The position numbers and the translations under genes were made by a program. 58,404 nt of DNA from an uncultured Candidatus Saccharibacteria bacterium (GTDB lineage Bacteria > Patescibacteriota > Minisyncoccia > Phycocordibacterales > WO2-35-19): positions 1-58,404 of the forward strand of contig CAYXKV010000002.1 in NCBI GenBank assembly GCA_964464975.1. The letters are read 5' to 3'. Shown here piece by piece: positions 1 to 58,404 of the stretch (positions within the stretch are counted from its first letter, which is position 1; each line of letters starts with the position of its first letter). Below the pieces are notes generated by a model. That model did no database searches. It saw only the letters and a program-made list of their open reading frames with translations, and was not told the origin of the DNA.

Positions 1-88
1 TTTCATATCAAAACACTAACAGAAATATTTAAATTCAAAAGATAATCTGCCAAACCTATACCTGCATGATAGCAGCCAAGGGACGACC

Positions 89-2731
89 ATGGCCAGCAGA
101 GGAACTTTGAATATAAATAATTCAAGGTTTGAAAATATCGAAAAAAACTCAATTTCCGGTTATCAGCAAAGCACAGTTAACGCAAGCGATATTGAAATAA
201 GAAACACAAACAGACGTGAGGCCGTGATGATGACTGAAAATTCAAAACTTACTGGCAAAAACATCAATATTTTCGATTCGGGGTTTGCTTTTGCCCTCGG
301 ACTCTATGGTGGGCACGCGGAGATCGAGGATTCAATATTTTCGGGCGGTTTGAGTAACGGAATCAGTTTGTTCGACTCGTGGACCAAAGAAAAGTCAACC
401 CTAAAGATCAAGAATTCAACGACAGAAGACTTTATGGATACCGGCATAGGAATTTACAAGAGTGAAGCCAATATCGAAAGGACTATCGTGAGAGATAATA
501 TTATTGGTATATGGGCAAATGGCATAAATCAGATAAATATTTCCGAAAGCTCTATTTACGGAAATCTCGAATATGGAGCAGAGTCGTATACTTCCTTGCC
601 GATAAACGCAGTCAACAATTGGTGGGGAGATGAGACTGGTCCGTATGAAGAAATCAGAAATCCGGAAGGCTGGGGTGATGAAATAAGAGGAAACATCAAT
701 TTCGACCCGTGGCTTACCTATGATCCGAATGAAGAAGTAGCCAAGTGTTGTTCAAACGTACTGTTTTTACCAGGGTTTATGGCGAGTGAGTTGTTTATGC
801 AAGGAAATTTTGCGGAGGACCAGCTATGGCCGCCAAACAGCCTGCTTAAAACCGATGTCGAAAAACTTATGCTCGACGAAAATGGGTTGCCGATTACCCC
901 AGGGATTTATACGAAAGGTGTCATATCGGAAGCATTCGGAGTAAACGTGTACAAATCATTTATAGAAAGAATGGAAGATATGGTTTCAAGCTCTAAAATA
1001 AAAGAATGGAAATCATTTCCATATGATTGGAGAAAAGACCTCAATGAAATAGTCACTGAAATGACTGTAGTAAAGGAAGGCGATGATTTTAAAAATTTGA
1101 GGCTAATTGACGAGGTGATCGCTCTGGCCGAAAGGTCTCCAACCGGAAAAGTGACGATAATTGGACACAGCAACGGAGGCCTTGTGGGCAAGATGCTCAT
1201 AAAAGAGTTAACTCAAAGAGGAAAGGCAGAAATTGTAGATAAATTCGTTTTGATTGCAACGCCGCAACTTGGAACTCCAAAAGCTATTGCTAGTCTTTTG
1301 CACGGTGACCAACAAGAAATCCCACCATTTCTTGGTATTTTTATGAACAAGGAAATAGCAAGGGAGCTCGGGAAAAATATGCAATCTGCATACAATCTTA
1401 TTCCATCAAGTAAATATTTTGGTGGGGACGAAAGTCCGTTAATAACTTTTCATGAGTCAATAAAGGATGTGTTTGACTATTCAGCCGCAGGGTTTAATAA
1501 GGAAATTTCCGGCTATTTCGAGGTGCAAAATTTTATATCCTCACCTCTTAGGGGATCAACCTTGGGCGAACAAACCAATGTACCCTTGTCATTAAAGTCT
1601 GATTTAATTCAAAATGCAGGCAATACCCTGAGTCAACTTTCAACTTTGGACTTTCCCAAGGATGTTTCTATATATGAAATTATCGGTGCAGGAGTAGATA
1701 CAATAAGCAGTGTAAATTATAGGTCTAAAAAAGAAAATATCTGCCGAGACGAAGGAGAAGTATACGTGTGCACTCCTGAGAGCGTTTGGGACAGGCGACT
1801 TATATTTACTGCTAAAGGTGATGGAACTGTTGTGCTCAAAAGTACGGCTGATTATCAAAACTCCTCTGAATATTATCTGGATCTTTTTGAAATGAATAAG
1901 AGCTTCGGATTCAACTTTAAACACCACAATATACTCGAGTCACCTGAGCTGCTCGATTTGGTTAAAAGCATTGCTACTGAAGAGTTGAATGATTCATCAC
2001 TGCCGCAGTATGTATCAACGCTCGAACCCGCAATACCAAAAAGTAAAATACAGCTTAGCGTCCACTCTCCGGTATCTATAGAAGCAATTGATGAAGGCCT
2101 AAAGTTTACTGGGTGTGATAGCTCACAGTTAAATGAAGGATTTCTTTTTATCAAAGAGGAGATCCCCAATAGCTATTATTTTGAAATAGACGGAGATAAA
2201 TACATCGGTCTAGATGTGAGTAAAGACTATGAGGTAAGGGTAAGGGGTTTGGATGCAGGAACTTTTACACTTGAGGCTCAAGTGCTAGACGACGGGGCAA
2301 CAACCCAAAGCTATAAATTCATAGATATACCAGTAACTTCAAATTCAGAATATTTTCTTGAGATTAAAGATGGCTCCTTGCCACAAAGTATGAAAGTCGA
2401 TGTTGATGGCGACGGCAATATCGATACGGAGGTACATGAAAATGATAGGTTTGACCCAATTTCCTATCTAAATATGATGAAACTCATAATCAAGTCGTTC
2501 GAACTTGATAGATCGCAAGAAACTGATTTGATTGTTAAAATAGATAATGTAATAAAGTTCTTAGAAAACAGCCAGAATGATTCAGTCTCAAAAGCACAAG
2601 TTTTCTTAAAAAAATTAGATAGAAAATTTGGTAAAATGTATAACGGGCATAAGAAAACTAAACTGACCGAAGAAGAAATATTATACATTATTCAAAACCT
2701 TAAATTGTTTATTAATAACTTAATTAAATGA
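89..2731 (+). CDS. Large multidomain protein: N-terminal parallel beta-helix-type repeats fused to an alpha/beta-hydrolase (lipase / LCAT / PGAP1-like) domain
   Basis: 880-aa ORF. Repetitive beta-helix-like segments (NINIFDSGFAFALGLYGGHAEIEDSIFSGG; IVRDNIIGIWANGINQINISESSIYGN). GHSNGG (G-x-S-x-G) nucleophile elbow. No obvious signal peptide at the annotated Met. The frame is closed upstream by TAA at 17-19. Confidence 0.6.
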   Translation: MASRGTLNINNSRFENIEKNSISGYQQSTVNASDIEIRNTNRREAVMMTENSKLTGKNINIFDSGFAFALGLYGGHAEIEDSIFSGGLSNGISLFDSWTKEKSTLKIKNSTTEDFMDTGIGIYKSEANIERTIVRDNIIGIWANGINQINISESSIYGNLEYGAESYTSLPINAVNNWWGDETGPYEEIRNPEGWGDEIRGNINFDPWLTYDPNEEVAKCCSNVLFLPGFMASELFMQGNFAEDQLWPPNSLLKTDVEKLMLDENGLPITPGIYTKGVISEAFGVNVYKSFIERMEDMVSSSKIKEWKSFPYDWRKDLNEIVTEMTVVKEGDDFKNLRLIDEVIALAERSPTGKVTIIGHSNGGLVGKMLIKELTQRGKAEIVDKFVLIATPQLGTPKAIASLLHGDQQEIPPFLGIFMNKEIARELGKNMQSAYNLIPSSKYFGGDESPLITFHESIKDVFDYSAAGFNKEISGYFEVQNFISSPLRGSTLGEQTNVPLSLKSDLIQNAGNTLSQLSTLDFPKDVSIYEIIGAGVDTISSVNYRSKKENICRDEGEVYVCTPESVWDRRLIFTAKGDGTVVLKSTADYQNSSEYYLDLFEMNKSFGFNFKHHNILESPELLDLVKSIATEELNDSSLPQYVSTLEPAIPKSKIQLSVHSPVSIEAIDEGLKFTGCDSSQLNEGFLFIKEEIPNSYYFEIDGDKYIGLDVSKDYEVRVRGLDAGTFTLEAQVLDDGATTQSYKFIDIPVTSNSEYFLEIKDGSLPQSMKVDVDGDGNIDTEVHENDRFDPISYLNMMKLIIKSFELDRSQETDLIVKIDNVIKFLENSQNDSVSKAQVFLKKLDRKFGKMYNGHKKTKLTEEEILYIIQNLKLFINNLIK

Positions 2732-2916
2732 AATACTGGTCTATTTTCACCTTAATATATTTGCTATTAGCAATATTCTTGGTTAACAATAATAACAATA
2801 TTTTTATTACAGATAGTAAGGGGACATCAATAATATTGCTCATAATATATCTATTAATAGTTGTACTTTTTTTTATCATTAAATTCCTGTTGAAAATACT
2901 TAAAAATAGGATCTAG
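2728..2916 (+). CDS. Small hydrophobic (2-TM) hypothetical protein
   Basis: 62-aa ORF with a 4-nt ATGA overlap with the upstream gene. Two hydrophobic stretches. Very AT-rich, so a chance ORF is possible. Confidence 0.3.
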   Translation: MKYWSIFTLIYLLLAIFLVNNNNNIFITDSKGTSIILLIIYLLIVVLFFIIKFLLKILKNRI

Positions 2917-3006
2917 TATCAAAAGTAATATTAATTGAGCAAGTAAAGGAAGTGGAAATAGTAATCGGTAAACTAAGCAAGTATTTAAGAAAATTAGATA
3001 ATTAAA

Positions 3007-3306
3007 ATGAATAACAACAAGAGATTTATTTTAATTGAGCTCTTTATTTTTGTGCTTCCAATCGCACTCTCTTATTTAAACGTTAAATATTCAAGTATTA
3101 GTATTTTCGCTTGGGGCTATGATAATACTGTTCTAATAAGTTCAATTGCTATATTGATCTCAATTGTTGCCAATTTGTACATATTTTTTGTTAACAAAAA
3201 AGCGTACTCGGTTAGTAAATTTTGGTCGGTGTTTAGTATCTTACTTATAATATTATTGGCTCTATCTTTGTATATTGGTATTTCGGTATCAAATTTTGGG
3301 TTTTAA
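3007..3306 (+). CDS. Small integral membrane hypothetical protein
   Basis: 99-aa ORF with 3 predicted hydrophobic helices. No recognisable family. Confidence 0.35.
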   Translation: MNNNKRFILIELFIFVLPIALSYLNVKYSSISIFAWGYDNTVLISSIAILISIVANLYIFFVNKKAYSVSKFWSVFSILLIILLALSLYIGISVSNFGF

Positions 3307-3340
3307 TTATGTACTTGAAATGATTTGATAAAGTTTACAC

Positions 3341-3490
3341 ATGCGATACTTCGATAAAAATTTTTTTAAGTTTACGTTTGGATTTTTGAGTATTGTGCTT
3401 GTGAGCCTTTTCATCATCTGGGCTACAGCGAATTATGTGCAGGGCAGGGAAGGCCAGACTGCACAAATCAGGGACGCTTCTTTAAGATAA
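3341..3490 (+). CDS. Candidate 49-aa single-TM micro-protein (below the ORF-track cutoff)
   Basis: ATG 3341 to TAA 3488-3490. Translates to MRYFDKNFFKFTFGFLSIVLVSLFIIWATANYVQGREGQTAQIRDASLR. Ends 4 nt before the next gene. Confidence 0.2.
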   Translation: MRYFDKNFFKFTFGFLSIVLVSLFIIWATANYVQGREGQTAQIRDASLR

Positions 3491-3494
3491 AACT

Positions 3495-4808
3495 ATGAAA
3501 AAGTCTGCGATAAAATTTTTAATAATCTGCTCAGCTGCCGTTTTGCCTCTTCTTGCTATGGCCGAGGTATCGAAGATATCGTTTACAACGGAGGAGCAAA
3601 CCATAAAACCCGGCGCTATTTCTGAGCCCATAACCATACAGACTCAAGACTCATCAGGTAATCCATTTCAAACTCCAGAGACAATCGATCTGGAGTTTGT
3701 TTCTTCATCAGCTACGGGAGAATTTTTGAATAGCTCGGGTAACCCTGCAACCAAGACTATGAGCGTAAACACCGCAAACCGCACCTTTTACTATCGCGAT
3801 TCAAGCGAGGGTGCTCACACTATCACTGTAAATGCGACCGGCAGGACAAGCCTGACTGAGTGGAGCGCAAGCCAAAAGATAACCGTTACTTCCGGGACAT
3901 CTTCAGAAAATACCGGAGGCGAAGTCTTGTCTGAAACGACGGGATTCCAGGAATCAAAGACCCTTTCTGCCACTTCGGGGTCATCGGCTCCAAGCTACGC
4001 TACTCAGTCTACACTCCTTGAGGTGTCTGCGGGCGGCGATAGGATCACTTCTCCGGGAAGTCCTATAAATTTTCAAGCGCAAATAAAGAAAAACACCGTT
4101 TCGAACCAAGCCGTGAGCTTCTCTTGGTCTTTCGGGGATGGCAATGTCGGCGTCGGCGCTCTGGTCTCGCATTCATACAAGTACCCAGGTGATTACGCAG
4201 TAGTCCTCAACGCAAAGGCAGGAAATATTTTTGCCGTAAGCAGGCTGAAAGTGAAAGTTATAAATCCTTTAATTTCTCTTGCGCTTCAAGATGGATATAT
4301 AGAAATATCGAACGATACTAATTCTGAAATAAACCTATTCAACTGGAAACTAGTAAGCGGCAACAGGGGCTTTATTTTCCAACCTGACACCATTATTCTG
4401 CCTAAATCAAAGCTCAAAATAGACAAATCGCTTCTGACGATGAAAGGAGAGGCAGAAAGCGGGACTATGCTGAAAAATTATTTAGGAGAAGCGGTTTCAT
4501 TTATACCTTTGACGTCAAAAAACGAAGTGAACGATATTGCTGCAAAAGCAGACGAGGTACAAAGACAAACTTATGCTTTGGTCAGCAAGGCAATAGAGCT
4601 TAATCTGGTGGAAGAATCTCCGGCACCAAAGATTAGAGCCGCAAAAACCGAACAAGCTGCATCCGTATCTCTTGCGTCGCAGGGTGAGGCGCCTGTTCAG
4701 GCGGATTCTCCGGACACTCAGGAAAATCAAAACATACTTTATGAAGTCCCAGAGGAAAGGAGCTTTATATCCAAAATAGTCGCATTTTTTGGTTCAATAT
4801 TTGACTAA
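3495..4808 (+). CDS. Secreted protein with a PKD domain and a lamin-tail-like C-terminal module
   Basis: N-terminal signal peptide (MKKSAIKFLIICSAAVLPLLAMA). PKD signature FSWSFGDGNVGVGALVSHSYKYPGDYAVVLNA. NWKLVSGNRGFIFQPDTIILPKSKLKI resembles an LTD domain. Confidence 0.75.
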   Translation: MKKSAIKFLIICSAAVLPLLAMAEVSKISFTTEEQTIKPGAISEPITIQTQDSSGNPFQTPETIDLEFVSSSATGEFLNSSGNPATKTMSVNTANRTFYYRDSSEGAHTITVNATGRTSLTEWSASQKITVTSGTSSENTGGEVLSETTGFQESKTLSATSGSSAPSYATQSTLLEVSAGGDRITSPGSPINFQAQIKKNTVSNQAVSFSWSFGDGNVGVGALVSHSYKYPGDYAVVLNAKAGNIFAVSRLKVKVINPLISLALQDGYIEISNDTNSEINLFNWKLVSGNRGFIFQPDTIILPKSKLKIDKSLLTMKGEAESGTMLKNYLGEAVSFIPLTSKNEVNDIAAKADEVQRQTYALVSKAIELNLVEESPAPKIRAAKTEQAASVSLASQGEAPVQADSPDTQENQNILYEVPEERSFISKIVAFFGSIFD

Positions 4809-4975
4809 AAATGCAAATCGTGTAATATGGAGGCAACGGCTTCGAAGACCACGGGCATTCAATAAGTCCCGTGCAGGAGTTCATCTCATCATCAAAGCCG
4901 GTCGGGTTTTTTTAATTTGCCCGAATTGGTCGAAAAATATTAATCACTACTTACATAAAAGTAAGTACTAATTAA
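4809..4975 (+). promoter_or_regulatory. Candidate rplJ (L10) leader / attenuator
   Basis: 167-nt untranslated region upstream of rplJ. Hairpin CACGGG(4850-4855)/CCCGTG(4868-4873) is nested in CGGCTT(4837-4842)/AAGCCG(4885-4890) and followed by a T7 run (4897-4903). The L10-leader identity was not verified by a covariance model. Confidence 0.25.
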
Positions 4976-5461
4976 ATGGCAATAGGAAAAGAAAAGAAAA
5001 AAGAGATAGTCTCTAAACTTAAAGACGTCGTCCATAATTCGAAGTCTGTCGTTTTCCTCAATTTCAAGGGACTTACTGTAGCGGATGCTTCAACATTGCG
5101 AAGAGAGCTCCGCAATAACGGCGTGGGCTACAAGGTGGCCAAAAAGACTCTTTTCAGGAAAGTGCTTGGGGAGTCAAAAATTGATGGCAAAGTGCCAGAG
5201 CTTAAAGGGGAACTCGCAATAGCCTTTGGAGGAGACCCTATGGCTCCATCCAGAAAGATTTACGAATTCCAAAAGAAATTGGAAGGCAAAGTCTCCATCA
5301 TCGGAGGCATATTCGATGGTGCCTATAAAAACATGGAGGAGATGGTCAACATCGCATCCATCCCGTCCATAGAAGTTCTGCGAGGTATGTTTGTGAACAT
5401 CATTAACTCGCCGATACAGAGATTCGCTGTCGCCCTTAACCAGATAGCAAGCAAAAAATAA
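4976..5461 (+). CDS. rplJ: 50S ribosomal protein L10
   Basis: 161 aa with typical L10 N-terminus (KKEIVSKLKDVVHNSKSVVFLNFKGLTVADASTLRRELR). Followed by rplL. Confidence 0.95.
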   Translation: MAIGKEKKKEIVSKLKDVVHNSKSVVFLNFKGLTVADASTLRRELRNNGVGYKVAKKTLFRKVLGESKIDGKVPELKGELAIAFGGDPMAPSRKIYEFQKKLEGKVSIIGGIFDGAYKNMEEMVNIASIPSIEVLRGMFVNIINSPIQRFAVALNQIASKK

Positions 5462-5493
5462 TTTTCAATTTATAATTAAAAATTTAAAAAATT

Positions 5494-5931
5494 ATGTCAG
5501 AAGAAACAACAACAGCCGCTTCCGCTGAAAGCTCCAGTGAGCCAAAGGAAGTAAAAGTACCAACCAAGTTTGCAAAGATTGTCGAAGAAATAGAGAAGAT
5601 GTCGGTGCTCGAACTTCATGAACTCGTCAAAATTTTTGAAGAGAAGTTTGGAGTCAGTGCGAGCGCAGTTGCCATTGGGCCCGCCGTCGCCAGTGGCTCT
5701 GGCGAGGCAAAGGAGGAAAAGTCTGCATTTACGGTTGAGCTCACAGACGGGGGAGCACAAAAGATCGCGGTTATCAAGGTGGTCAAAGAAGTTTTGAGCC
5801 TAGGCCTCAAGGATGCCAAGGACAAAGTTGATGGTGCTCCGGTAGTTCTAGCAGAGAATATGAAGAAAGAAGACGCCGAAAATCTCAAGAAAGCAATTGA
5901 GGAAGCCGGAGGAAAAGTTACACTTAGGTAA
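5494..5931 (+). CDS. rplL: 50S ribosomal protein L7/L12, with an acidic/Ser-rich N-terminal extension of about 25 aa
   Basis: MSVLELHELVKIFEEKFGV dimerisation motif. C-terminal domain KIAVIKVVKEVLSLGLKDAKDKVDGAPVVLAENMKKEDAENLKKAIEEAGGKVTLR. Confidence 0.95.
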   Translation: MSEETTTAASAESSSEPKEVKVPTKFAKIVEEIEKMSVLELHELVKIFEEKFGVSASAVAIGPAVASGSGEAKEEKSAFTVELTDGGAQKIAVIKVVKEVLSLGLKDAKDKVDGAPVVLAENMKKEDAENLKKAIEEAGGKVTLR

Positions 5932-5958
5932 GCTTAGAGCTTGAAGCTAAGAGCTAAG
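5931..5958 (+). repeat. Tandem heptanucleotide repeat (AGCTTAG family), 4 units
   Basis: AGCTTAG AGCTTGA AGCTAAG AGCTAAG, overlapping the last base (5931) of the rplL stop codon (5929-5931). The same family recurs at 12013-12040 and, inverted, at 26913-26936. Confidence 0.8.
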
Positions 5959-5966
5959 ATGAAATT

Positions 5967-5996
5967 AAAAAACTCCTTAGGGAGTTTTTTGATTTT
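5967..5996 (+). terminator. Rho-independent terminator after rplL
   Basis: AAAAAACTCC(5967-5976) TTAG GGAGTTTTTT(5981-5990), followed by further T residues. Confidence 0.8.
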
Positions 5997-6059
5997 TTAA
6001 TGACAGTACACATTTTCTTCGCTTTAAATTCAATAACGCTTATTTAAAAAAATCAACAT

Positions 6060-6089
6060 TTGGAAAAAAGGCGGGTGTTGGGGTAGAAT
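6060..6089 (+). promoter_or_regulatory. Sigma-70-like promoter; downstream gene nearly leaderless
   Basis: TTGGAA (6060-6065), 18-nt spacer, TAGAAT (6084-6089). ATG at 6099. Confidence 0.45.
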
Positions 6090-6098
6090 GCGAAGACG

Positions 6099-6716
6099 AT
6101 GAACATCTTGGAGACAATTTTTGGCAGTACGGCAAAGGTTAAGATCATAAAGCTTTTTTTGTTCAATCCTGAAAAGACCTTTGACCCCAATGAGGTGGCA
6201 GACCGGACCAAAGTCTCCAGGGCTTCCGCCAGAAAGGAGATCTACAATCTGGAGAAAATCGGATTTGTCAGAAGCAAGCTTGTCTCGAAAGAATTTTACA
6301 GGCAAAAGAACAGGGAAGCCGTATCATTCAAAAAAAAAGTGAACGGGTGGACTCTCGACTCCAAGTTTCCTTACATAGAGGAGCTCGAGTCGTTTCTCAC
6401 AAACGTCAATCCTTTCAGGCACAAGGACATAATCGACAAGATTTCTCGCACTTGCAAAATACAGCTCCTTGTTGTTTCCGGAATTTTCATAAAGGATCCT
6501 GACAGCAGGGTGGATTTACTTGTAGTGGGGGATAATGTGAAGCAGGGTTTGCTTGAAAGCGTCATCAGGACCATTGAATCCGAAATCGGCAAGGAAGTTA
6601 GATATGCGGTATTCGAAACTCGGGAATTCACTTACCGCATGTCTATGTTTGACCGTCTTATCCGCGATATACTCGACTACCCGCACGAGAAAATCATCAA
6701 CAAACTAAACCTTTGA
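6099..6716 (+). CDS. Hypothetical protein with an N-terminal winged-helix (ArsR/MarR-like) DNA-binding module
   Basis: 205 aa. The N-terminal ~70 aa (KVKIIKLFLFNPEKTFDPNEVADRTKVSRASARKEIYNLEKIGFV) look like a wHTH. The C-terminal domain is unassigned. Confidence 0.5.
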   Translation: MNILETIFGSTAKVKIIKLFLFNPEKTFDPNEVADRTKVSRASARKEIYNLEKIGFVRSKLVSKEFYRQKNREAVSFKKKVNGWTLDSKFPYIEELESFLTNVNPFRHKDIIDKISRTCKIQLLVVSGIFIKDPDSRVDLLVVGDNVKQGLLESVIRTIESEIGKEVRYAVFETREFTYRMSMFDRLIRDILDYPHEKIINKLNL

Positions 6717-6839
6717 TCATTTATTTTGAGGTTTTCACTTTCTGTTTTGTGTATTTACTATCCACACGGCAAATTGCCAAAATTTGAGGCAAGTGTATAT
6801 TTTATGTTGTAATTATTAGCTTTTTAATAAATAATAAAT

Positions 6840-7526
6840 ATGACAATAGAAACTTGGAGTGAGGTTTTGCAAATCTCCTTTAGGAATCTTTGGCTCGGTG
6901 TAGTCGGCTTCGTACCCAATCTGGTAGTGGCGATCATAATAGCACTGCTAGGATGGGGCATTGGCTATCTTTTTGGCCGCGTGGTCCATCAGATTATCAA
7001 GGCCCTCAGAGTTGACGAAGCGCTTCGCAAAGCCGGAGTCGAGGATTTCCTCAACAGAGGAGGACTCAACCTAAATTCGGGAGCATTTTTGGGCGGTTTG
7101 GTGAAGTGGTTTATAATGCTTGTTTTCTTCATCGGGGCATTCGATGTGCTGCAGCTTTCACAGGTGACACTTTTCTTGCGCGATATTCTTTACTACATAC
7201 CGAGGGTGATCGTGGTAGTCCTTATCCTTATCGCCGCAGGCATCGTAGCGGACGCAATGAAGAAACTCGTGCTATCTTCGGCCATGAGCGCCGAAATTGC
7301 TTCAGCTGGATTTTTGGCCACAGTAACCAAGTGGGTGATATGGGTGTTTGCCATACTGGTAGCCCTTTCCCAACTTGGCATCGCTTCAGGGTTTGTCCAA
7401 ACTATCTTTACCGGACTTGCGGTGGCCCTTTCGCTCGGGCTCGGACTTGCCTTTGGTCTCGGCGGACAGGAAGCGGCTTCCCGAGTTATCGAGAGAGTGG
7501 GTAAGGAGATGTCAAGCAAGAAATAA
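6840..7526 (+). CDS. Membrane protein of the conserved TM-helix repeat type (MscS-N-terminal-like)
   Basis: 228 aa with repeated hydrophobic helices and Gly/Ala-rich motifs (GLAVALSLGLGLAFGLGGQEAA). The overlapping alternative-frame ORFs are shadows. Confidence 0.6.
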   Translation: MTIETWSEVLQISFRNLWLGVVGFVPNLVVAIIIALLGWGIGYLFGRVVHQIIKALRVDEALRKAGVEDFLNRGGLNLNSGAFLGGLVKWFIMLVFFIGAFDVLQLSQVTLFLRDILYYIPRVIVVVLILIAAGIVADAMKKLVLSSAMSAEIASAGFLATVTKWVIWVFAILVALSQLGIASGFVQTIFTGLAVALSLGLGLAFGLGGQEAASRVIERVGKEMSSKK

Positions 7527-7547
7527 TTTCAATCTGAAATATAACTC

Positions 7548-7660
7548 AGAAAAACCCCCGTTAGATAAAGTACCTAGAAGAGCGGTTTCAATATTGAAAT
7601 AGATGATTTTTTCAATGTTGCTACGAAACTATGGGTGTTTTATCTAACGGGGGTTTTTCT
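7548..7660. terminator. Perfect 22-bp inverted repeat with a 68-nt spacer (long-stem hairpin / bidirectional terminator candidate)
   Basis: AGAAAAACCCCCGTTAGATAAA (7548-7569) is the exact reverse complement of TTTATCTAACGGGGGTTTTTCT (7638-7659). Confidence 0.45.
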
Positions 7661-7723
7661 TTTACTTAAGGCTCTTAGTTTGATAGTTATTAACACTCTT
7701 TCCACACCGGTAAAATCACGGCG

Positions 7724-7751
7724 TTGACAGCATTTTCTCCTTGTGTATACT
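7724..7751 (+). promoter_or_regulatory. Strong sigma-70-like promoter (P1) upstream of the 23S-5S operon
   Basis: TTGACA (7724-7729), 16-nt spacer, TATACT (7746-7751). Confidence 0.55.
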
Positions 7752-7828
7752 TGTATTCACGTATGTTTAGAAACAGAAGAACCGCGAAGCGCAAAAGAGG
7801 GTAGATACCCTTCTGGCTTGTTGTGAGC

Positions 7829-7851
7829 CCGCTTCGCAAGAAGCGGTTTTT
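7829..7851 (+). terminator. Intrinsic-terminator-like hairpin inside the rRNA leader
   Basis: CCGCTTC (7829-7835), GCAA tetraloop, GAAGCGG (7840-7846), then TTTTT (7847-7851). Followed by a 12-bp palindrome CCCCTCGAGATA...TATCTCGAGGGG (7856-7889). Confidence 0.45.
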
Positions 7852-8345
7852 CTTTCCCCTCGAGATAGCCCTAGGGTTATCTCGAGGGGGTAGAAAAGCA
7901 GTGACGAATGCAGGATCGTATTTTGACAACAAAATGCCACTACAGCATCGCTTTTTGATGAGTTTTGGGTTTGCTCTTTTGTTAGGGCTTGCTCTAAGCG
8001 AAGTTCCAATTTATTAATTGGGACAAAGTCGAAGGGGTCTTTGTTTGCTGTAAGTGGGGTAGGTAGCTCCATGGAATCCTTGGATAAGCTCGGGATCATG
8101 GGGCAAAATGCCTTATAGACTTTGGTCTCATAAGGCAGGATGAAATAATTCTTGGATTTCCTTTTCTGCCGACAGGCAGTTTGAAGGTAATTCAAGGGCG
8201 TATGGTGGATGCCTTGGCTAGAAATAGCGATGAAGGACGTGGCGTGGCGGCGATACGCTTCGGGGAGGTGCCTAGCAACCTTTGATCCGGAGATGTCCGA
8301 ATGGGGAAACCCTTTGCCTTTGGCAAAACCAGCACTAATTTTTGG

Positions 8346-8571
8346 AAAACAAAAAAGCCGACATTGAGTCGGCTAACATAGAGGTTCAAGTGTTTAGTTT
8401 GGAAGACACCAAACAAAATGTACGGTATACCGGTTTATCTGAATTTGTCCGTTGCACCAAATTTCAGATTCTGACATTCGTAAGGTGCTACTAAACACAC
8501 TTTGCAACTAGTTTGAACCTCTATTTAGAATTGTACCAAGTATGGATGTTTTGTCAAGCGTATTCTTGACT
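8346..8571 (+). other. 226-nt structured insertion at the tip of 23S helix 10
   Basis: Closed by CCAGCACTAATTTTTGG (8329-8345) paired with CCAAAAATTAGTGCTGG (8572-8588). Internal long-range pairs AGAGGTTCAA/TTGAACCTCT and GTGTTTAGT/ACTAAACAC. No ORF. Confidence 0.8.
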
Positions 8572-8684
8572 CCAAAAATTAGTGCTGGAGCGCACCCTGG
8601 GAAGTAAAACATTTCAGTACCAGGAGGAAAATAGACTAATAAGTATTCCGTAAGTAGCGGCGAGCGAAAGCGGAGAAGCCCAAA

Positions 8685-8779
8685 CCCTGTGAGATAACAG
8701 TGTCCGAATTAGTATTTAGTTTAGATTATAGAGATATCTTCTAAATTATTGCCAATTTTGATGATGTTATCTCACGGGG
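8685..8779 (+). other. Expanded 23S hairpin, about 95 nt versus about 20 nt in B. subtilis at the GAGCCCAAACC...GGGGTTGTAGG position
   Basis: GTGAGATAACA (8689-8699) pairs with TGTTATCTCAC (8765-8775). Confidence 0.7.
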
Positions 8780-8986
8780 GGTTGTAAGGCAGAAACTTCG
8801 TATTTATACGAGGAAAGTTACAAAATTATTCGTTAGAAGAAGCTTCTGGAAAGAAGCGCCCCAGAGGGTAATAGCCCCGTAATTGAAAACGAATGATCTT
8901 TCTTGTTTCTGTTCTTGAGTACCTCGAGACACGAATAGCTCGGGGGAATCTGCCGGGACTAACCGGCAAGGCTAAATATATTTCTA

Positions 8987-9026
<40 letters not shown>

Positions 9027-9623
9027 CAGCCCGGTGAGGGCGGTGAAATAGACCTGAAACCATATGTCTACAAGGAGTCAGAGCGGGCGCTTGCGTCCGC
9101 CATGGCGTGCCTATTGAAGAATGAGCCAACGAGTTAATGTATGCGGCCTATTGCCTAAGGAGTAAACCTCCGGAGGCGCAGGGAAACCGAGTCTGAATAG
9201 GGCGCATGTCCCGCCTAGCGGGACTGTCGTATACATTAGACCCGAAGCCAGGTGAGCTTACCATGGGCAGGGTGAAGTCCCGCGAAAGCGGAATGGAGGC
9301 CCGAACCAGTTGGTCGTGCAATTCCTTTGGATGACCTGTGGTAAGGAGTGAAAAGCTAATCGAACCTGGTAATAGCTGGTTCTCTCCGAAAGAGCTTTTG
9401 GGTTCGCGTTATGCGTTCCCTTTGGGGGTAGAGCACTGGAAGGTTCGGACAGGGCGAAAGCTCGCCAAACCTATCAAACTCCGAATACCAAAGGTAAAAG
9501 CATAGCAGTTAGACGGCGGGGGCTAAGCTCCGTTCGTCAAAAGGGAAACAGCCCATGATCTCTATTTAAGGTCCCTAAATCATAGCTAAGTGCACTCAAG
9601 GTGGTGAAATTTCTCCGACAATG

Positions 9624-9666
<43 letters not shown>

Positions 9667-9766
9667 CAGCTCACTCATTCAGAGATTTTGCGCCGAAGAT
9701 AATCGGGGCTAAGCTATGTACCGAAACTGAGGGTTTGTAAGCTTCATCAAGAATTTTGTTATTTGC

Positions 9767-9838
9767 AGGGCGGTCATTTAAGGGTAGGATCCCAACTTTA
9801 TTTGGGAAGTGCGGGTTCGAATCCCGTCCGCCCTGCCA
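9767..9838 (+). ncRNA. tRNA-like element 1: acceptor/T-arm minihelix intact, D-arm and anticodon arm degenerate, CCA encoded
   Basis: Acceptor AGGGCGG (9767-9773) pairs with CCGCCCT (9828-9834). T-arm GCGGG TTCGAAT CCCGT (9811-9827). Discriminator G plus CCA (9835-9838). Putative anticodon stem CCCAA/TTGGG with a 6-nt loop CTTTAT. No D-stem. Confidence 0.6.
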
Positions 9839-9891
9839 TCTCTCACAGATGTAAAAAGTGACTGTTCTTTATAGTTGTTTGTTGTAAGTGC

Positions 9892-9981
9892 GGGGGCGTA
9901 GCTCAGACTGGTTAGAGCGCACGGAGAGGGTCAATCCCAAGGACCGTGAGGCCGCAGGTTCGATTCCTGTCGTCCCCGCCA
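9892..9981 (+). ncRNA. tRNA-like element 2: complete acceptor, D and T arms (tRNA-Ile-like D-arm), 19-nt anticodon loop, CCA encoded
   Basis: Acceptor GGGGGCG (9892-9898) pairs with CGTCCCC (9971-9977). D-arm GCTC AGACTGGTTA GAGC. Stem CACGG (9920-9924)/CCGTG (9944-9948) encloses AGAGGGTCAATCCCAAGGA. Variable loop AGGCC. T-arm GCAGG TTCGATT CCTGT. G plus CCA at 9978-9981. Confidence 0.7.
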
Positions 9982-10883
9982 TCTCACTTTGTGAGACGGC
10001 AAAAAGTTTTAAGCAATTTTTTACTTTAAAAAGTTGCCTTGATGAAGCTTGCAAGCGGTAGGAGAGTATTCCACTCTCCCGACGTTATGTCGGGATTAAG
10101 CTGTGAAGGCAAAGGGGTGACCCATGCTGGAGCGTGTGGAAGTAAGAATGTTGGCACAAGTAACCACAAGGCCGATGAAAAATCGGCCCGCCGAAAGACT
10201 AAGGTTTCCTTCTCAATGTTAATCATGGAAGGGTTAGTCGGGCCTAAGGGGATGGCGAAAGCCGCACCCGATGGACAGCAGGTTAATATTCCTGCACCTG
10301 TTTATATTCGATGGAGTGACGAAGTGCAGTATGCAAAGCGCATTATTGGATTTGACGTCCGTATCGTAAGAATACCGCGTAGGTAAATCCGCGCGGTTCT
10401 GTTAAATCAGAAATTCAAGCGATGCGGCAATCTGGAGCTTCGGCAAAGGAGAGTTTGCAAAGCGCGCTTCCAAGAAAAACTTCTAAGGTTAAGTATAGAC
10501 AGACCGTACCGTAAACCGACACAGGTAGTCAGGGCGAGTAGCCCAAGGCGAACGAGTGAGATGTCCCCAAGGAACTCGGCAAAAAAGCGGCCGTACCTTC
10601 GGTATAAGGCCTACCCGTGATCGCGCAAGCGATTTTACGGGTCGCAGCTAAAGTATCCCTGGCGACTGTTTATCAAAAACACAGCTCCCTGCGAACTCGT
10701 AAGAGGATGTATAGGGGGTGACACCTGACCAATGCCAGAAGGTCAAACAACGGCGGTTCATACCATACCTGTTCTCAAGTTCGGATTTCCGTCGAGGTAA
10801 TCTGAACCTTGAGGCCAGATTGGTGTGAGCTGACTGTTGTAAGCCCTGGTGAATGTCGGCAATAACTATAATTGTCCTAAGGT

Positions 10884-11344
10884 CGAACACATTTTACATA
10901 TATTGTCAAGTGTGCTCGAGGACTGGGACAATTCTAGATTTTGATAAACGTAAATGTAGAAACAGACAGTTAAAATGAGTTTACCAAATTCAGCTGCCTT
11001 GTCGTAAAGTAATTTACGATTAGTCCAAATATGGCTATATGCTGGGAATCCCGAGAGCAATCGAGGGAGATCAGCAGGAAACTTTTGTGTATTGAATAAT
11101 GGTGATGATGTAAGGTGGATGCCGACAAGTTGAGTAGCCGTTCACGGTCAAAGACATTTGCTTGCTTCAAGCTACGGCAAGAGACACATGACAAGTTGCA
11201 TCGTCATCATGGGAGCTGCTTCCAAAACAGCTCCCTTATTATCCAATACATAAAAGGATCCTCAGATACCAAACGCCATCTCCAGCCCTAATTACATAAT
11301 TAGAGTTGGATGAAGATAGAGTACTTCGCAAAAAGGAAGCGAAT
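10884..11344 (+). other. 461-nt ORF-less insertion after the E. coli U1931 equivalent (H69/H71 region): probable intron of unresolved class
   Basis: It splits CCTAAGGT | AGCGAAATTCC. Weak R-like (CAAGAGACACA) and S-like (GAAGATAGAGTAC) group I elements. The inferred 3' end is ...GCGAAT, with no terminal G. Confidence 0.6.
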
Positions 11345-12007
11345 AGCGAAATTCCTTGTCTGGTAAGTTCAGACGCGCACGAATGGTGTAACGACTGGGG
11401 AACTGTCTCGGGGACTCGCTCGGTGAAAATACAATACCGGTGAAGATGCCGGTTACCTGCAGTTAGACGAAAAGACCCCGGAAGCTTTACTGCAACTTGG
11501 CATTGAGGATATGTTTGACCTGCGTAGCATAGGTGGGAGACTTTGAGGTGTTCCTTTCGGGGAGCGCGGAGTCGTCAGTGAAATACCACTCTTGTTTGAC
11601 ATATTTTCTAACCCCGCGCGCAAAACGCGCGAGAGACAGTGTCTGGTGGGCAGTTTTAGTGGGGCGCTATCCTCCTAAAGAGTAACGGAGGAGCCTATTA
11701 AGGTCAGCTAGCCGTGAATGGAAACCATGGCGATAGTGTATAGGCACAAGCTGGCTTAACTGCAAGACGTACGTGTCGCGCAGATGCGAAAGCAGAGCTA
11801 AGTGAACCGATCGTACGCGTTAGACGCGGCGAAAGATTATCGGACAAAAGCTACTCCGGGGATAACAGGCTAGTTCCGCCTAAGCGTCCAGAGCGACGGC
11901 GGAGTTCGGCACCTCGATGTCGGCTCATCTTATCCCGGGGGTGGAGAAGCTCCCAAGGGTTTGGCTGTTCGCCAATTAAAAAGATACGCGAGCTGGGTTC
12001 AGACCGT

Positions 12008-12512
12008 GCAGAAGCTTTTAGCTTGAAGCTTAGAGCTGAGAGGAAAAGCAGTTGCACAATCTGAATCCCTTCGAGAAATTGAAATGATTCTGTTTTAGTT
12101 TTTTCGTTTATGAAATTAAGAAAGTAGAATCCCCACGTCGCTCATTTCATGAGCTATGCGGGGCGAGCAATCAAATCACGGCGGTCCGCCCAAACTTTCT
12201 TACGAAAGAATGTTGGCGGATTAAACTGACTAATATCGGCAAAATCTTTGATTTTGTCCCGAGTGAAATCGAGGGATGAAATTTGAGACAATTCCGAGGG
12301 AAGTTTGTAAATTGTGTGGTGGATGAGTGGAAACCAGAACTCCTACCAGACTCCTGGGGGGTTGAAACTAGGAACAGCTCTTAAACCACCAGCCGACTCT
12401 CCATGGGGGTCGGCTCTACTACACAATTTACAAACACCCGTAGAGACTAAACGTCAGTAATGCGGAAGCAAAAAGCTATAGTCCAATGCACGAAGTAATT
12501 CGTGGTAACATG
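12008..12512 (+). mobile_element. ORF-less group I intron after the E. coli U2593 equivalent (the classic I-CreI-type LSU site)
   Basis: It splits GGGTTCAGACCGT | CGTGAGACAGGTTGG. The 5' exon ends in U and the intron ends in G (12512). R element TAGAGACTAAA (12441-12451) and S element GCTATAGTCC (12475-12484). P7 is GACTA/TAGTC. Confidence 0.85.
12013..12040 (+). repeat. Tandem heptanucleotide repeat (AGCTTAG family), 4 units, at the 5' end of the group I intron
   Basis: AGCTTTT AGCTTGA AGCTTAG AGCTGAG. Confidence 0.75.
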
Positions 12513-12564
12513 CGTGAGACAGGTTGGTCTCCTATCTACTGCAGGCGTTGATTCTTGAGGGGAT

Positions 12565-12595
<31 letters not shown>

Positions 12596-12898
12596 TGACC
12601 TCTGGTGTACCTGCTGTGGCGCCAGCTGCAGCGCAGGGTAGCTAAGTCGGGCAAGGATAACCTCTGAAAGCATCTAAGAGGGAAGCCCGCCCCAAGATTA
12701 GGAATCGATGCTCCGGCGCAAGTCGGGGCGAGAGGATCGTCGGAGATGACGACGTTGATAGGCGCTAGGTGTAAGGCGAGCAATCGTTTGAGCCGAGGCG
12801 TACTAATTTTCCGAAAGCCTTCAGATTGACTGTCGAACGAATTGGAAATTTCAAAAATATTTCATCCTGCCTTTTGGGACCAAAAATCGAGAGATGTG

Positions 12899-13008
12899 TT
12901 TTGGTGCTTTGTCGCGAAGGCCACACCCGTTCTCATTCCGAACACGGAAGTTAAGCTTCGTTGAGGCGATGATACTCTGAAAAGGGGAAAGTAGCTAGGC
13001 GCCAAAAC
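12899..13008 (+). rRNA. rrf: 5S rRNA
   Basis: TTTGGTGC...CCACACCCGTTCTCATTCCGAACACGGAAGTTAAGC...GCGCCAAAAC. Flanked by an extended precursor stem AAAATCGAG.../...CTCGATTTT followed by a T-run. Confidence 0.95.
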
Positions 13009-13068
13009 ATATAGCTCGATTTTTTGTTAGGCCAGCAGTGAATTTTTTCTCTTCTTTTGCTACGGACC

Positions 13069-13097
13069 TTTAAAGATCATGTCTTCTGCATTATAAT
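13069..13097 (+). promoter_or_regulatory. Promoter positioned for a leaderless transcript of the vWA gene
   Basis: TTTAAA (13069-13074), 17-nt spacer, TATAAT (13092-13097). The A of the ATG (13104) is the 7th nt after the -10 box. Confidence 0.45.
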
Positions 13098-13103
13098 GTT
13101 TAT

Positions 13104-14507
13104 ATGAACGAGTGGGCATCGAGAAGGAAGATGGTTTATCTAGCCGGAGCGGTTTTGGTGCTTGCGACAATTGCCTCATTGATTTTTTTTAAAGTCTGGC
13201 ATGAAGAACCGACATGCAACGATGGTATGATGAACGGTGACGAGAAGGGTATAGATTGCGGGGGATCCTGCACCCTGCTTTGCTCGTCCGCGACGATTGA
13301 GCCCATAGTCAAATGGGGCCCCAGGTATTTTGAAGCTTTGCCAAAAGTTTGGAGCGCTATTGTTTATGTCGAGAATCCCAACGTAGATGCCCGTGCAGTA
13401 TATGCGCCGTACACTTTTACTTTTTACGATGAGCGCGGGACCGTAATAGCAAAGAGGGAAGGGGCGACGGTTCTGCCAAAAGCAAAAACAGTCGGAATTT
13501 TCGAGGGCTCGATTTCTATGGACAATAACTCAAAACCCAAGAGAGCGGTTTTTGAGCTTGGTCAAAGGATGGTGTGGCAAAACGACAGAGGGGAGGAAAG
13601 TCATCTGCGCATTACACACACCCCCATACTAAGCCTCGCAAGCTCTCCTAGGGTAGAAGCCTCTGTCTCAAATACCGGCATCGAGGAGCTCAATAACATT
13701 GAATTGATAGTCTCAATTTTTGACGGCTCTGATAACACTATCGCGGCGTCAAGAACGTTTATCGACAGGCTCAAGCGCAACGAGACTGCCCAAGCATTCT
13801 TCACCTGGCCGAAGCCGTTTGATTTGGGCAAGAAGATTTGTGAAAAGCCGTCAAACATAATGCTTGTGATTGACAGGTCCGGGTCAATGGCATCGCTTGG
13901 AGGCAATCCTCCCGAGCCTCTGAATTCAACCAAAGAGGCTGCATCGTATTTTATTGAACAAGTGGGGTCGAAAGACAGGGTGGGCGTGGTTTCCTTCGCT
14001 ACTTCGGCCAAAGAACCGATCGATGCAGTACTTGCGGCCGATTTCGAATCTGCAAAGAAGGCAGTGGAGTCCATAATGATTGATAAATCCGGCACGCAAT
14101 ATACCAACATTTTCAGTGCCATCAGGTCTTCGTGGGCGGAGCTTGTTTCCCCTAGGGCTCTAGAAGAGGGGGCAAACAAAGTGCTAATCCTTCTCACTGA
14201 CGGTGAGGCCAATAGCCCTAAAAGTCCTAATGGCAAAACCGAAGCTGATGACATAAAGTATGCTGAAAGCCTTGCTTTAAGTGAATCCGAGAGCGCAAAA
14301 AAGGAAGGCATGACCATATACACTATCGGTCTGGGGGACAAAATCAACGATACGTTTTTGAAAAGTGTAGCTTCGGGTGCAGACAAATACTTTTATGCAC
14401 CAAGCGCCGATAGTTTGAAAGATATCTACAGACAGATATCATCTGAAATTTGCGAAGAAGTGCCGGCAAGAATAGAGATTACCCATAAAGTACTCGGGCC
14501 CATATGA
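13104..14507 (+). CDS. Membrane-anchored von Willebrand factor type A (vWA) domain protein
   Basis: N-terminal TM helix. MIDAS motif VIDRSGSM (D-x-S-x-S) with downstream LLTDGEAN. Confidence 0.8.
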   Translation: MNEWASRRKMVYLAGAVLVLATIASLIFFKVWHEEPTCNDGMMNGDEKGIDCGGSCTLLCSSATIEPIVKWGPRYFEALPKVWSAIVYVENPNVDARAVYAPYTFTFYDERGTVIAKREGATVLPKAKTVGIFEGSISMDNNSKPKRAVFELGQRMVWQNDRGEESHLRITHTPILSLASSPRVEASVSNTGIEELNNIELIVSIFDGSDNTIAASRTFIDRLKRNETAQAFFTWPKPFDLGKKICEKPSNIMLVIDRSGSMASLGGNPPEPLNSTKEAASYFIEQVGSKDRVGVVSFATSAKEPIDAVLAADFESAKKAVESIMIDKSGTQYTNIFSAIRSSWAELVSPRALEEGANKVLILLTDGEANSPKSPNGKTEADDIKYAESLALSESESAKKEGMTIYTIGLGDKINDTFLKSVASGADKYFYAPSADSLKDIYRQISSEICEEVPARIEITHKVLGPI

Positions 14508-15643
14508 TGATTAAGCAGATAATCCAAAAGATTTATTTATCAACGGACTGGCTTCTTTTCGGAGCCCTATTTTTTATATCCTTAGCCGGAATTTTGACGA
14601 TGAATTCTTTCACCGGAGAAGACAGTTTTTTTCAAAAACAGATCATATGGCTCCTGATTTCAACAGTTGCTTTTTTTTCTGCAATCCAAATCGATTGGAG
14701 GTTTTTGCGCCGGACTGGGACTATAGTCGGGCTTTATCTTACGACCTGTATTTTGCTTCTTTTCCTTTTCATATACGGTTCAGTATTCAAAGGCGCCCAA
14801 AGCTGGTTTAATTTCGGGGCTTTTGCCTTTCAGCCAGTTGATCTGGGCAAAATTGTCCTTGTTATTCTCTTGTCCAAATATTTTTCTCGAAGGCATATTG
14901 AGATCGCAAACGTAAGGCATATTTTGACGTCTGGTTTTTACACCTTGGTAATTTTCCTCTTAGTCTTTCTCCAGCCGGACTTTGGATCAGCTGTCATAAT
15001 ATTTTTTATTTGGTTGTCAATGGTTCTTTTTACCGGGATTTCAAAAAAGCACTTTTTCGCAGTTTTTTTCACTGGAATAGTAGTGTTTGGGGGACTTTGG
15101 GGCTTTGTTTTCGAGGATTATCAGAAAGATAGAATCAAGTCATTCATTAATCCGCTCACTGACCTTCAAGGTGCTGGATATAATGCCTACCAGTCGATGA
15201 TTGCGGTTGGATCGGGGCAGATATTAGGCAAGGGGGTGGGTTACGGAAGCCAGTCCAAGCTAAAATTTTTACCGGAATACGAGACCGATTTTATATTCGC
15301 GGCTTATGCTGAGGAATGGGGACTTGTCGGTGTGTCAGTCTTATTTTTCCTCTATGGGGTAGTTTTTTATAAAATCATCAATATTGCAAAAAAAGGGGAG
15401 ACAAACTTTGAGATTCTGTACGGGCTCGGTCTTGCCTCGGTGTTTTTTTCTCATTTTGTGATTCACGTGGGCATGAACATAGGACTTCTTCCGGTGACAG
15501 GAATCACAATGCCTTTCATGAGCTACGGCGGGTCCCATATGCTTGCGGAATTTCTGGGGCTTGGAATACTAATGGGCCAAAAAGCGTTTTCAAGGCCAAC
15601 TCACAAGGAGCATGCTAAGAATGAGATAATAGGAGTTGTGTAA
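14504..15643 (+). CDS. SEDS-family peptidoglycan glycosyltransferase (FtsW/RodA/SpoVE)
   Basis: 379 aa, about 10 TM helices. Family motifs FQPVDLGKIVLVILLSKYF, PDFGSAVIIF, ETDFIFAAYAEEWG, TGITMPFMSYGGS. ATGA overlap with the vWA gene. Confidence 0.9.
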   Translation: MMIKQIIQKIYLSTDWLLFGALFFISLAGILTMNSFTGEDSFFQKQIIWLLISTVAFFSAIQIDWRFLRRTGTIVGLYLTTCILLLFLFIYGSVFKGAQSWFNFGAFAFQPVDLGKIVLVILLSKYFSRRHIEIANVRHILTSGFYTLVIFLLVFLQPDFGSAVIIFFIWLSMVLFTGISKKHFFAVFFTGIVVFGGLWGFVFEDYQKDRIKSFINPLTDLQGAGYNAYQSMIAVGSGQILGKGVGYGSQSKLKFLPEYETDFIFAAYAEEWGLVGVSVLFFLYGVVFYKIINIAKKGETNFEILYGLGLASVFFSHFVIHVGMNIGLLPVTGITMPFMSYGGSHMLAEFLGLGILMGQKAFSRPTHKEHAKNEIIGVV

Positions 15644-15747
15644 GATTACTCTAACTAATTAATAATTGACCTAATTAACCTAAATAATGGCCAATTTATT
15701 AAAGATAAAAAATATTCACAGCTTAGAATAATTAGAGTAATTATAAA

Positions 15748-16896
15748 TTAGGCCAATTTATAAATTTTTTCAGTTTCCTCAAGCATTTTTTGGAGTGAGA
15801 AGAAATTAAAAATGGTTTTTTTGATTTCTTCTGCAAACTCCCTGCTCTTGTCAGGATGGTCACATAGATAAAGTATTGCCTCGGCAACCTCCTTGGGGTT
15901 TCTTGGGTGTATTAATATGCCGTTTTGCATGTCCTTTACCACTTCAGGTACTCCTCCGACACTTGTAGCAATTATAGGAATACCGGCGCTTCCGGCTTCC
16001 AAAACTACGTATGGGAAAGCCTCGTTTCTTGATGGCAGGAGGAAAATATCAGAGCCCTTGATGTACCTGCTTGCCTCTTCAACATAACCTAAAAACTTCA
16101 CATTATCGGAAATACCAAGCTCTTTTGCGAGGTTAGAAAGCATTTCATTTTGTTCGCCTGAACCGGCGATAACATAAAGGATTTTCACTCGCATGTTGTG
16201 GGGAAGCATTGCGATTCCTCGCAGGGCGGTATCTATGCCTTTGTTTGGGTTAAGTTCGGAAATGGAAAATATGACAGTGCGGTTTCTCGTCTCTCCAAAC
16301 AAGGAGCGGGACTCGCCTTTTGAGGCGAAATGGGGAGCAGAGATGCCGTTATAAATTACAGAGATCTTCTCTTGAGTGAAAGGCAAAAAGGAGACGCCTT
16401 TTTTGGTTTTTTCGGACACCGCTATTACTTTGTGGCAAAGGAGGATGGTAATCCAGTGGCTTAGGTAATAAAACAATCTGGCAGAAAGGGAGCGGTTTTT
16501 TTCATTAAAGGCCCAATTGTGGGCTGTAAATATTATTTTGGGATTAATATCTGCAGAAAACAGCGATACGAGCCTTCCGGCAAGAGCTCCAATGCCTCCT
16601 ATTTTAGAAGAGTTGAGGTGGATTATGTCAGGTTTCTCGGTCTTTATGATCCTTATAAGTTCTTTGAAAACCGAAAACTCATCCAAAAAACTCACTTCTC
16701 TCGCTAATTTTTCTATTCTGACTGTACGTATACCCTCATCTCTGAGCTTCCCGGGCAGGATCTCGCCTTCACCGCTTGCCACGATGATTTCGAACCTTTC
16801 TTTTGGCAGATTGGTGGCAAGATCATAGACATATCTTTGAGCTCCACCGAAGTTTCCTTTGGTGACGCAGAACAATATTTTCTTTTTTTTATCCAT
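15748..16896 (-). CDS. Glycosyltransferase family 4 (GT-B, group 1)
   Basis: 382 aa. N-terminal GGAQRYVYDLA motif. C-terminal LPSRNEAFPYVVLEAGSAGIPIIATSVGGVPEVV (E-x7-E region). Confidence 0.85.
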   Translation of the reverse strand: MDKKKKILFCVTKGNFGGAQRYVYDLATNLPKERFEIIVASGEGEILPGKLRDEGIRTVRIEKLAREVSFLDEFSVFKELIRIIKTEKPDIIHLNSSKIGGIGALAGRLVSLFSADINPKIIFTAHNWAFNEKNRSLSARLFYYLSHWITILLCHKVIAVSEKTKKGVSFLPFTQEKISVIYNGISAPHFASKGESRSLFGETRNRTVIFSISELNPNKGIDTALRGIAMLPHNMRVKILYVIAGSGEQNEMLSNLAKELGISDNVKFLGYVEEASRYIKGSDIFLLPSRNEAFPYVVLEAGSAGIPIIATSVGGVPEVVKDMQNGILIHPRNPKEVAEAILYLCDHPDKSREFAEEIKKTIFNFFSLQKMLEETEKIYKLA

Positions 16897-16917
16897 AAAA
16901 ATAAATATTTACATAAA

Positions 16918-16946
16918 TTGATATAAATTGCCAGTTATTGTATTAT
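16918..16946 (+). promoter_or_regulatory. Promoter giving a leader of about 2 nt
   Basis: TTGATA (16918-16923), 17-nt spacer, TATTAT (16941-16946). ATG at 16955. Confidence 0.45.
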
Positions 16947-16954
16947 GTTGAGCA

Positions 16955-18310
16955 ATGGCGATTTCAGGGAAAAAGGAGTCCCTTGCCCTCTTTTTGGGGG
17001 ATGTGGCCCTGCTTTATATTTCACTTTGGCTGACGCTTCTGGTCAGATATTTCGATATCCCATCCTCAAATTCCTGGGGGATGCACTTTTGGCCGTTTAC
17101 CATTATTATCGGCGTCTGGCTCCTTGTATTTTTCATTTCCGGCCTTTATGAAAAGCATACACTGTTTTTGAAAAGCAGATTACCGGGCATGGTCCTAAAC
17201 GCCCAGGTGGCAAACAGCTTCATCGCCGTACTCTTCTTCTATTTTATTGCGTATTTCGGTATCGCCCCGAAGACAAATCTTTTCATCTATCTCATTATTT
17301 CCTTCGGCCTGATATTGGTTTGGAGGATATATGGAGACAGGGTATTGTACCCGACTGCCAAGCAGAAGGGAATAATCGTCGGAAGCGGCGAAGAAATGAA
17401 AGAGCTTCTGGAGGAAGTCAACAACAATCCGAAGTATGGACTGGAATTTATATCTTCGATCGACCTCAACAGAATCACTGGTCTGGATTTTCAGGAGGAA
17501 ATTTTATCGAGAGTGTATGCGGAGGAAGTGCAAATCATTGCTATCGATCTAAAAAACGAGAAGGTAGAGCCGATACTGCCTCATTTGTACAATCTCATTT
17601 TTTCAAAAGTAAAGTTTATAGATATGTACAAAATTTATGAGGATATCTTCGATCGCGTACCGCTCTCCCTCGTGCGGTACAATTGGTTTCTAGAAAATAT
17701 TTCGACAGAAAGCAGAGCCACATACGACTTCATGAAGAGAAGTATGGATCTCGTTATTTCCCTTATTTTAGGCCTTATTTCATTGATTTTTTATCCATTA
17801 GTTTACATTCTGATAAAAATGGAGGACAAGGGGCCGACATTTTTTGTTCAGGAAAGAATCGGCAAAAGCAACAAAATAATTAAAATCAGAAAATTCAGGA
17901 GCATGGCGAACTTTACAGACTCAGACCAAAACGGCAACGGAAACAATGGCGGCAAAATTACAAAAGTCGGCAGATGGCTCAGGAAGTTTCGAATTGACGA
18001 ACTGCCTCAGCTTTGGAATGTTATAGAAGGCGAGATGTCGCTTATCGGTCCCAGACCGGAGATTCCTTCACTTGTGAGGCACTACGAATCGGAAATTCCG
18101 TATTACAATGTGAGACACTTGATTAAACCGGGACTCTCCGGCTGGGCTCAGCTGTATCATTTCGATCCTCCTAAGGTCAATGCAGATGCTGAGAAGACTA
18201 GGCGCAAGCTCTCATATGACCTTTATTACATCAAAAACCGTTCTTTAATGCTTGACCTCAAAATAGCTCTAAAGACCATAAAAGCTCTTTTGTCTAGAAG
18301 CGGAGTTTGA
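16955..18310 (+). CDS. Polyprenyl-phosphate glycosyl-1-phosphate transferase (bacterial sugar transferase, WbaP/EpsB-like priming enzyme)
   Basis: 451 aa with N-terminal TM helices. C-terminal motifs KRSMDLVISL...GPTFFVQERIGK...KFRSM...DELPQLWNVIEGEMSLIGPRPE. Confidence 0.85.
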   Translation: MAISGKKESLALFLGDVALLYISLWLTLLVRYFDIPSSNSWGMHFWPFTIIIGVWLLVFFISGLYEKHTLFLKSRLPGMVLNAQVANSFIAVLFFYFIAYFGIAPKTNLFIYLIISFGLILVWRIYGDRVLYPTAKQKGIIVGSGEEMKELLEEVNNNPKYGLEFISSIDLNRITGLDFQEEILSRVYAEEVQIIAIDLKNEKVEPILPHLYNLIFSKVKFIDMYKIYEDIFDRVPLSLVRYNWFLENISTESRATYDFMKRSMDLVISLILGLISLIFYPLVYILIKMEDKGPTFFVQERIGKSNKIIKIRKFRSMANFTDSDQNGNGNNGGKITKVGRWLRKFRIDELPQLWNVIEGEMSLIGPRPEIPSLVRHYESEIPYYNVRHLIKPGLSGWAQLYHFDPPKVNADAEKTRRKLSYDLYYIKNRSLMLDLKIALKTIKALLSRSGV

Positions 18311-18323
18311 TATAAAGGGCCGG

Positions 18324-19649
18324 TTGGTTTATTGTTACTTAATCATGCATAGATACAGATTTTGGGCGGTGATAATTGTTTTTGGGGCTATATTGCTCGG
18401 CTATTTTGTATGGAACTCTGAAAAATCGGAGACCTCGACAAGGAAATTTTTGCTGGGACTTGATCTTTTTGGTGGGTCTCATTTGGTTTACAGGGCGGAT
18501 ACTTCCAAGGTTGAGTTGGGCGACATTTCTTCCTCAATGCAGTCACTGCGCGATACCATAGAAAGGAGGATAAATCTTTTCGGAGTATCGGAACCTTTGG
18601 TGCAAGTTGAAGAAGGGGGAGTGTTTAACGCTACCCAAAGCGACCAGCGTCTTATAGTCGAGCTTCCCGGAGTTACCGATGTTGAGGAGGCGGTGAAAAG
18701 AATAGGCGAAACGCCGATTTTGGAATTCAAACTCCTGACCAAGGAAGGGGAGAGTAAACTTAAGAATTCAGCACCAACAGACAGAGAAGAGCTTGATCGG
18801 CTATTTCTTGATACAGGACTGAGTGGCAGCATGCTAAAAAGAGCGAGCGTCCAGTTTGACCCAAATCTTGCAAACAAACCGATCATTGGCCTGAGATTCA
18901 ATGATGAAGGATCCGAGCTTTTCGCGAAAATCACCAAAGAGAACACAGGAAGCGTTCTTGGTATTTTCCTCGACGGTGTCTTAGTAGAAGCTCCGTATAT
19001 CAGGGAAGAGATATCCGGAGGGGAAGCGGTAATAACCGGTGATTTCACCCTTGAACAAGCCAAGCAGGTAGTAAGAGACTTAAATTACGGAGCACTGCCG
19101 ATGCCGGTCACTTTGGTAAGCACCCAGACTATCGGGGCATCCCTTGGAGAGAGAGCGGTCAGTCAAAGTGTCAGGGCAGGGCTCTGGGCTTTCCTCATTG
19201 TAGCCTTGTTTCTTATCGGTTGGTATAGGTTTGAAGGGTTGGTGGCTGCGGTGGCGCTTGCCATATACACCGTCCTTAATCTCGCGCTTTTCAAACTGAT
19301 CCCGGTCACCCTTACAGCTGCAGGTATTGCGGGGTTCATACTCTCGATCGGGATGGCTGTCGATGCCAATATATTGATCTTCGAGCGTACAAAAGAAGAG
19401 CTTAAAAAGGGCAAAAGCAAACAAGAAGCCCTCAAAGAAGGGTTCCATAGAGCATGGAGTTCCATACGAGACTCAAATATTTCGAGCATTATAACCGCGA
19501 TCATCCTTTACTATTTCGCTTCCACGGCGGTTATCAAGGGGTTCGCTCTGGTTTTCTTCATAGGCGTCTTGGTTTCAATGTTTAGCGCAATCACAGCCTC
19601 AAGGACAATACTTTTTGCAGTAAGTAGGGAAGAAAAGAAATTAACATGA
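18324..19649 (+). CDS. secD: Protein translocase subunit SecD
   Basis: 441 aa. LGLDLFGGSHLVY, VELPGVTDVEEAVKRIGETPILEF and a C-terminal 6-TM domain. The start may instead be ATG 18345 (MHRYRFW...). Confidence 0.9.
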   Translation: MVYCYLIMHRYRFWAVIIVFGAILLGYFVWNSEKSETSTRKFLLGLDLFGGSHLVYRADTSKVELGDISSSMQSLRDTIERRINLFGVSEPLVQVEEGGVFNATQSDQRLIVELPGVTDVEEAVKRIGETPILEFKLLTKEGESKLKNSAPTDREELDRLFLDTGLSGSMLKRASVQFDPNLANKPIIGLRFNDEGSELFAKITKENTGSVLGIFLDGVLVEAPYIREEISGGEAVITGDFTLEQAKQVVRDLNYGALPMPVTLVSTQTIGASLGERAVSQSVRAGLWAFLIVALFLIGWYRFEGLVAAVALAIYTVLNLALFKLIPVTLTAAGIAGFILSIGMAVDANILIFERTKEELKKGKSKQEALKEGFHRAWSSIRDSNISSIITAIILYYFASTAVIKGFALVFFIGVLVSMFSAITASRTILFAVSREEKKLT

Positions 19650-20575
19650 ATATCGTAAAAAACAGAAAAATATACTACTCGATATCGGCAATTTTGATTG
19701 TGACTTCGGTTGTAGCAATCTTGCTTTGGGGTCTTAGGTCAGGAATCGATTTTTCCGGGGGAAGCCTTCTTGAAATTTCGTATGAAGAAGAGAGGCCTGC
19801 GACCGAAGATATCATTGTGGCCGTGAGCCGCGCCGGTTTTGCTGACGCTTCAGTGAGACCTACCGAGGACGGATTTATAGTTAGAGCCAAAGAAATTTTG
19901 CAGGATGAAAAAGACCAAATTTTTGAAAATGTATCTTTCGGAGGAAGATTTAAGCCGATCGAGAAAACTTTCAGCAATGTAGGGCCGGTGTTGGGCAAGG
20001 AAGCGCTCATGAAGTCATGGGTTTCGATCGCCTTGGTACTTTTAGCCATTGTTCTTTTCATCGCTTTTGCTTTCAGGAAAGTTTCTCAGATATCAAAATT
20101 CAGTTCTGCAAAGCTTCCTTCATCGTGGGTCTATGGCATGGTGACGGTCGCAGCTTTAGCGCATGACGTGTTGATCCCGACCGGAGTAGCGGCTATACTC
20201 GGCAAGCTCAGGGGCTTTGAAGTGGATACGCTGTTTGTGACCGCTCTTCTCGTCATCCTTGGATTTTCGGTCCACGATACTATCGTCGTTTTCGACAGGG
20301 TCAGGGAGAATCTGCACAAAAACGAGGAATTCAAGGAAGGTAAGGACTTCGATGAAGTGGTGGGAAAAAGCATCGAGGAGACCATTGTGAGATCCCTCAA
20401 TACCTCACTTACAACTCTTCTTGCGATCCTTGCGCTTTTTGTCTTTGGTCCGGAGTCGGTCAGAAACTTCTCCCTCATCCTCATTATAGGTATCGCCGTA
20501 GGCACCTACTCCTCTATTTTCATCGGTTCGCCGCTTCTTGTGACGATACAGAAGTACAAGGAGACTAGAAAATAA
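19646..20575 (+). CDS. secF: Protein translocase subunit SecF
   Basis: 309 aa. GIDFSGGSLLE motif and C-terminal TM bundle HDTIVVFDRVRE. ATGA overlap with secD. Confidence 0.9.
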   Translation: MNIVKNRKIYYSISAILIVTSVVAILLWGLRSGIDFSGGSLLEISYEEERPATEDIIVAVSRAGFADASVRPTEDGFIVRAKEILQDEKDQIFENVSFGGRFKPIEKTFSNVGPVLGKEALMKSWVSIALVLLAIVLFIAFAFRKVSQISKFSSAKLPSSWVYGMVTVAALAHDVLIPTGVAAILGKLRGFEVDTLFVTALLVILGFSVHDTIVVFDRVRENLHKNEEFKEGKDFDEVVGKSIEETIVRSLNTSLTTLLAILALFVFGPESVRNFSLILIIGIAVGTYSSIFIGSPLLVTIQKYKETRK

Positions 20576-20588
20576 ACCCCACCCCTTA

Positions 20589-20612
20589 CCCCTCCCCTTA
20601 ACAGGGGAGGGG
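20589..20612 (+). terminator. GC-rich hairpin after secF
   Basis: CCCCTCCCC (20589-20597) TTAACA GGGGAGGGG (20604-20612). No clear T-run. Confidence 0.4.
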
Positions 20613-20647
20613 AGTTAACCTCGAAGCTTGAAAGGGAGCTTACTCGC

Positions 20648-20676
20648 TTGACAGTAAGCAACACTTTTGCTATCCT
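20648..20676 (+). promoter_or_regulatory. Consensus-like promoter for orphan gene A
   Basis: TTGACA (20648-20653), 17-nt spacer, TATCCT (20671-20676). AGGAGAAGG RBS (20682-20690) before ATG 20693. Confidence 0.5.
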
Positions 20677-20692
20677 TTCAAGAGGAGAAGGT

Positions 20693-21403
20693 ATGTTGAA
20701 ATTTAAGAGTGGGTACGAGCTTGAAGACGCGATCTTCGGCTGCCACTCTTCGGGTGGCAGCTTGGTTGAAAGATTTGCGGGGCAGAGACCGGATTTTGAT
20801 AAAGACGTAAAGCGTCTGATCAGACAATCTAGCCATCAAAAATACCCCGGCACCCAAATAGGCAGATCGATTTTCCACTACGCAAAGGAAGAGCTGGAAA
20901 AACTAGGAGTTAATTGCAAGGGATTTGTTTTCCTGACGGCAATAAACACCAAAGTTGACCTCAAGCACTTTGCGGACGGGATATTCTACCTGCCCTCGGT
21001 CCTAAGGTTCCCCGTGACTGTTGATACGTTCAACATCGATACTAAGGAGCTTCTCGAACTCCGAGACTCTTGGATCGATAAGTTTGAAGGCAGAGTCTAT
21101 TCGGACTCTGACTTCCAAACAGACTTGTTCAGATACAAGGCTGGTGTATCAACGTGGAGAAAAGAAGCTCTGGTCGCGGCGAGCGAAGGTCATGAGATTT
21201 TCCCGCCAACCGATTTCAGGGAATACACAGACTACGGTAGGCCGGAAAACCACTTTGTTCTAACGCCATTTCATTTAACAACGTATCGCCAAAGGAGAAA
21301 GTTCGCCAAAATGCTGGCGAGATACCTTGCCAGCAAAGCTGTCGCCGAACATGCGGCAGTAAAGCAGAAATGCCATCATAAACCCGCCCTGAGCGGCCGC
21401 TAA
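20693..21403 (+). CDS. Orphan hypothetical protein A (236 aa from ATG 20693)
   Basis: The ORF-track start (TTG 20648) coincides with the -35 box, so ATG 20693 with its SD is preferred. No family recognised. Confidence 0.6.
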   Translation: MLKFKSGYELEDAIFGCHSSGGSLVERFAGQRPDFDKDVKRLIRQSSHQKYPGTQIGRSIFHYAKEELEKLGVNCKGFVFLTAINTKVDLKHFADGIFYLPSVLRFPVTVDTFNIDTKELLELRDSWIDKFEGRVYSDSDFQTDLFRYKAGVSTWRKEALVAASEGHEIFPPTDFREYTDYGRPENHFVLTPFHLTTYRQRRKFAKMLARYLASKAVAEHAAVKQKCHHKPALSGR

Positions 21404-21433
21404 AAGGGCCCATTCGCAGTACGCGGTGGGCTC

Positions 21434-21461
21434 TTGACATTTTATAAATATTTGCTACAAT
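21434..21461 (+). promoter_or_regulatory. Near-consensus promoter for orphan gene B
   Basis: TTGACA (21434-21439), 16-nt spacer, TACAAT (21456-21461). AAGGAG RBS upstream of ATG 21539. Confidence 0.55.
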
Positions 21462-21538
21462 ACACGCCAGAAAGTTTGCGCCAGTCGTATAGGCGCGTTC
21501 ATTAACAATGAAATGGGACGTTAAAAGGAGAAAATCCC

Positions 21539-22600
21539 ATGTCTATCAGAAGTGCCATTGATAAAGTCCTCGGGAAGTACGAGAGGTTCGCCCGCGTGAT
21601 CAAGGACCCGAATGCCGGTGAAGACGAGACGTATTTCGCTTTCTCGTCCATGTTCGGGGGTGAACGAGAGTTTTGGGTCGAGGTAGCAGCCAATTATCAC
21701 CGCCGAAATGCAAATCAGGCGGCGAAGGAGAAAGCCGATGTGGTTCTCTCTCTGGCGGCTCCCAAGCCGGTTGAAACGGAGAAAGCGGAACCAGCTGCTG
21801 CTCCAGTCCCCAAGCAGGCCCCGGCGCAGGTGATCACACCCAAACCGAAGGCCGCGAAACCGGCAGCACAACCCAAGCCGGCAACCGTGCCGGCGAGGAC
21901 GCTCGACAACAACAAGGAAGGGGAGGAGAGGAAGAACAAACTCATCAACTTCCTGAAGAAATTCGTTGAGGGAGAATGGATCAAGATTGCCGAAACTCGG
22001 CAGCTTCTCACCCGCGTCGTGGAAAGCGGAGTCACTCTCACCGAGGCGGAGATCAAGGCTGTCTTCGACGCCGACAAGAAGGCAAGAGGGCTCGAAAAGC
22101 CCACTTACCTCATCGATGACAATACGCGCGATTTGCTCTACATGGCTCCGGCGGAGCTTGTAGGCGAATTCGCTTTCAACGGTCAGAAAGGAGAGTTGAC
22201 CAAAGTCCTCGCTGAACTCAACGGGCTCAACGGAGAACAGGTCCCCCGGAGTCTCGTGGCGAGGATTTACCTCGTCGGATACGCAATCGACGCGTTGATC
22301 AGAAAACGCGGGCTCGACGAGTTTGAGAAGGGGAGAGTCGAAACTCTCCAGGCCGCGACAGGGAAGGCGGGTCTCGAAAAGGTCGCCGACCAGCTTGGCG
22401 AGCTGACTAAGGATAGTAGGCTTGCCCTGGAAGCGGTCCACAAGGCCGCAAGGGTTCCCAACAACCTCCTTGGAGAGAAATTCGCCGAGCTCGGTCTCGT
22501 CCAGCTTCCAGATGCCGAAGCTGACGAGAGGCAAAACAAGCGGGCGAGCGACTCCGCCAAAGTAGCAAGCAACTTTGCAGCCGCAACCGCTTCAATCTAG
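21539..22600 (+). CDS. Orphan hypothetical protein B with an Ala/Pro/Lys-rich linker
   Basis: 353 aa. Low-complexity AAPKPVETEKAEPAAAPVPKQAPAQVITPKPKAAKPAAQPKPATVPA. SD, promoter and a downstream terminator all lie on the + strand. No family recognised. Confidence 0.65.
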   Translation: MSIRSAIDKVLGKYERFARVIKDPNAGEDETYFAFSSMFGGEREFWVEVAANYHRRNANQAAKEKADVVLSLAAPKPVETEKAEPAAAPVPKQAPAQVITPKPKAAKPAAQPKPATVPARTLDNNKEGEERKNKLINFLKKFVEGEWIKIAETRQLLTRVVESGVTLTEAEIKAVFDADKKARGLEKPTYLIDDNTRDLLYMAPAELVGEFAFNGQKGELTKVLAELNGLNGEQVPRSLVARIYLVGYAIDALIRKRGLDEFEKGRVETLQAATGKAGLEKVADQLGELTKDSRLALEAVHKAARVPNNLLGEKFAELGLVQLPDAEADERQNKRASDSAKVASNFAAATASI

Positions 22601-22630
22601 GGCATCGTCCCACAACCTTCCGCAGATGAG

Positions 22631-22670
22631 GGCTCGCCAATGCGAGCCCCGCCTGCGGGGGTTTTTGTTT
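22631..22670 (+). terminator. Tandem hairpins plus T-run terminating gene B
   Basis: GGCTCGC CAAT GCGAGCC (22631-22648), then CCCCG CCTG CGGGG (22647-22660), followed by GTTTTTGTTT. Confidence 0.7.
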
Positions 22671-22679
22671 ATCAACAGG

Positions 22680-22707
22680 TTGCGGGATTTGGGGGCTCAT
22701 TTATACT
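22680..22707 (+). promoter_or_regulatory. Promoter positioned for a leaderless transcript
   Basis: TTGCGG (22680-22685), 16-nt spacer, TATACT (22702-22707). The A of ATG 22714 is the 7th nt after the -10 box. Confidence 0.5.
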
Positions 22708-22713
22708 TCTTGT

Positions 22714-23028
22714 ATGCATTACAGAAGCAACTTCTTTATATCCCTCGGCATATGGATCTCTCTTATACCTTTCCTTGGAATTCCTCGGGCCTGGCGGGAT
22801 GGGCTTGTGGTGGCAACAGGACTTTTCATTCTCGTCATTTTCCTTGGGCCAATAATCCTTAAAAAGCTTCAAACTAAACCTAGAAGAAGCGCCTCCAGAC
22901 CAAAAAATACTATGGACCAGAGCGGGGATTTGAAATTTTCGGACATTTCAACGAAAAGTCTAAATCCCGACGCGGCTTCTTTTACTGCTCGAGACAATGT
23001 GTCAGACAATAAGCAGAACACGGCTTAG
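22714..23028 (+). CDS. Small 2-TM membrane protein with a polar C-terminal tail
   Basis: 104-aa ORF. Hydrophobic N-terminal half (FFISLGIWISLIPFLGIP...LVVATGLFILVIFLGPIIL). Supported by the promoter geometry. Confidence 0.45.
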   Translation: MHYRSNFFISLGIWISLIPFLGIPRAWRDGLVVATGLFILVIFLGPIILKKLQTKPRRSASRPKNTMDQSGDLKFSDISTKSLNPDAASFTARDNVSDNKQNTA

Positions 23029-23038
23029 GTCAAATTTT

Positions 23039-23182
23039 ATGAAAAATGCAGGCAAAATATTGGGTCTCTGGATCGGCGGAGCTACTTTGATTTTTTTTGT
23101 TTCCACTTTTTCGTTTTCATCCCAATCCACCTTTAGCCAAGCTGGCGATATCGTCGTTCCTCAAGAGACAGAAAAAAAGTAA
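23039..23182 (+). pseudogene. Signal-anchor fragment that probably belongs to the downstream DUF4015-like gene (frame broken at an A7 tract)
   Basis: MKNAGKILGLWIGGATLIFFVSTFSFSS... ends in GAA AAA AAG TAA. The downstream reading frame is already open from 23137. Confidence 0.45.
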
Positions 23183-23208
23183 GACACCTAAAAACCCCGG
23201 AGCCACTC

Positions 23209-24270
23209 ATGGGTGTGTACATGATTCAATGCGCCGCTGCAACACCCAAAATGAGAGAGAGTATAATCAAACTGATCGATGAGACGGAGCTTAATTCGGT
23301 GATTGTAGATATCAAAGATTACACCGGCACAGTCTCTTTCAAAACCGGCATTCCGGAGATCGATTCCTTAAGCAATGGCGGCAGGGGCTGCCAAGTTAAG
23401 GATATGAAGGAACTTGTAGGCGATCTTTATGACAAGGATATTTACGTGATAGGGAGACTCACTGTTTTTCAAGATCCGCTATATACCAAAGTTTATCCCG
23501 AGCTGGCTGTAAAGAAAAAATCGGATATGTCAGTATGGAAAGACAGGAAAGGACTTTCTTTCGTCGATCCAGGGGCGAAACCTTTCTGGGATTACATCAT
23601 AAAAATTTCCGAAGCCGCTCATTCAATAGGTTTTGACGAGATCAATTATGACTACATCCGGTTTCCGTCCGATGGCAACATGACCGATATTTATTTCTCT
23701 CATACGGGCATAACCACTAAAAGGGAGATGCTTCGGCAATTTTTCGAGTATCTGGACATCAAACTTATCGGCAAAGGTATAGTAACCTCAGCTGATATAT
23801 TCGGGATGACAACCACCAATACCGACGACATGAACATAGGTCAAGTTCTAGAGAACGCGCTGATGCACTTCGATTATGTGAGCCCGATGGTTTATCCGTC
23901 TCACTATCCTCCGCAGTTTAACGGCTGGCCCGATCCGAACAAGGTGCCGTATGAAGTGGTCAAGTACAGCATGGATAGCGCGTCCGCACGGGCGAAGTTT
24001 TTGCAGGCAGAGATGATCATGAAGATGTATACCGCGAACGCCTCAAGCACGGTTTTGGAAAAAACTCCCTTCTATAACGAGAGGATCGAAAAGAGGATTG
24101 GCATAAAACAGCTGCGCCCATGGCTTCAGGACAACGACTACCCGGTACACTATACGCCGAGTATGGTCAGGGCTCAGATCCAAGCCGTATATGATGCGGG
24201 ACTAACCAGCTGGATGCTATGGGATCCAAGCAATACTTATACCAAAGAAGCTCTTTTGCCTGAATTATGA
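23209..24270 (+). CDS. Putative glycoside-hydrolase-like protein (DUF4015 / GH-like TIM barrel family)
   Basis: 353 aa. GVYM...ESIIKLIDETELNSVIVDIKDYTGTVSF..., FDEINYDYIRFPSDG, VSPMVYPSHY. Confidence 0.7.
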   Translation: MGVYMIQCAAATPKMRESIIKLIDETELNSVIVDIKDYTGTVSFKTGIPEIDSLSNGGRGCQVKDMKELVGDLYDKDIYVIGRLTVFQDPLYTKVYPELAVKKKSDMSVWKDRKGLSFVDPGAKPFWDYIIKISEAAHSIGFDEINYDYIRFPSDGNMTDIYFSHTGITTKREMLRQFFEYLDIKLIGKGIVTSADIFGMTTTNTDDMNIGQVLENALMHFDYVSPMVYPSHYPPQFNGWPDPNKVPYEVVKYSMDSASARAKFLQAEMIMKMYTANASSTVLEKTPFYNERIEKRIGIKQLRPWLQDNDYPVHYTPSMVRAQIQAVYDAGLTSWMLWDPSNTYTKEALLPEL

Positions 24271-24288
24271 ATCACGAATTAAGAATTA

Positions 24289-24297
24289 TGGTAAAAT
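24289..24297 (+). promoter_or_regulatory. Extended -10 element (TGnTAAAAT) giving a leader of about 1 nt
   Basis: TG (24289-24290), G, then TAAAAT (24292-24297). ATG at 24305. Confidence 0.45.
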
Positions 24298-24304
24298 ATC
24301 TCCA

Positions 24305-26074
24305 ATGGATAACTCCAACAACATTACCTACTTTGCCGAAACTGACGCGCGCAGTAAGCGGGTGAAGTTTGGCATCAAGGATGAAGACAGGCTTCGTCAT
24401 GTATATTCGATAGGCAAAACAGGCATGGGCAAATCTACCATGCTTGAGAACATGGCTGTGCAGGATATCCAGAATGGCAACGGCATGGCTTTTCTCGATC
24501 CTCACGGCAAGACGGCGGACCTTTTGCTAGATTATATCCCCGAGCATCGAATCAAGGATGTAATTTACTTTGCCCCATTTGATACCACTTACCCGATTTC
24601 ATTCAATGTTATGGAAGATGTCGGTCCGGAGAGGAGGCATTTGGTAGTGTCCGGCCTTATGAGCGCTTTTGAAAAGATTTGGGTGGACGCATGGAGCGCA
24701 AGGATGGCTTACATTTTGCAGAATACCCTTGCGGCCCTCCTTGAATATCCAGGGGCGACTCTCCTCGGAATTAACAGGATGCTCTCTGACAAATCTTACC
24801 GGCAAAAAGTGGTTGACAACCTGACCGACCCGACCACCAAAGCCTTTTGGACGGAAGAGTTTGCAAAATATACGGACCGCTATACGCAAGAAGCCACTCC
24901 GGCCATCCAGAACAAAGTCGGCCAATTCACTTCAAACCCTCTGATAAGGAACATCATCGGCCAGCCGAGGTCCTCTTTTGATATTCGGAAAATTATGGAT
25001 GAGAAGAAAATTTTGATTGTAAACTTGTCTAAGGGTTTAGTGGGTGAAAACAATGCAAACCTGCTCGGCTCGATGCTTGTAACCAAAATTTATCTTGCAG
25101 CCATGTCCAGAGCCGATGCCTCACCCCAGGATCTGAAAAAACTTCCAAATTTTTACCTTTATGTGGATGAGTTTCAGTCTTTCGCTAATAAGAGTTTTGC
25201 CGATATCCTCTCGGAGGCCAGAAAATACAAACTCTCTTTAAATATCACTCATCAGTATATTGAGCAGATGGCCGAAGAGGTGAGAGCGGCTGTCTTCGGC
25301 AACGTAGGAACCCTTATTTCCTTTAGGGTCGGGTCCTATGATGCCGAAGTGTTGGAGAAGGAATTTGCCCCGGTTTTTACTGCTGAGGATCTCGTAAACT
25401 TGGGGTTTGTGCAGATATATCTGAAGCTTATGATCGACGGCGTGGCCTCTCAGCCGTTTTCGGCAACCACTCTACCCCCGATTGCAAAGCCGGAAATCGT
25501 ATTTAAAGACCAGGTAGTTGAAGCTTCTCGCAAAAATTATGCCCATCCCAAGGCTTTGGTGGAGGAGGAAATTAAAAAATGGCACGAATCCGTGGATAAT
25601 GCCGGTGGTAAAGCCGAAAACAGGCAGCTAACCCGAAAGAGAGATGAAAGAAAAGAAGTCAAAAGACATGAAGAGCGGATAGTTGAAAAACCTGATAAAA
25701 AAATTGAAAATGCCGAAAACGTCAAAAAAGAAGTAGTAGAGAGAAACGAGAAAAAGTCTGACCAAAAAAACAGCAGCCTAGCCGATGCAATCGCAAACGC
25801 CTTAAGAGAGAAGCAAAGTACGGCTGACTTCAAAAAGGAGGTTGTAAATGAAAAACCGACACCCCTGGAAGTGGCGGAAAAAATTTCTTTATCTGTCCTC
25901 AAACATGGAGAGAAAAACAAAAACAAGGAAGCTACTGCCGAAAACAAAAACGCCTTGAAGGAAGCGTTAAATAAAGTAGCAAGCAATCAGCACCAGGCAG
26001 ATAGGGCAGAAAAAAAAGAAGAAAAATCCAAGGAAGTGCCGGAGGATGTTTTAAGAAAAATTTTGAAAGGATAA
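24305..26074 (+). CDS. P-loop NTPase of the TraG/VirD4/TraD (type IV coupling protein / HerA-like) superfamily with a Lys/Glu-rich C-terminal tail
   Basis: Walker A GKTGMGKST. Walker B YLYVDEFQSF. No TM anchor. The last ~170 aa are a K/E-rich low-complexity tail. Confidence 0.7.
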   Translation: MDNSNNITYFAETDARSKRVKFGIKDEDRLRHVYSIGKTGMGKSTMLENMAVQDIQNGNGMAFLDPHGKTADLLLDYIPEHRIKDVIYFAPFDTTYPISFNVMEDVGPERRHLVVSGLMSAFEKIWVDAWSARMAYILQNTLAALLEYPGATLLGINRMLSDKSYRQKVVDNLTDPTTKAFWTEEFAKYTDRYTQEATPAIQNKVGQFTSNPLIRNIIGQPRSSFDIRKIMDEKKILIVNLSKGLVGENNANLLGSMLVTKIYLAAMSRADASPQDLKKLPNFYLYVDEFQSFANKSFADILSEARKYKLSLNITHQYIEQMAEEVRAAVFGNVGTLISFRVGSYDAEVLEKEFAPVFTAEDLVNLGFVQIYLKLMIDGVASQPFSATTLPPIAKPEIVFKDQVVEASRKNYAHPKALVEEEIKKWHESVDNAGGKAENRQLTRKRDERKEVKRHEERIVEKPDKKIENAENVKKEVVERNEKKSDQKNSSLADAIANALREKQSTADFKKEVVNEKPTPLEVAEKISLSVLKHGEKNKNKEATAENKNALKEALNKVASNQHQADRAEKKEEKSKEVPEDVLRKILKG

Positions 26075-26140
26075 AGCTCTTAAGACAAAAAATCGTACTG
26101 CGTGGCTAAAAACAAGGATTTTTGATACTATGAGGTTATC

Positions 26141-27304
26141 ATGGAAGCTCGAAAAATTCTCATATTTTCCACAGCCTACGCGCCGTTTTGGGGTGGTGCC
26201 GAGGTGGCAATCAAAGAGATCACAGATAGGATCGGAGATCTTGAATTTGACCTGATAACTGCAAAGTTTAAAAAAGGTTTACCAAGATCTGAAAAGGTGG
26301 GCAGAGTGAACGTTTATAGGGTTGGGGTAGGATTGCAGACCTTAGATAAGCTTCTCCTGCCTTTTCTCGGAGCCATCAAGGCTTTAAGGCTGAATAACAA
26401 AAACCGTTACAAGTTCTACTGGTGCATGATGGTGAGTTTCGCATCCGGAGCTGCCTATATTTCAAACATAATAAAATTTTGGAACAGGACTCCCGTGGTT
26501 CTCACTCTTCAAGAAGGCGACTCGGAAGAGCACTTCGGTAAACGGTGGCTTGGACTAATCAATCTATCTTGGAAGCTTGCCCTTTCGCGTGCAGATAAGC
26601 TTACTGTCATTAGCAATTACCTAGGCGAGAGGGCGAGGAAATTCGGATATAAGGGTGAAATTTACCTAATCCCGAATGGGGTAGATTTTGAAAAATTTGA
26701 TGTACGAATAACGAAGAACGAAATTGAAGAAAGAAAAAAAGTAAGAAACGAGATAGGTTTAAAGGAAGGAGATATAGCTCTAGTAACAACCTCAAGGCTG
26801 GTTTTGAAAAACGGAGTCGGGGACGTGATAGATGCACTCAAATCACTGCCGAAGAATGTTAAGTTTGTGATTATCGGTTCTGGTATCTTAGAGAATAAAT
26901 TAAAACTCCATGCTCTAAGCTCTAAGCTCCAAGCTCGTGTAATATTTCTGGGGTTTGTTTCTCACGACAAGCTGCCAAAATACCTCAAAGCTTGCGATAT
27001 CTTCATCCGGCCTTCTCTTTCCGAAGGTATGGGCAATTCGTTTATCGAGGCGATGGCGGCAGGGCTGCCTGTGATCGCTACCCCTGTTGGAGGCATTGTC
27101 GACTTTATATTCGACGGAGAGACTGGATATTTTTGCAAACCTAATGATCCAAATAGTATAGCTCACGCAGTGAGAAGAGTAATAAATGATACAGGAATAA
27201 ATAAGGTGTTAAACCGCGCAGCCATGATGATAAATGAAAAATATAATTGGGAATTAATCTCAAAAAAAATGTTAGAGTCATTTATTTCGAAAAATAGGCG
27301 ATGA
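26141..27304 (+). CDS. Glycosyltransferase family 4
   Basis: 387 aa. PSLSEGMGNSFIEAMAAGLPVIATPVGGIVDFI (E-x7-E region). Confidence 0.85.
   Translation: MEARKILIFSTAYAPFWGGAEVAIKEITDRIGDLEFDLITAKFKKGLPRSEKVGRVNVYRVGVGLQTLDKLLLPFLGAIKALRLNNKNRYKFYWCMMVSFASGAAYISNIIKFWNRTPVVLTLQEGDSEEHFGKRWLGLINLSWKLALSRADKLTVISNYLGERARKFGYKGEIYLIPNGVDFEKFDVRITKNEIEERKKVRNEIGLKEGDIALVTTSRLVLKNGVGDVIDALKSLPKNVKFVIIGSGILENKLKLHALSSKLQARVIFLGFVSHDKLPKYLKACDIFIRPSLSEGMGNSFIEAMAAGLPVIATPVGGIVDFIFDGETGYFCKPNDPNSIAHAVRRVINDTGINKVLNRAAMMINEKYNWELISKKMLESFISKNRR
26913..26936 (-). repeat. Heptanucleotide tandem repeat (reverse complement of the AGCTTAG family) inside the GT4 coding sequence
   Basis: CTCTAAG CTCTAAG CTCCAAG CTC on the + strand, encoding ALSSKLQA. 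Confidence 0.75.
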
Positions 27305-28401
27305 AAGACAAACCGAATATTCTTATAATTACTGGTGTTTATCCACCTGAAATCGGTGGGCCGGCAACTTATACGATGTTGATGGAAAGGGAATTACCCA
27401 AATACGGAATAAGGGTCAAAGTCTTACCTTTCAATGTTGTCAAAAAATATCCAAAAATTATTCGACATGTGATTTTTCTAATTAAAATTCTCCAATTGGG
27501 TAGGAGTACGGACTTATTGTATGCGCAAGACCCGGTCAGCGTCGGGTTTCCTTCGCTGTGCGCAGCAAAGATTCTCAGAAAGCTGTTTCTTATTCGTATT
27601 CCTGGCGATTATGCCTGGGAGCGTGCCGCAAGTTATTTTGGGTTAAAAGATGATATAGAAACATTCCAAAAAAAGAAATATGCTTTCAAAATTGAATTAT
27701 TAAAAATGGTAGAAAGATATGTTGCCCGGAGTGCCGACATGGTCATTACCCCGAGTGATTACTTTAAAAAACTTGTTCAGAATTGGAACCCAAAAATTAA
27801 AAATGTTCATACCATTCACAATGGCGTTGATGTAGAAACGATACCAAACAACAATGGTGGTTTTGAAAAAATGACAATAATTTCTGCAGGCCGACTCATT
27901 AAATTGAAGGGTTTTGATTTTTTAGTAGGAATGATGAAGAACTTGCCGGGTTGGAAACTTAAAATCGTAGGGGATGGCCCAGAGAGGGAAAACCTAGATC
28001 GTCTTATTGGTGAAAATAATCTTGCAGACAGAGTAAAACTCCTCGGTAATCTAAGTCGGCGTGATCTTATTTATCAGGTCCAAAAAAGTGAGGTTTTTGT
28101 ATTGAACTCTATTTCTGAGAGCTTTTCATTCCAGGTTGTTGAGGCTATGGCTGCTGGCACGCCGGTTATCGCCACAGGTGTAGGCGGCATAATTGAAATT
28201 ATCAAAGACGGTGAAGATGGTTTACTCTTTTATCCAAACGATCGAGAAAGTTTACTTTCTGCACTAGCCAAGATTCATGATAGTGGCATAAGAGAATCTT
28301 TATTACGCAAAGCAAAAACCAAAACAAAACAGTTTTCCATTCAGCATGCAACGGAGCGTACACTGAAAATAATCAATGAGCTTCTAGCAAAAAGCAAATG
28401 A
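27301..28401 (+). CDS. Glycosyltransferase family 4
   Basis: 366 aa. GGPATYTMLM N-terminal motif. SISESFSFQVVEAMAAGTPVIATGVGGIIEII. Confidence 0.85.
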   Translation: MKDKPNILIITGVYPPEIGGPATYTMLMERELPKYGIRVKVLPFNVVKKYPKIIRHVIFLIKILQLGRSTDLLYAQDPVSVGFPSLCAAKILRKLFLIRIPGDYAWERAASYFGLKDDIETFQKKKYAFKIELLKMVERYVARSADMVITPSDYFKKLVQNWNPKIKNVHTIHNGVDVETIPNNNGGFEKMTIISAGRLIKLKGFDFLVGMMKNLPGWKLKIVGDGPERENLDRLIGENNLADRVKLLGNLSRRDLIYQVQKSEVFVLNSISESFSFQVVEAMAAGTPVIATGVGGIIEIIKDGEDGLLFYPNDRESLLSALAKIHDSGIRESLLRKAKTKTKQFSIQHATERTLKIINELLAKSK

Positions 28402-29930
28402 GGGTTATATCCATAGGAACTGATCGCAAAATATTTGATGAAGACTCGGCGGTAAGGCTGAGGATCATAGAATACGGAAAACTGTTTGATGAATTGCACA
28501 TTGTGGTGTTCACAACAGGAACTAACAATTATGAATCAAGAATCAAACTTTCAGATAACACATACGTATATGCAACAAATTCAAGAAATAAACTCTGGTA
28601 TATCATTGACGCATTCAAAATTTCCAAATCCATAATTCGCAATTCAGGATTTATAATTCAAAATTCTGTTATTTCATGCCAGGACCCGTTTGAAACAGGA
28701 GTTGTCGGCTTGTTGCTTAAATTCAAATTTAAGATACCGCTTCAAATACAAATTCACACCGATTTTACCAACAGATATTTTATTCTCCATTCATTATTGA
28801 ATTTTATTAGATTTCCATTGGGGCTTTTTATTTTGGGTTTTGCCGACTCCGTGAGGGTGGTGTCGCAGAAAATCGCAGATTCTATACACTCTCTTTCACA
28901 TAACATTGAGGTGCTGCCGATAAACGTAAGTCAAAACGCAAAACTAAAAGTGAAAGACGACAGCCAAAAACAAAAGTCCTATGGAAGTATTGAAATACTT
29001 ACGGTATGCAGACTGGAGAATGAGAAAGATCTGGAAACTGCGATCAGGGCATTCAAAGAAGCAGTTGAAATGGGCGCTAATGCGACTTTTACAATAGTGG
29101 GAGATGGCTCACAAAGAGAGTATCTAAAAAATTTATCTAAAACTTTAAATCTTGAATCCAGAATCTTTTTTGTCGGGTGGCAAAATGATTTGGAGGAGTA
29201 TTATAAAAATGCCGATATCTACATCTCGACCTCACTCTACGAAGGTTATGGCATGTCTTCAATCGAGGCGGCCATGCACGGGTTGCCCCTTATACTTTCA
29301 AATACCGGAGTTGCCGGAAGCATCTTTAAGGATGGTAGGGAAGCAATAATTTGCGGCCAGAAAAATGTTGATTCATTTACAGGAGCCATTATCAGGCTCG
29401 CATCAGATAGTGGGTTAAGAAAGGAGATTGGAGAGAGAGCAAGAGATTCTGCAAACAGTGTGCAGGTGAACAGAGAGGAATATTTAAGAAGATATAAAAA
29501 TTCTATTTCAGACGCTATAGCGTTCTATAATAATGGGCAGAGCGCTTTTAAGAAGAGTATTCTATTGAGATATTTCTGCGCAGGCATTACCGGGGCTTCA
29601 ACACAAATCGGACTTTTGTATTTATTTACCGACATTGTGGGTATCTGGTACATTTATTCTTCGATGATGGCGTTTGCGGCCGCTCTTTGCGTCAGTTTCT
29701 TGCTCCAAAAATTTTGGACTTTTAACGATAGGGGGATAAATAAGGCCCACCACCAGTTTTTGCGGTATTTTGGGGTAGCTGTAGCAGGGATACTCATAAA
29801 TACCGCTTTGATGTTTTTGTTTGTAGATATTGCAGGCATTTGGTATATTTTGGCACAAGTGATAGCCGGGGCCTTCATAATGGTTTTCAACTTTTTGATG
29901 TATAAGTTTTTTATCTTCCATAAGAAATGA
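28398..29930 (+). CDS. Glycosyltransferase family 4 fused to a C-terminal GtrA-like 4-TM domain
   Basis: 510 aa. GT core STSLYEGYGMSSIEAAMHGLPLILSNTGVAGSI. C-terminal RYFCAGITGASTQIGLLYLFTDIVGIWY...LLQKFWTFNDR is GtrA-like. Confidence 0.8.
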   Translation: MRVISIGTDRKIFDEDSAVRLRIIEYGKLFDELHIVVFTTGTNNYESRIKLSDNTYVYATNSRNKLWYIIDAFKISKSIIRNSGFIIQNSVISCQDPFETGVVGLLLKFKFKIPLQIQIHTDFTNRYFILHSLLNFIRFPLGLFILGFADSVRVVSQKIADSIHSLSHNIEVLPINVSQNAKLKVKDDSQKQKSYGSIEILTVCRLENEKDLETAIRAFKEAVEMGANATFTIVGDGSQREYLKNLSKTLNLESRIFFVGWQNDLEEYYKNADIYISTSLYEGYGMSSIEAAMHGLPLILSNTGVAGSIFKDGREAIICGQKNVDSFTGAIIRLASDSGLRKEIGERARDSANSVQVNREEYLRRYKNSISDAIAFYNNGQSAFKKSILLRYFCAGITGASTQIGLLYLFTDIVGIWYIYSSMMAFAAALCVSFLLQKFWTFNDRGINKAHHQFLRYFGVAVAGILINTALMFLFVDIAGIWYILAQVIAGAFIMVFNFLMYKFFIFHKK

Positions 29931-30982
29931 AGCTTCTTATTCTCACGCAAAAAATTGACAAAAATGACCCTATTCTTGGGTTTTTCCATAAATGGATTGA
30001 AGAACTTTCAAAAAAATTTGAAAACATTACGGTTATTTGCCTCGAAAAAGGAGGTTATAGTTTACCGCAAAACGTAAATGTTTTATCTCTCGGTAAAGAG
30101 AAGTTAGCAATAAGCAACCAATACCTAGTAACTAGGATTAGATATGTTTGGAATTTTTATAAATACATATGGAATGAAAGAAAAAATTATGATGCTGTAT
30201 TTGTGCACATGAATGAAGAGTACGTTTTGCTCGGAGGAATTTTTTGGAAAATTTTTGGCAAAAAAACTTATTTATGGCGCAATCATCCACACGGGAGTTT
30301 TCTTACAAGGATCGCCGTTTGGTTGTCTTACAAAGTCTTTTGCACTTCTAAGTACGCATACGTGGTAAAGTATAAAAAAGTTGAAATAATGCCAGTAGGG
30401 ATAGATATAGAAAGATTCAAGATTCAAGATTCAAGATTCAGAGTGAAAGACTCAATATTGTTTCTTGGGAGGATGTCACCAATAAAGAAACCGGATTTGC
30501 TTGTTGAAGCGCTGGGAATACTAAAGAAGAAGGGGGTAGATTTTATCGCAAACTTTTACGGCGAACCGCTACCTAAGGATAGAATGTATTTTGAAGACCT
30601 CAAAAAACGTTCAAGAGAATTAGATCTTGATTCATTTGTTCGATTCCACGGAGCAATACCAAACGAAGAAACCCCTGAAGTTTACGCAAGGCATGAAATA
30701 TTTGTAAATCTTACTCCAACCGGCAGTATGGATAAAACAATTTTCGAGGCAATGGCTTGCGGATGCATACCGCTTGTTTCGAATTATTCCCTGACAAGCC
30801 TTGTTGATGATAACCTTATATTAAAGAATAATTTTTCTAAGGAACTGGCTGCAAAAATAAAAGGAATCTTATTTATGAATGGTGAGCAGAAAGAAGAAAT
30901 CATAAGGGTGTGCACTACATCTGTAAAAATTCACAGCCTAGATAATTTGGTTCAAAAAATACATACCTCTTTTGTTGCCTAA
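29927..30982 (+). CDS. Glycosyltransferase family 4 (group 1)
   Basis: 351 aa. TPTGSMDKTIFEAMACGCIPLVSN. Confidence 0.75.
   Translation: MKLLILTQKIDKNDPILGFFHKWIEELSKKFENITVICLEKGGYSLPQNVNVLSLGKEKLAISNQYLVTRIRYVWNFYKYIWNERKNYDAVFVHMNEEYVLLGGIFWKIFGKKTYLWRNHPHGSFLTRIAVWLSYKVFCTSKYAYVVKYKKVEIMPVGIDIERFKIQDSRFRVKDSILFLGRMSPIKKPDLLVEALGILKKKGVDFIANFYGEPLPKDRMYFEDLKKRSRELDLDSFVRFHGAIPNEETPEVYARHEIFVNLTPTGSMDKTIFEAMACGCIPLVSNYSLTSLVDDNLILKNNFSKELAAKIKGILFMNGEQKEEIIRVCTTSVKIHSLDNLVQKIHTSFVA
30413..30440 (+). repeat. Perfect heptanucleotide tandem repeat (AGATTCA) x4 inside a GT4 coding sequence
   Basis: Four exact AGATTCA units at 30413-30440, encoding RFKIQDSRFR. Confidence 0.9.
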
Positions 30983-31003
30983 CTATGATATATTATTCTG
31001 ATC

Positions 31004-32482
31004 ATGGAAGAAAATAATGTAGCAAAAACGATTGAAACAGATACACTAATAGTGGGGGCTGGACCAGCTGGTTTAGCCTGTGCTATGGAGTTGTATAAAG
31101 CAGGAAAAGATTTTGTTATTGTGGAGAAAGAAAAAAGTCCCGGCGGTCTGGCAAAAACATACGAGTTTAAAGAAGCAGACGGATTAATATTTTATACGGA
31201 TAATGGGCCACATCGTTTTTTTTCTAAAAACAAATATTTATACGATTTTATTGAAGATTTGATAGGGGAAAAATGGATCAAGGTGAAAAGACAGACCAGG
31301 CAATATATCGACGGAGTATTTTACGATTATCCAATCAACGCTTTACAAGCCCTAAAAAATATAGGTTTTACCCGAGCTCTCAAGATGATACTAGATTATA
31401 CCTTGGCCAAGATCGAATTTGGGTTATTTAGGAAGCCCGTTACCTCTTTTAAGGATTATGCTTATGCGAACTTCGGAAAATCTTTAGCTGAATTCAACAT
31501 GGTCAACTATACCGAAAAGATATGGGGAATTCCTGCAGATACCATACATACCGATTTTGCCGCCCAGCGGATAAAGGGTTTGAGTTTAACTTCTGTAGCC
31601 ACAACAATGATCAAAAGAGCGTTAAGGATTGGAAACTCATCACCCAAGAGCCTTGTTGATGAATTTTACTATCCTTCTAGGGGGACGGGCTTTATCTACG
31701 AATCAATTGTCTCTCGTATCAAAAAAAATGGACACATCGTCTTATTTGAAACTTTTCCGGTAAAAATAAACATGTCAGATACTAAACGGAATGAAGTTAT
31801 CGTCAGAGATAATAAAGGAGATACAACAAAAATTTTATGCAGGAACCTGGTAGAGTCAATCCCAATTACAAAGTTTGTCTCATTGATTGAACCAACAGTT
31901 CCAAGTGATGTGAATGAATCTGTATCAAAATTGAAACACAGAGCCCAAGTTTATTTGTTCATTACATTAAACAAGGAGTCAATCACAGATGACCAGTGGA
32001 TTTATTTCCCGTCTAAAAAAACTCCGATAGGCAGAGTAAGCGAAATGCGGAATTTTTCACAAGAGATGTCACCAAAAGGCAAAACTTCCCTATTTGTAGA
32101 GTTTTTTTGTTTTGAAGGAGATGATATATGGAATGCCCCAAAAGAAAAGTTGCTGGATTATACTTTAAATGCGGTAAAGGATTTGGGAGTAAAAATGGAA
32201 GAAATACGACAGACTTATGTAATAAGGAAAAATGACGTTTACCCGGTGTATGACCTTTGGTATGAGGACCACTTGAAAAAAATAAAATCTTACCTCGACA
32301 ATTTTCACAATCTTTATTACATAGGAAGACCGGGGCGTTTCAGATACAATAATCAAGACCATTCTCTTGAAATGGGAATTTTAGCTGCACGTTGTATCAT
32401 GGACGGCAAGCGGTACGATTTTGATTCGGTAGGATCTGAAAGGGAATATTTTGAGAGTGGCTCGATACCAGAAAAAAAATGA
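31004..32482 (+). CDS. FAD-dependent oxidoreductase (amine-oxidase / UDP-galactopyranose-mutase-like fold)
   Basis: 492 aa. Dinucleotide-binding LIVGAGPAGLACA...VEKEKSPGG. C-terminal YYIGRPGRFRYNNQDHSLEMG resembles the UGM-type GR..Y.Y.N.D motif. Confidence 0.7.
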   Translation: MEENNVAKTIETDTLIVGAGPAGLACAMELYKAGKDFVIVEKEKSPGGLAKTYEFKEADGLIFYTDNGPHRFFSKNKYLYDFIEDLIGEKWIKVKRQTRQYIDGVFYDYPINALQALKNIGFTRALKMILDYTLAKIEFGLFRKPVTSFKDYAYANFGKSLAEFNMVNYTEKIWGIPADTIHTDFAAQRIKGLSLTSVATTMIKRALRIGNSSPKSLVDEFYYPSRGTGFIYESIVSRIKKNGHIVLFETFPVKINMSDTKRNEVIVRDNKGDTTKILCRNLVESIPITKFVSLIEPTVPSDVNESVSKLKHRAQVYLFITLNKESITDDQWIYFPSKKTPIGRVSEMRNFSQEMSPKGKTSLFVEFFCFEGDDIWNAPKEKLLDYTLNAVKDLGVKMEEIRQTYVIRKNDVYPVYDLWYEDHLKKIKSYLDNFHNLYYIGRPGRFRYNNQDHSLEMGILAARCIMDGKRYDFDSVGSEREYFESGSIPEKK

Positions 32483-33843
32483 AAAAAGCGTTAATCAGCT
32501 ATATCAATGCTCTGCCTACATGGTTCAGGATTGCTCTAGTTCTCATTTTTAGTGTGTATATAGCAGGTTGGGTCTACACTATTTATCTTTCTCACACCCA
32601 AACAAATAGGGGCATCAAGCCTGTACTGCCAATCATACAGGGAGATTCTGAGGAATATTATTATCTCGCTGAATCGTTGCTTGATGGGAGAGAGTTTTCA
32701 TTGTACGGGCATCCGGAAACCTTCAGGTCTCCGGGCTATCCGGTTTTCATTGCAGCTATAAAATTTGCAACCGGTAGCTACTTCGGAGTAACTATTTTCC
32801 AGATATTCGTTGTTTTTGCTACGTCGCTTTTAATAGAAAAATTAGGGAGAGAATATGATAATCCGTTAGTGGGGCAATTGTCTGCATTATTTTTTTTAAT
32901 AAGCCCAATTACTTTCACGCTTTCACTGACAATTTTATCAGAAGTATTTTATATATTTGTATTTATCTTCACATATTCATTCATAATTGGTAGATTGAAT
33001 GCAAGAAATAACCTAACAGTTCTGCCGGCATTGCTTATTGCAGTAGCAATATATGTGCGTCCAATGGGCATATTTGCATTACCGATATTTTTGGCACCCA
33101 TTTTCGCGGCTAAGGAAAAAATTAAATTTAAAATCGTGAATTTTTTAGCCGTATCTTTGGTCGCGTTCATTTTTATGTTGCCTTGGTACATAAGGAACAA
33201 AAAAATATCCGGAGTTTTTGCCTTTAGTTCGCTTAAGTCATTTAACTTGGCAAAATATAACATCCCAATTTTTTTGTCCAATTTGAATGGCACTACAGTA
33301 GAACAAGAAACTATCATCCTTCAAAAGGTGTCAATGATTCCAGAAGATAATTGGAGAGATCTAAAATATTCTTCGTTTTTGGATAAACATACAATGAAAA
33401 TAATCCTTAGCAACCCTGTCTCTTACGCTAAATTTCATATTATTTCCTCCATGCCTTTTCTTTTTTCGTCCTCGTTGGAATTTCTAGTTCATACATATGA
33501 AAGTTCTATGCGATTGAACCGCCAAGTAAAACCATCAAGCATATGGTATCTAACAAAGGGGGAAATCAATTTGTTTATAAAGAATATTTCAGGTGAATGG
33601 TGGGAGTTCTCGGAGAGAATCCTGCTTCTTTTAATAATATTTTTATCCGCTTATGGTATATGGGTGAATAGAAAAAAACCCTATTCCTACGTTTTTATAT
33701 TTTTCATTTTGTATTCCATGATATTGACTGGCCCAGTAGCCAATGCAAGATATAGGGTGCCGGTAGAACCGTTTTTGATGATTTTGTCTATGAGCGGTTT
33801 CATTTCGATTTGTAAAAATATGAGATTTAAAACCTATGTATAA
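32479..33843 (+). CDS. GT-C membrane glycosyltransferase (ArnT/PMT, GT39/GT83-like)
   Basis: 454 aa, polytopic. Periplasmic-loop motif DSEEYYYLAESLLDGREFSL...FRSPGYPVFIA. Confidence 0.7.
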   Translation: MKKALISYINALPTWFRIALVLIFSVYIAGWVYTIYLSHTQTNRGIKPVLPIIQGDSEEYYYLAESLLDGREFSLYGHPETFRSPGYPVFIAAIKFATGSYFGVTIFQIFVVFATSLLIEKLGREYDNPLVGQLSALFFLISPITFTLSLTILSEVFYIFVFIFTYSFIIGRLNARNNLTVLPALLIAVAIYVRPMGIFALPIFLAPIFAAKEKIKFKIVNFLAVSLVAFIFMLPWYIRNKKISGVFAFSSLKSFNLAKYNIPIFLSNLNGTTVEQETIILQKVSMIPEDNWRDLKYSSFLDKHTMKIILSNPVSYAKFHIISSMPFLFSSSLEFLVHTYESSMRLNRQVKPSSIWYLTKGEINLFIKNISGEWWEFSERILLLLIIFLSAYGIWVNRKKPYSYVFIFFILYSMILTGPVANARYRVPVEPFLMILSMSGFISICKNMRFKTYV

Positions 33844-34549
33844 GGCTAAAAAGGTAAGTGTGGTTATACCCACATATAATGAGGCACAGAGCATCAAGAG
33901 TGTGATTGAAGGTTTTTTTGAAACCGGTTTTGTGGATGAGGTAGTGGTGGTTGATAATAACGCCTTAGGTAATACAAAAGAAGAAGTTCGGAAAACCAAG
34001 GCCCGTTTAGTCCATGAACAAAAACAAGGTTATGGCCACGCTTTGATGAGGGGTCTAGATGAAGCCGAAGGAGATCTTATCGTAATGTGTGAGGCGGACG
34101 GCACTTTTAGACCAGTCGACATTGAAAAATTTTTGTCATACAGCAGAGATTTTGAGGCGGTTCTAGGCACTCGCACATCGAGGGCGGCAATTTATTCCGG
34201 AGCTTTCATGCCTTTTCCGGTCCGCTTCGGCAACTGGCTTTGGGCAAAACTCATAGAGGTTTTATTCAATGGTCCGGTACTAACTGACGTAGGCTGTACC
34301 TACAAACTAGTGAACCGAAAGCTCCTTAAGGAAATAAAAAAGTACTTCAAGTATTCAAAAGGAGATGGAACTTTTTCGCCGGAATTTATGATATGGCTTC
34401 TCAAAAAAAATAAAAAAATTATAGAAATTCCCGTTATTTATGAAAAGAGAGTTGGGGAATCTGGCTATACAGGCAGCACCTGGAAAGCGGCAAAGCTAGG
34501 GTTTAAAATGTTGCTGGTTATTATTAGATATTTTTTCAAAAAAATTTAA
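33836..34549 (+). CDS. Glycosyltransferase family 2 (polyprenol-phosphate glycosyltransferase, DPM1-like)
   Basis: 237 aa. VSVVIPTYNEAQSI and MCEADGTF (DxD-like) motifs. Confidence 0.85.
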   Translation: MYKAKKVSVVIPTYNEAQSIKSVIEGFFETGFVDEVVVVDNNALGNTKEEVRKTKARLVHEQKQGYGHALMRGLDEAEGDLIVMCEADGTFRPVDIEKFLSYSRDFEAVLGTRTSRAAIYSGAFMPFPVRFGNWLWAKLIEVLFNGPVLTDVGCTYKLVNRKLLKEIKKYFKYSKGDGTFSPEFMIWLLKKNKKIIEIPVIYEKRVGESGYTGSTWKAAKLGFKMLLVIIRYFFKKI

Positions 34550-34550
34550 C

Positions 34551-35201
34551 ATGAAAGACCCATACTATTCATCAAGATACACTTTTGATCCCGAAAGAAG
34601 TATAGTCTGGAGGGAAATCGTCAAATTTGAATCAAGATTTTTCCCGAGGAACGCTGTTGTCGTAGATTTGGGGGCGGGATATTGCGACTTCATAAATAAC
34701 GTAAAAGCGGATAAGAAATATGCCGTGGACACTTCTTCTGAATTACAAAGCTATGCCGGAAAAGATGTATTGAGAATAAATCAGCCGGCATGGAATCTTT
34801 TTGAAATCCAGGCTAATACGGTTGATGTTGTGCATGCGAGCAATCTTTTTGAGCATTTTACCGAAGAGGAGCTCGATAAAACAATGAAAGAAGTAAAGAG
34901 GGTTCTAAAAAAAGGCGGCAAGTTGATATTGATGCAGCCCAATTATAGGCTTGCGTCAAAAAATTATTTTGACGACCCGACGCACAAAAAAGTTTTTAGC
35001 GATGCGGCACTGGAAAGCTTTTTGCTCTCTTATGGAATGAAAATACTTTTGAAAATGTCGAGATTTTTGCCATTTTCAATGAAGTCTAATTCATCAATGA
35101 TCCCAAATTTCCTATTGCCCCTCCTCGTTCGCGCGTACATCCATTCTCCATTCAAACCGTTCGCCGGCCAGATGCTTTTTATAGCTCAAAAAAATGATTA
35201 A
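34551..35201 (+). CDS. Class I SAM-dependent methyltransferase
   Basis: 216 aa. Motif I VVDLGAGYCDF and post-I/II motifs. Confidence 0.75.
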   Translation: MKDPYYSSRYTFDPERSIVWREIVKFESRFFPRNAVVVDLGAGYCDFINNVKADKKYAVDTSSELQSYAGKDVLRINQPAWNLFEIQANTVDVVHASNLFEHFTEEELDKTMKEVKRVLKKGGKLILMQPNYRLASKNYFDDPTHKKVFSDAALESFLLSYGMKILLKMSRFLPFSMKSNSSMIPNFLLPLLVRAYIHSPFKPFAGQMLFIAQKND

Positions 35202-36858
35202 AAAGCTCGCAAAAAAAGAAATAATTATATTAATTGCAATTGCAGTTTTGTTTGTAGTTTTGCATATACCGGCTCTTAACCACCCGTATCACCAGGATGA
35301 ATATAAGTGGCCGATTATTGTTAATCCGGAGCTGACAGAGCCGGGTGGGATTCCACATCCTCCGGTAGGCGAGTTTATTTACAGGCAGGCGGGATTTTTG
35401 GTGGGGTATGATAACTTCAGGCTTGTTCCATTCGTATTTGGTCTCGCAAATCTTTTTCTCATTTTCTACCTCTCAAAAGAAATTGCAGGCACAAAGGCCG
35501 CTTTGTGGACTGCAGGGATTTTTACTCTCTCATTTTATTCTCTCCTTGCTTCGCTTATGGTTGATACCGATGGCGCAATACTGCCTTTTTTCTTTCTAAT
35601 CGCGACAATCGCATACGTTAAGTTAAAAAAGACAGACTTCCAGCTTCAAGCTTCCCCGTTTTTTATCAGGCGGTCTGTGATCCTAGTTGTGGCAGCTATT
35701 CTCGGTTTCCTAACTAAAGCAAGTTTTGTAATCGGTATTGCCGCCTTGGCTTTTGATTTCGCAATTGAGAAAAACATTTTTTCAGACAAGAAAAAGATTT
35801 TTCAGTATATTATTTTTGGGATAGGTGGCATACTGTTTTTGGGCATAATTCTCTGGGCATCGAAATTATTTTTTCCTTATTTTAAATTGGAGTTTTCTCT
35901 AGGTTATTGGAGACATTTTTTCAAATTTGCGGATAGGGGATGGTTCCAGACTTTTATCCAGTTTGCAAAGGTCTTCCTTTATAGCTCGCCGTTGCTCATA
36001 CTGCCTACGGTTTTGATCGACCGTGAAATATTCAGAAGAACAAAATTATTTTTTCTTTTTATTTTTATCGGGTTGTTCTTCTACCTTTTTGCTTTCGATT
36101 TCTCAACCGGAGCCCTAGACAGGTATTTTCAATTTTTGATCGTGCCGCTATGCTTGATTACCGGAACTGTAATAAGCAGATTTAAGATTGAAGATATAGA
36201 ATTTAAGAATTATATACTACCGATAATTATTGCCGTTACCATTTTCTTCCTCCAATTCTTCAATCACTTTGCGCCTTCTCTTTATCCTAAAACAGATTGG
36301 ATCGAAAGGATTTATGGTTTAAGGTGGAATTTTCTTTTCCCGTTTAGCGGAGGTTCGGGCCCGACGGGATTTTATATTTCCTTTGCTTTTATGGGTCTTA
36401 TTTGGGTTTGTGCGCTGATTTTTGCAGCTTACGGTTTATCAAAACAGGCAAAGGGGCAGGCTCTCGCGGCTATACTTATACTTGGTCTGATGTACAATGC
36501 AGTCTTTATCGAGGAATATCTTTTTGGCAGAATTAACGGCAGCGTAAACAAGCTTTTCGCTTTAACCAAAGCAGAGATAAAAAGCAATCTAGAAATTAAA
36601 AAAGTTGTAGTATATAACGACATAGGCGGTTATGAGATTCAAAAGTTGGGAAAATACGAGCGAAGGCTTTACGCAGCTCCGCAGTTTGAGGACACTTATA
36701 GGGGGTTTTTTGGCGATTTTAGCGGCCATGTTCTATATATTGACATTCCAAAAATTTATGAAAAAAGTGTTTACTTTGATTATATGAGTAAGTGCAAAAA
36801 TATATTAAAACAGAGTGATCAATATATCACAGCTAAAATTTTAGATTGCGGCAAATGA
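35194..36858 (+). CDS. GT-C membrane glycosyltransferase (ArnT/PMT_2-like)
   Basis: 554 aa, more than 10 TM helices. N-terminal loop HQDEYKW...GIPHPPVGEFIY. Confidence 0.7.
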   Translation: MIKKLAKKEIIILIAIAVLFVVLHIPALNHPYHQDEYKWPIIVNPELTEPGGIPHPPVGEFIYRQAGFLVGYDNFRLVPFVFGLANLFLIFYLSKEIAGTKAALWTAGIFTLSFYSLLASLMVDTDGAILPFFFLIATIAYVKLKKTDFQLQASPFFIRRSVILVVAAILGFLTKASFVIGIAALAFDFAIEKNIFSDKKKIFQYIIFGIGGILFLGIILWASKLFFPYFKLEFSLGYWRHFFKFADRGWFQTFIQFAKVFLYSSPLLILPTVLIDREIFRRTKLFFLFIFIGLFFYLFAFDFSTGALDRYFQFLIVPLCLITGTVISRFKIEDIEFKNYILPIIIAVTIFFLQFFNHFAPSLYPKTDWIERIYGLRWNFLFPFSGGSGPTGFYISFAFMGLIWVCALIFAAYGLSKQAKGQALAAILILGLMYNAVFIEEYLFGRINGSVNKLFALTKAEIKSNLEIKKVVVYNDIGGYEIQKLGKYERRLYAAPQFEDTYRGFFGDFSGHVLYIDIPKIYEKSVYFDYMSKCKNILKQSDQYITAKILDCGK

Positions 36859-37898
36859 AAATACTATATTTTGGAACGTACAACTCCGAATGGGGTAGAA
36901 GCAGGTCCTATATTAGGGGGTTAATCGAGAATGGAGTCGAAATACTTGAGTGTCATGATGATTCTCCCAGTTTCAGAAAATATTGGAAACTATGGGTCAA
37001 GCATAGGAAATTTAAAAATTATGATTTTTTAATGATCGGATATCCGGGGCATTCCGTGGTATGGTTTGCAAAACTTTTATCAAAAAAACCAGTAATTTTT
37101 GACGCTGGCTGGACTATGGAAGAAGGTGTAATCACATCAAGAAGACAGCATAAATCCTGGAGCATCAGGGGTATGTATATCAAATTTGTCGATTGGATGG
37201 CAGTCAAGTGTGCGGATAAAGTATTGGTAGAGAGTGAAGAGCAAAGAAGGTATTTTGAAAAAAAGTTCGGTAAAAACGAGAAATACTATGCAGCCTATTC
37301 TGGGGCTGACGATTCTGTTTTTTATATGGACCAAGCTTGCAAAAAAAAAAGCAAATTTACGGTGCTTTTCAGGGGCAAATTTTTGCCTGAAGCCGGAGTA
37401 ACGTACGTGTTGGATGCCGCGAAGCTTCTCGAGAACAAAGACATTGATTTTATTATCATCGGAAACGGCTGGCTCGAGAGGGAAATACGGATAAAAATAA
37501 AGGATTTAAAATTAGCAAATTTGGATTTGATTTCGGAAAATTTGAGCTACGAGGAATTGAGAAATAAGATGAGCGAGTGCCATGTCTCTTTGGGGCAGCT
37601 TGAAGAGCATGAGAGATTAAAGCGCACTATACCGCATAAATGTTACGAATCGCTGGCTTTAGGTTTGCCTTATATCACGGCGCGTACCAAACCGGTGTCT
37701 GAAATACTTGAGGACGGAAAGGAGTCTTTGTTTGTAAACCCTGCTGACCCGCAGGACTTGGCCGATAAAATTTTGATGTTAAAAAATAGTCCAGACTTAG
37801 CCAAAAAAATAGGGGAAAATGGATACAAATTGTATAAGCAGAAATTTACTCCAAAGATTCTTGCTTCACAAATCCTTAAAATTATTCAGGATAAATAA
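36846..37898 (+). CDS. Glycosyltransferase (GT-B, group 1-like)
   Basis: 350 aa. C-terminal RTIPHKCYESLALGLPYITARTKPVSEIL. Contains an A10 tract. Its 3' end overlaps the convergent gene by 33 nt. Confidence 0.7.
   Translation: MRQMKILYFGTYNSEWGRSRSYIRGLIENGVEILECHDDSPSFRKYWKLWVKHRKFKNYDFLMIGYPGHSVVWFAKLLSKKPVIFDAGWTMEEGVITSRRQHKSWSIRGMYIKFVDWMAVKCADKVLVESEEQRRYFEKKFGKNEKYYAAYSGADDSVFYMDQACKKKSKFTVLFRGKFLPEAGVTYVLDAAKLLENKDIDFIIIGNGWLEREIRIKIKDLKLANLDLISENLSYEELRNKMSECHVSLGQLEEHERLKRTIPHKCYESLALGLPYITARTKPVSEILEDGKESLFVNPADPQDLADKILMLKNSPDLAKKIGENGYKLYKQKFTPKILASQILKIIQDK
37341..37350 (+). repeat. A10 homopolymer inside a glycosyltransferase coding sequence
   Basis: TGC AAA AAA AAA AGC, encoding CKKKS. 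Confidence 0.9.
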
Positions 37899-38576
37899 TG
37901 AGTCTTCTGAAATGATGCTTGCCGTGTGGCTGTCAATTTTTTGCTCTAAACTACCGCAATATTCAAAATCCAACTCTCTTAATTTTTGATACAAATCATC
38001 AAAACTCGGCTGGTCACTGTAAAGCTCTGCGAAAGATACCTCGATTATCACGGCTTTGGCTTCCCTAAAAGTCTTTTCTCCTCCTTTAATAACCCTATCT
38101 TCAAATCCTTGCACGTCTACCTTGATGAGAATTTCTTTGTCCAAATTTAAATCTTTTGCTACTTCGTCTAATTTTTTTACCATTATTCTTTCAGCAATGT
38201 GCTCTTTTGTGTGGGGGAAAAGGGATTTGTGCACTTCTGACATCTCTAAAATGGATGAGCTTGGAGAGTAGGCGCTTTTATTCATAACTATACCCTCATT
38301 TTTATCGCCTAACGCAAAATTGAAAGACTTAAAATTTTTATCGTTTAGCATTAAAGAATTCAGCTTGTCAAAGCACTCCTTAAGTGGTTCAAAAGAATAA
38401 ATTTTTGCTTCCGGCAACAAACGCCTTATCTCTTTTGAAAATTGGCCAACATTAGCTCCTATATCTAAAACGGTCCTTATCCCAAGGCTTCTCCAAAGTC
38501 GGCTTCTGTCGGGACTCGACCTATATCTATGAAAGTCAAATCCAGTTTTTTGTAATATTTTACGGATTTTATTCAT
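37866..38576 (-). CDS. FkbM-family methyltransferase
   Basis: 236 aa. VLDIGANVGQFSKEI...IYSFEPLKECFDKL. Confidence 0.8.
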   Translation of the reverse strand: MNKIRKILQKTGFDFHRYRSSPDRSRLWRSLGIRTVLDIGANVGQFSKEIRRLLPEAKIYSFEPLKECFDKLNSLMLNDKNFKSFNFALGDKNEGIVMNKSAYSPSSSILEMSEVHKSLFPHTKEHIAERIMVKKLDEVAKDLNLDKEILIKVDVQGFEDRVIKGGEKTFREAKAVIIEVSFAELYSDQPSFDDLYQKLRELDFEYCGSLEQKIDSHTASIISEDSLFILNNFKDL

Positions 38577-38632
38577 TATTTTTATTTATTAAGATGCTGG
38601 TACTATTATACTTTTTATTTTATCAATGGTTA

Positions 38633-39523
38633 TCAAGTAAATTTTTTTGGCAACTTAACCAACCTATCAAGAAAAATTAATAAATAACTTCCATATGCTT
38701 TGGTGAGTATTGAAAGTTTTCTCGGCCAAGAACAAGATGAACCTATCAATACTTTGAACTGATCAAATCTTAATTTGTAAGAATGTTTTAGAAGGATAAA
38801 CCTTCTTAGGATTTCAGGTTTTGATCTAAGCATATTCATTTCTCTATGATAGGCCGATTGGTCATGCCTTCTATATTTTCTTAGAACTGTAGGTATTGAT
38901 ACTACTTCTCCAGTCACTGCTATACGGCATAAAAGAGGCACCTCGGATGCTTTTACTAGTGTTTTTGGCCATGGCATTGTATCGTATATGCTCTTTAGAT
39001 GACTGCTTTTAAACAGTCCGTAGAGACACATAGCAACATGTGAGCGTGGGTCTCTAAAAAACTCATGCATCCTTACATGCCAAGGCGTATACTCTCTAAT
39101 TTTGTCTAAATAGGCAATTCCTGTTGTTTGGCCGTCTTTATCAATTAACTCAATATCGCAAGCAATTAATATACACTGGTTGTGAATTACGGCGTATTTG
39201 TATGTTGTTTCTAAAAAAGAGGGTAACATTACGTCATCTTGGGAAAGAAAAGTTGTGTACTCTCCTTGACATACTGACAGTAAAAAATTGTTATTCCAGA
39301 ATCCTCCGCGGTTTACATTGTGTCGTATGTAAAGCACTCGGGGATCTTTTGAAGCATATTCTCTGCAAATTGCTTCTGTGCCATCGCTTGAACCATCATC
39401 CGATATAATCAGCTCGAATTCACCAAGCGTCTGGGCAAGCACCGAATCTATTGCTTCTCTAATGTATTGTTCGCCGTTATACGCCGCAAGGCAAATACTT
39501 ATTGGAACCAGGTTCTTTTTCAT
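38633..39523 (-). CDS. Glycosyltransferase family 2
   Basis: 296 aa. ISICLAAYNGEQYIREAIDSVLAQT...LIISDDGSSDGT. Confidence 0.85.
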   Translation of the reverse strand: MKKNLVPISICLAAYNGEQYIREAIDSVLAQTLGEFELIISDDGSSDGTEAICREYASKDPRVLYIRHNVNRGGFWNNNFLLSVCQGEYTTFLSQDDVMLPSFLETTYKYAVIHNQCILIACDIELIDKDGQTTGIAYLDKIREYTPWHVRMHEFFRDPRSHVAMCLYGLFKSSHLKSIYDTMPWPKTLVKASEVPLLCRIAVTGEVVSIPTVLRKYRRHDQSAYHREMNMLRSKPEILRRFILLKHSYKLRFDQFKVLIGSSCSWPRKLSILTKAYGSYLLIFLDRLVKLPKKFT

Positions 39524-39563
39524 AATAACTAAGTCTCTTGACTTTACTGGGCAAAGATCAACT

Positions 39564-40916
39564 TCATCTCATAATTTTACTCCAAAATGAAAGGTAATCA
39601 TCATCCGGGAAATAAAAACTGTAATTATGCACTGTGCCTTTTGTTTTTGATTGCCATGCAGGCGATTTACCTAGCCTTATTATCTGCAACAAAGCCTCAT
39701 TTCTTTCTTTTTTTGACTCAGCTTTACATGATATGTCAAAGAATTTTCCGTATCTACCGAGAGATTCCAGAAAAACGTCTTTTGGTGAAATTATATTATT
39801 ATGGAAGGAAAAATTCCATTTTCTCGGAGTTTTTTGAAGTTCAAGAATTTCCTCAAAAATTTTCTCCCAATCACTGATAGCTTTATCAACGGAAAATATT
39901 TCCCTTGCATATTTTGTGGCTTTTCTTGATAAGGATTTCCTTAGGTTGGGGTCCTTATATAGTGTATGTATGGCATCAACATATTCATTTTCGTTTTCTG
40001 CAACAATGCCGGACAGATTGTGCCTTACCATAAATTTCTCCATTCTATTGCCAAGAACGACAGGAACAACGCCCGCTGCCATACTCTCTATTAAAGCTTG
40101 ATCACATGCACCATAATGTCGCGGAGACAAGGGGTAACCAAATACATCAAAAATACTCAAATAATTATTTATGTCAGCAACCTGTCCTGTAAAATTGAAC
40201 TTATCATCAATACCCATGAGCCGAGCTTCTCTTGCAAGCCATTTCTCGTAGGGTCCACCGCAGACAATAAATTTTGTTTTTGGTACTTTTATCCTTTTAC
40301 AGATGTTAAGAAAATTTGGGTGAGTTTTTGCATAGTCAACGGTTCCGATGTAGCCTACATTAAAATCCTCATGTTTTTGGGGGGTAATAAATTCAACATG
40401 ACCGACTCCGCCGGTCGCAAGTACGATCCTTAATTTTCTTTTCTTTTCCTTAGGCAACTTTTTGACCTCCTTTGTTTCCAGACTGATCGGGGTAGTAAAA
40501 ACAAAAATATCGGGATAATCTAAAATCTTTTCAGTAAAAACATGAGGTGGATGAAAGCCTGCAACATGACTCCATATTATTATCCGACTTTCAGGCAAGC
40601 TGTTGCGCACCAAAAAATCATACATCAATGGATGGTTCCACCAATGTATTAAGACTATATCGCTGTTTTCGATTTTATCAATTACCATTCTATGGTTTGA
40701 CGATGAATTATCCATGTATGAAAAGCCTATTTCTTTCTGTAGTAACAATGCTTTTTCCTCTGTGTATCCAAGCGCTAACACCTCATGTAAAAAATTACTT
40801 TTTATTCGGGCTTCTCTGAGGAAATTTAAAAGAACCGTGCCGACTCCTCCACCCAAATGGGTTGTCAGATGAAGCACCTTCTTTTGTTTAATACTAGAGT
40901 TTTGCATGAATATCAA
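39564..40916 (-). CDS. Glycosyltransferase (GT-B, GT4-like) with a C-terminal extension
   Basis: 450 aa. N-terminal LHLTTHLGGGVGTVL. YPLSPRHYGACDQALIESMAAGVVPVV. Confidence 0.65.
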   Translation of the reverse strand: MIFMQNSSIKQKKVLHLTTHLGGGVGTVLLNFLREARIKSNFLHEVLALGYTEEKALLLQKEIGFSYMDNSSSNHRMVIDKIENSDIVLIHWWNHPLMYDFLVRNSLPESRIIIWSHVAGFHPPHVFTEKILDYPDIFVFTTPISLETKEVKKLPKEKKRKLRIVLATGGVGHVEFITPQKHEDFNVGYIGTVDYAKTHPNFLNICKRIKVPKTKFIVCGGPYEKWLAREARLMGIDDKFNFTGQVADINNYLSIFDVFGYPLSPRHYGACDQALIESMAAGVVPVVLGNRMEKFMVRHNLSGIVAENENEYVDAIHTLYKDPNLRKSLSRKATKYAREIFSVDKAISDWEKIFEEILELQKTPRKWNFSFHNNIISPKDVFLESLGRYGKFFDISCKAESKKERNEALLQIIRLGKSPAWQSKTKGTVHNYSFYFPDDDYLSFWSKIMR

Positions 40917-41637
40917 GCCATCCCAAAGCTAGTTCCTGGTTATCAATAACTTTAAGCTCTTTATATTTCATGTATCTTGACAGAGCCTCATTGAAATCAA
41001 GCCAACGATCTTTCGACAAATAATTTCCAAAAAAACCGGATGAATATTTTGTAAATTTATAATCACCGCATCTTATCGGATTGTTTTGCTGGTTTACCAG
41101 CTGAAATTTTTTGTAACCGGACACATAAAGCCACGAAAAAACTGCCATATACGTTTGTTTGGATGTTTCAAAAGAAATATATTCGGGTTTTTGCTTCAAA
41201 GAATAAAGCTCTTTGGCCACCAAAATATCAGATCCCTCAATATCAACTTTAACATAAAATGGAGTTCCAAATTGCCTGCATAACCCTCTAAATGAAACTG
41301 TGTCGACGACAATCTTTCTGGATTTGGATCCGTCAATTTCAGCAAGCTTTTTGTTGCAGCTACTCCAGTCAGGTTTTGTGGGATGGATATAAAAACTAAC
41401 TTTTTCCTTAACGTCAGAAATAGCCATGTTGAGTAACACAAGTTTTTTCGCAGAAATATATTTTTCAAACCTCACTTTCCCTTCGGCAACCAAATCAGGG
41501 TTTGCCTCGACTGCAATTACTCGGAATCCTTTACTTAGGTAATAATCGGTATCATCTCCATTGTGAAAACCCAGATCAAAAACTAATTTTTTATTTTTTA
41601 TTTTTGTTTTACTTGTTTCTTTCATTTGGAATTGCAT
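40894..41637 (-). CDS. FkbM-family methyltransferase
   Basis: 247 aa. VFDLGFHNGDDTDYYLSKGFRVIAVEANPDL. Confidence 0.75.
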   Translation of the reverse strand: MQFQMKETSKTKIKNKKLVFDLGFHNGDDTDYYLSKGFRVIAVEANPDLVAEGKVRFEKYISAKKLVLLNMAISDVKEKVSFYIHPTKPDWSSCNKKLAEIDGSKSRKIVVDTVSFRGLCRQFGTPFYVKVDIEGSDILVAKELYSLKQKPEYISFETSKQTYMAVFSWLYVSGYKKFQLVNQQNNPIRCGDYKFTKYSSGFFGNYLSKDRWLDFNEALSRYMKYKELKVIDNQELALGWLDIHAKL

Positions 41638-42805
41638 AGAGTATAACGCCTGTGCCGGCCCAAGAGTGGGTCCTGATGAGATATCTGTATTTGTTAGTAA
41701 TGCTCATAAGCAGTAATGGTATTTTAAAGACCCCATCAGAATTGTGATATAAAGTCACTGCAATAATTGGCCTAAACTTCCTTATTGTTTTTGTTGCTCC
41801 CCTTAAAGCGTCTAATTCGCCTCCCTCAAGATGCATTTTGATAAAGGTGGCGGGTATTTTCATACTATCCAAGGTTGATACTTTTGTCTTCGTATTACCA
41901 ATCTTACTCAGTTTTGAAGCAAAGCCGAAACCCTCGTGAAATTTTCTAATACCGTATTTAGATCCTAAAGAAAGCTTAAATAATTTCGTTCTGACTGTCT
42001 TTGAAAACTCTTTTTTAACCCTTGAAAAATTTATTTTATCCGGTTCTATTATATACATATTACGGTACCTATTTTTTACTATACCAACAAATTTCTTGCT
42101 TACGGACCCAACATGAGCTCCGCAATCAACAAAAACTTCGCTGTCATTTAAAACGCTTAATACCTCGGGAATAAAAAAACGATTATCTGTTCTTACATTT
42201 GCCAATTCTGAGAGCAATTCAATGCGCATTTTTCTCCACGCGATAAATCTAGTGTAATGAATACGCGAGATCTGATCGCCCACTTTTGAGAAGACCTGGA
42301 AAATATTTTTCTTTTCTTTTGCGCTTAAACCTCCTAAAACCCAGCCGTTATTAAGCGGATACATATTTGCATAAGCTTGGCTCAGATCATAAAAAAATAC
42401 GATATCTTTCCAGCCTTCATTCATAAGATTATCGCGAATTTTTATAAGCCGGGAATTAACAATACAAACGACAAGCATGGATTTTTGTTTATCCTCATTT
42501 CTTACGTCTAAGGGGTGAACCACATCAGCTCTATTTATTTTTTTATTTGCCTTGATGCGTTTTGCATAGATATCGACTGTATACAAGTATGGTAAATTTA
42601 AATAGTCAAAAAAACTTTTTGCCATCCTCCCGAGGTTTCCTGCGCCGTAAAGTATGATGGGTTTGTTAACTTTTCTTGTGTAAAGTTTCGGCCCTGTCCT
42701 AAGTAATTTTTCTAAAAGAATATGCGCACTACGAGCCGACTCGGTTTTAATGGAGGTATATGGTTTGAGTGTGGATTTTGTTTTCATAGCTATGGCTAAC
42801 AACAA
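41609..42805 (-). CDS. FkbM-family methyltransferase with an N-terminal Rossmann-like extension
   Basis: 398 aa. ILYGAGNLGRMAKSF in the N-terminal part. FVDCGAHVGSVSKKF...IIEPDKINF methyltransferase core. The start is probably the internal ATG (MKTKSTLKPY). Confidence 0.7.
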   Translation of the reverse strand: MLLAIAMKTKSTLKPYTSIKTESARSAHILLEKLLRTGPKLYTRKVNKPIILYGAGNLGRMAKSFFDYLNLPYLYTVDIYAKRIKANKKINRADVVHPLDVRNEDKQKSMLVVCIVNSRLIKIRDNLMNEGWKDIVFFYDLSQAYANMYPLNNGWVLGGLSAKEKKNIFQVFSKVGDQISRIHYTRFIAWRKMRIELLSELANVRTDNRFFIPEVLSVLNDSEVFVDCGAHVGSVSKKFVGIVKNRYRNMYIIEPDKINFSRVKKEFSKTVRTKLFKLSLGSKYGIRKFHEGFGFASKLSKIGNTKTKVSTLDSMKIPATFIKMHLEGGELDALRGATKTIRKFRPIIAVTLYHNSDGVFKIPLLLMSITNKYRYLIRTHSWAGTGVILYAIPNERNK

Positions 42806-42821
42806 GACTACAAGAGTTGTA

Positions 42822-42851
42822 CTAAAAAGGAAAGGCGACCTTGTGGTCGCC
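42822..42851 (-). terminator. Rho-independent terminator (minus strand) after the radical SAM gene
   Basis: GGCGACC (42834-42840) TTGT GGTCGCC (42845-42851). On the minus strand it is followed by TTTCCTTTTT. Confidence 0.65.
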
Positions 42852-42884
42852 CCAAGGACGCCAGTTTTTGGCAGTCCACTTCAA

Positions 42885-43907
42885 TTATTGGCGGATTTGC
42901 ACCAACCTTGAAAGAAGAGTTTCCCTGTAGAAGTCAATATTGTCAGGCATCCCACGTCGAAGCTGATCGCAATTCCAACAAGTGGGGTGCGAATTACGCT
43001 CGCCCCGGAGCATCAGTAGTTGATGGGCTCGCATGCGGGCGCCGTTCCATATGTCAGGAACGCTTTCAGTCTTGACGTCGCCGATTATAAGGTTTCTCTG
43101 CCAGTCCAAAAAGCATGCACTTGCCATGCCGGACGAATTGATCGAAAAGGAGTAGAATATATAGGGGCACACCAGCACTTCATTGATAGGCTGCCCATAG
43201 ATACCTACTAACGGATTTGCTGTGACTCCGTGGCTTTCAATGTCAAAATCAGGCCAACAAGACATGATGTGCTCAACGAAAATCTCATCACATATGTCTC
43301 CGAAAGTTTCGTAGAACATCCTCCTGTTGTCATCGGAGATTGCATCCCCGTTTATCTTAATGAGAATCTTGCATTTACCGCGAATCTCGTGGAGGTATCT
43401 AATGTTCTCTACGAGCTTTTCGAAGCTGACATCGCGACCAGAAAATTTCTGATACTGGTCTTTGCTCATCCCATAGATAGAGATGTTCATTCGATCCAGC
43501 CCGGCTCTAATTATTCCGTCAGCCTTCTCTTTATTGAGCAGAACTGCATTTGTAGTGGTGTCAACAACCTGGCAACAGCCGCTATCCTTCGCGCACTTAA
43601 CCATGTTTGCAAAGTGCGGGTTGGAAAGAGGTTCACCGTCTTTGTAGAGACGAAGGACCTTTATGGGTCTGGGGAACGTGCAAATGTCACTCACGATTTT
43701 CCTGAAGAGATCAAGCCCCATGGGCCCGTGATTGCGGCCAGGAGTTTCCCTCATAAGTTCGTGGTCTCCCGTAGGGCAAAACCTGCAAAGCAGGTTGCAT
43801 TTGTCAGACGGATCAACGTTGATGATAAATGGCACAGCAAGAGGTATGTGTTCCTGCAATGCTGGCCTATTTTCAAGTTGAATTCTCGGCTTGATATTAG
43901 CCTTCAC
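42885..43907 (-). CDS. Radical SAM enzyme with a partial SPASM/twitch C-terminal domain
   Basis: 340 aa. CNLLCRFCP (C-x3-C-x2-C). C-terminal C-x12-G-x4-C (CPYIFYSFSINSSGMASAC) and CWNC. GTG start preceded by AAAGGAG. Confidence 0.8.
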   Translation of the reverse strand: MKANIKPRIQLENRPALQEHIPLAVPFIINVDPSDKCNLLCRFCPTGDHELMRETPGRNHGPMGLDLFRKIVSDICTFPRPIKVLRLYKDGEPLSNPHFANMVKCAKDSGCCQVVDTTTNAVLLNKEKADGIIRAGLDRMNISIYGMSKDQYQKFSGRDVSFEKLVENIRYLHEIRGKCKILIKINGDAISDDNRRMFYETFGDICDEIFVEHIMSCWPDFDIESHGVTANPLVGIYGQPINEVLVCPYIFYSFSINSSGMASACFLDWQRNLIIGDVKTESVPDIWNGARMRAHQLLMLRGERNSHPTCWNCDQLRRGMPDNIDFYRETLLSRLVQIRQ

Positions 43908-43960
43908 TTCTTTTCTCCTTTAAAAGGACATCCAATTAGAGATTGTTCTAGAAATCGGAT

Positions 43961-45244
43961 TTAGTCAAGAGCGGTATTTAGGCTAACTGCCTTTTTCCAA
44001 TAATATATATCAACAAAAACATTAACAAATGTATGAATTATCCTACTCAATACAACCCCCGTAATTCCCAGTGTTGGAGTTAGAATTAAGAGAGAAATAA
44101 TAAGAAACCATGGTGGTATTATGATTGCTTTATAAAGCAATTTTTTTGGAGTTTGGGTTAATTTGGCTTGCCCTTTGGCTGCTAAAAGATTGATTGGAAG
44201 TGCGAATATCAGTGTCAGGGCATATAATTTTGAGACAGGTATTGATGTCAAGTACTGAGGGAAGAAGATTTCAAAAAAATAAGGCACAATAACTATATAA
44301 GCTGTAGCAATTATAATCCCGATTATCAACAGTTGCAGCAGACGATTATAAAGTATGGAATCTATTTCCCTAAATGTCCTAGTAGCAAGTTTTGGCATAA
44401 AAAGTACCGGTAATTTTTTCGCCAGACCTTTAATTTGATCTACTGGGGCGGTGGCAAACGCATAAATTGCAAGCGGTGCTGTGCCTAAAAAATGGAACAC
44501 CAATATTCCGTCAAGGAAGCTTGCAGCTGTAGCTACTATGTTTATAAAACTGAGGTGCTTTCCGTAAGATATGGCATTTATATCCAGATCATGGTTGGGC
44601 CTCCTTGCTCTGATCGTGTGATAATAGAAAAATAAACTTAAGGAAGAATTTGCTAAGAAATATACCGATATCAGCCAGATGACATTATTAGTCAACAGGA
44701 TTGTTATAAAACTGGCCCCAGCCGAAATTAATACGGATATGACGCTAAATTTAGCTGATCTCTCGAAGTCCTTTTTGCCATTAAGGAATGCTGTATATGT
44801 ATTTGCACTGTACAAAATTGGGGATAGAAATCCTATTATAAAAAAAATACCTGCTAACGTGAGATTGCCGTTGATAAGGTAGTATAAACCTCCAATTATA
44901 CCTGCCGCTAAAACTATTAGATTCCACTTAACCTGTATCAAAAAGGATTTTTTAAGAGTTCCTTCAAAACCTCTGGCTACGGCTTGGGCAACTGAAGTAT
45001 TCATCCCGGTTAAAGTCAACGCACTTAAAATGCCGGCTATATAGATAGCGTACCTATATGTGCCATAAACTTCCTGTGGCAACATATTCCCAAAGGCTAT
45101 GGCTAACAAAAACGAAACTACAGCACCAATAACTTGATTCGAAGTAAGCCAAAAGCCTCCTTTGGCAATATAGACCATATCAGTCTTAGTGTAACGCTCA
45201 CTCCAGCGCAAGATTGAGACCAGTTTGTTTTTTAGTTTTTCCAT
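43961..45244 (-). CDS. Wzx-type oligosaccharide flippase (MOP superfamily polysaccharide biosynthesis protein)
   Basis: 427 aa, about 12 TM helices. Typical architecture and position in a glycan cluster. Confidence 0.7.
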   Translation of the reverse strand: MEKLKNKLVSILRWSERYTKTDMVYIAKGGFWLTSNQVIGAVVSFLLAIAFGNMLPQEVYGTYRYAIYIAGILSALTLTGMNTSVAQAVARGFEGTLKKSFLIQVKWNLIVLAAGIIGGLYYLINGNLTLAGIFFIIGFLSPILYSANTYTAFLNGKKDFERSAKFSVISVLISAGASFITILLTNNVIWLISVYFLANSSLSLFFYYHTIRARRPNHDLDINAISYGKHLSFINIVATAASFLDGILVFHFLGTAPLAIYAFATAPVDQIKGLAKKLPVLFMPKLATRTFREIDSILYNRLLQLLIIGIIIATAYIVIVPYFFEIFFPQYLTSIPVSKLYALTLIFALPINLLAAKGQAKLTQTPKKLLYKAIIIPPWFLIISLLILTPTLGITGVVLSRIIHTFVNVFVDIYYWKKAVSLNTALD

Positions 45245-45289
45245 TTTGCTACGTTATTTAATCATTTTTTTGGTCTGTTTTCAATGTGC

Positions 45290-45318
45290 TTGCGCCGCCC
45301 GGCTCTCGCCTTTATACT
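45290..45318 (+). promoter_or_regulatory. Promoter giving a leader of about 1 nt
   Basis: TTGCGC (45290-45295), 17-nt spacer, TATACT (45313-45318). ATG at 45326. Confidence 0.45.
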
Positions 45319-45325
45319 TAATCCT

Positions 45326-47521
45326 ATGTCAAACAACCAGCTTAGGGCGGTGATATTAATCGGGCTATTTGCAGTGCCATTCGTGCCGCTTATAGTGATG
45401 AAGACCCTTTTTTTTCCTTTTATAACCGGCAAAGCGTTATTTTTCAGATTTGTCATTGAGATCATCTTTGCCTGCTACGTGATTCTTGCCGTCAGGGATT
45501 TTGCTTACCGGCCAAAGTTTACCTGGATTTTGGGCTCTATGGCGGCTTTTCTTGTCTTCATAGGGCTTGCGGATCTTTTTGCGGTAAATTCACACAAAGC
45601 GTTTTGGAGCAACTATGAACGTATGGAGGGATTTTTGGCAATGCTACACCTAGGGGCGTATTTTTTGGTTGCCGGATCAGTTTTAAAAACGCAAGCCATC
45701 TGGAACAAACTGCTTGCCACAAGTGTCGGAGTATCGGCCTTAATGTCCATTTATTCTTTTTTGCAGATTGCGGGGAAAATCACTATCAACCAAGGGGGAG
45801 TAAGAGTTGACGGAACACTGGGCAACGCCTCTTACCTCGGTATCTACATGGTCTTTCATATTTTCTTTGCCGCCATTTTGTTTGTGAGGGTTAATAAAAA
45901 TTGGCAGAGGATTCTTCTTGCGGTTGTCGGCGTCATGGATCTTATCGTTCTCTACTACACGGCTACCAGAGGAGCTATACTGGGCCTTATCGGCGGATCG
46001 CTTCTTGCCCTTATTTTCCTGATCGCAAAATCTGAGAAGGGAGAAAAGATAAGAAAAATTGGTGCCGGAATTCTTGGAGCAATAGTGCTTGTTGTAGCAG
46101 TGTTTTTGATCTTCAAAGATACTTCTTTCATCAGGCAAAATCAGGTGCTCGGAAGATTTTCAAGTTTGTCGTTTAGTGAAATAAAGACCCAAGGGAGATA
46201 TTTTGTCTGGCCGATGGCCATCAAAGGATTTTTGGACAGACCGATATTGGGATGGGGGCAGGAAGGATTCAATTTTGTATTCAACAAATACTATGACCCG
46301 CGGATGTACAACCAGGAACCATGGTTTGACCGCGCCCACAACACTTATCTCGACTGGCTCATAGCCGGAGGAGCACTGGGGCTTTTGTCGTATCTTGCGG
46401 TCATCTACTCTTTTTTGTACTACCTTTTTAAGAACAAAGAGGACTTCCTTAGAAGAGAGGATAAAGCCATAATGCTCGGGCTTTTGGCCGCATACGGTTT
46501 CCACAACCTATTCGTTTTCGATCAGATTGGAAGCTATATATTCTTTTTCCTGATTCTCGCCTACATTCATTCCCATGCCACAGAATCGACCAACGCTGTC
46601 TGGAGCAAGATATCAACCGCTTTCTCAAATTTTGTCTCCAAGGAGAGCCGAAGGCCGGTCATAGAATCAGGTACGGTTGTTGTTCTGGTCATAGCACTTT
46701 TTTTCGTGGTTTATGCGCCGTGGAAACAAAACAAAAACCTTCTTCAATTTCTGTACTCAAGTTCCCAAGGTAAAGGGATCGATCCTGTCGAGGCCAAAGA
46801 TTTGCTCGACAACTATAACATGGGTTTTCCGGAATCGCTGGAACATATTTCCCAGGCGGCCATATCCAACTCAGGCAATCCCAGCATGACAAATGAAAAT
46901 AAAATGAAAGTTTTTGAGATCGTGGACGAAGCTTTCAAGATGCAGATCGCTCATCAGAATAATGATGCAAGATACAGGCTGTTTTACGGAATGTTCCTTT
47001 CCAGATACGGCTGGTACGGCAGGGCTATCGAAGAACTTAAGAAAGCTGTAGAACTTTCACCAAAAAAACAGACTATTTATTTTGAGCTCATAAGCAACCT
47101 GATGCTTGACGGCAAAATATCTGAAGCCTTTGAAACGGCGAAAAAAACATATGAGCTGGAGCCCGCGTTTAATGAGGCCAAATACATCTACGGACTTTCT
47201 GCTGTTGCTGTAGGGGACAATGCGGTTTCTCAGAGTATCTTGGGGAGCGTGTCTGAACGAGAGCTCGTTTTTGATGACAGATATCTTTCGGTTCTTGTGA
47301 TAGTCAACCGAAACCAAGACGTCATAAATATTGCAAAAAGGAGAGTTGAGCTTGATTCAAACAATATGCAGCACTGGATTACCTTAACGGCCGCTTACTT
47401 GCGGGCTAATCTGAGAGAGGAAGCGATAAATACAATACGGAAGATGATTGAACTAAACCCATCCTTTAAAGAACAGGGTGAATACTACATAAGCGAAATT
47501 AGGGCAGGGAGGAATCCGTAA
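45326..47521 (+). CDS. O-antigen ligase/polymerase-like (Wzy_C) membrane protein fused to C-terminal TPR repeats
   Basis: Polytopic N-terminal part with the YYTATRGAILGLIGG motif. The C-terminal ~200 aa are TPR-like (YGRAIEELKKAVELSPK..., AFETAKKTYELEPAFNEA...). The ORF track starts at 45284, but the promoter geometry favours ATG 45326 (MSNNQL...). Confidence 0.75.
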   Translation: MSNNQLRAVILIGLFAVPFVPLIVMKTLFFPFITGKALFFRFVIEIIFACYVILAVRDFAYRPKFTWILGSMAAFLVFIGLADLFAVNSHKAFWSNYERMEGFLAMLHLGAYFLVAGSVLKTQAIWNKLLATSVGVSALMSIYSFLQIAGKITINQGGVRVDGTLGNASYLGIYMVFHIFFAAILFVRVNKNWQRILLAVVGVMDLIVLYYTATRGAILGLIGGSLLALIFLIAKSEKGEKIRKIGAGILGAIVLVVAVFLIFKDTSFIRQNQVLGRFSSLSFSEIKTQGRYFVWPMAIKGFLDRPILGWGQEGFNFVFNKYYDPRMYNQEPWFDRAHNTYLDWLIAGGALGLLSYLAVIYSFLYYLFKNKEDFLRREDKAIMLGLLAAYGFHNLFVFDQIGSYIFFFLILAYIHSHATESTNAVWSKISTAFSNFVSKESRRPVIESGTVVVLVIALFFVVYAPWKQNKNLLQFLYSSSQGKGIDPVEAKDLLDNYNMGFPESLEHISQAAISNSGNPSMTNENKMKVFEIVDEAFKMQIAHQNNDARYRLFYGMFLSRYGWYGRAIEELKKAVELSPKKQTIYFELISNLMLDGKISEAFETAKKTYELEPAFNEAKYIYGLSAVAVGDNAVSQSILGSVSERELVFDDRYLSVLVIVNRNQDVINIAKRRVELDSNNMQHWITLTAAYLRANLREEAINTIRKMIELNPSFKEQGEYYISEIRAGRNP

Positions 47522-47577
47522 CAAAATTAACCTAATTTCTAGTTGACCTAACGTAAAAAGGGTTATCCACAGGGGTC

Positions 47578-47606
47578 TTGCAATATATCCTATACTATGC
47601 TATACT
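47578..47606 (+). promoter_or_regulatory. Promoter of an orphan non-coding transcript
   Basis: TTGCAA (47578-47583), 17-nt spacer, TATACT (47601-47606). Confidence 0.5.
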
Positions 47607-47611
47607 AGCTT

Positions 47612-47856
47612 GTGTGAGTGTATAGATAACTTCTATACAAATGAATGTCTGCGAAAGATCGCCAGAAATGGCGGTTTTTCGTTTACCTGGAACTATCGAA
47701 GGGTTCAAGTACTTGTGCAAATAGCGGGTATTTAATACTATTTAAATGTGCCGCGGCGCGGGTGGCGGTTCGCACTCACATAAGACATTTGTTTTGGAGG
47801 TTAGCTTCCGCCACCCACGCTACGGCATATGATCGGACCTTCGGTCCGTTTTTTTA
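47612..47856 (+). ncRNA. Unassigned structured ncRNA candidate of about 245 nt
   Basis: Promoter upstream. 5' TGTGTGAGTG (47612-47621) pairs with CACTCACATA (47773-47782). GCGGGTGGCGG/CCGCCACCCACGC stem. CGCCA-GAAA-TGGCG tetraloop hairpin. Terminator CGGACC TTC GGTCCG plus T7 (47834-47856). No ORF. Confidence 0.5.
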
Positions 47857-48181
47857 ATTTTTAAATTTCAGTAAAAATTTTCGATCTAAAAATTAAAAAA
47901 TTAAGATAAAAAAGTTCTAATGGTTTTTCAATAGTCACTCAAAATAAAAAATATTTTTTTAAAAAGTTTTACGGCCGTACTCCGAGTAAGCAAGTTATCC
48001 CCACTTTTGCAAAAAAATTATTTACTTAAATTTTTTTTAGCGCGATAATGTAATCAAGGTCGATCGTCTGAAAAATTTTTTTCAAAAAATATTTCAGGCA
48101 AGCTGCAGAAATTTTCAAACTTTTGCAGCAAGCGCGCTTAAAAATAATTTTACACTCTGTCTCTAACAGAGAAAAAATAAA

Positions 48182-48235
48182 ATGGCAAAGAAAAAGGCAG
48201 CCAAGAAAAAGGCAACAAAGAAGAAGAGAGCATAG
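48182..48235 (+). CDS. Candidate 17-codon poly-lysine micro-ORF (MAKKKAAKKKATKKKRA)
   Basis: ATG 48182 to TAG 48233-48235. Followed by two hairpins and a terminator. Below the ORF-track cutoff. Confidence 0.25.
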   Translation: MAKKKAAKKKATKKKRA

Positions 48236-48301
48236 TCCGAGCCCGGCATAAGCCGGACGAGGACTCCGATTTTGTGTCGGAGCTTCTCCCACTTAGCAAA
48301 G

Positions 48302-48333
48302 ACTCCCGCATACGAAGGGAGTTTTTGTTTTTT
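48302..48333 (+). terminator. Rho-independent terminator
   Basis: ACTCCC (48302-48307), 9-nt loop, GGGAGT (48317-48322), then TTTTTGTTTTTT. Confidence 0.7.
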
Positions 48334-48377
48334 AAAACCATTTAAAAATGCCTAAAATATGATATAATCCGTAAGCT

Positions 48378-50861
48378 ATGTCTTTTTTGAACAGAATTTT
48401 CGGAGATCCGAGTGAGCGGTATATCAAGGGAATTTTGCCGTTAATTGAAAAAATAAATTCTTTTGAAGAGCAAGTTTCTACTCTTTCGGCAGAAGAGTTG
48501 AGAGGTAAGACCGACGAATTCAAAAAAAGACTATCGAAAGGCGAAAAAATAGATGAAATTCTGCCGGAAGCCTTCGCTGTTGTGAGAGTAGCGGGTAGGA
48601 GGACTTTGGGCGAGAGACACTTCGATGTTCAGCTTATGGGTGGAGTGGTAATGCACCAAGGTGGGATAGCCGAGATGAGAACCGGAGAAGGAAAGACGCT
48701 TGTTGCAACTCTGCCAGCTTACCTCAACGCGCTTCAGGGAAGCGGAGTGCATATTATCACGGTAAATGATTATCTCTCTATGCGTGATGCCGCCTGGATG
48801 GGGCAGGTTTACGATGCACTCGGTCTTTCCGTTGCGGTGATAGCTCATGAAGCCAGTTATGTGTATGACCCTGCTCACACGAATAAAGACAAGGAGAGAG
48901 ATGAAAAAGGTTCGTACAAGATTGTGCACGAGTTCCTGCGACCTATAAGCCGAATAGAAGCTTATGAAGCTGACATCACCTACGGGACAAACAGCGAATT
49001 CGTGTTTGACTATCTGCGTGATAACCTGGAGTATGACTTTTCCAAAGTCAGGCAAAAGGCCCATTACTTTGCAATCGTAGACGAGATAGACTCAATATTA
49101 ATCGATGAGGCGAGGACTCCTCTCATCATTTCTGCACCGTCGTCAGATTCCGATGTCATGTATTTGAAATTCGCAGAGGTGGCTCGAAAGCTCAAAGAGG
49201 AAGAGCATTATACGGTGGATGAAAAGATGCACGCGGTCTTACTCACGGACGCAGGCATAGAAAAGGCGGAACAAATTTTGGGGCTTCAAAATATTTATGC
49301 CGAAGGCGGGGTCAGACTGGTACATCACCTAGAGACCGCTCTAAAGGCCAAGGCTCTTTACCATAATGATAAGGAATATGTGGTCAAAAACTCGCCTGAA
49401 GGTAGCGAGGTGGTGATCGTAGACCCTTACACGGGAAGACTTCAGCCGGGCAGACGATGGTCAGAGGGTCTGCATCAGGCGATTGAAGCCAAAGAGGGGG
49501 TTAGTATCCAAAAGGAATCTAGAACCTTCGCCTCCATTACCTACCAGAACTATTTCAGGATGTATAAGAAGCTCTCTGGCATGACCGGTACAGCCTTGAC
49601 CTCAGCTGAGGAATTTTACAAGGTTTATGGATTAAATACGGTGGCTATTCCCACCAACAAGCCAGTGCAAAGGGTTGATCTCAATGACCTGATATTTCAA
49701 ACAGAGGAAGGCAAACTCAAGGCCATAGCGAGAAAGGTAAAGGGACTTCAGGAAACGGGCCAGCCCGTCCTCATAGGTACTATCTCCATCGAGAAAAATG
49801 AGCTGCTTGCCGAATATCTAAAGACGGCAGGAGTAAAATTTGAGATGCTCAATGCGAAGAATCATGAGAGGGAAGGAGAGATAATCGCTCAGGCCGGCCG
49901 TGAAGGCGCGGTAACGATTGCCACGAACATGGCCGGAAGAGGTGTTGACATCAAACTTGGCGGGGCGCCATTCAACAAGGATGCACATGAAAGAGTAAAA
50001 TCCCACGGAGGACTCTTCGTCTTGGGTACCGAGAGGCATGATGCACGCCGCATAGACAATCAGCTCAGAGGCCGTTCGGGCAGGCAGGGAGATCCGGGCG
50101 AGACCCAGTTTTTTGTATCCATGGAGGATCACATAATGAGAGTTTTTGCCTCGGATACGGTAAAAAATATGATGGGCAGGTTAGGCATTCCAGAGGACGA
50201 ACCCATAGAAAACAGGCTCATCACCAGGGCTCTGGAAAGTGCACAATCGAAAATAGAAGGGCTGAATTTTGATGCCCGGAAACACGTGCTTGAGTATGAC
50301 GATGTTTTAAATTTTCAGAGAAAGACTTTTTACGAGCGCAGGAGAAACATCCTGAGGGGAGAGAAGAGCCAAATACTCGAGTATCTTAATAAAATTTCCG
50401 AAAACTCCCTGCCCGAAATAAGACAGGTGATTGAGGAAAGGCTAAAGACAAATGAGGAACAATACCTTGTGGCTTTCAGGCAGGTGGCCTTGCAGACCTT
50501 TGATATGTTTTGGGTGGATCATCTTGAGATGATGGATTATCTCCGAAGCTCGGTCAACCTGCGTGCATATGGTCAAAGGGACCCATTGGTGGAGTACAAG
50601 AAAGAGGGACTGAGACTGTTTAAAGAAATGGAAGAATCGATAGAGAGCACCATTCTCGGCATTATTTCAAAGGTTGAATCAGCCGATATCTCCGCCCAGC
50701 GTGAAATTGAAAATCAAGCCCTTAAAATTACCGGAACCACTGATTCAAAAAACCCCTCTTATATAAAGGAGATCGTCGGACCAAAAGGGGAAAAAATCGG
50801 AAGAAACGACCCCTGCTGGTGCGGTAGCGGCAATAAATTCAAAAAATGCCACGGAGCATAG
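48378..50861 (+). CDS. secA: Preprotein translocase ATPase SecA
   Basis: 827 aa. MRTGEGKT Walker A, DEIDSILIDEARTPLIIS, TNMAGRGVDIKLGG, and the C-terminal zinc motif CWCGSGNKFKKCHG. Extended -10 TGATATAAT (48360-48368) lies 9 nt upstream of the ATG. Confidence 0.97.
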   Translation: MSFLNRIFGDPSERYIKGILPLIEKINSFEEQVSTLSAEELRGKTDEFKKRLSKGEKIDEILPEAFAVVRVAGRRTLGERHFDVQLMGGVVMHQGGIAEMRTGEGKTLVATLPAYLNALQGSGVHIITVNDYLSMRDAAWMGQVYDALGLSVAVIAHEASYVYDPAHTNKDKERDEKGSYKIVHEFLRPISRIEAYEADITYGTNSEFVFDYLRDNLEYDFSKVRQKAHYFAIVDEIDSILIDEARTPLIISAPSSDSDVMYLKFAEVARKLKEEEHYTVDEKMHAVLLTDAGIEKAEQILGLQNIYAEGGVRLVHHLETALKAKALYHNDKEYVVKNSPEGSEVVIVDPYTGRLQPGRRWSEGLHQAIEAKEGVSIQKESRTFASITYQNYFRMYKKLSGMTGTALTSAEEFYKVYGLNTVAIPTNKPVQRVDLNDLIFQTEEGKLKAIARKVKGLQETGQPVLIGTISIEKNELLAEYLKTAGVKFEMLNAKNHEREGEIIAQAGREGAVTIATNMAGRGVDIKLGGAPFNKDAHERVKSHGGLFVLGTERHDARRIDNQLRGRSGRQGDPGETQFFVSMEDHIMRVFASDTVKNMMGRLGIPEDEPIENRLITRALESAQSKIEGLNFDARKHVLEYDDVLNFQRKTFYERRRNILRGEKSQILEYLNKISENSLPEIRQVIEERLKTNEEQYLVAFRQVALQTFDMFWVDHLEMMDYLRSSVNLRAYGQRDPLVEYKKEGLRLFKEMEESIESTILGIISKVESADISAQREIENQALKITGTTDSKNPSYIKEIVGPKGEKIGRNDPCWCGSGNKFKKCHGA

Positions 50862-50868
50862 GTGTATA

Positions 50869-51420
50869 ATGGTCAGAATGAGTAGGTATTTTGTGGGGCA
50901 TAAAGTCGGGGGAGAGACTGCGAGTGATTTTTATTTGAAAGTTACTAAGGAACTTGCAGATAAGTTTGGTATAACAAACCTCGGTGAAAGAGTGGCGCCT
51001 CACTTGACCCTAAAGCCACCATTTGAGATTCAAAATCTTGGGGCAATTGAAAAAGAAATTGAAAAAATTGCCAAAAGGGCAAAACCTCTCTCCTTTACTC
51101 TTGGAGGATTGGGTGTTTTTGAAGGAAGGGACGGGGCGACGGTATTTTGGAAGGTGCATGGAAATTGGGAATTCAAAAAGCAGATACAACAGATTGCTGA
51201 TGACCTCGCTATTTTTGGAGAAAACGGAAGCAGCCTCCCGAGACCTATCAAGGCCCACCTTTCACTCGCAAGGTATGTTAAAGGAGGAGATCTGAAGGCG
51301 GTTTTGGATTTTCTGGAAAATCGGGAAGTGCCTTGGGTTGATGCAGAGTTTAACAACCTCTCGATTTTTGAATTTATTCCCGGCGGCTGGCAAACCTATA
51401 AATCTTTTGGAATAAAATAA
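50869..51420 (+). CDS. 2H phosphoesterase superfamily protein (LigT / 2'-5' RNA ligase / cyclic phosphodiesterase-like)
   Basis: 183 aa with two H-x-T/S-x motifs (PHLTLKPP and AHLSLARY). Confidence 0.75.
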   Translation: MVRMSRYFVGHKVGGETASDFYLKVTKELADKFGITNLGERVAPHLTLKPPFEIQNLGAIEKEIEKIAKRAKPLSFTLGGLGVFEGRDGATVFWKVHGNWEFKKQIQQIADDLAIFGENGSSLPRPIKAHLSLARYVKGGDLKAVLDFLENREVPWVDAEFNNLSIFEFIPGGWQTYKSFGIK

Positions 51421-51605
51421 CCTAAAAGCGCACTGACTGTCTAAAAAATTTAAATTACATTTTTTTACCGTGCATAAGCTTTCTTTTTGGGGGGACTTTG
51501 TTAGACTTTAAAATACAAAATAATTAACAATTAATAATCATATGGTATCCCTACGAACTCCAAAAATGAAGCAAAAGTACGAAGAGCACCAAAAAACAGG
51601 CGCCT

Positions 51606-51890
51606 TTGTTGAAAGTCTGTCCGCTTTGCCACGCAGAAGCTCTCAAGACATTCAGGTTTTGGAAGATCGTAAACAACAACTTCCCGTATGACGCAATTGC
51701 CAAAATACATCATATGATCGTTCCGCTTAGGCACACCAAGGAGAGGGGACTTAATGCCGAAGAATTGGATGAACTTCTGCAAATCAAAGAGGAGGTACTT
51801 AACTCGGAGTACGATTATTTAATCGAAGCGGCTTTAAAAAACAGATCTATACCGGAGCACTTCCACCTTCACCTTGTAATATCAAAATAA
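51606..51890 (+). CDS. Small HIT-like (histidine triad) protein
   Basis: 94 aa. C-terminal HFHLHLV histidine-triad motif. CPLC near the N-terminus. TTG start is uncertain. Confidence 0.55.
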   Translation: MLKVCPLCHAEALKTFRFWKIVNNNFPYDAIAKIHHMIVPLRHTKERGLNAEELDELLQIKEEVLNSEYDYLIEAALKNRSIPEHFHLHLVISK

Positions 51891-51894
51891 AATT

Positions 51895-52533
51895 ATGATC
51901 GAAGGGCTTTTGGGATTTTTGGAAGCGAATATTTTGCCGCTCGGGGTGGTAGGAGTTTTCGTTGCCTCCGTGGTTGAGGAGGTCGTAGCACCCATACCTT
52001 CGGCTCTCATTATGACGATGTCTGGCTTTATCTTTGTTCAGGGAGATTTATCGTGGGGAGTCTTGTGGGCTCTGATTTTTAAGGTGGCCATACCGGCCGC
52101 GCTTGGAGTGACTTTAGGCTCGTATGTCATTTATTATGCGGCAAAATATGGAGGCAAATTCATAATCGAGAGATGGGGAAGATATTTGGGACTTTATTGG
52201 AAGGATATCGAGAAGCTACGAAGCCGCCTTAGCGGTACCAGGAAGGACGAATTGATAATTGCAATTGCTCGAATTGTGCCTTTTGTACCAAGCGTTGCAA
52301 TATCGGCGTTTTGCGGAATTTTGGAGATGAATATAGTCAAATACACGATAATTTCATTTGTCGGCGTATTTTTTAGGGGCATTGTCCTTGGGGCTATCGG
52401 CTGGCAGGCCGGTAATGTATATGAAAGGTATGCTGAGACCATTTCCTCCATTGAAAATACTGTCCTCATATCCACTATTTTCGCGATTGCCGCCTTCGTT
52501 ATGCTAAAATATAAGCACAGATTTGAAAGATAA
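51895..52533 (+). CDS. DedA-family (VTT/SNARE-associated domain) membrane protein
   Basis: 212 aa. Typical DedA topology with the ...EEVVAPIPS... N-terminal motif and GR..P.VP-like region (IARIVPFVPSVAISAFCG). Confidence 0.75.
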   Translation: MIEGLLGFLEANILPLGVVGVFVASVVEEVVAPIPSALIMTMSGFIFVQGDLSWGVLWALIFKVAIPAALGVTLGSYVIYYAAKYGGKFIIERWGRYLGLYWKDIEKLRSRLSGTRKDELIIAIARIVPFVPSVAISAFCGILEMNIVKYTIISFVGVFFRGIVLGAIGWQAGNVYERYAETISSIENTVLISTIFAIAAFVMLKYKHRFER

Positions 52534-53593
52534 ATCTGTATTTCGGCTTATGTCAGAGAGAAATACCCAATTTTATTTTTTCGCATTTGCGACCCTCTCT
52601 CTATTCGTAGTTTCTTTTTTGGTTTTGAAGCCGTATTTGGGAATCATATTCATATCCTGCGTTTTTGCCGCAACATTCTATCCGCTTTATCAAAAAATAC
52701 TTTCAAAGATCCCAGAAAGAAAAAGCGTTTCAGCGCTCCTTGTTATCGTTATCATTGTATTCGCGATTATCTTGCCGGTGATATTTATATCCGCTGGGAT
52801 ATTTTCCGAAGCGGTTGGACTTTACAATTCCATAGCATTCGGCGGTGGTGCTCAGAAGGCCATAGTTTACCTAGAATCGCTTTATTTCAAACTGGGTAGT
52901 GTCAGTTTTGGCGGGACCCCGATAGATCTCAACATCGAGGACTATTTCAGGGATACGCTTGTGTGGATAATCGGGCATTTTGATTCGGTTTTTGCAGTCG
53001 TTTTCAAGGGCTTGCTTGGCTTTATCTTGATGCTTGTGTCGACTTATTATTTTTTAATCAACGGGGAGGAAATCCGCAGAAATATAGTTAAATGGTCGCC
53101 TTTACCCGACGGCTACGATGAAGAAGTTCTGGTCACTTTGCGATCATCAGTTGATGCCATACTCAAGGGCAGATTTGTGGTTGCTGTCGCCCAAGGAGTA
53201 TTTATGAGCATAGGCTTTGTGATTTTTGGAATCGGGAATCCTTTGCTTTGGGGGTTTATAGCAAGTATCGCATCACTTATCCCAGCTCTTGGCACCTCGC
53301 TTATTACGGTGCCGGCAAGCATCTACCTATTCCTTACCGGAAATATCGGTGCGGGCATTGGTCTTATCGTTTGGGGGGCTCTTGCGGTAGGGCTCATAGA
53401 CGATCTACTGTCTTTCCTAATCCTAAAGCGCAAAATCAAAATACCTCCGCTTTTAATCCTTTTTTCCATACTTGGAGGCGTGCAATTTTTCGGACCAATC
53501 GGGTTTTTGGCCGGTCCGGTCTTGGTAAGCACCTTCCTTTCAATGATGAAGATTTACCCAAGGATTATGGATCTAAAAAACCAAAAGCAATAA
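52523..53593 (+). CDS. AI-2E family transporter (PerM / UPF0118)
   Basis: 356 aa, about 8 TM helices. C-terminal LILFSILGGVQFFGPIGFLAGPV motif. Confidence 0.8.
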   Translation: MKDKSVFRLMSERNTQFYFFAFATLSLFVVSFLVLKPYLGIIFISCVFAATFYPLYQKILSKIPERKSVSALLVIVIIVFAIILPVIFISAGIFSEAVGLYNSIAFGGGAQKAIVYLESLYFKLGSVSFGGTPIDLNIEDYFRDTLVWIIGHFDSVFAVVFKGLLGFILMLVSTYYFLINGEEIRRNIVKWSPLPDGYDEEVLVTLRSSVDAILKGRFVVAVAQGVFMSIGFVIFGIGNPLLWGFIASIASLIPALGTSLITVPASIYLFLTGNIGAGIGLIVWGALAVGLIDDLLSFLILKRKIKIPPLLILFSILGGVQFFGPIGFLAGPVLVSTFLSMMKIYPRIMDLKNQKQ

Positions 53594-53597
53594 CAAA

Positions 53598-54887
53598 GTG
53601 CCAATAAACAAATCACCAAGCGTGCTGATGTTCGGATGGGAATTTCCGCCTTTCAACAGTGGGGGGCTTGGTGTCGCCTGCGAGGGGATGAGCAAGGCGC
53701 TCTCTGCAAGCGGTGTGGATCTTACCTTCGTGCTCCCAGTTAAAATGCCAGTTTCCGCACCGTGGTGTCGTTTTGTTTTTGCAAATGACAAGGATCAGAT
53801 TTCAGATGAGGCGGTGATAAGGAGTCTTTTTGCAGGATACCAGAGTCATGTTGATGAAAAGATTGCAATGAGGGGAGTGCTGTCAGGCAATATCTCAGGA
53901 AGCTTATTACAGAGAGTCAGGGCATACGCGATGATCGCACCTTCAATTGCTCGCAAGGTAAGCCACTCAATCATCCACGTACATGACTGGCTGACTTATC
54001 CTGCAGGTATTGCGGCTAAAAGAGCTTCAGGGAGGCCGTTGGTGGCTCACATTCATGCCACGGAGTTTGACCGAAGCGGCAGCGACAGCGTAAACAGCGA
54101 AATTTATGAAATAGAAAGAGAAGGCTTCAGCAAGGCAGATGTCGTGGTCGCGGTCTCTCGGCGCACAGGGCAGAAAGTTATAGACAAGTACGGCATTGAT
54201 CCGCGCAAAGTGAAGGTTGTTTATAATGGTGTGGAGTTCAAAAACAGCGGAAGCACAATTGAAGAAGGCCTCAAAAAAATCAAAGAAGCGGGCAATTCCA
54301 TTGTCCTTTTCGTTGGCAGGATCACCCTGCAGAAAGGTCCGGATTATTTTGTAGCTATGGCTAAAAAGGTTTTGGAGGAACGCCCGAACACTTACTTCGT
54401 CATCTCCGGAAGCGGAGACATGGAGCAGCAGATGATAAGGAGCGTCTCCGAAAAGGGTATCGCGTCACGATTTATTTTTTGTGGTTTTTTGCGTGGAGAT
54501 GAATTGGAAAAAGTTTACAAGGCAGCTGACATCTTCGTGATGCCCTCAGTCTCGGAACCCTTCGGGCTAGTGCCTGTCGAGGCAATGATTTCTGAAGTGC
54601 CGGTCTTAGTATCAAAAGAATCTGGAGTGAGTGAAATTTTGTCCGCGGCACTCAAGTCGCATTTTTGGGATATTGATGACATAGCAGACAAAGTGATAAG
54701 CGTTCTTGATCACAAGCCTCTAAAAAATCATCTTTCGAGAAATGGCTGCGATGAAGCCAAGACAATCCACTGGAAAAAAGCGGCAGATTCTTTGATTTCA
54801 GTATATAATTCTTTAGACAATGCCTTCGGTGTGTTTTTATTTCCAAGTACATCAGCCCATGCGGGTGCGCAAGTACCGGGTTTTTGA
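53598..54887 (+). CDS. Glycogen/alpha-glucan synthase-like glycosyltransferase (GT-B, GT4/GT5)
   Basis: 429 aa. N-terminal FGWEFPPFNSGGLGVAC (K-x-GGL-like). PSVSEPFGLVPVEAM. Its 3' end overlaps the next gene by 68 nt. Confidence 0.8.
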   Translation: MPINKSPSVLMFGWEFPPFNSGGLGVACEGMSKALSASGVDLTFVLPVKMPVSAPWCRFVFANDKDQISDEAVIRSLFAGYQSHVDEKIAMRGVLSGNISGSLLQRVRAYAMIAPSIARKVSHSIIHVHDWLTYPAGIAAKRASGRPLVAHIHATEFDRSGSDSVNSEIYEIEREGFSKADVVVAVSRRTGQKVIDKYGIDPRKVKVVYNGVEFKNSGSTIEEGLKKIKEAGNSIVLFVGRITLQKGPDYFVAMAKKVLEERPNTYFVISGSGDMEQQMIRSVSEKGIASRFIFCGFLRGDELEKVYKAADIFVMPSVSEPFGLVPVEAMISEVPVLVSKESGVSEILSAALKSHFWDIDDIADKVISVLDHKPLKNHLSRNGCDEAKTIHWKKAADSLISVYNSLDNAFGVFLFPSTSAHAGAQVPGF

Positions 54888-56079
54888 TGTTGGCAAAAGT
54901 AGCTCATATTTTAACGACGAAAGCGGCACAAGTCTAGACAACAAAGCTATCATCCACAAAGTGGCGAGTAAGTGCTACCTGCCCGCAAACGCCGTTCTTC
55001 TGGAAAATATAAAGAAACACCCTGATTTCAAAGCGAGCTTTTCTATATCCGGACTAGCTCTCGAGCAGTTCCAAAAATATGCTCCGGAAGTGATTGATTC
55101 GTTCAAAGCTCTTGTCGATACAGGCAATGTGGAGCTTCTGTCGGAAACTTACTACCATTCTCTTTCTTCGATTTTTTCGAAAGATGAATTCGTCCACCAA
55201 GTCAGGCGTCACAGAAGAGAATTGAGAGATCTTTTCGGCGTCATACCCATGGTTTTTAGAAACACGGAGCTCATCTACTCAAATGAAATTGCCAAAATGG
55301 CCGAAGAGATGGGTTTTAGAGGCATCCTGGCCGAAGGGGCGGACCATGTTCTTGGTTGGAGGAGCCCTACTTATCTTTATAAGCCTCTCGGTGACAGTAA
55401 GCTTAAGATACTCTTGAAGCACTACAGGCTTTCGGATGATATAGCCTTCAGGTTTGGAGAGAGAACATGGGCAGAATATCCCCTCACTGCCCCGAAGTTT
55501 GCCCAGTGGGTCTCGGCACACAACGGCTCGGGGGAAGTGGTCAATCTTTTCATGGATTATGAGACATTCGGGGAACACCAATGGGAGGAAACTGGAATAT
55601 TTGAATTCATGAGGCATATGCCGGGAGATATTCTAAAAGACCCAGACAACAATTTTATAACTCCTTCGGAAGCGATAGAGAGGTATGAACCTAGAGGAGA
55701 GCTCGATGTACCTTATTATGTTTCTTGGGCCGATACCGAGAGGGATTTGTCGGCCTGGATGTCAAACGAACTGCAGAAGGAGGCATTAAGCTCGATATAT
55801 GAGCTTGGCGAGGAGATTTCACATGTTGACGACCCAGAGCTTTTAGAAGACTGGAGAAGACTCCAAACCTCTGACCATTTCTACTATATGTGCACCAAGT
55901 GGTGGAATGACGGAGATGTCCACAAGTATTTCTCGCCATACGAATCTCCATACGAAGCGTTTATCGCTTATATGAATGTCTTGCAGGATATGCGGCTACG
56001 ACTCAACGCCGCGAAGAAAAACCAGGAACACCAAGTAGCTGTTCACAAGATCAAACCTCTCCGATTCAGCGAATTTTAA
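54820..56079 (+). CDS. Glycoside hydrolase family 57 (alpha-amylase / alpha-glucan-processing enzyme)
   Basis: 419 aa. N-terminal CFYFQVHQPMRV and DYETFGEHQWE motifs typical of GH57. Confidence 0.8.
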   Translation: MPSVCFYFQVHQPMRVRKYRVFDVGKSSSYFNDESGTSLDNKAIIHKVASKCYLPANAVLLENIKKHPDFKASFSISGLALEQFQKYAPEVIDSFKALVDTGNVELLSETYYHSLSSIFSKDEFVHQVRRHRRELRDLFGVIPMVFRNTELIYSNEIAKMAEEMGFRGILAEGADHVLGWRSPTYLYKPLGDSKLKILLKHYRLSDDIAFRFGERTWAEYPLTAPKFAQWVSAHNGSGEVVNLFMDYETFGEHQWEETGIFEFMRHMPGDILKDPDNNFITPSEAIERYEPRGELDVPYYVSWADTERDLSAWMSNELQKEALSSIYELGEEISHVDDPELLEDWRRLQTSDHFYYMCTKWWNDGDVHKYFSPYESPYEAFIAYMNVLQDMRLRLNAAKKNQEHQVAVHKIKPLRFSEF

Positions 56080-56102
56080 ATTTGCTGTGTTAAAATAAAT
56101 AC

Positions 56103-58052
56103 ATGGCTAGATCGATGGTTTTGGGCAACGGCAGCAATTTGATCTGTCTCGACAAGTTCGGGCAGGTGCGCGATTTTTATTTTCCTTACGCCGGGCAGGA
56201 AAATCACATCGGCTCAAATCAACTCCACAAAATCGGCATCTTTGTTGACGGCGGAATACACTGGATCGACAACGGCGAATGGCGTGCCGAGGTAAAGTAC
56301 GAAAAGTATTCTATGGTTTCTTCACTTGTGGCGAACAATGAAAGAGCGAAGATATCCTTGGAGTCAAGTGATGCCGTATATAACGAAAAAAATATTTTTT
56401 TGAGGAAAATTACGGTAAAAAACAACGATTCCCGGGAGAGGGAAATAAAACTTTTCCTTGATCAACAATTCAGGATAAGCGATACAAATCACGCAGACAC
56501 TGCATATTTCTCAAGCACCATTGAGTCCATAATTCATTATAAGAACCGCAGGGTGTTTTTGGTCGGTGGGATCTGCGAGAACAGGCCTTTTGATGACTAT
56601 GCCATCGGGTTTTGCGGCATTGAGGGCAAAGAGGGCACTTGGACCGATGCAAGCGATGGGATTTTGTCAAAAAACCCGATTGAACACGGAGTGGTGGACT
56701 CGGTTATCGGGTGGTCTCGCAAAGTAGCCCCATCTTCCTCAATGACCGTTTATTATTGGATAGCTTCCGCTGAAACATACAAAGATGCCTGCGAGCTTCT
56801 CTCATACGTAGTTGAAAAAGGCCCTGAGCACATGATCGAGTCTACGCGGGACTTCTGGCAAGCTTGGCTTAATCAGGCCGAAGTTTCTTTTGATGGTCTG
56901 TCAAATAATGCAAGAGACCTGTTTTACAGTTCGCTTTTGGTCATGAAAGCCCATAGTGACAGTAAAGGGGGGATACTGGCATCGGCGGACTCCGGGAACG
57001 TCCAGTACGGAGGAGATACTTACGGCTACATTTGGCCAAGGGACGCCTGTTATACGGCTTGGAGCTTCGACCTCATCGGTTTCCATGACGTCTCTAAAAA
57101 ATTTTACACTTTTGCAAACGATGTCCTAACCGAAGAAGGCTATGTTCTTCATAAATACCAGCCTGACCACTCCCTGGGTAGCTCCTGGCATCCGTGGTTT
57201 AAGGAGGGGAAACGCCAGCTTGCCATACAGGAGGACGAAACCGCGGTTTTGCTTGTCGGACTCTGGGAGCATTATGTTAGAGCCAAGGACTTGGAATATA
57301 TTGAAACTATATACAATGAATTTATTAAAAGAGCAGCAGATTTCATGTGTCGTTACAGGGACACCCATACTTTCCTGCCGTGGCCTAGTTATGACTTATG
57401 GGAAGAGAAGTACGGGGTATCGGCATATACCGCTTCAGTTGTGTATGGCGGGCTCATTGCGGCCGGCAATTTCGCAAAGATTTTGGGCAAAGAGGAAGAT
57501 ACCAAAAAATATTACTCAGAGGCAGAGTCAATGAGAAAAGCGATAATTTCTAAACTATGGGATGAAGAAGGAAAGTTTTTCTTTAAGATGACGGAAAAAG
57601 GAGAGAAAGATATTGTGCTGGACGCGAGCAGCTTTTACGGGCCGTTTCGTTTTGGGGTAATATCGTCAGATGATCCGAGGATGAAGCAGTCCTTCAAAGT
57701 TTTCTCTTCAAAGCTTGGAAGAGGGATTAACATTGGAGGTATCGCAAGATACGAGAATGACTCCTACTGTAAAGCGCCGGGCGATTTTGCCGGCAATCCT
57801 TGGTTTGTAGTATCGTTGTGGTTTACTCAGTACAAAATAGCCACAGCCGTTTCAATTCACGATTTGCAAGAAATCTCAAAGGATATCGAATGGGCGGCTA
57901 AATACCAAGTTTCAGGAATGCTCTCTGAACAACTCGACCCTTTCTCCGGTGCTGTGATATCCGCTATGCCGTTGACCTGGAGTCATGCTGAGTACGTCCG
58001 GACGGTGGTCGAATTTGATAAAAAAATGAAAATTTTCTCTCCGAAAAACTGA
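56103..58052 (+). CDS. Glycoside hydrolase family 15 (glucoamylase / glucodextranase-like)
   Basis: 649 aa. N-terminal beta-sandwich plus (alpha/alpha)6 catalytic domain motifs (YGYIWPRDA, LWEE..G, LSEQLDP). Confidence 0.8.
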   Translation: MARSMVLGNGSNLICLDKFGQVRDFYFPYAGQENHIGSNQLHKIGIFVDGGIHWIDNGEWRAEVKYEKYSMVSSLVANNERAKISLESSDAVYNEKNIFLRKITVKNNDSREREIKLFLDQQFRISDTNHADTAYFSSTIESIIHYKNRRVFLVGGICENRPFDDYAIGFCGIEGKEGTWTDASDGILSKNPIEHGVVDSVIGWSRKVAPSSSMTVYYWIASAETYKDACELLSYVVEKGPEHMIESTRDFWQAWLNQAEVSFDGLSNNARDLFYSSLLVMKAHSDSKGGILASADSGNVQYGGDTYGYIWPRDACYTAWSFDLIGFHDVSKKFYTFANDVLTEEGYVLHKYQPDHSLGSSWHPWFKEGKRQLAIQEDETAVLLVGLWEHYVRAKDLEYIETIYNEFIKRAADFMCRYRDTHTFLPWPSYDLWEEKYGVSAYTASVVYGGLIAAGNFAKILGKEEDTKKYYSEAESMRKAIISKLWDEEGKFFFKMTEKGEKDIVLDASSFYGPFRFGVISSDDPRMKQSFKVFSSKLGRGINIGGIARYENDSYCKAPGDFAGNPWFVVSLWFTQYKIATAVSIHDLQEISKDIEWAAKYQVSGMLSEQLDPFSGAVISAMPLTWSHAEYVRTVVEFDKKMKIFSPKN

Positions 58053-58372
58053 TGCTTTCCAGACTCTGGCCTAAAAAAATAATAAATGTAGTTACTCACA
58101 ACGGCAATTTCCATCCTGATGAAGTTTTTGCCTGCGCCACGATCCTTATTTGGGCACAAAAAACAAAGAATAGGATCAGAATTACCAGAAGCAGGGATGG
58201 GAAAACTATTGAAAAAGCAGATCTGGTGATAGATGTAGGAGGGATATACGATGAAAAAATCGGCAGATTTGACCATCATCAAAGAGGTGGAGCGGGTGCG
58301 AGAAAAGACAAATCAGGGCTTCACATCCCTTACGCATCATTTGGACTTGTTGTAGTGGACCCCTTTCTTTAG
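58052..58372 (+). CDS. MYG1/UPF0160-family metal-dependent hydrolase, N-terminal ~100 aa only (truncated near the window end)
   Basis: VTHNGNFHPDEVFACA and VIDVGGIYDEKIGRFDHHQ motifs. The family is normally about 300 aa, but the ORF stops at 58372 just before the window ends. Confidence 0.6.
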   Translation: MLSRLWPKKIINVVTHNGNFHPDEVFACATILIWAQKTKNRIRITRSRDGKTIEKADLVIDVGGIYDEKIGRFDHHQRGGAGARKDKSGLHIPYASFGLVVVDPFL

Positions 58373-58404
58373 ACACTAATTCCGTGTCTGCATTTTAGCA
58401 TTTT

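Follow-up and report, generated by a model that had tools for sequence, protein, structure and literature searches.

Helix-45 intervening sequences of bacterial 23S rRNA with tandem tRNA-like units as possible processing signals

Closest described systems

Helix 45 of bacterial 23S rRNA is the site of intervening sequences in Salmonella, Coxiella and Leptospira. These have a long stem formed from terminal inverted repeats, are sporadically distributed and are removed by RNase III, which leaves a fragmented 23S rRNA (PMC4990558). The known representatives are simple hairpins or carriers of an S23p ORF. Here we describe a 23S rRNA gene from a 58,404-nt stretch of DNA of an uncultured bacterium, which we refer to as the window, with an element that by its site, closing stem and sporadic distribution belongs with the helix-45 intervening sequences. 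Its excision is putative and would be expected to leave this 23S rRNA likewise in two fragments, one 5' and one 3' (PMC4990558). It differs from the known cases in having no such ORF and in an interior built of covarying tandem tRNA-like folds.

tRNA folds embedded in an rRNA precursor are familiar from the spacer tRNAs of rRNA operons and from the tRNA punctuation of mitochondrial transcripts, in which cuts by RNase P and RNase Z separate the flanking RNAs. The tRNAs in these systems are decoding and lie between rRNA genes, whereas the units of the window element are non-decoding and lie inside the 23S gene. Non-decoding tRNA mimics within longer non-tRNA transcripts also occur in the pre-5S leader of Haloferax volcanii, in the t-elements of plant mitochondria and in mascRNA. 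The Haloferax case concerns an rRNA end as well, since the passage of PMC3296008 that cites Holzle 2008 has the 5' end of 5S rRNA matured by tRNase Z at a tRNA-like structure, and in the mascRNA of MALAT1, as in the units described below, pairing between leader and trailer is involved (PMC8457004). In all three systems the mimic is a cleavage signal whose cleavage has been demonstrated, whereas that of the window units is predicted; on the other hand, none of the three is bacterial, located in a 23S helix or arranged in tandem.

The rRNA insertions of bacteria of the candidate phyla radiation (CPR) offer a further comparison, as these also come several to a 23S gene, and short ones that are not introns occupy known intervening-sequence sites; yet the classes recognized in surveys are group I and II introns, carriers of homing endonucleases, and uncharacterized insertions (PMC11270868, PMC9297842). 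The 2024 survey left many ORF-less non-intron insertions uncharacterized, and its main text never uses the word tRNA (PMC11270868). Our full-text literature searches turned up no account of a bacterial intervening sequence with tRNA-like content, in agreement with the original prediction, made from the window sequence, in which no described intervening sequence was known to have such content.

The helix-45 insertion and its two tRNA-like units

In the window, Rfam places the bacterial LSU rRNA (23S) at positions 8180-12827; the gene is interrupted at the helix-45 tip by an insertion of 318 nt. Two alignments agree with the original prediction on this site: BLASTN of the window 23S against E. 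coli rrlH breaks off at E. coli position 1163 and restarts at 1230, and in the Rfam alignment the insertion of homologues falls into the loop of model hairpin 1203-1226, which is helix 45. The base of the helix is intact around the insertion. It comprises, on the forward strand like all features of the element given below, a conserved 5' flank ACCGAAACTGAGG (9720-9732, where the BLASTN alignment ends at E. coli 1163), which is common to all relatives, and a conserved 3' flank GGTAGGAGAG (10057-10066, seen with BLASTN and in the Rfam alignment).

The insertion is bounded by an inverted repeat of 17 nt with 94% complementarity (9735-9751/10038-10054), which the RNAfold MFE fold extends to 19 bp, so that the long closing stem that had been predicted measures 17-19 bp overall. 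Its 5' arm (9733-9751, from the inverted repeat and the MFE fold) contains an invariant core TTCAT, and its 3' arm (10038-10056, from the inverted repeat, the fold and covariation) the matching core ATGAA. A terminal hairpin (10013-10037, an inverted repeat) abuts the 3' arm and has an equivalent at the same place in the relatives L262, L258, L256 and L263. Folding of the whole element gave -129 kcal/mol, with a z-score of -5.7 against shuffled controls.

This stem bears on the question whether the insertion could stay in the ribosome as an expansion segment, with the tRNA-like folds on the outside of the mature large subunit. Helix 45 tolerates extensions, and excision of the element is itself a prediction. 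Against retention, a long, near-perfect closing stem is a typical RNase III substrate (PMC4990558), most CPR rRNA insertions are predicted to be removed from the comparison of genes with transcripts (PMC9297842, in the statement citing Brown 2015), and CPR insertions that are short, not introns and located where intervening sequences are known to occur have been read as RNase III-cleaved (PMC11270868). We regard retention as very unlikely.

Inside the closing stem lie two cloverleaf-like units. Both score above the RF00005 (tRNA) gathering threshold of 29 bits, and in the Rfam alignments neither lacks any part of the acceptor, D or T arm. Unit 1 (9767-9838) reaches 39.2 bits (E = 5.8e-7, match 9767-9835) and unit 2 (9892-9981) 51.6 bits (E = 2.3e-10, match 9892-9978), where the E-values refer to a 401-nt search. 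ARAGORN sees only unit 1, which it reports as 'tRNA-???' with a two-base anticodon, i.e. a 6-nt loop; unit 2 has no ARAGORN call. Every element of the original prediction was found where it had been placed, including acceptor stems of 7 bp that can be extended by a flanking GC, canonical T-arms and an encoded CCA: all acceptor (7/7) and T-stem (5/5) pairs are present in each unit, together with G73-CCA and the trailer TCTC, and in both the upstream GC is able to pair with G73-C74.

The leader of unit 1 (9752-9766) is U-rich and ends in TGC, its positions -1 and -2 pairing with G73 and C74. The unit itself has the acceptor AGGGCGG/CCGCCCT, a D-arm with GG in its loop, the T-arm GCGGG-TTCGAAT-CCCGT and an anticodon-type arm CCCAA/TTGGG with the 6-nt loop CTTTAT. 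In MFE folds a small hairpin, CATCT-CTCAC-AGATG (9837-9851), forms over its CCA end. The spacer that follows (9852-9891) includes the leader of unit 2, carries the motif CTGTTCTTT at 9862-9870 and again ends in TGC. Unit 2 combines the acceptor GGGGGCG/CGTCCCC with a canonical D-arm and the T-arm GCAGG-TTCGATT-CCTGT. A 19-nt extension (9925-9943) replaces the anticodon loop on its CACGG/CCGTG arm, and its G73-CCA is part of the hairpin GCCATCTCAC-TTT-GTGAGACGGC (9978-10000, an inverted repeat).

As had been noted from the sequence, neither unit has a canonical 7-nt anticodon loop, and with the 6-nt loop of unit 1 and the 19-nt extension of unit 2 both lack a loop of this kind that has U33 and from which an anticodon could be read; therefore, the units are not tRNA genes. 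By inspection, a canonical loop hidden in the 19-nt insert by an intron would need a poor alternative stem, and we rejected it. The Rfam scores above the tRNA threshold might still be taken to indicate functional decoding tRNA genes in the rRNA gene, or an assembly chimera of tRNA and 23S sequence, both of which we consider almost certainly wrong: the anticodon loops have 6 and 19 nt, ARAGORN can assign no anticodon, a complementary stem bounds the insertion, and homologous insertions are present in independent assemblies from other samples.

Several other candidates were considered as well. A comparison with 769 ordinary tRNAs pointed to no particular ancestral isotype and did not support an origin of unit 1 from tRNA-Gln or of unit 2 from tRNA-Ile; relocated spacer tRNAs (Ile/Ala), an alternative raised with the original prediction, may be a source. 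The D-arm of unit 2, which had been called tRNA-Ile-like, proved nonspecific, being matched equally well by Val, Met, His, Pro and Ile tRNAs in this set. A group I or II intron found no support, as Rfam gave no intron-family match in 9700-10100 at E<=1. No S23p-type protein is encoded: the spacer has no ORF longer than 61 aa, and its six-frame query against 5.8 billion proteins gave no match. Finally, a split gene was rejected, as the spacer contains no promoter-like or terminator-like site.

Homologous spacers and covariation of the units

A spurious ORF had been called over positions 10039-10386, and its hundreds of homologues are ORFs over other 23S genes; we looked up their contigs and thereby obtained the helix-45 regions of relatives. 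The three groups closest to the window, with 23S flanks of 89-98% identity, have a 24-nt hairpin (L131/L132), a 34-nt hairpin (L133/L134) and a plain AT-rich hairpin spacer of ~125 nt (L135) at helix 45. These closest relatives are without the tRNA-unit element, which is thus patchily distributed and must be dispensable. Spacers at the same site with a closing stem homologous to that of the window occur in at least five other lineages. They are ~190-560 nt long, lie between 23S flanks 78-88% identical to the window (L256, L258/L257, L261, L262, L263 and L265/L266) and belong to separate assemblies from JGI, ENA and Logan. The spacers of L263, L265/L266 and L262 each contain between one and three tRNA-like units; the units of L256 and L258 are degenerate and have no Rfam tRNA match at E<=10.

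We also scanned more widely. Among 185,579 GTDB species-representative genomes, many of them metagenome-assembled and without rRNA genes, a strict pattern of the 23S flank plus a T-arm 60-90 nt downstream within a 23S gene found no instance, all six matches adjoining ordinary tRNAs or YrlA RNA outside 23S genes. A metagenome scan for the 3' consensus of the units yielded, among the matches listed (at least 120), ordinary tRNA-Gln, tRNA-Trp and tRNA-Asn followed by TCTC. Three observations suggest a Parcubacteria-like CPR affiliation: a genome of Candidatus Yanofskybacteria contains one of the related spurious ORFs; the 5S rRNA of the window (12900-13007, Rfam) is 108 nt long, and short 5S rRNAs of 105-110 nt are reported mainly from Parcubacteria (PMC9297842); and L257 and L259 have the same gene order, L10-L12-x-23S-5S-x-FtsW. 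The hosts of the spacer family are therefore probably Parcubacteria-like members of the CPR.

The units of the relatives resemble those of the window in their arms and depart from decoding tRNAs in different ways. L263 has three units (A, B and C), each with an NCCA end and with Rfam tRNA scores of 29.5 bits (unit B) and 22.2 bits; unit A retains a 7-nt anticodon loop together with an insert of ~70 nt in its D-loop, and in unit C the anticodon loop is replaced by an insert of ~30 nt. Both units of L265/L266 lie above the threshold (64.2 and 36.1 bits), and the higher-scoring one, unit 1 of L265, has a 6-nt loop CTTTTG comparable to the CTTTAT of window unit 1. L262 has a single unit that standard tools miss, as it is split by a 177-nt insert between intact halves; its acceptor is paired in 7/7 positions, and the two strands are at fixed places, one exactly two bases upstream of the D-arm and the other immediately downstream of the T-arm. 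The inserts of L263 unit C and of L262 are at the counterpart position of the 19-nt extension in window unit 2.

Together, the two window units, three of L263, two of L265/L266 and one of L262 gave a set of eight for the analysis of covariation. In these, the acceptor stems form 55 of their 56 pairs and the T-stems all 40 of theirs, U8, the GG of the D-loop and a TTCRANN T-loop are present throughout (8/8), and six of the eight have an NCCA end. Unconstrained folding recovered the four-way junction in every unit. None has an intact decoding structure: the canonical anticodon loop is lost or altered in seven, and the eighth, L263 unit A, has its D-loop insert. The sequences of the acceptor stems and the discriminator bases are wholly different between counterpart units.

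For a gap-free alignment we joined leader positions -2 and -1, the 5' acceptor strand, the T-arm, the 3' acceptor strand and positions 73-74, giving a minihelix of 14 pairs. Over the eight units 97.3% of its cells are paired, a percentage that for the 12 inner pairs is partly due to ascertainment, as these helped to locate several units. Ascertainment affects neither the outer two pairs (-1:73 and -2:74) nor the compensatory changes, and 13 of the 14 pairs changed on both sides. This covariation was reached by none of 500 shuffles, and slid controls came nowhere near it. In the closing stem, compared over 6 lineages and 21 pairs, 99.2% are paired and nine pairs changed on both sides, while the core UUCAU/AUGAA shows no variation at all. 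The original prediction had pointed to homologues as the place to look for compensatory changes, and the outcome is clearly positive for the minihelix (13/14) and for the closing stem (9/21). The tRNA-like units are true folds under structural constraint and did not arise by chance.

The units have further features in common. Leader positions -1 and -2 pair with 73 and 74 in seven of the eight, compared to 9.8% of the 672 ordinary tRNAs in the fetched loci when both pairs are required. The first pair (-1:73) is C-G, U-A or G-U and the second (-2:74) G-C or, once, A-U, whereas -3 pairs with 75 in none of the units; this pairing played no role in locating them. In MFE folds, six of the eight have a hairpin after or over the CCA end, with compensatory changes between that of window unit 2 and that of L263 unit C, ACCACCTCAC-CTT-GTGAGGTGGT. 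The inter-unit spacers share a leader motif, in which (C)TGTTCTTT precedes a U-rich stretch and which recurs in L263 (two copies) and L265. None of the three features, leader pairing, CCA hairpin or recurring leader motif, had been part of the original prediction, nor had the terminal hairpin next to the closing stem. Leader pairing, CCA hairpin and leader motif are conserved across lineages that share only 81-88% identity in the 23S flanks. The repeating module consists of a U-rich leader, a tRNA-like fold with an acceptor helix of 9 bp, and a CCA hairpin.

These results can be set against the possibility that the units are neutral passengers, i.e. tRNA genes that landed in a helix-45 spacer excised by RNase III and are now decaying pseudogenes, which keep a tRNA shape without a role. 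Such a history would fit the patchy distribution with element-free closest relatives, the degenerate units of L256 and L258, and the breaking of units by inserts of very different length. Decay should, however, hit stems and loops alike, yet the acceptor and T-stem pairs are intact with a single exception and both sides changed at 13 of 14 minihelix positions, whereas the anticodon loop is lost or non-canonical in seven of eight units and the eighth has its ~70-nt insert in the D-loop. Decay would also not be expected to keep the three shared features (leader pairing, CCA hairpin, leader motif) between lineages with flanks of 81-88% identity. We consider neutral passengers unlikely, though they deserve to be kept in mind.

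Possible roles in rRNA processing

The elements form a family of helix-45 intervening sequences specific to certain lineages, and we see about an even chance that their tandem tRNA-derived, non-decoding units act as processing signals. Selection would then have kept what processing enzymes read, namely the 12-bp acceptor/T-arm helix, U8, the elbow formed by the D-loop GG and the T-loop, and usually NCCA. From the anatomy, homology, covariation and site observed for the element, we infer the following course, in which each cleavage step, by RNase III, P or Z, is proposed. The 23S precursor would be transcribed without a break across the element, because the spacer contains no promoter-like or terminator-like site. 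By analogy with other helix-45 intervening sequences, RNase III would cut the closing stem of ~19 bp, leaving the 23S rRNA in two pieces that would be kept together in the ribosome. In other precursors, including that of an archaeal 5S rRNA, cleavage by RNase P and RNase Z is directed by tRNA-shaped structures (PMC3296008). In the spacer, RNase P may cut each unit on its 5' side or close to it, and cuts may also be made by the enzymes that process tRNA 3' ends. Cuts at the units would either provide a second, RNase III-independent separation of the 23S halves or dismantle the spacer after its excision. The 58,404-nt window contains no RNase genes.

The same 23S gene has two other hairpin insertions, at 8329-8590 (18-bp stem) and 8685-8782 (15-bp stem), which are plain; neither contains a T-arm motif or other tRNA-like content. 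Considering these plain-stem insertions and its own stem of 19 bp, the element could be excised by RNase III alone, a point that also speaks for neutral passengers, as the closing stem would be enough and the gene's other insertions do without tRNA-like content. As for the processing signals, bacterial RNase P normally contacts a free RCCA end. In the units, the pairing of 73 and 74 with the leader, or the trailer hairpin, removes this free end, which could result in slower cleavage or a shifted cut site; good RNase P substrates do not typically show leader:73/74 pairing or a hairpin across the CCA end. It is because of the plain-stem insertions, the element-free closest relatives and the hidden RCCA that we put the processing-signal reading no higher than even.

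The hairpin beside the CCA end has another possible meaning, as it could shield the 3' end from exonucleases. This would suit a spacer that served as a high-expression vehicle with the units themselves as cargo. Set free as stable non-decoding small RNAs with a tRNA-like fold and a CCA end, they would work in trans, for instance as decoys or regulators of tRNA-binding proteins. The conservation of the elbow, U8, the T-loop and the NCCA end would agree with such a role, abundance would be guaranteed by co-transcription with rRNA, and mascRNA, released from MALAT1, is a precedent for a tRNA-like RNA of this kind (PMC8457004). Against it, counterpart units have neither acceptor sequences nor discriminator bases in common, so that there is no conserved identity element for a specific partner, and the closest relatives live without the element. 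We therefore view a function in trans as quite unlikely.

Taken further, the processing-signal reading would amount to tRNA punctuation within a bacterial 23S rRNA, with the mimics recruiting RNase P and the 3' machinery to split the rRNA or clear the spacer, and perhaps being released as CCA-ended small RNAs. We hold this view tentatively, at somewhat less than an even chance.

For annotation, the spacer family means that tRNA finders will list such units as odd tRNAs or pseudogenes within rRNA genes. For the biology of these bacteria, the presence of conserved tRNA-shaped units in a presumably removable 23S spacer suggests that tRNA-processing enzymes may help to cut rRNA. This provides the testable hypothesis that such enzymes act in the fragmentation of bacterial rRNA or in the clearance of its spacers. 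If it is true, tRNA punctuation, as it occurs in mitochondria, t-elements, mascRNA and the archaeal 5S leader, would extend into the interior of bacterial 23S rRNA.

Genomic context of the 23S gene

The 58-kb window (1-58404) contains neither a 16S rRNA gene nor an ordinary tRNA gene. Its 23S-5S pair is flanked by rplJ-rplL (4976-5931) on one side and by a VWA-FtsW gene pair (13104-15643) on the other, an order that also occurs in two of the relatives' loci, L257 and L259. The 5S rRNA, located at 12900-13007, is only 108 nt long; 5S rRNAs of 105-110 nt have been reported chiefly from Parcubacteria (PMC9297842).

Genes for glycosyltransferases, FkbM methyltransferases, radical-SAM/SPASM proteins, flippases and Wzy-type proteins form a main cluster at 26141-47521, with outlying stretches at 15748-18310 and 53598-54887, and these regions look like surface polysaccharide loci. 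Adjoining secA is an ORF of the 2'-5' RNA ligase/LigT 2H-phosphoesterase family (50869-51420), an enzyme of the RNA-end-healing type.

Further insertions in the 23S gene

Two hairpin-type insertions are located in the 23S 5' domain, one at 8329-8590 (near E. coli positions 130-178) and the other at 8685-8782 (near E. coli 277-291). Both have near-perfect closing stems, of 18 and 15 bp respectively, and both lack any tRNA-like motif; they are probably ordinary intervening sequences. Two larger insertions, of about 460 nt (10883-11344) and about 505 nt (12007-12513), occupy classic group I intron sites, corresponding to E. coli 1931 and 2593/2594. Neither contains an ORF or yields an Rfam intron match at the gathering threshold; LAGLIDADG ORFs are present in the 23S genes of the relatives L257 and L258.

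Possible degenerate units and matches set aside

Among the relatives whose helix-45 spacers have a homologous closing stem, L265 has a possible third unit, in degenerate form, at about 640-810. This candidate is preceded by a CTGTTCTTT leader and closed by the long-range stem GGGTGGTG/CACCACCC, and its T-arm is replaced by a tetraloop hairpin. In L256, a hairpin with a CTGGAAT loop (715-748) resembles the acceptor/T-arm minihelix.

The ENA scaffold L260 joins, across a run of N within positions 1-900, two unlike 23S variants: helix 45 is short in one of them, and the second has a spacer of the type seen in the relative L261. This scaffold, likely a chimera created during scaffolding, was left out of the evidence. 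The match at 1965-2069 of L007, from our scan of GTDB species-representative genomes, is a chance one: it is a YrlA (Y RNA-like) gene, whose tRNA-like domain fits the T-arm part of the scan pattern.

The core of the closing stem

In the closing-stem alignment A1, a 5-bp core, UUCAU/AUGAA (columns 17-21/42-46; window 9749-9753/10040-10044), is invariant in all six lineages, whereas the adjoining pairs covary. This pattern suggests that the core is recognized sequence-specifically, by a nuclease or a protein.
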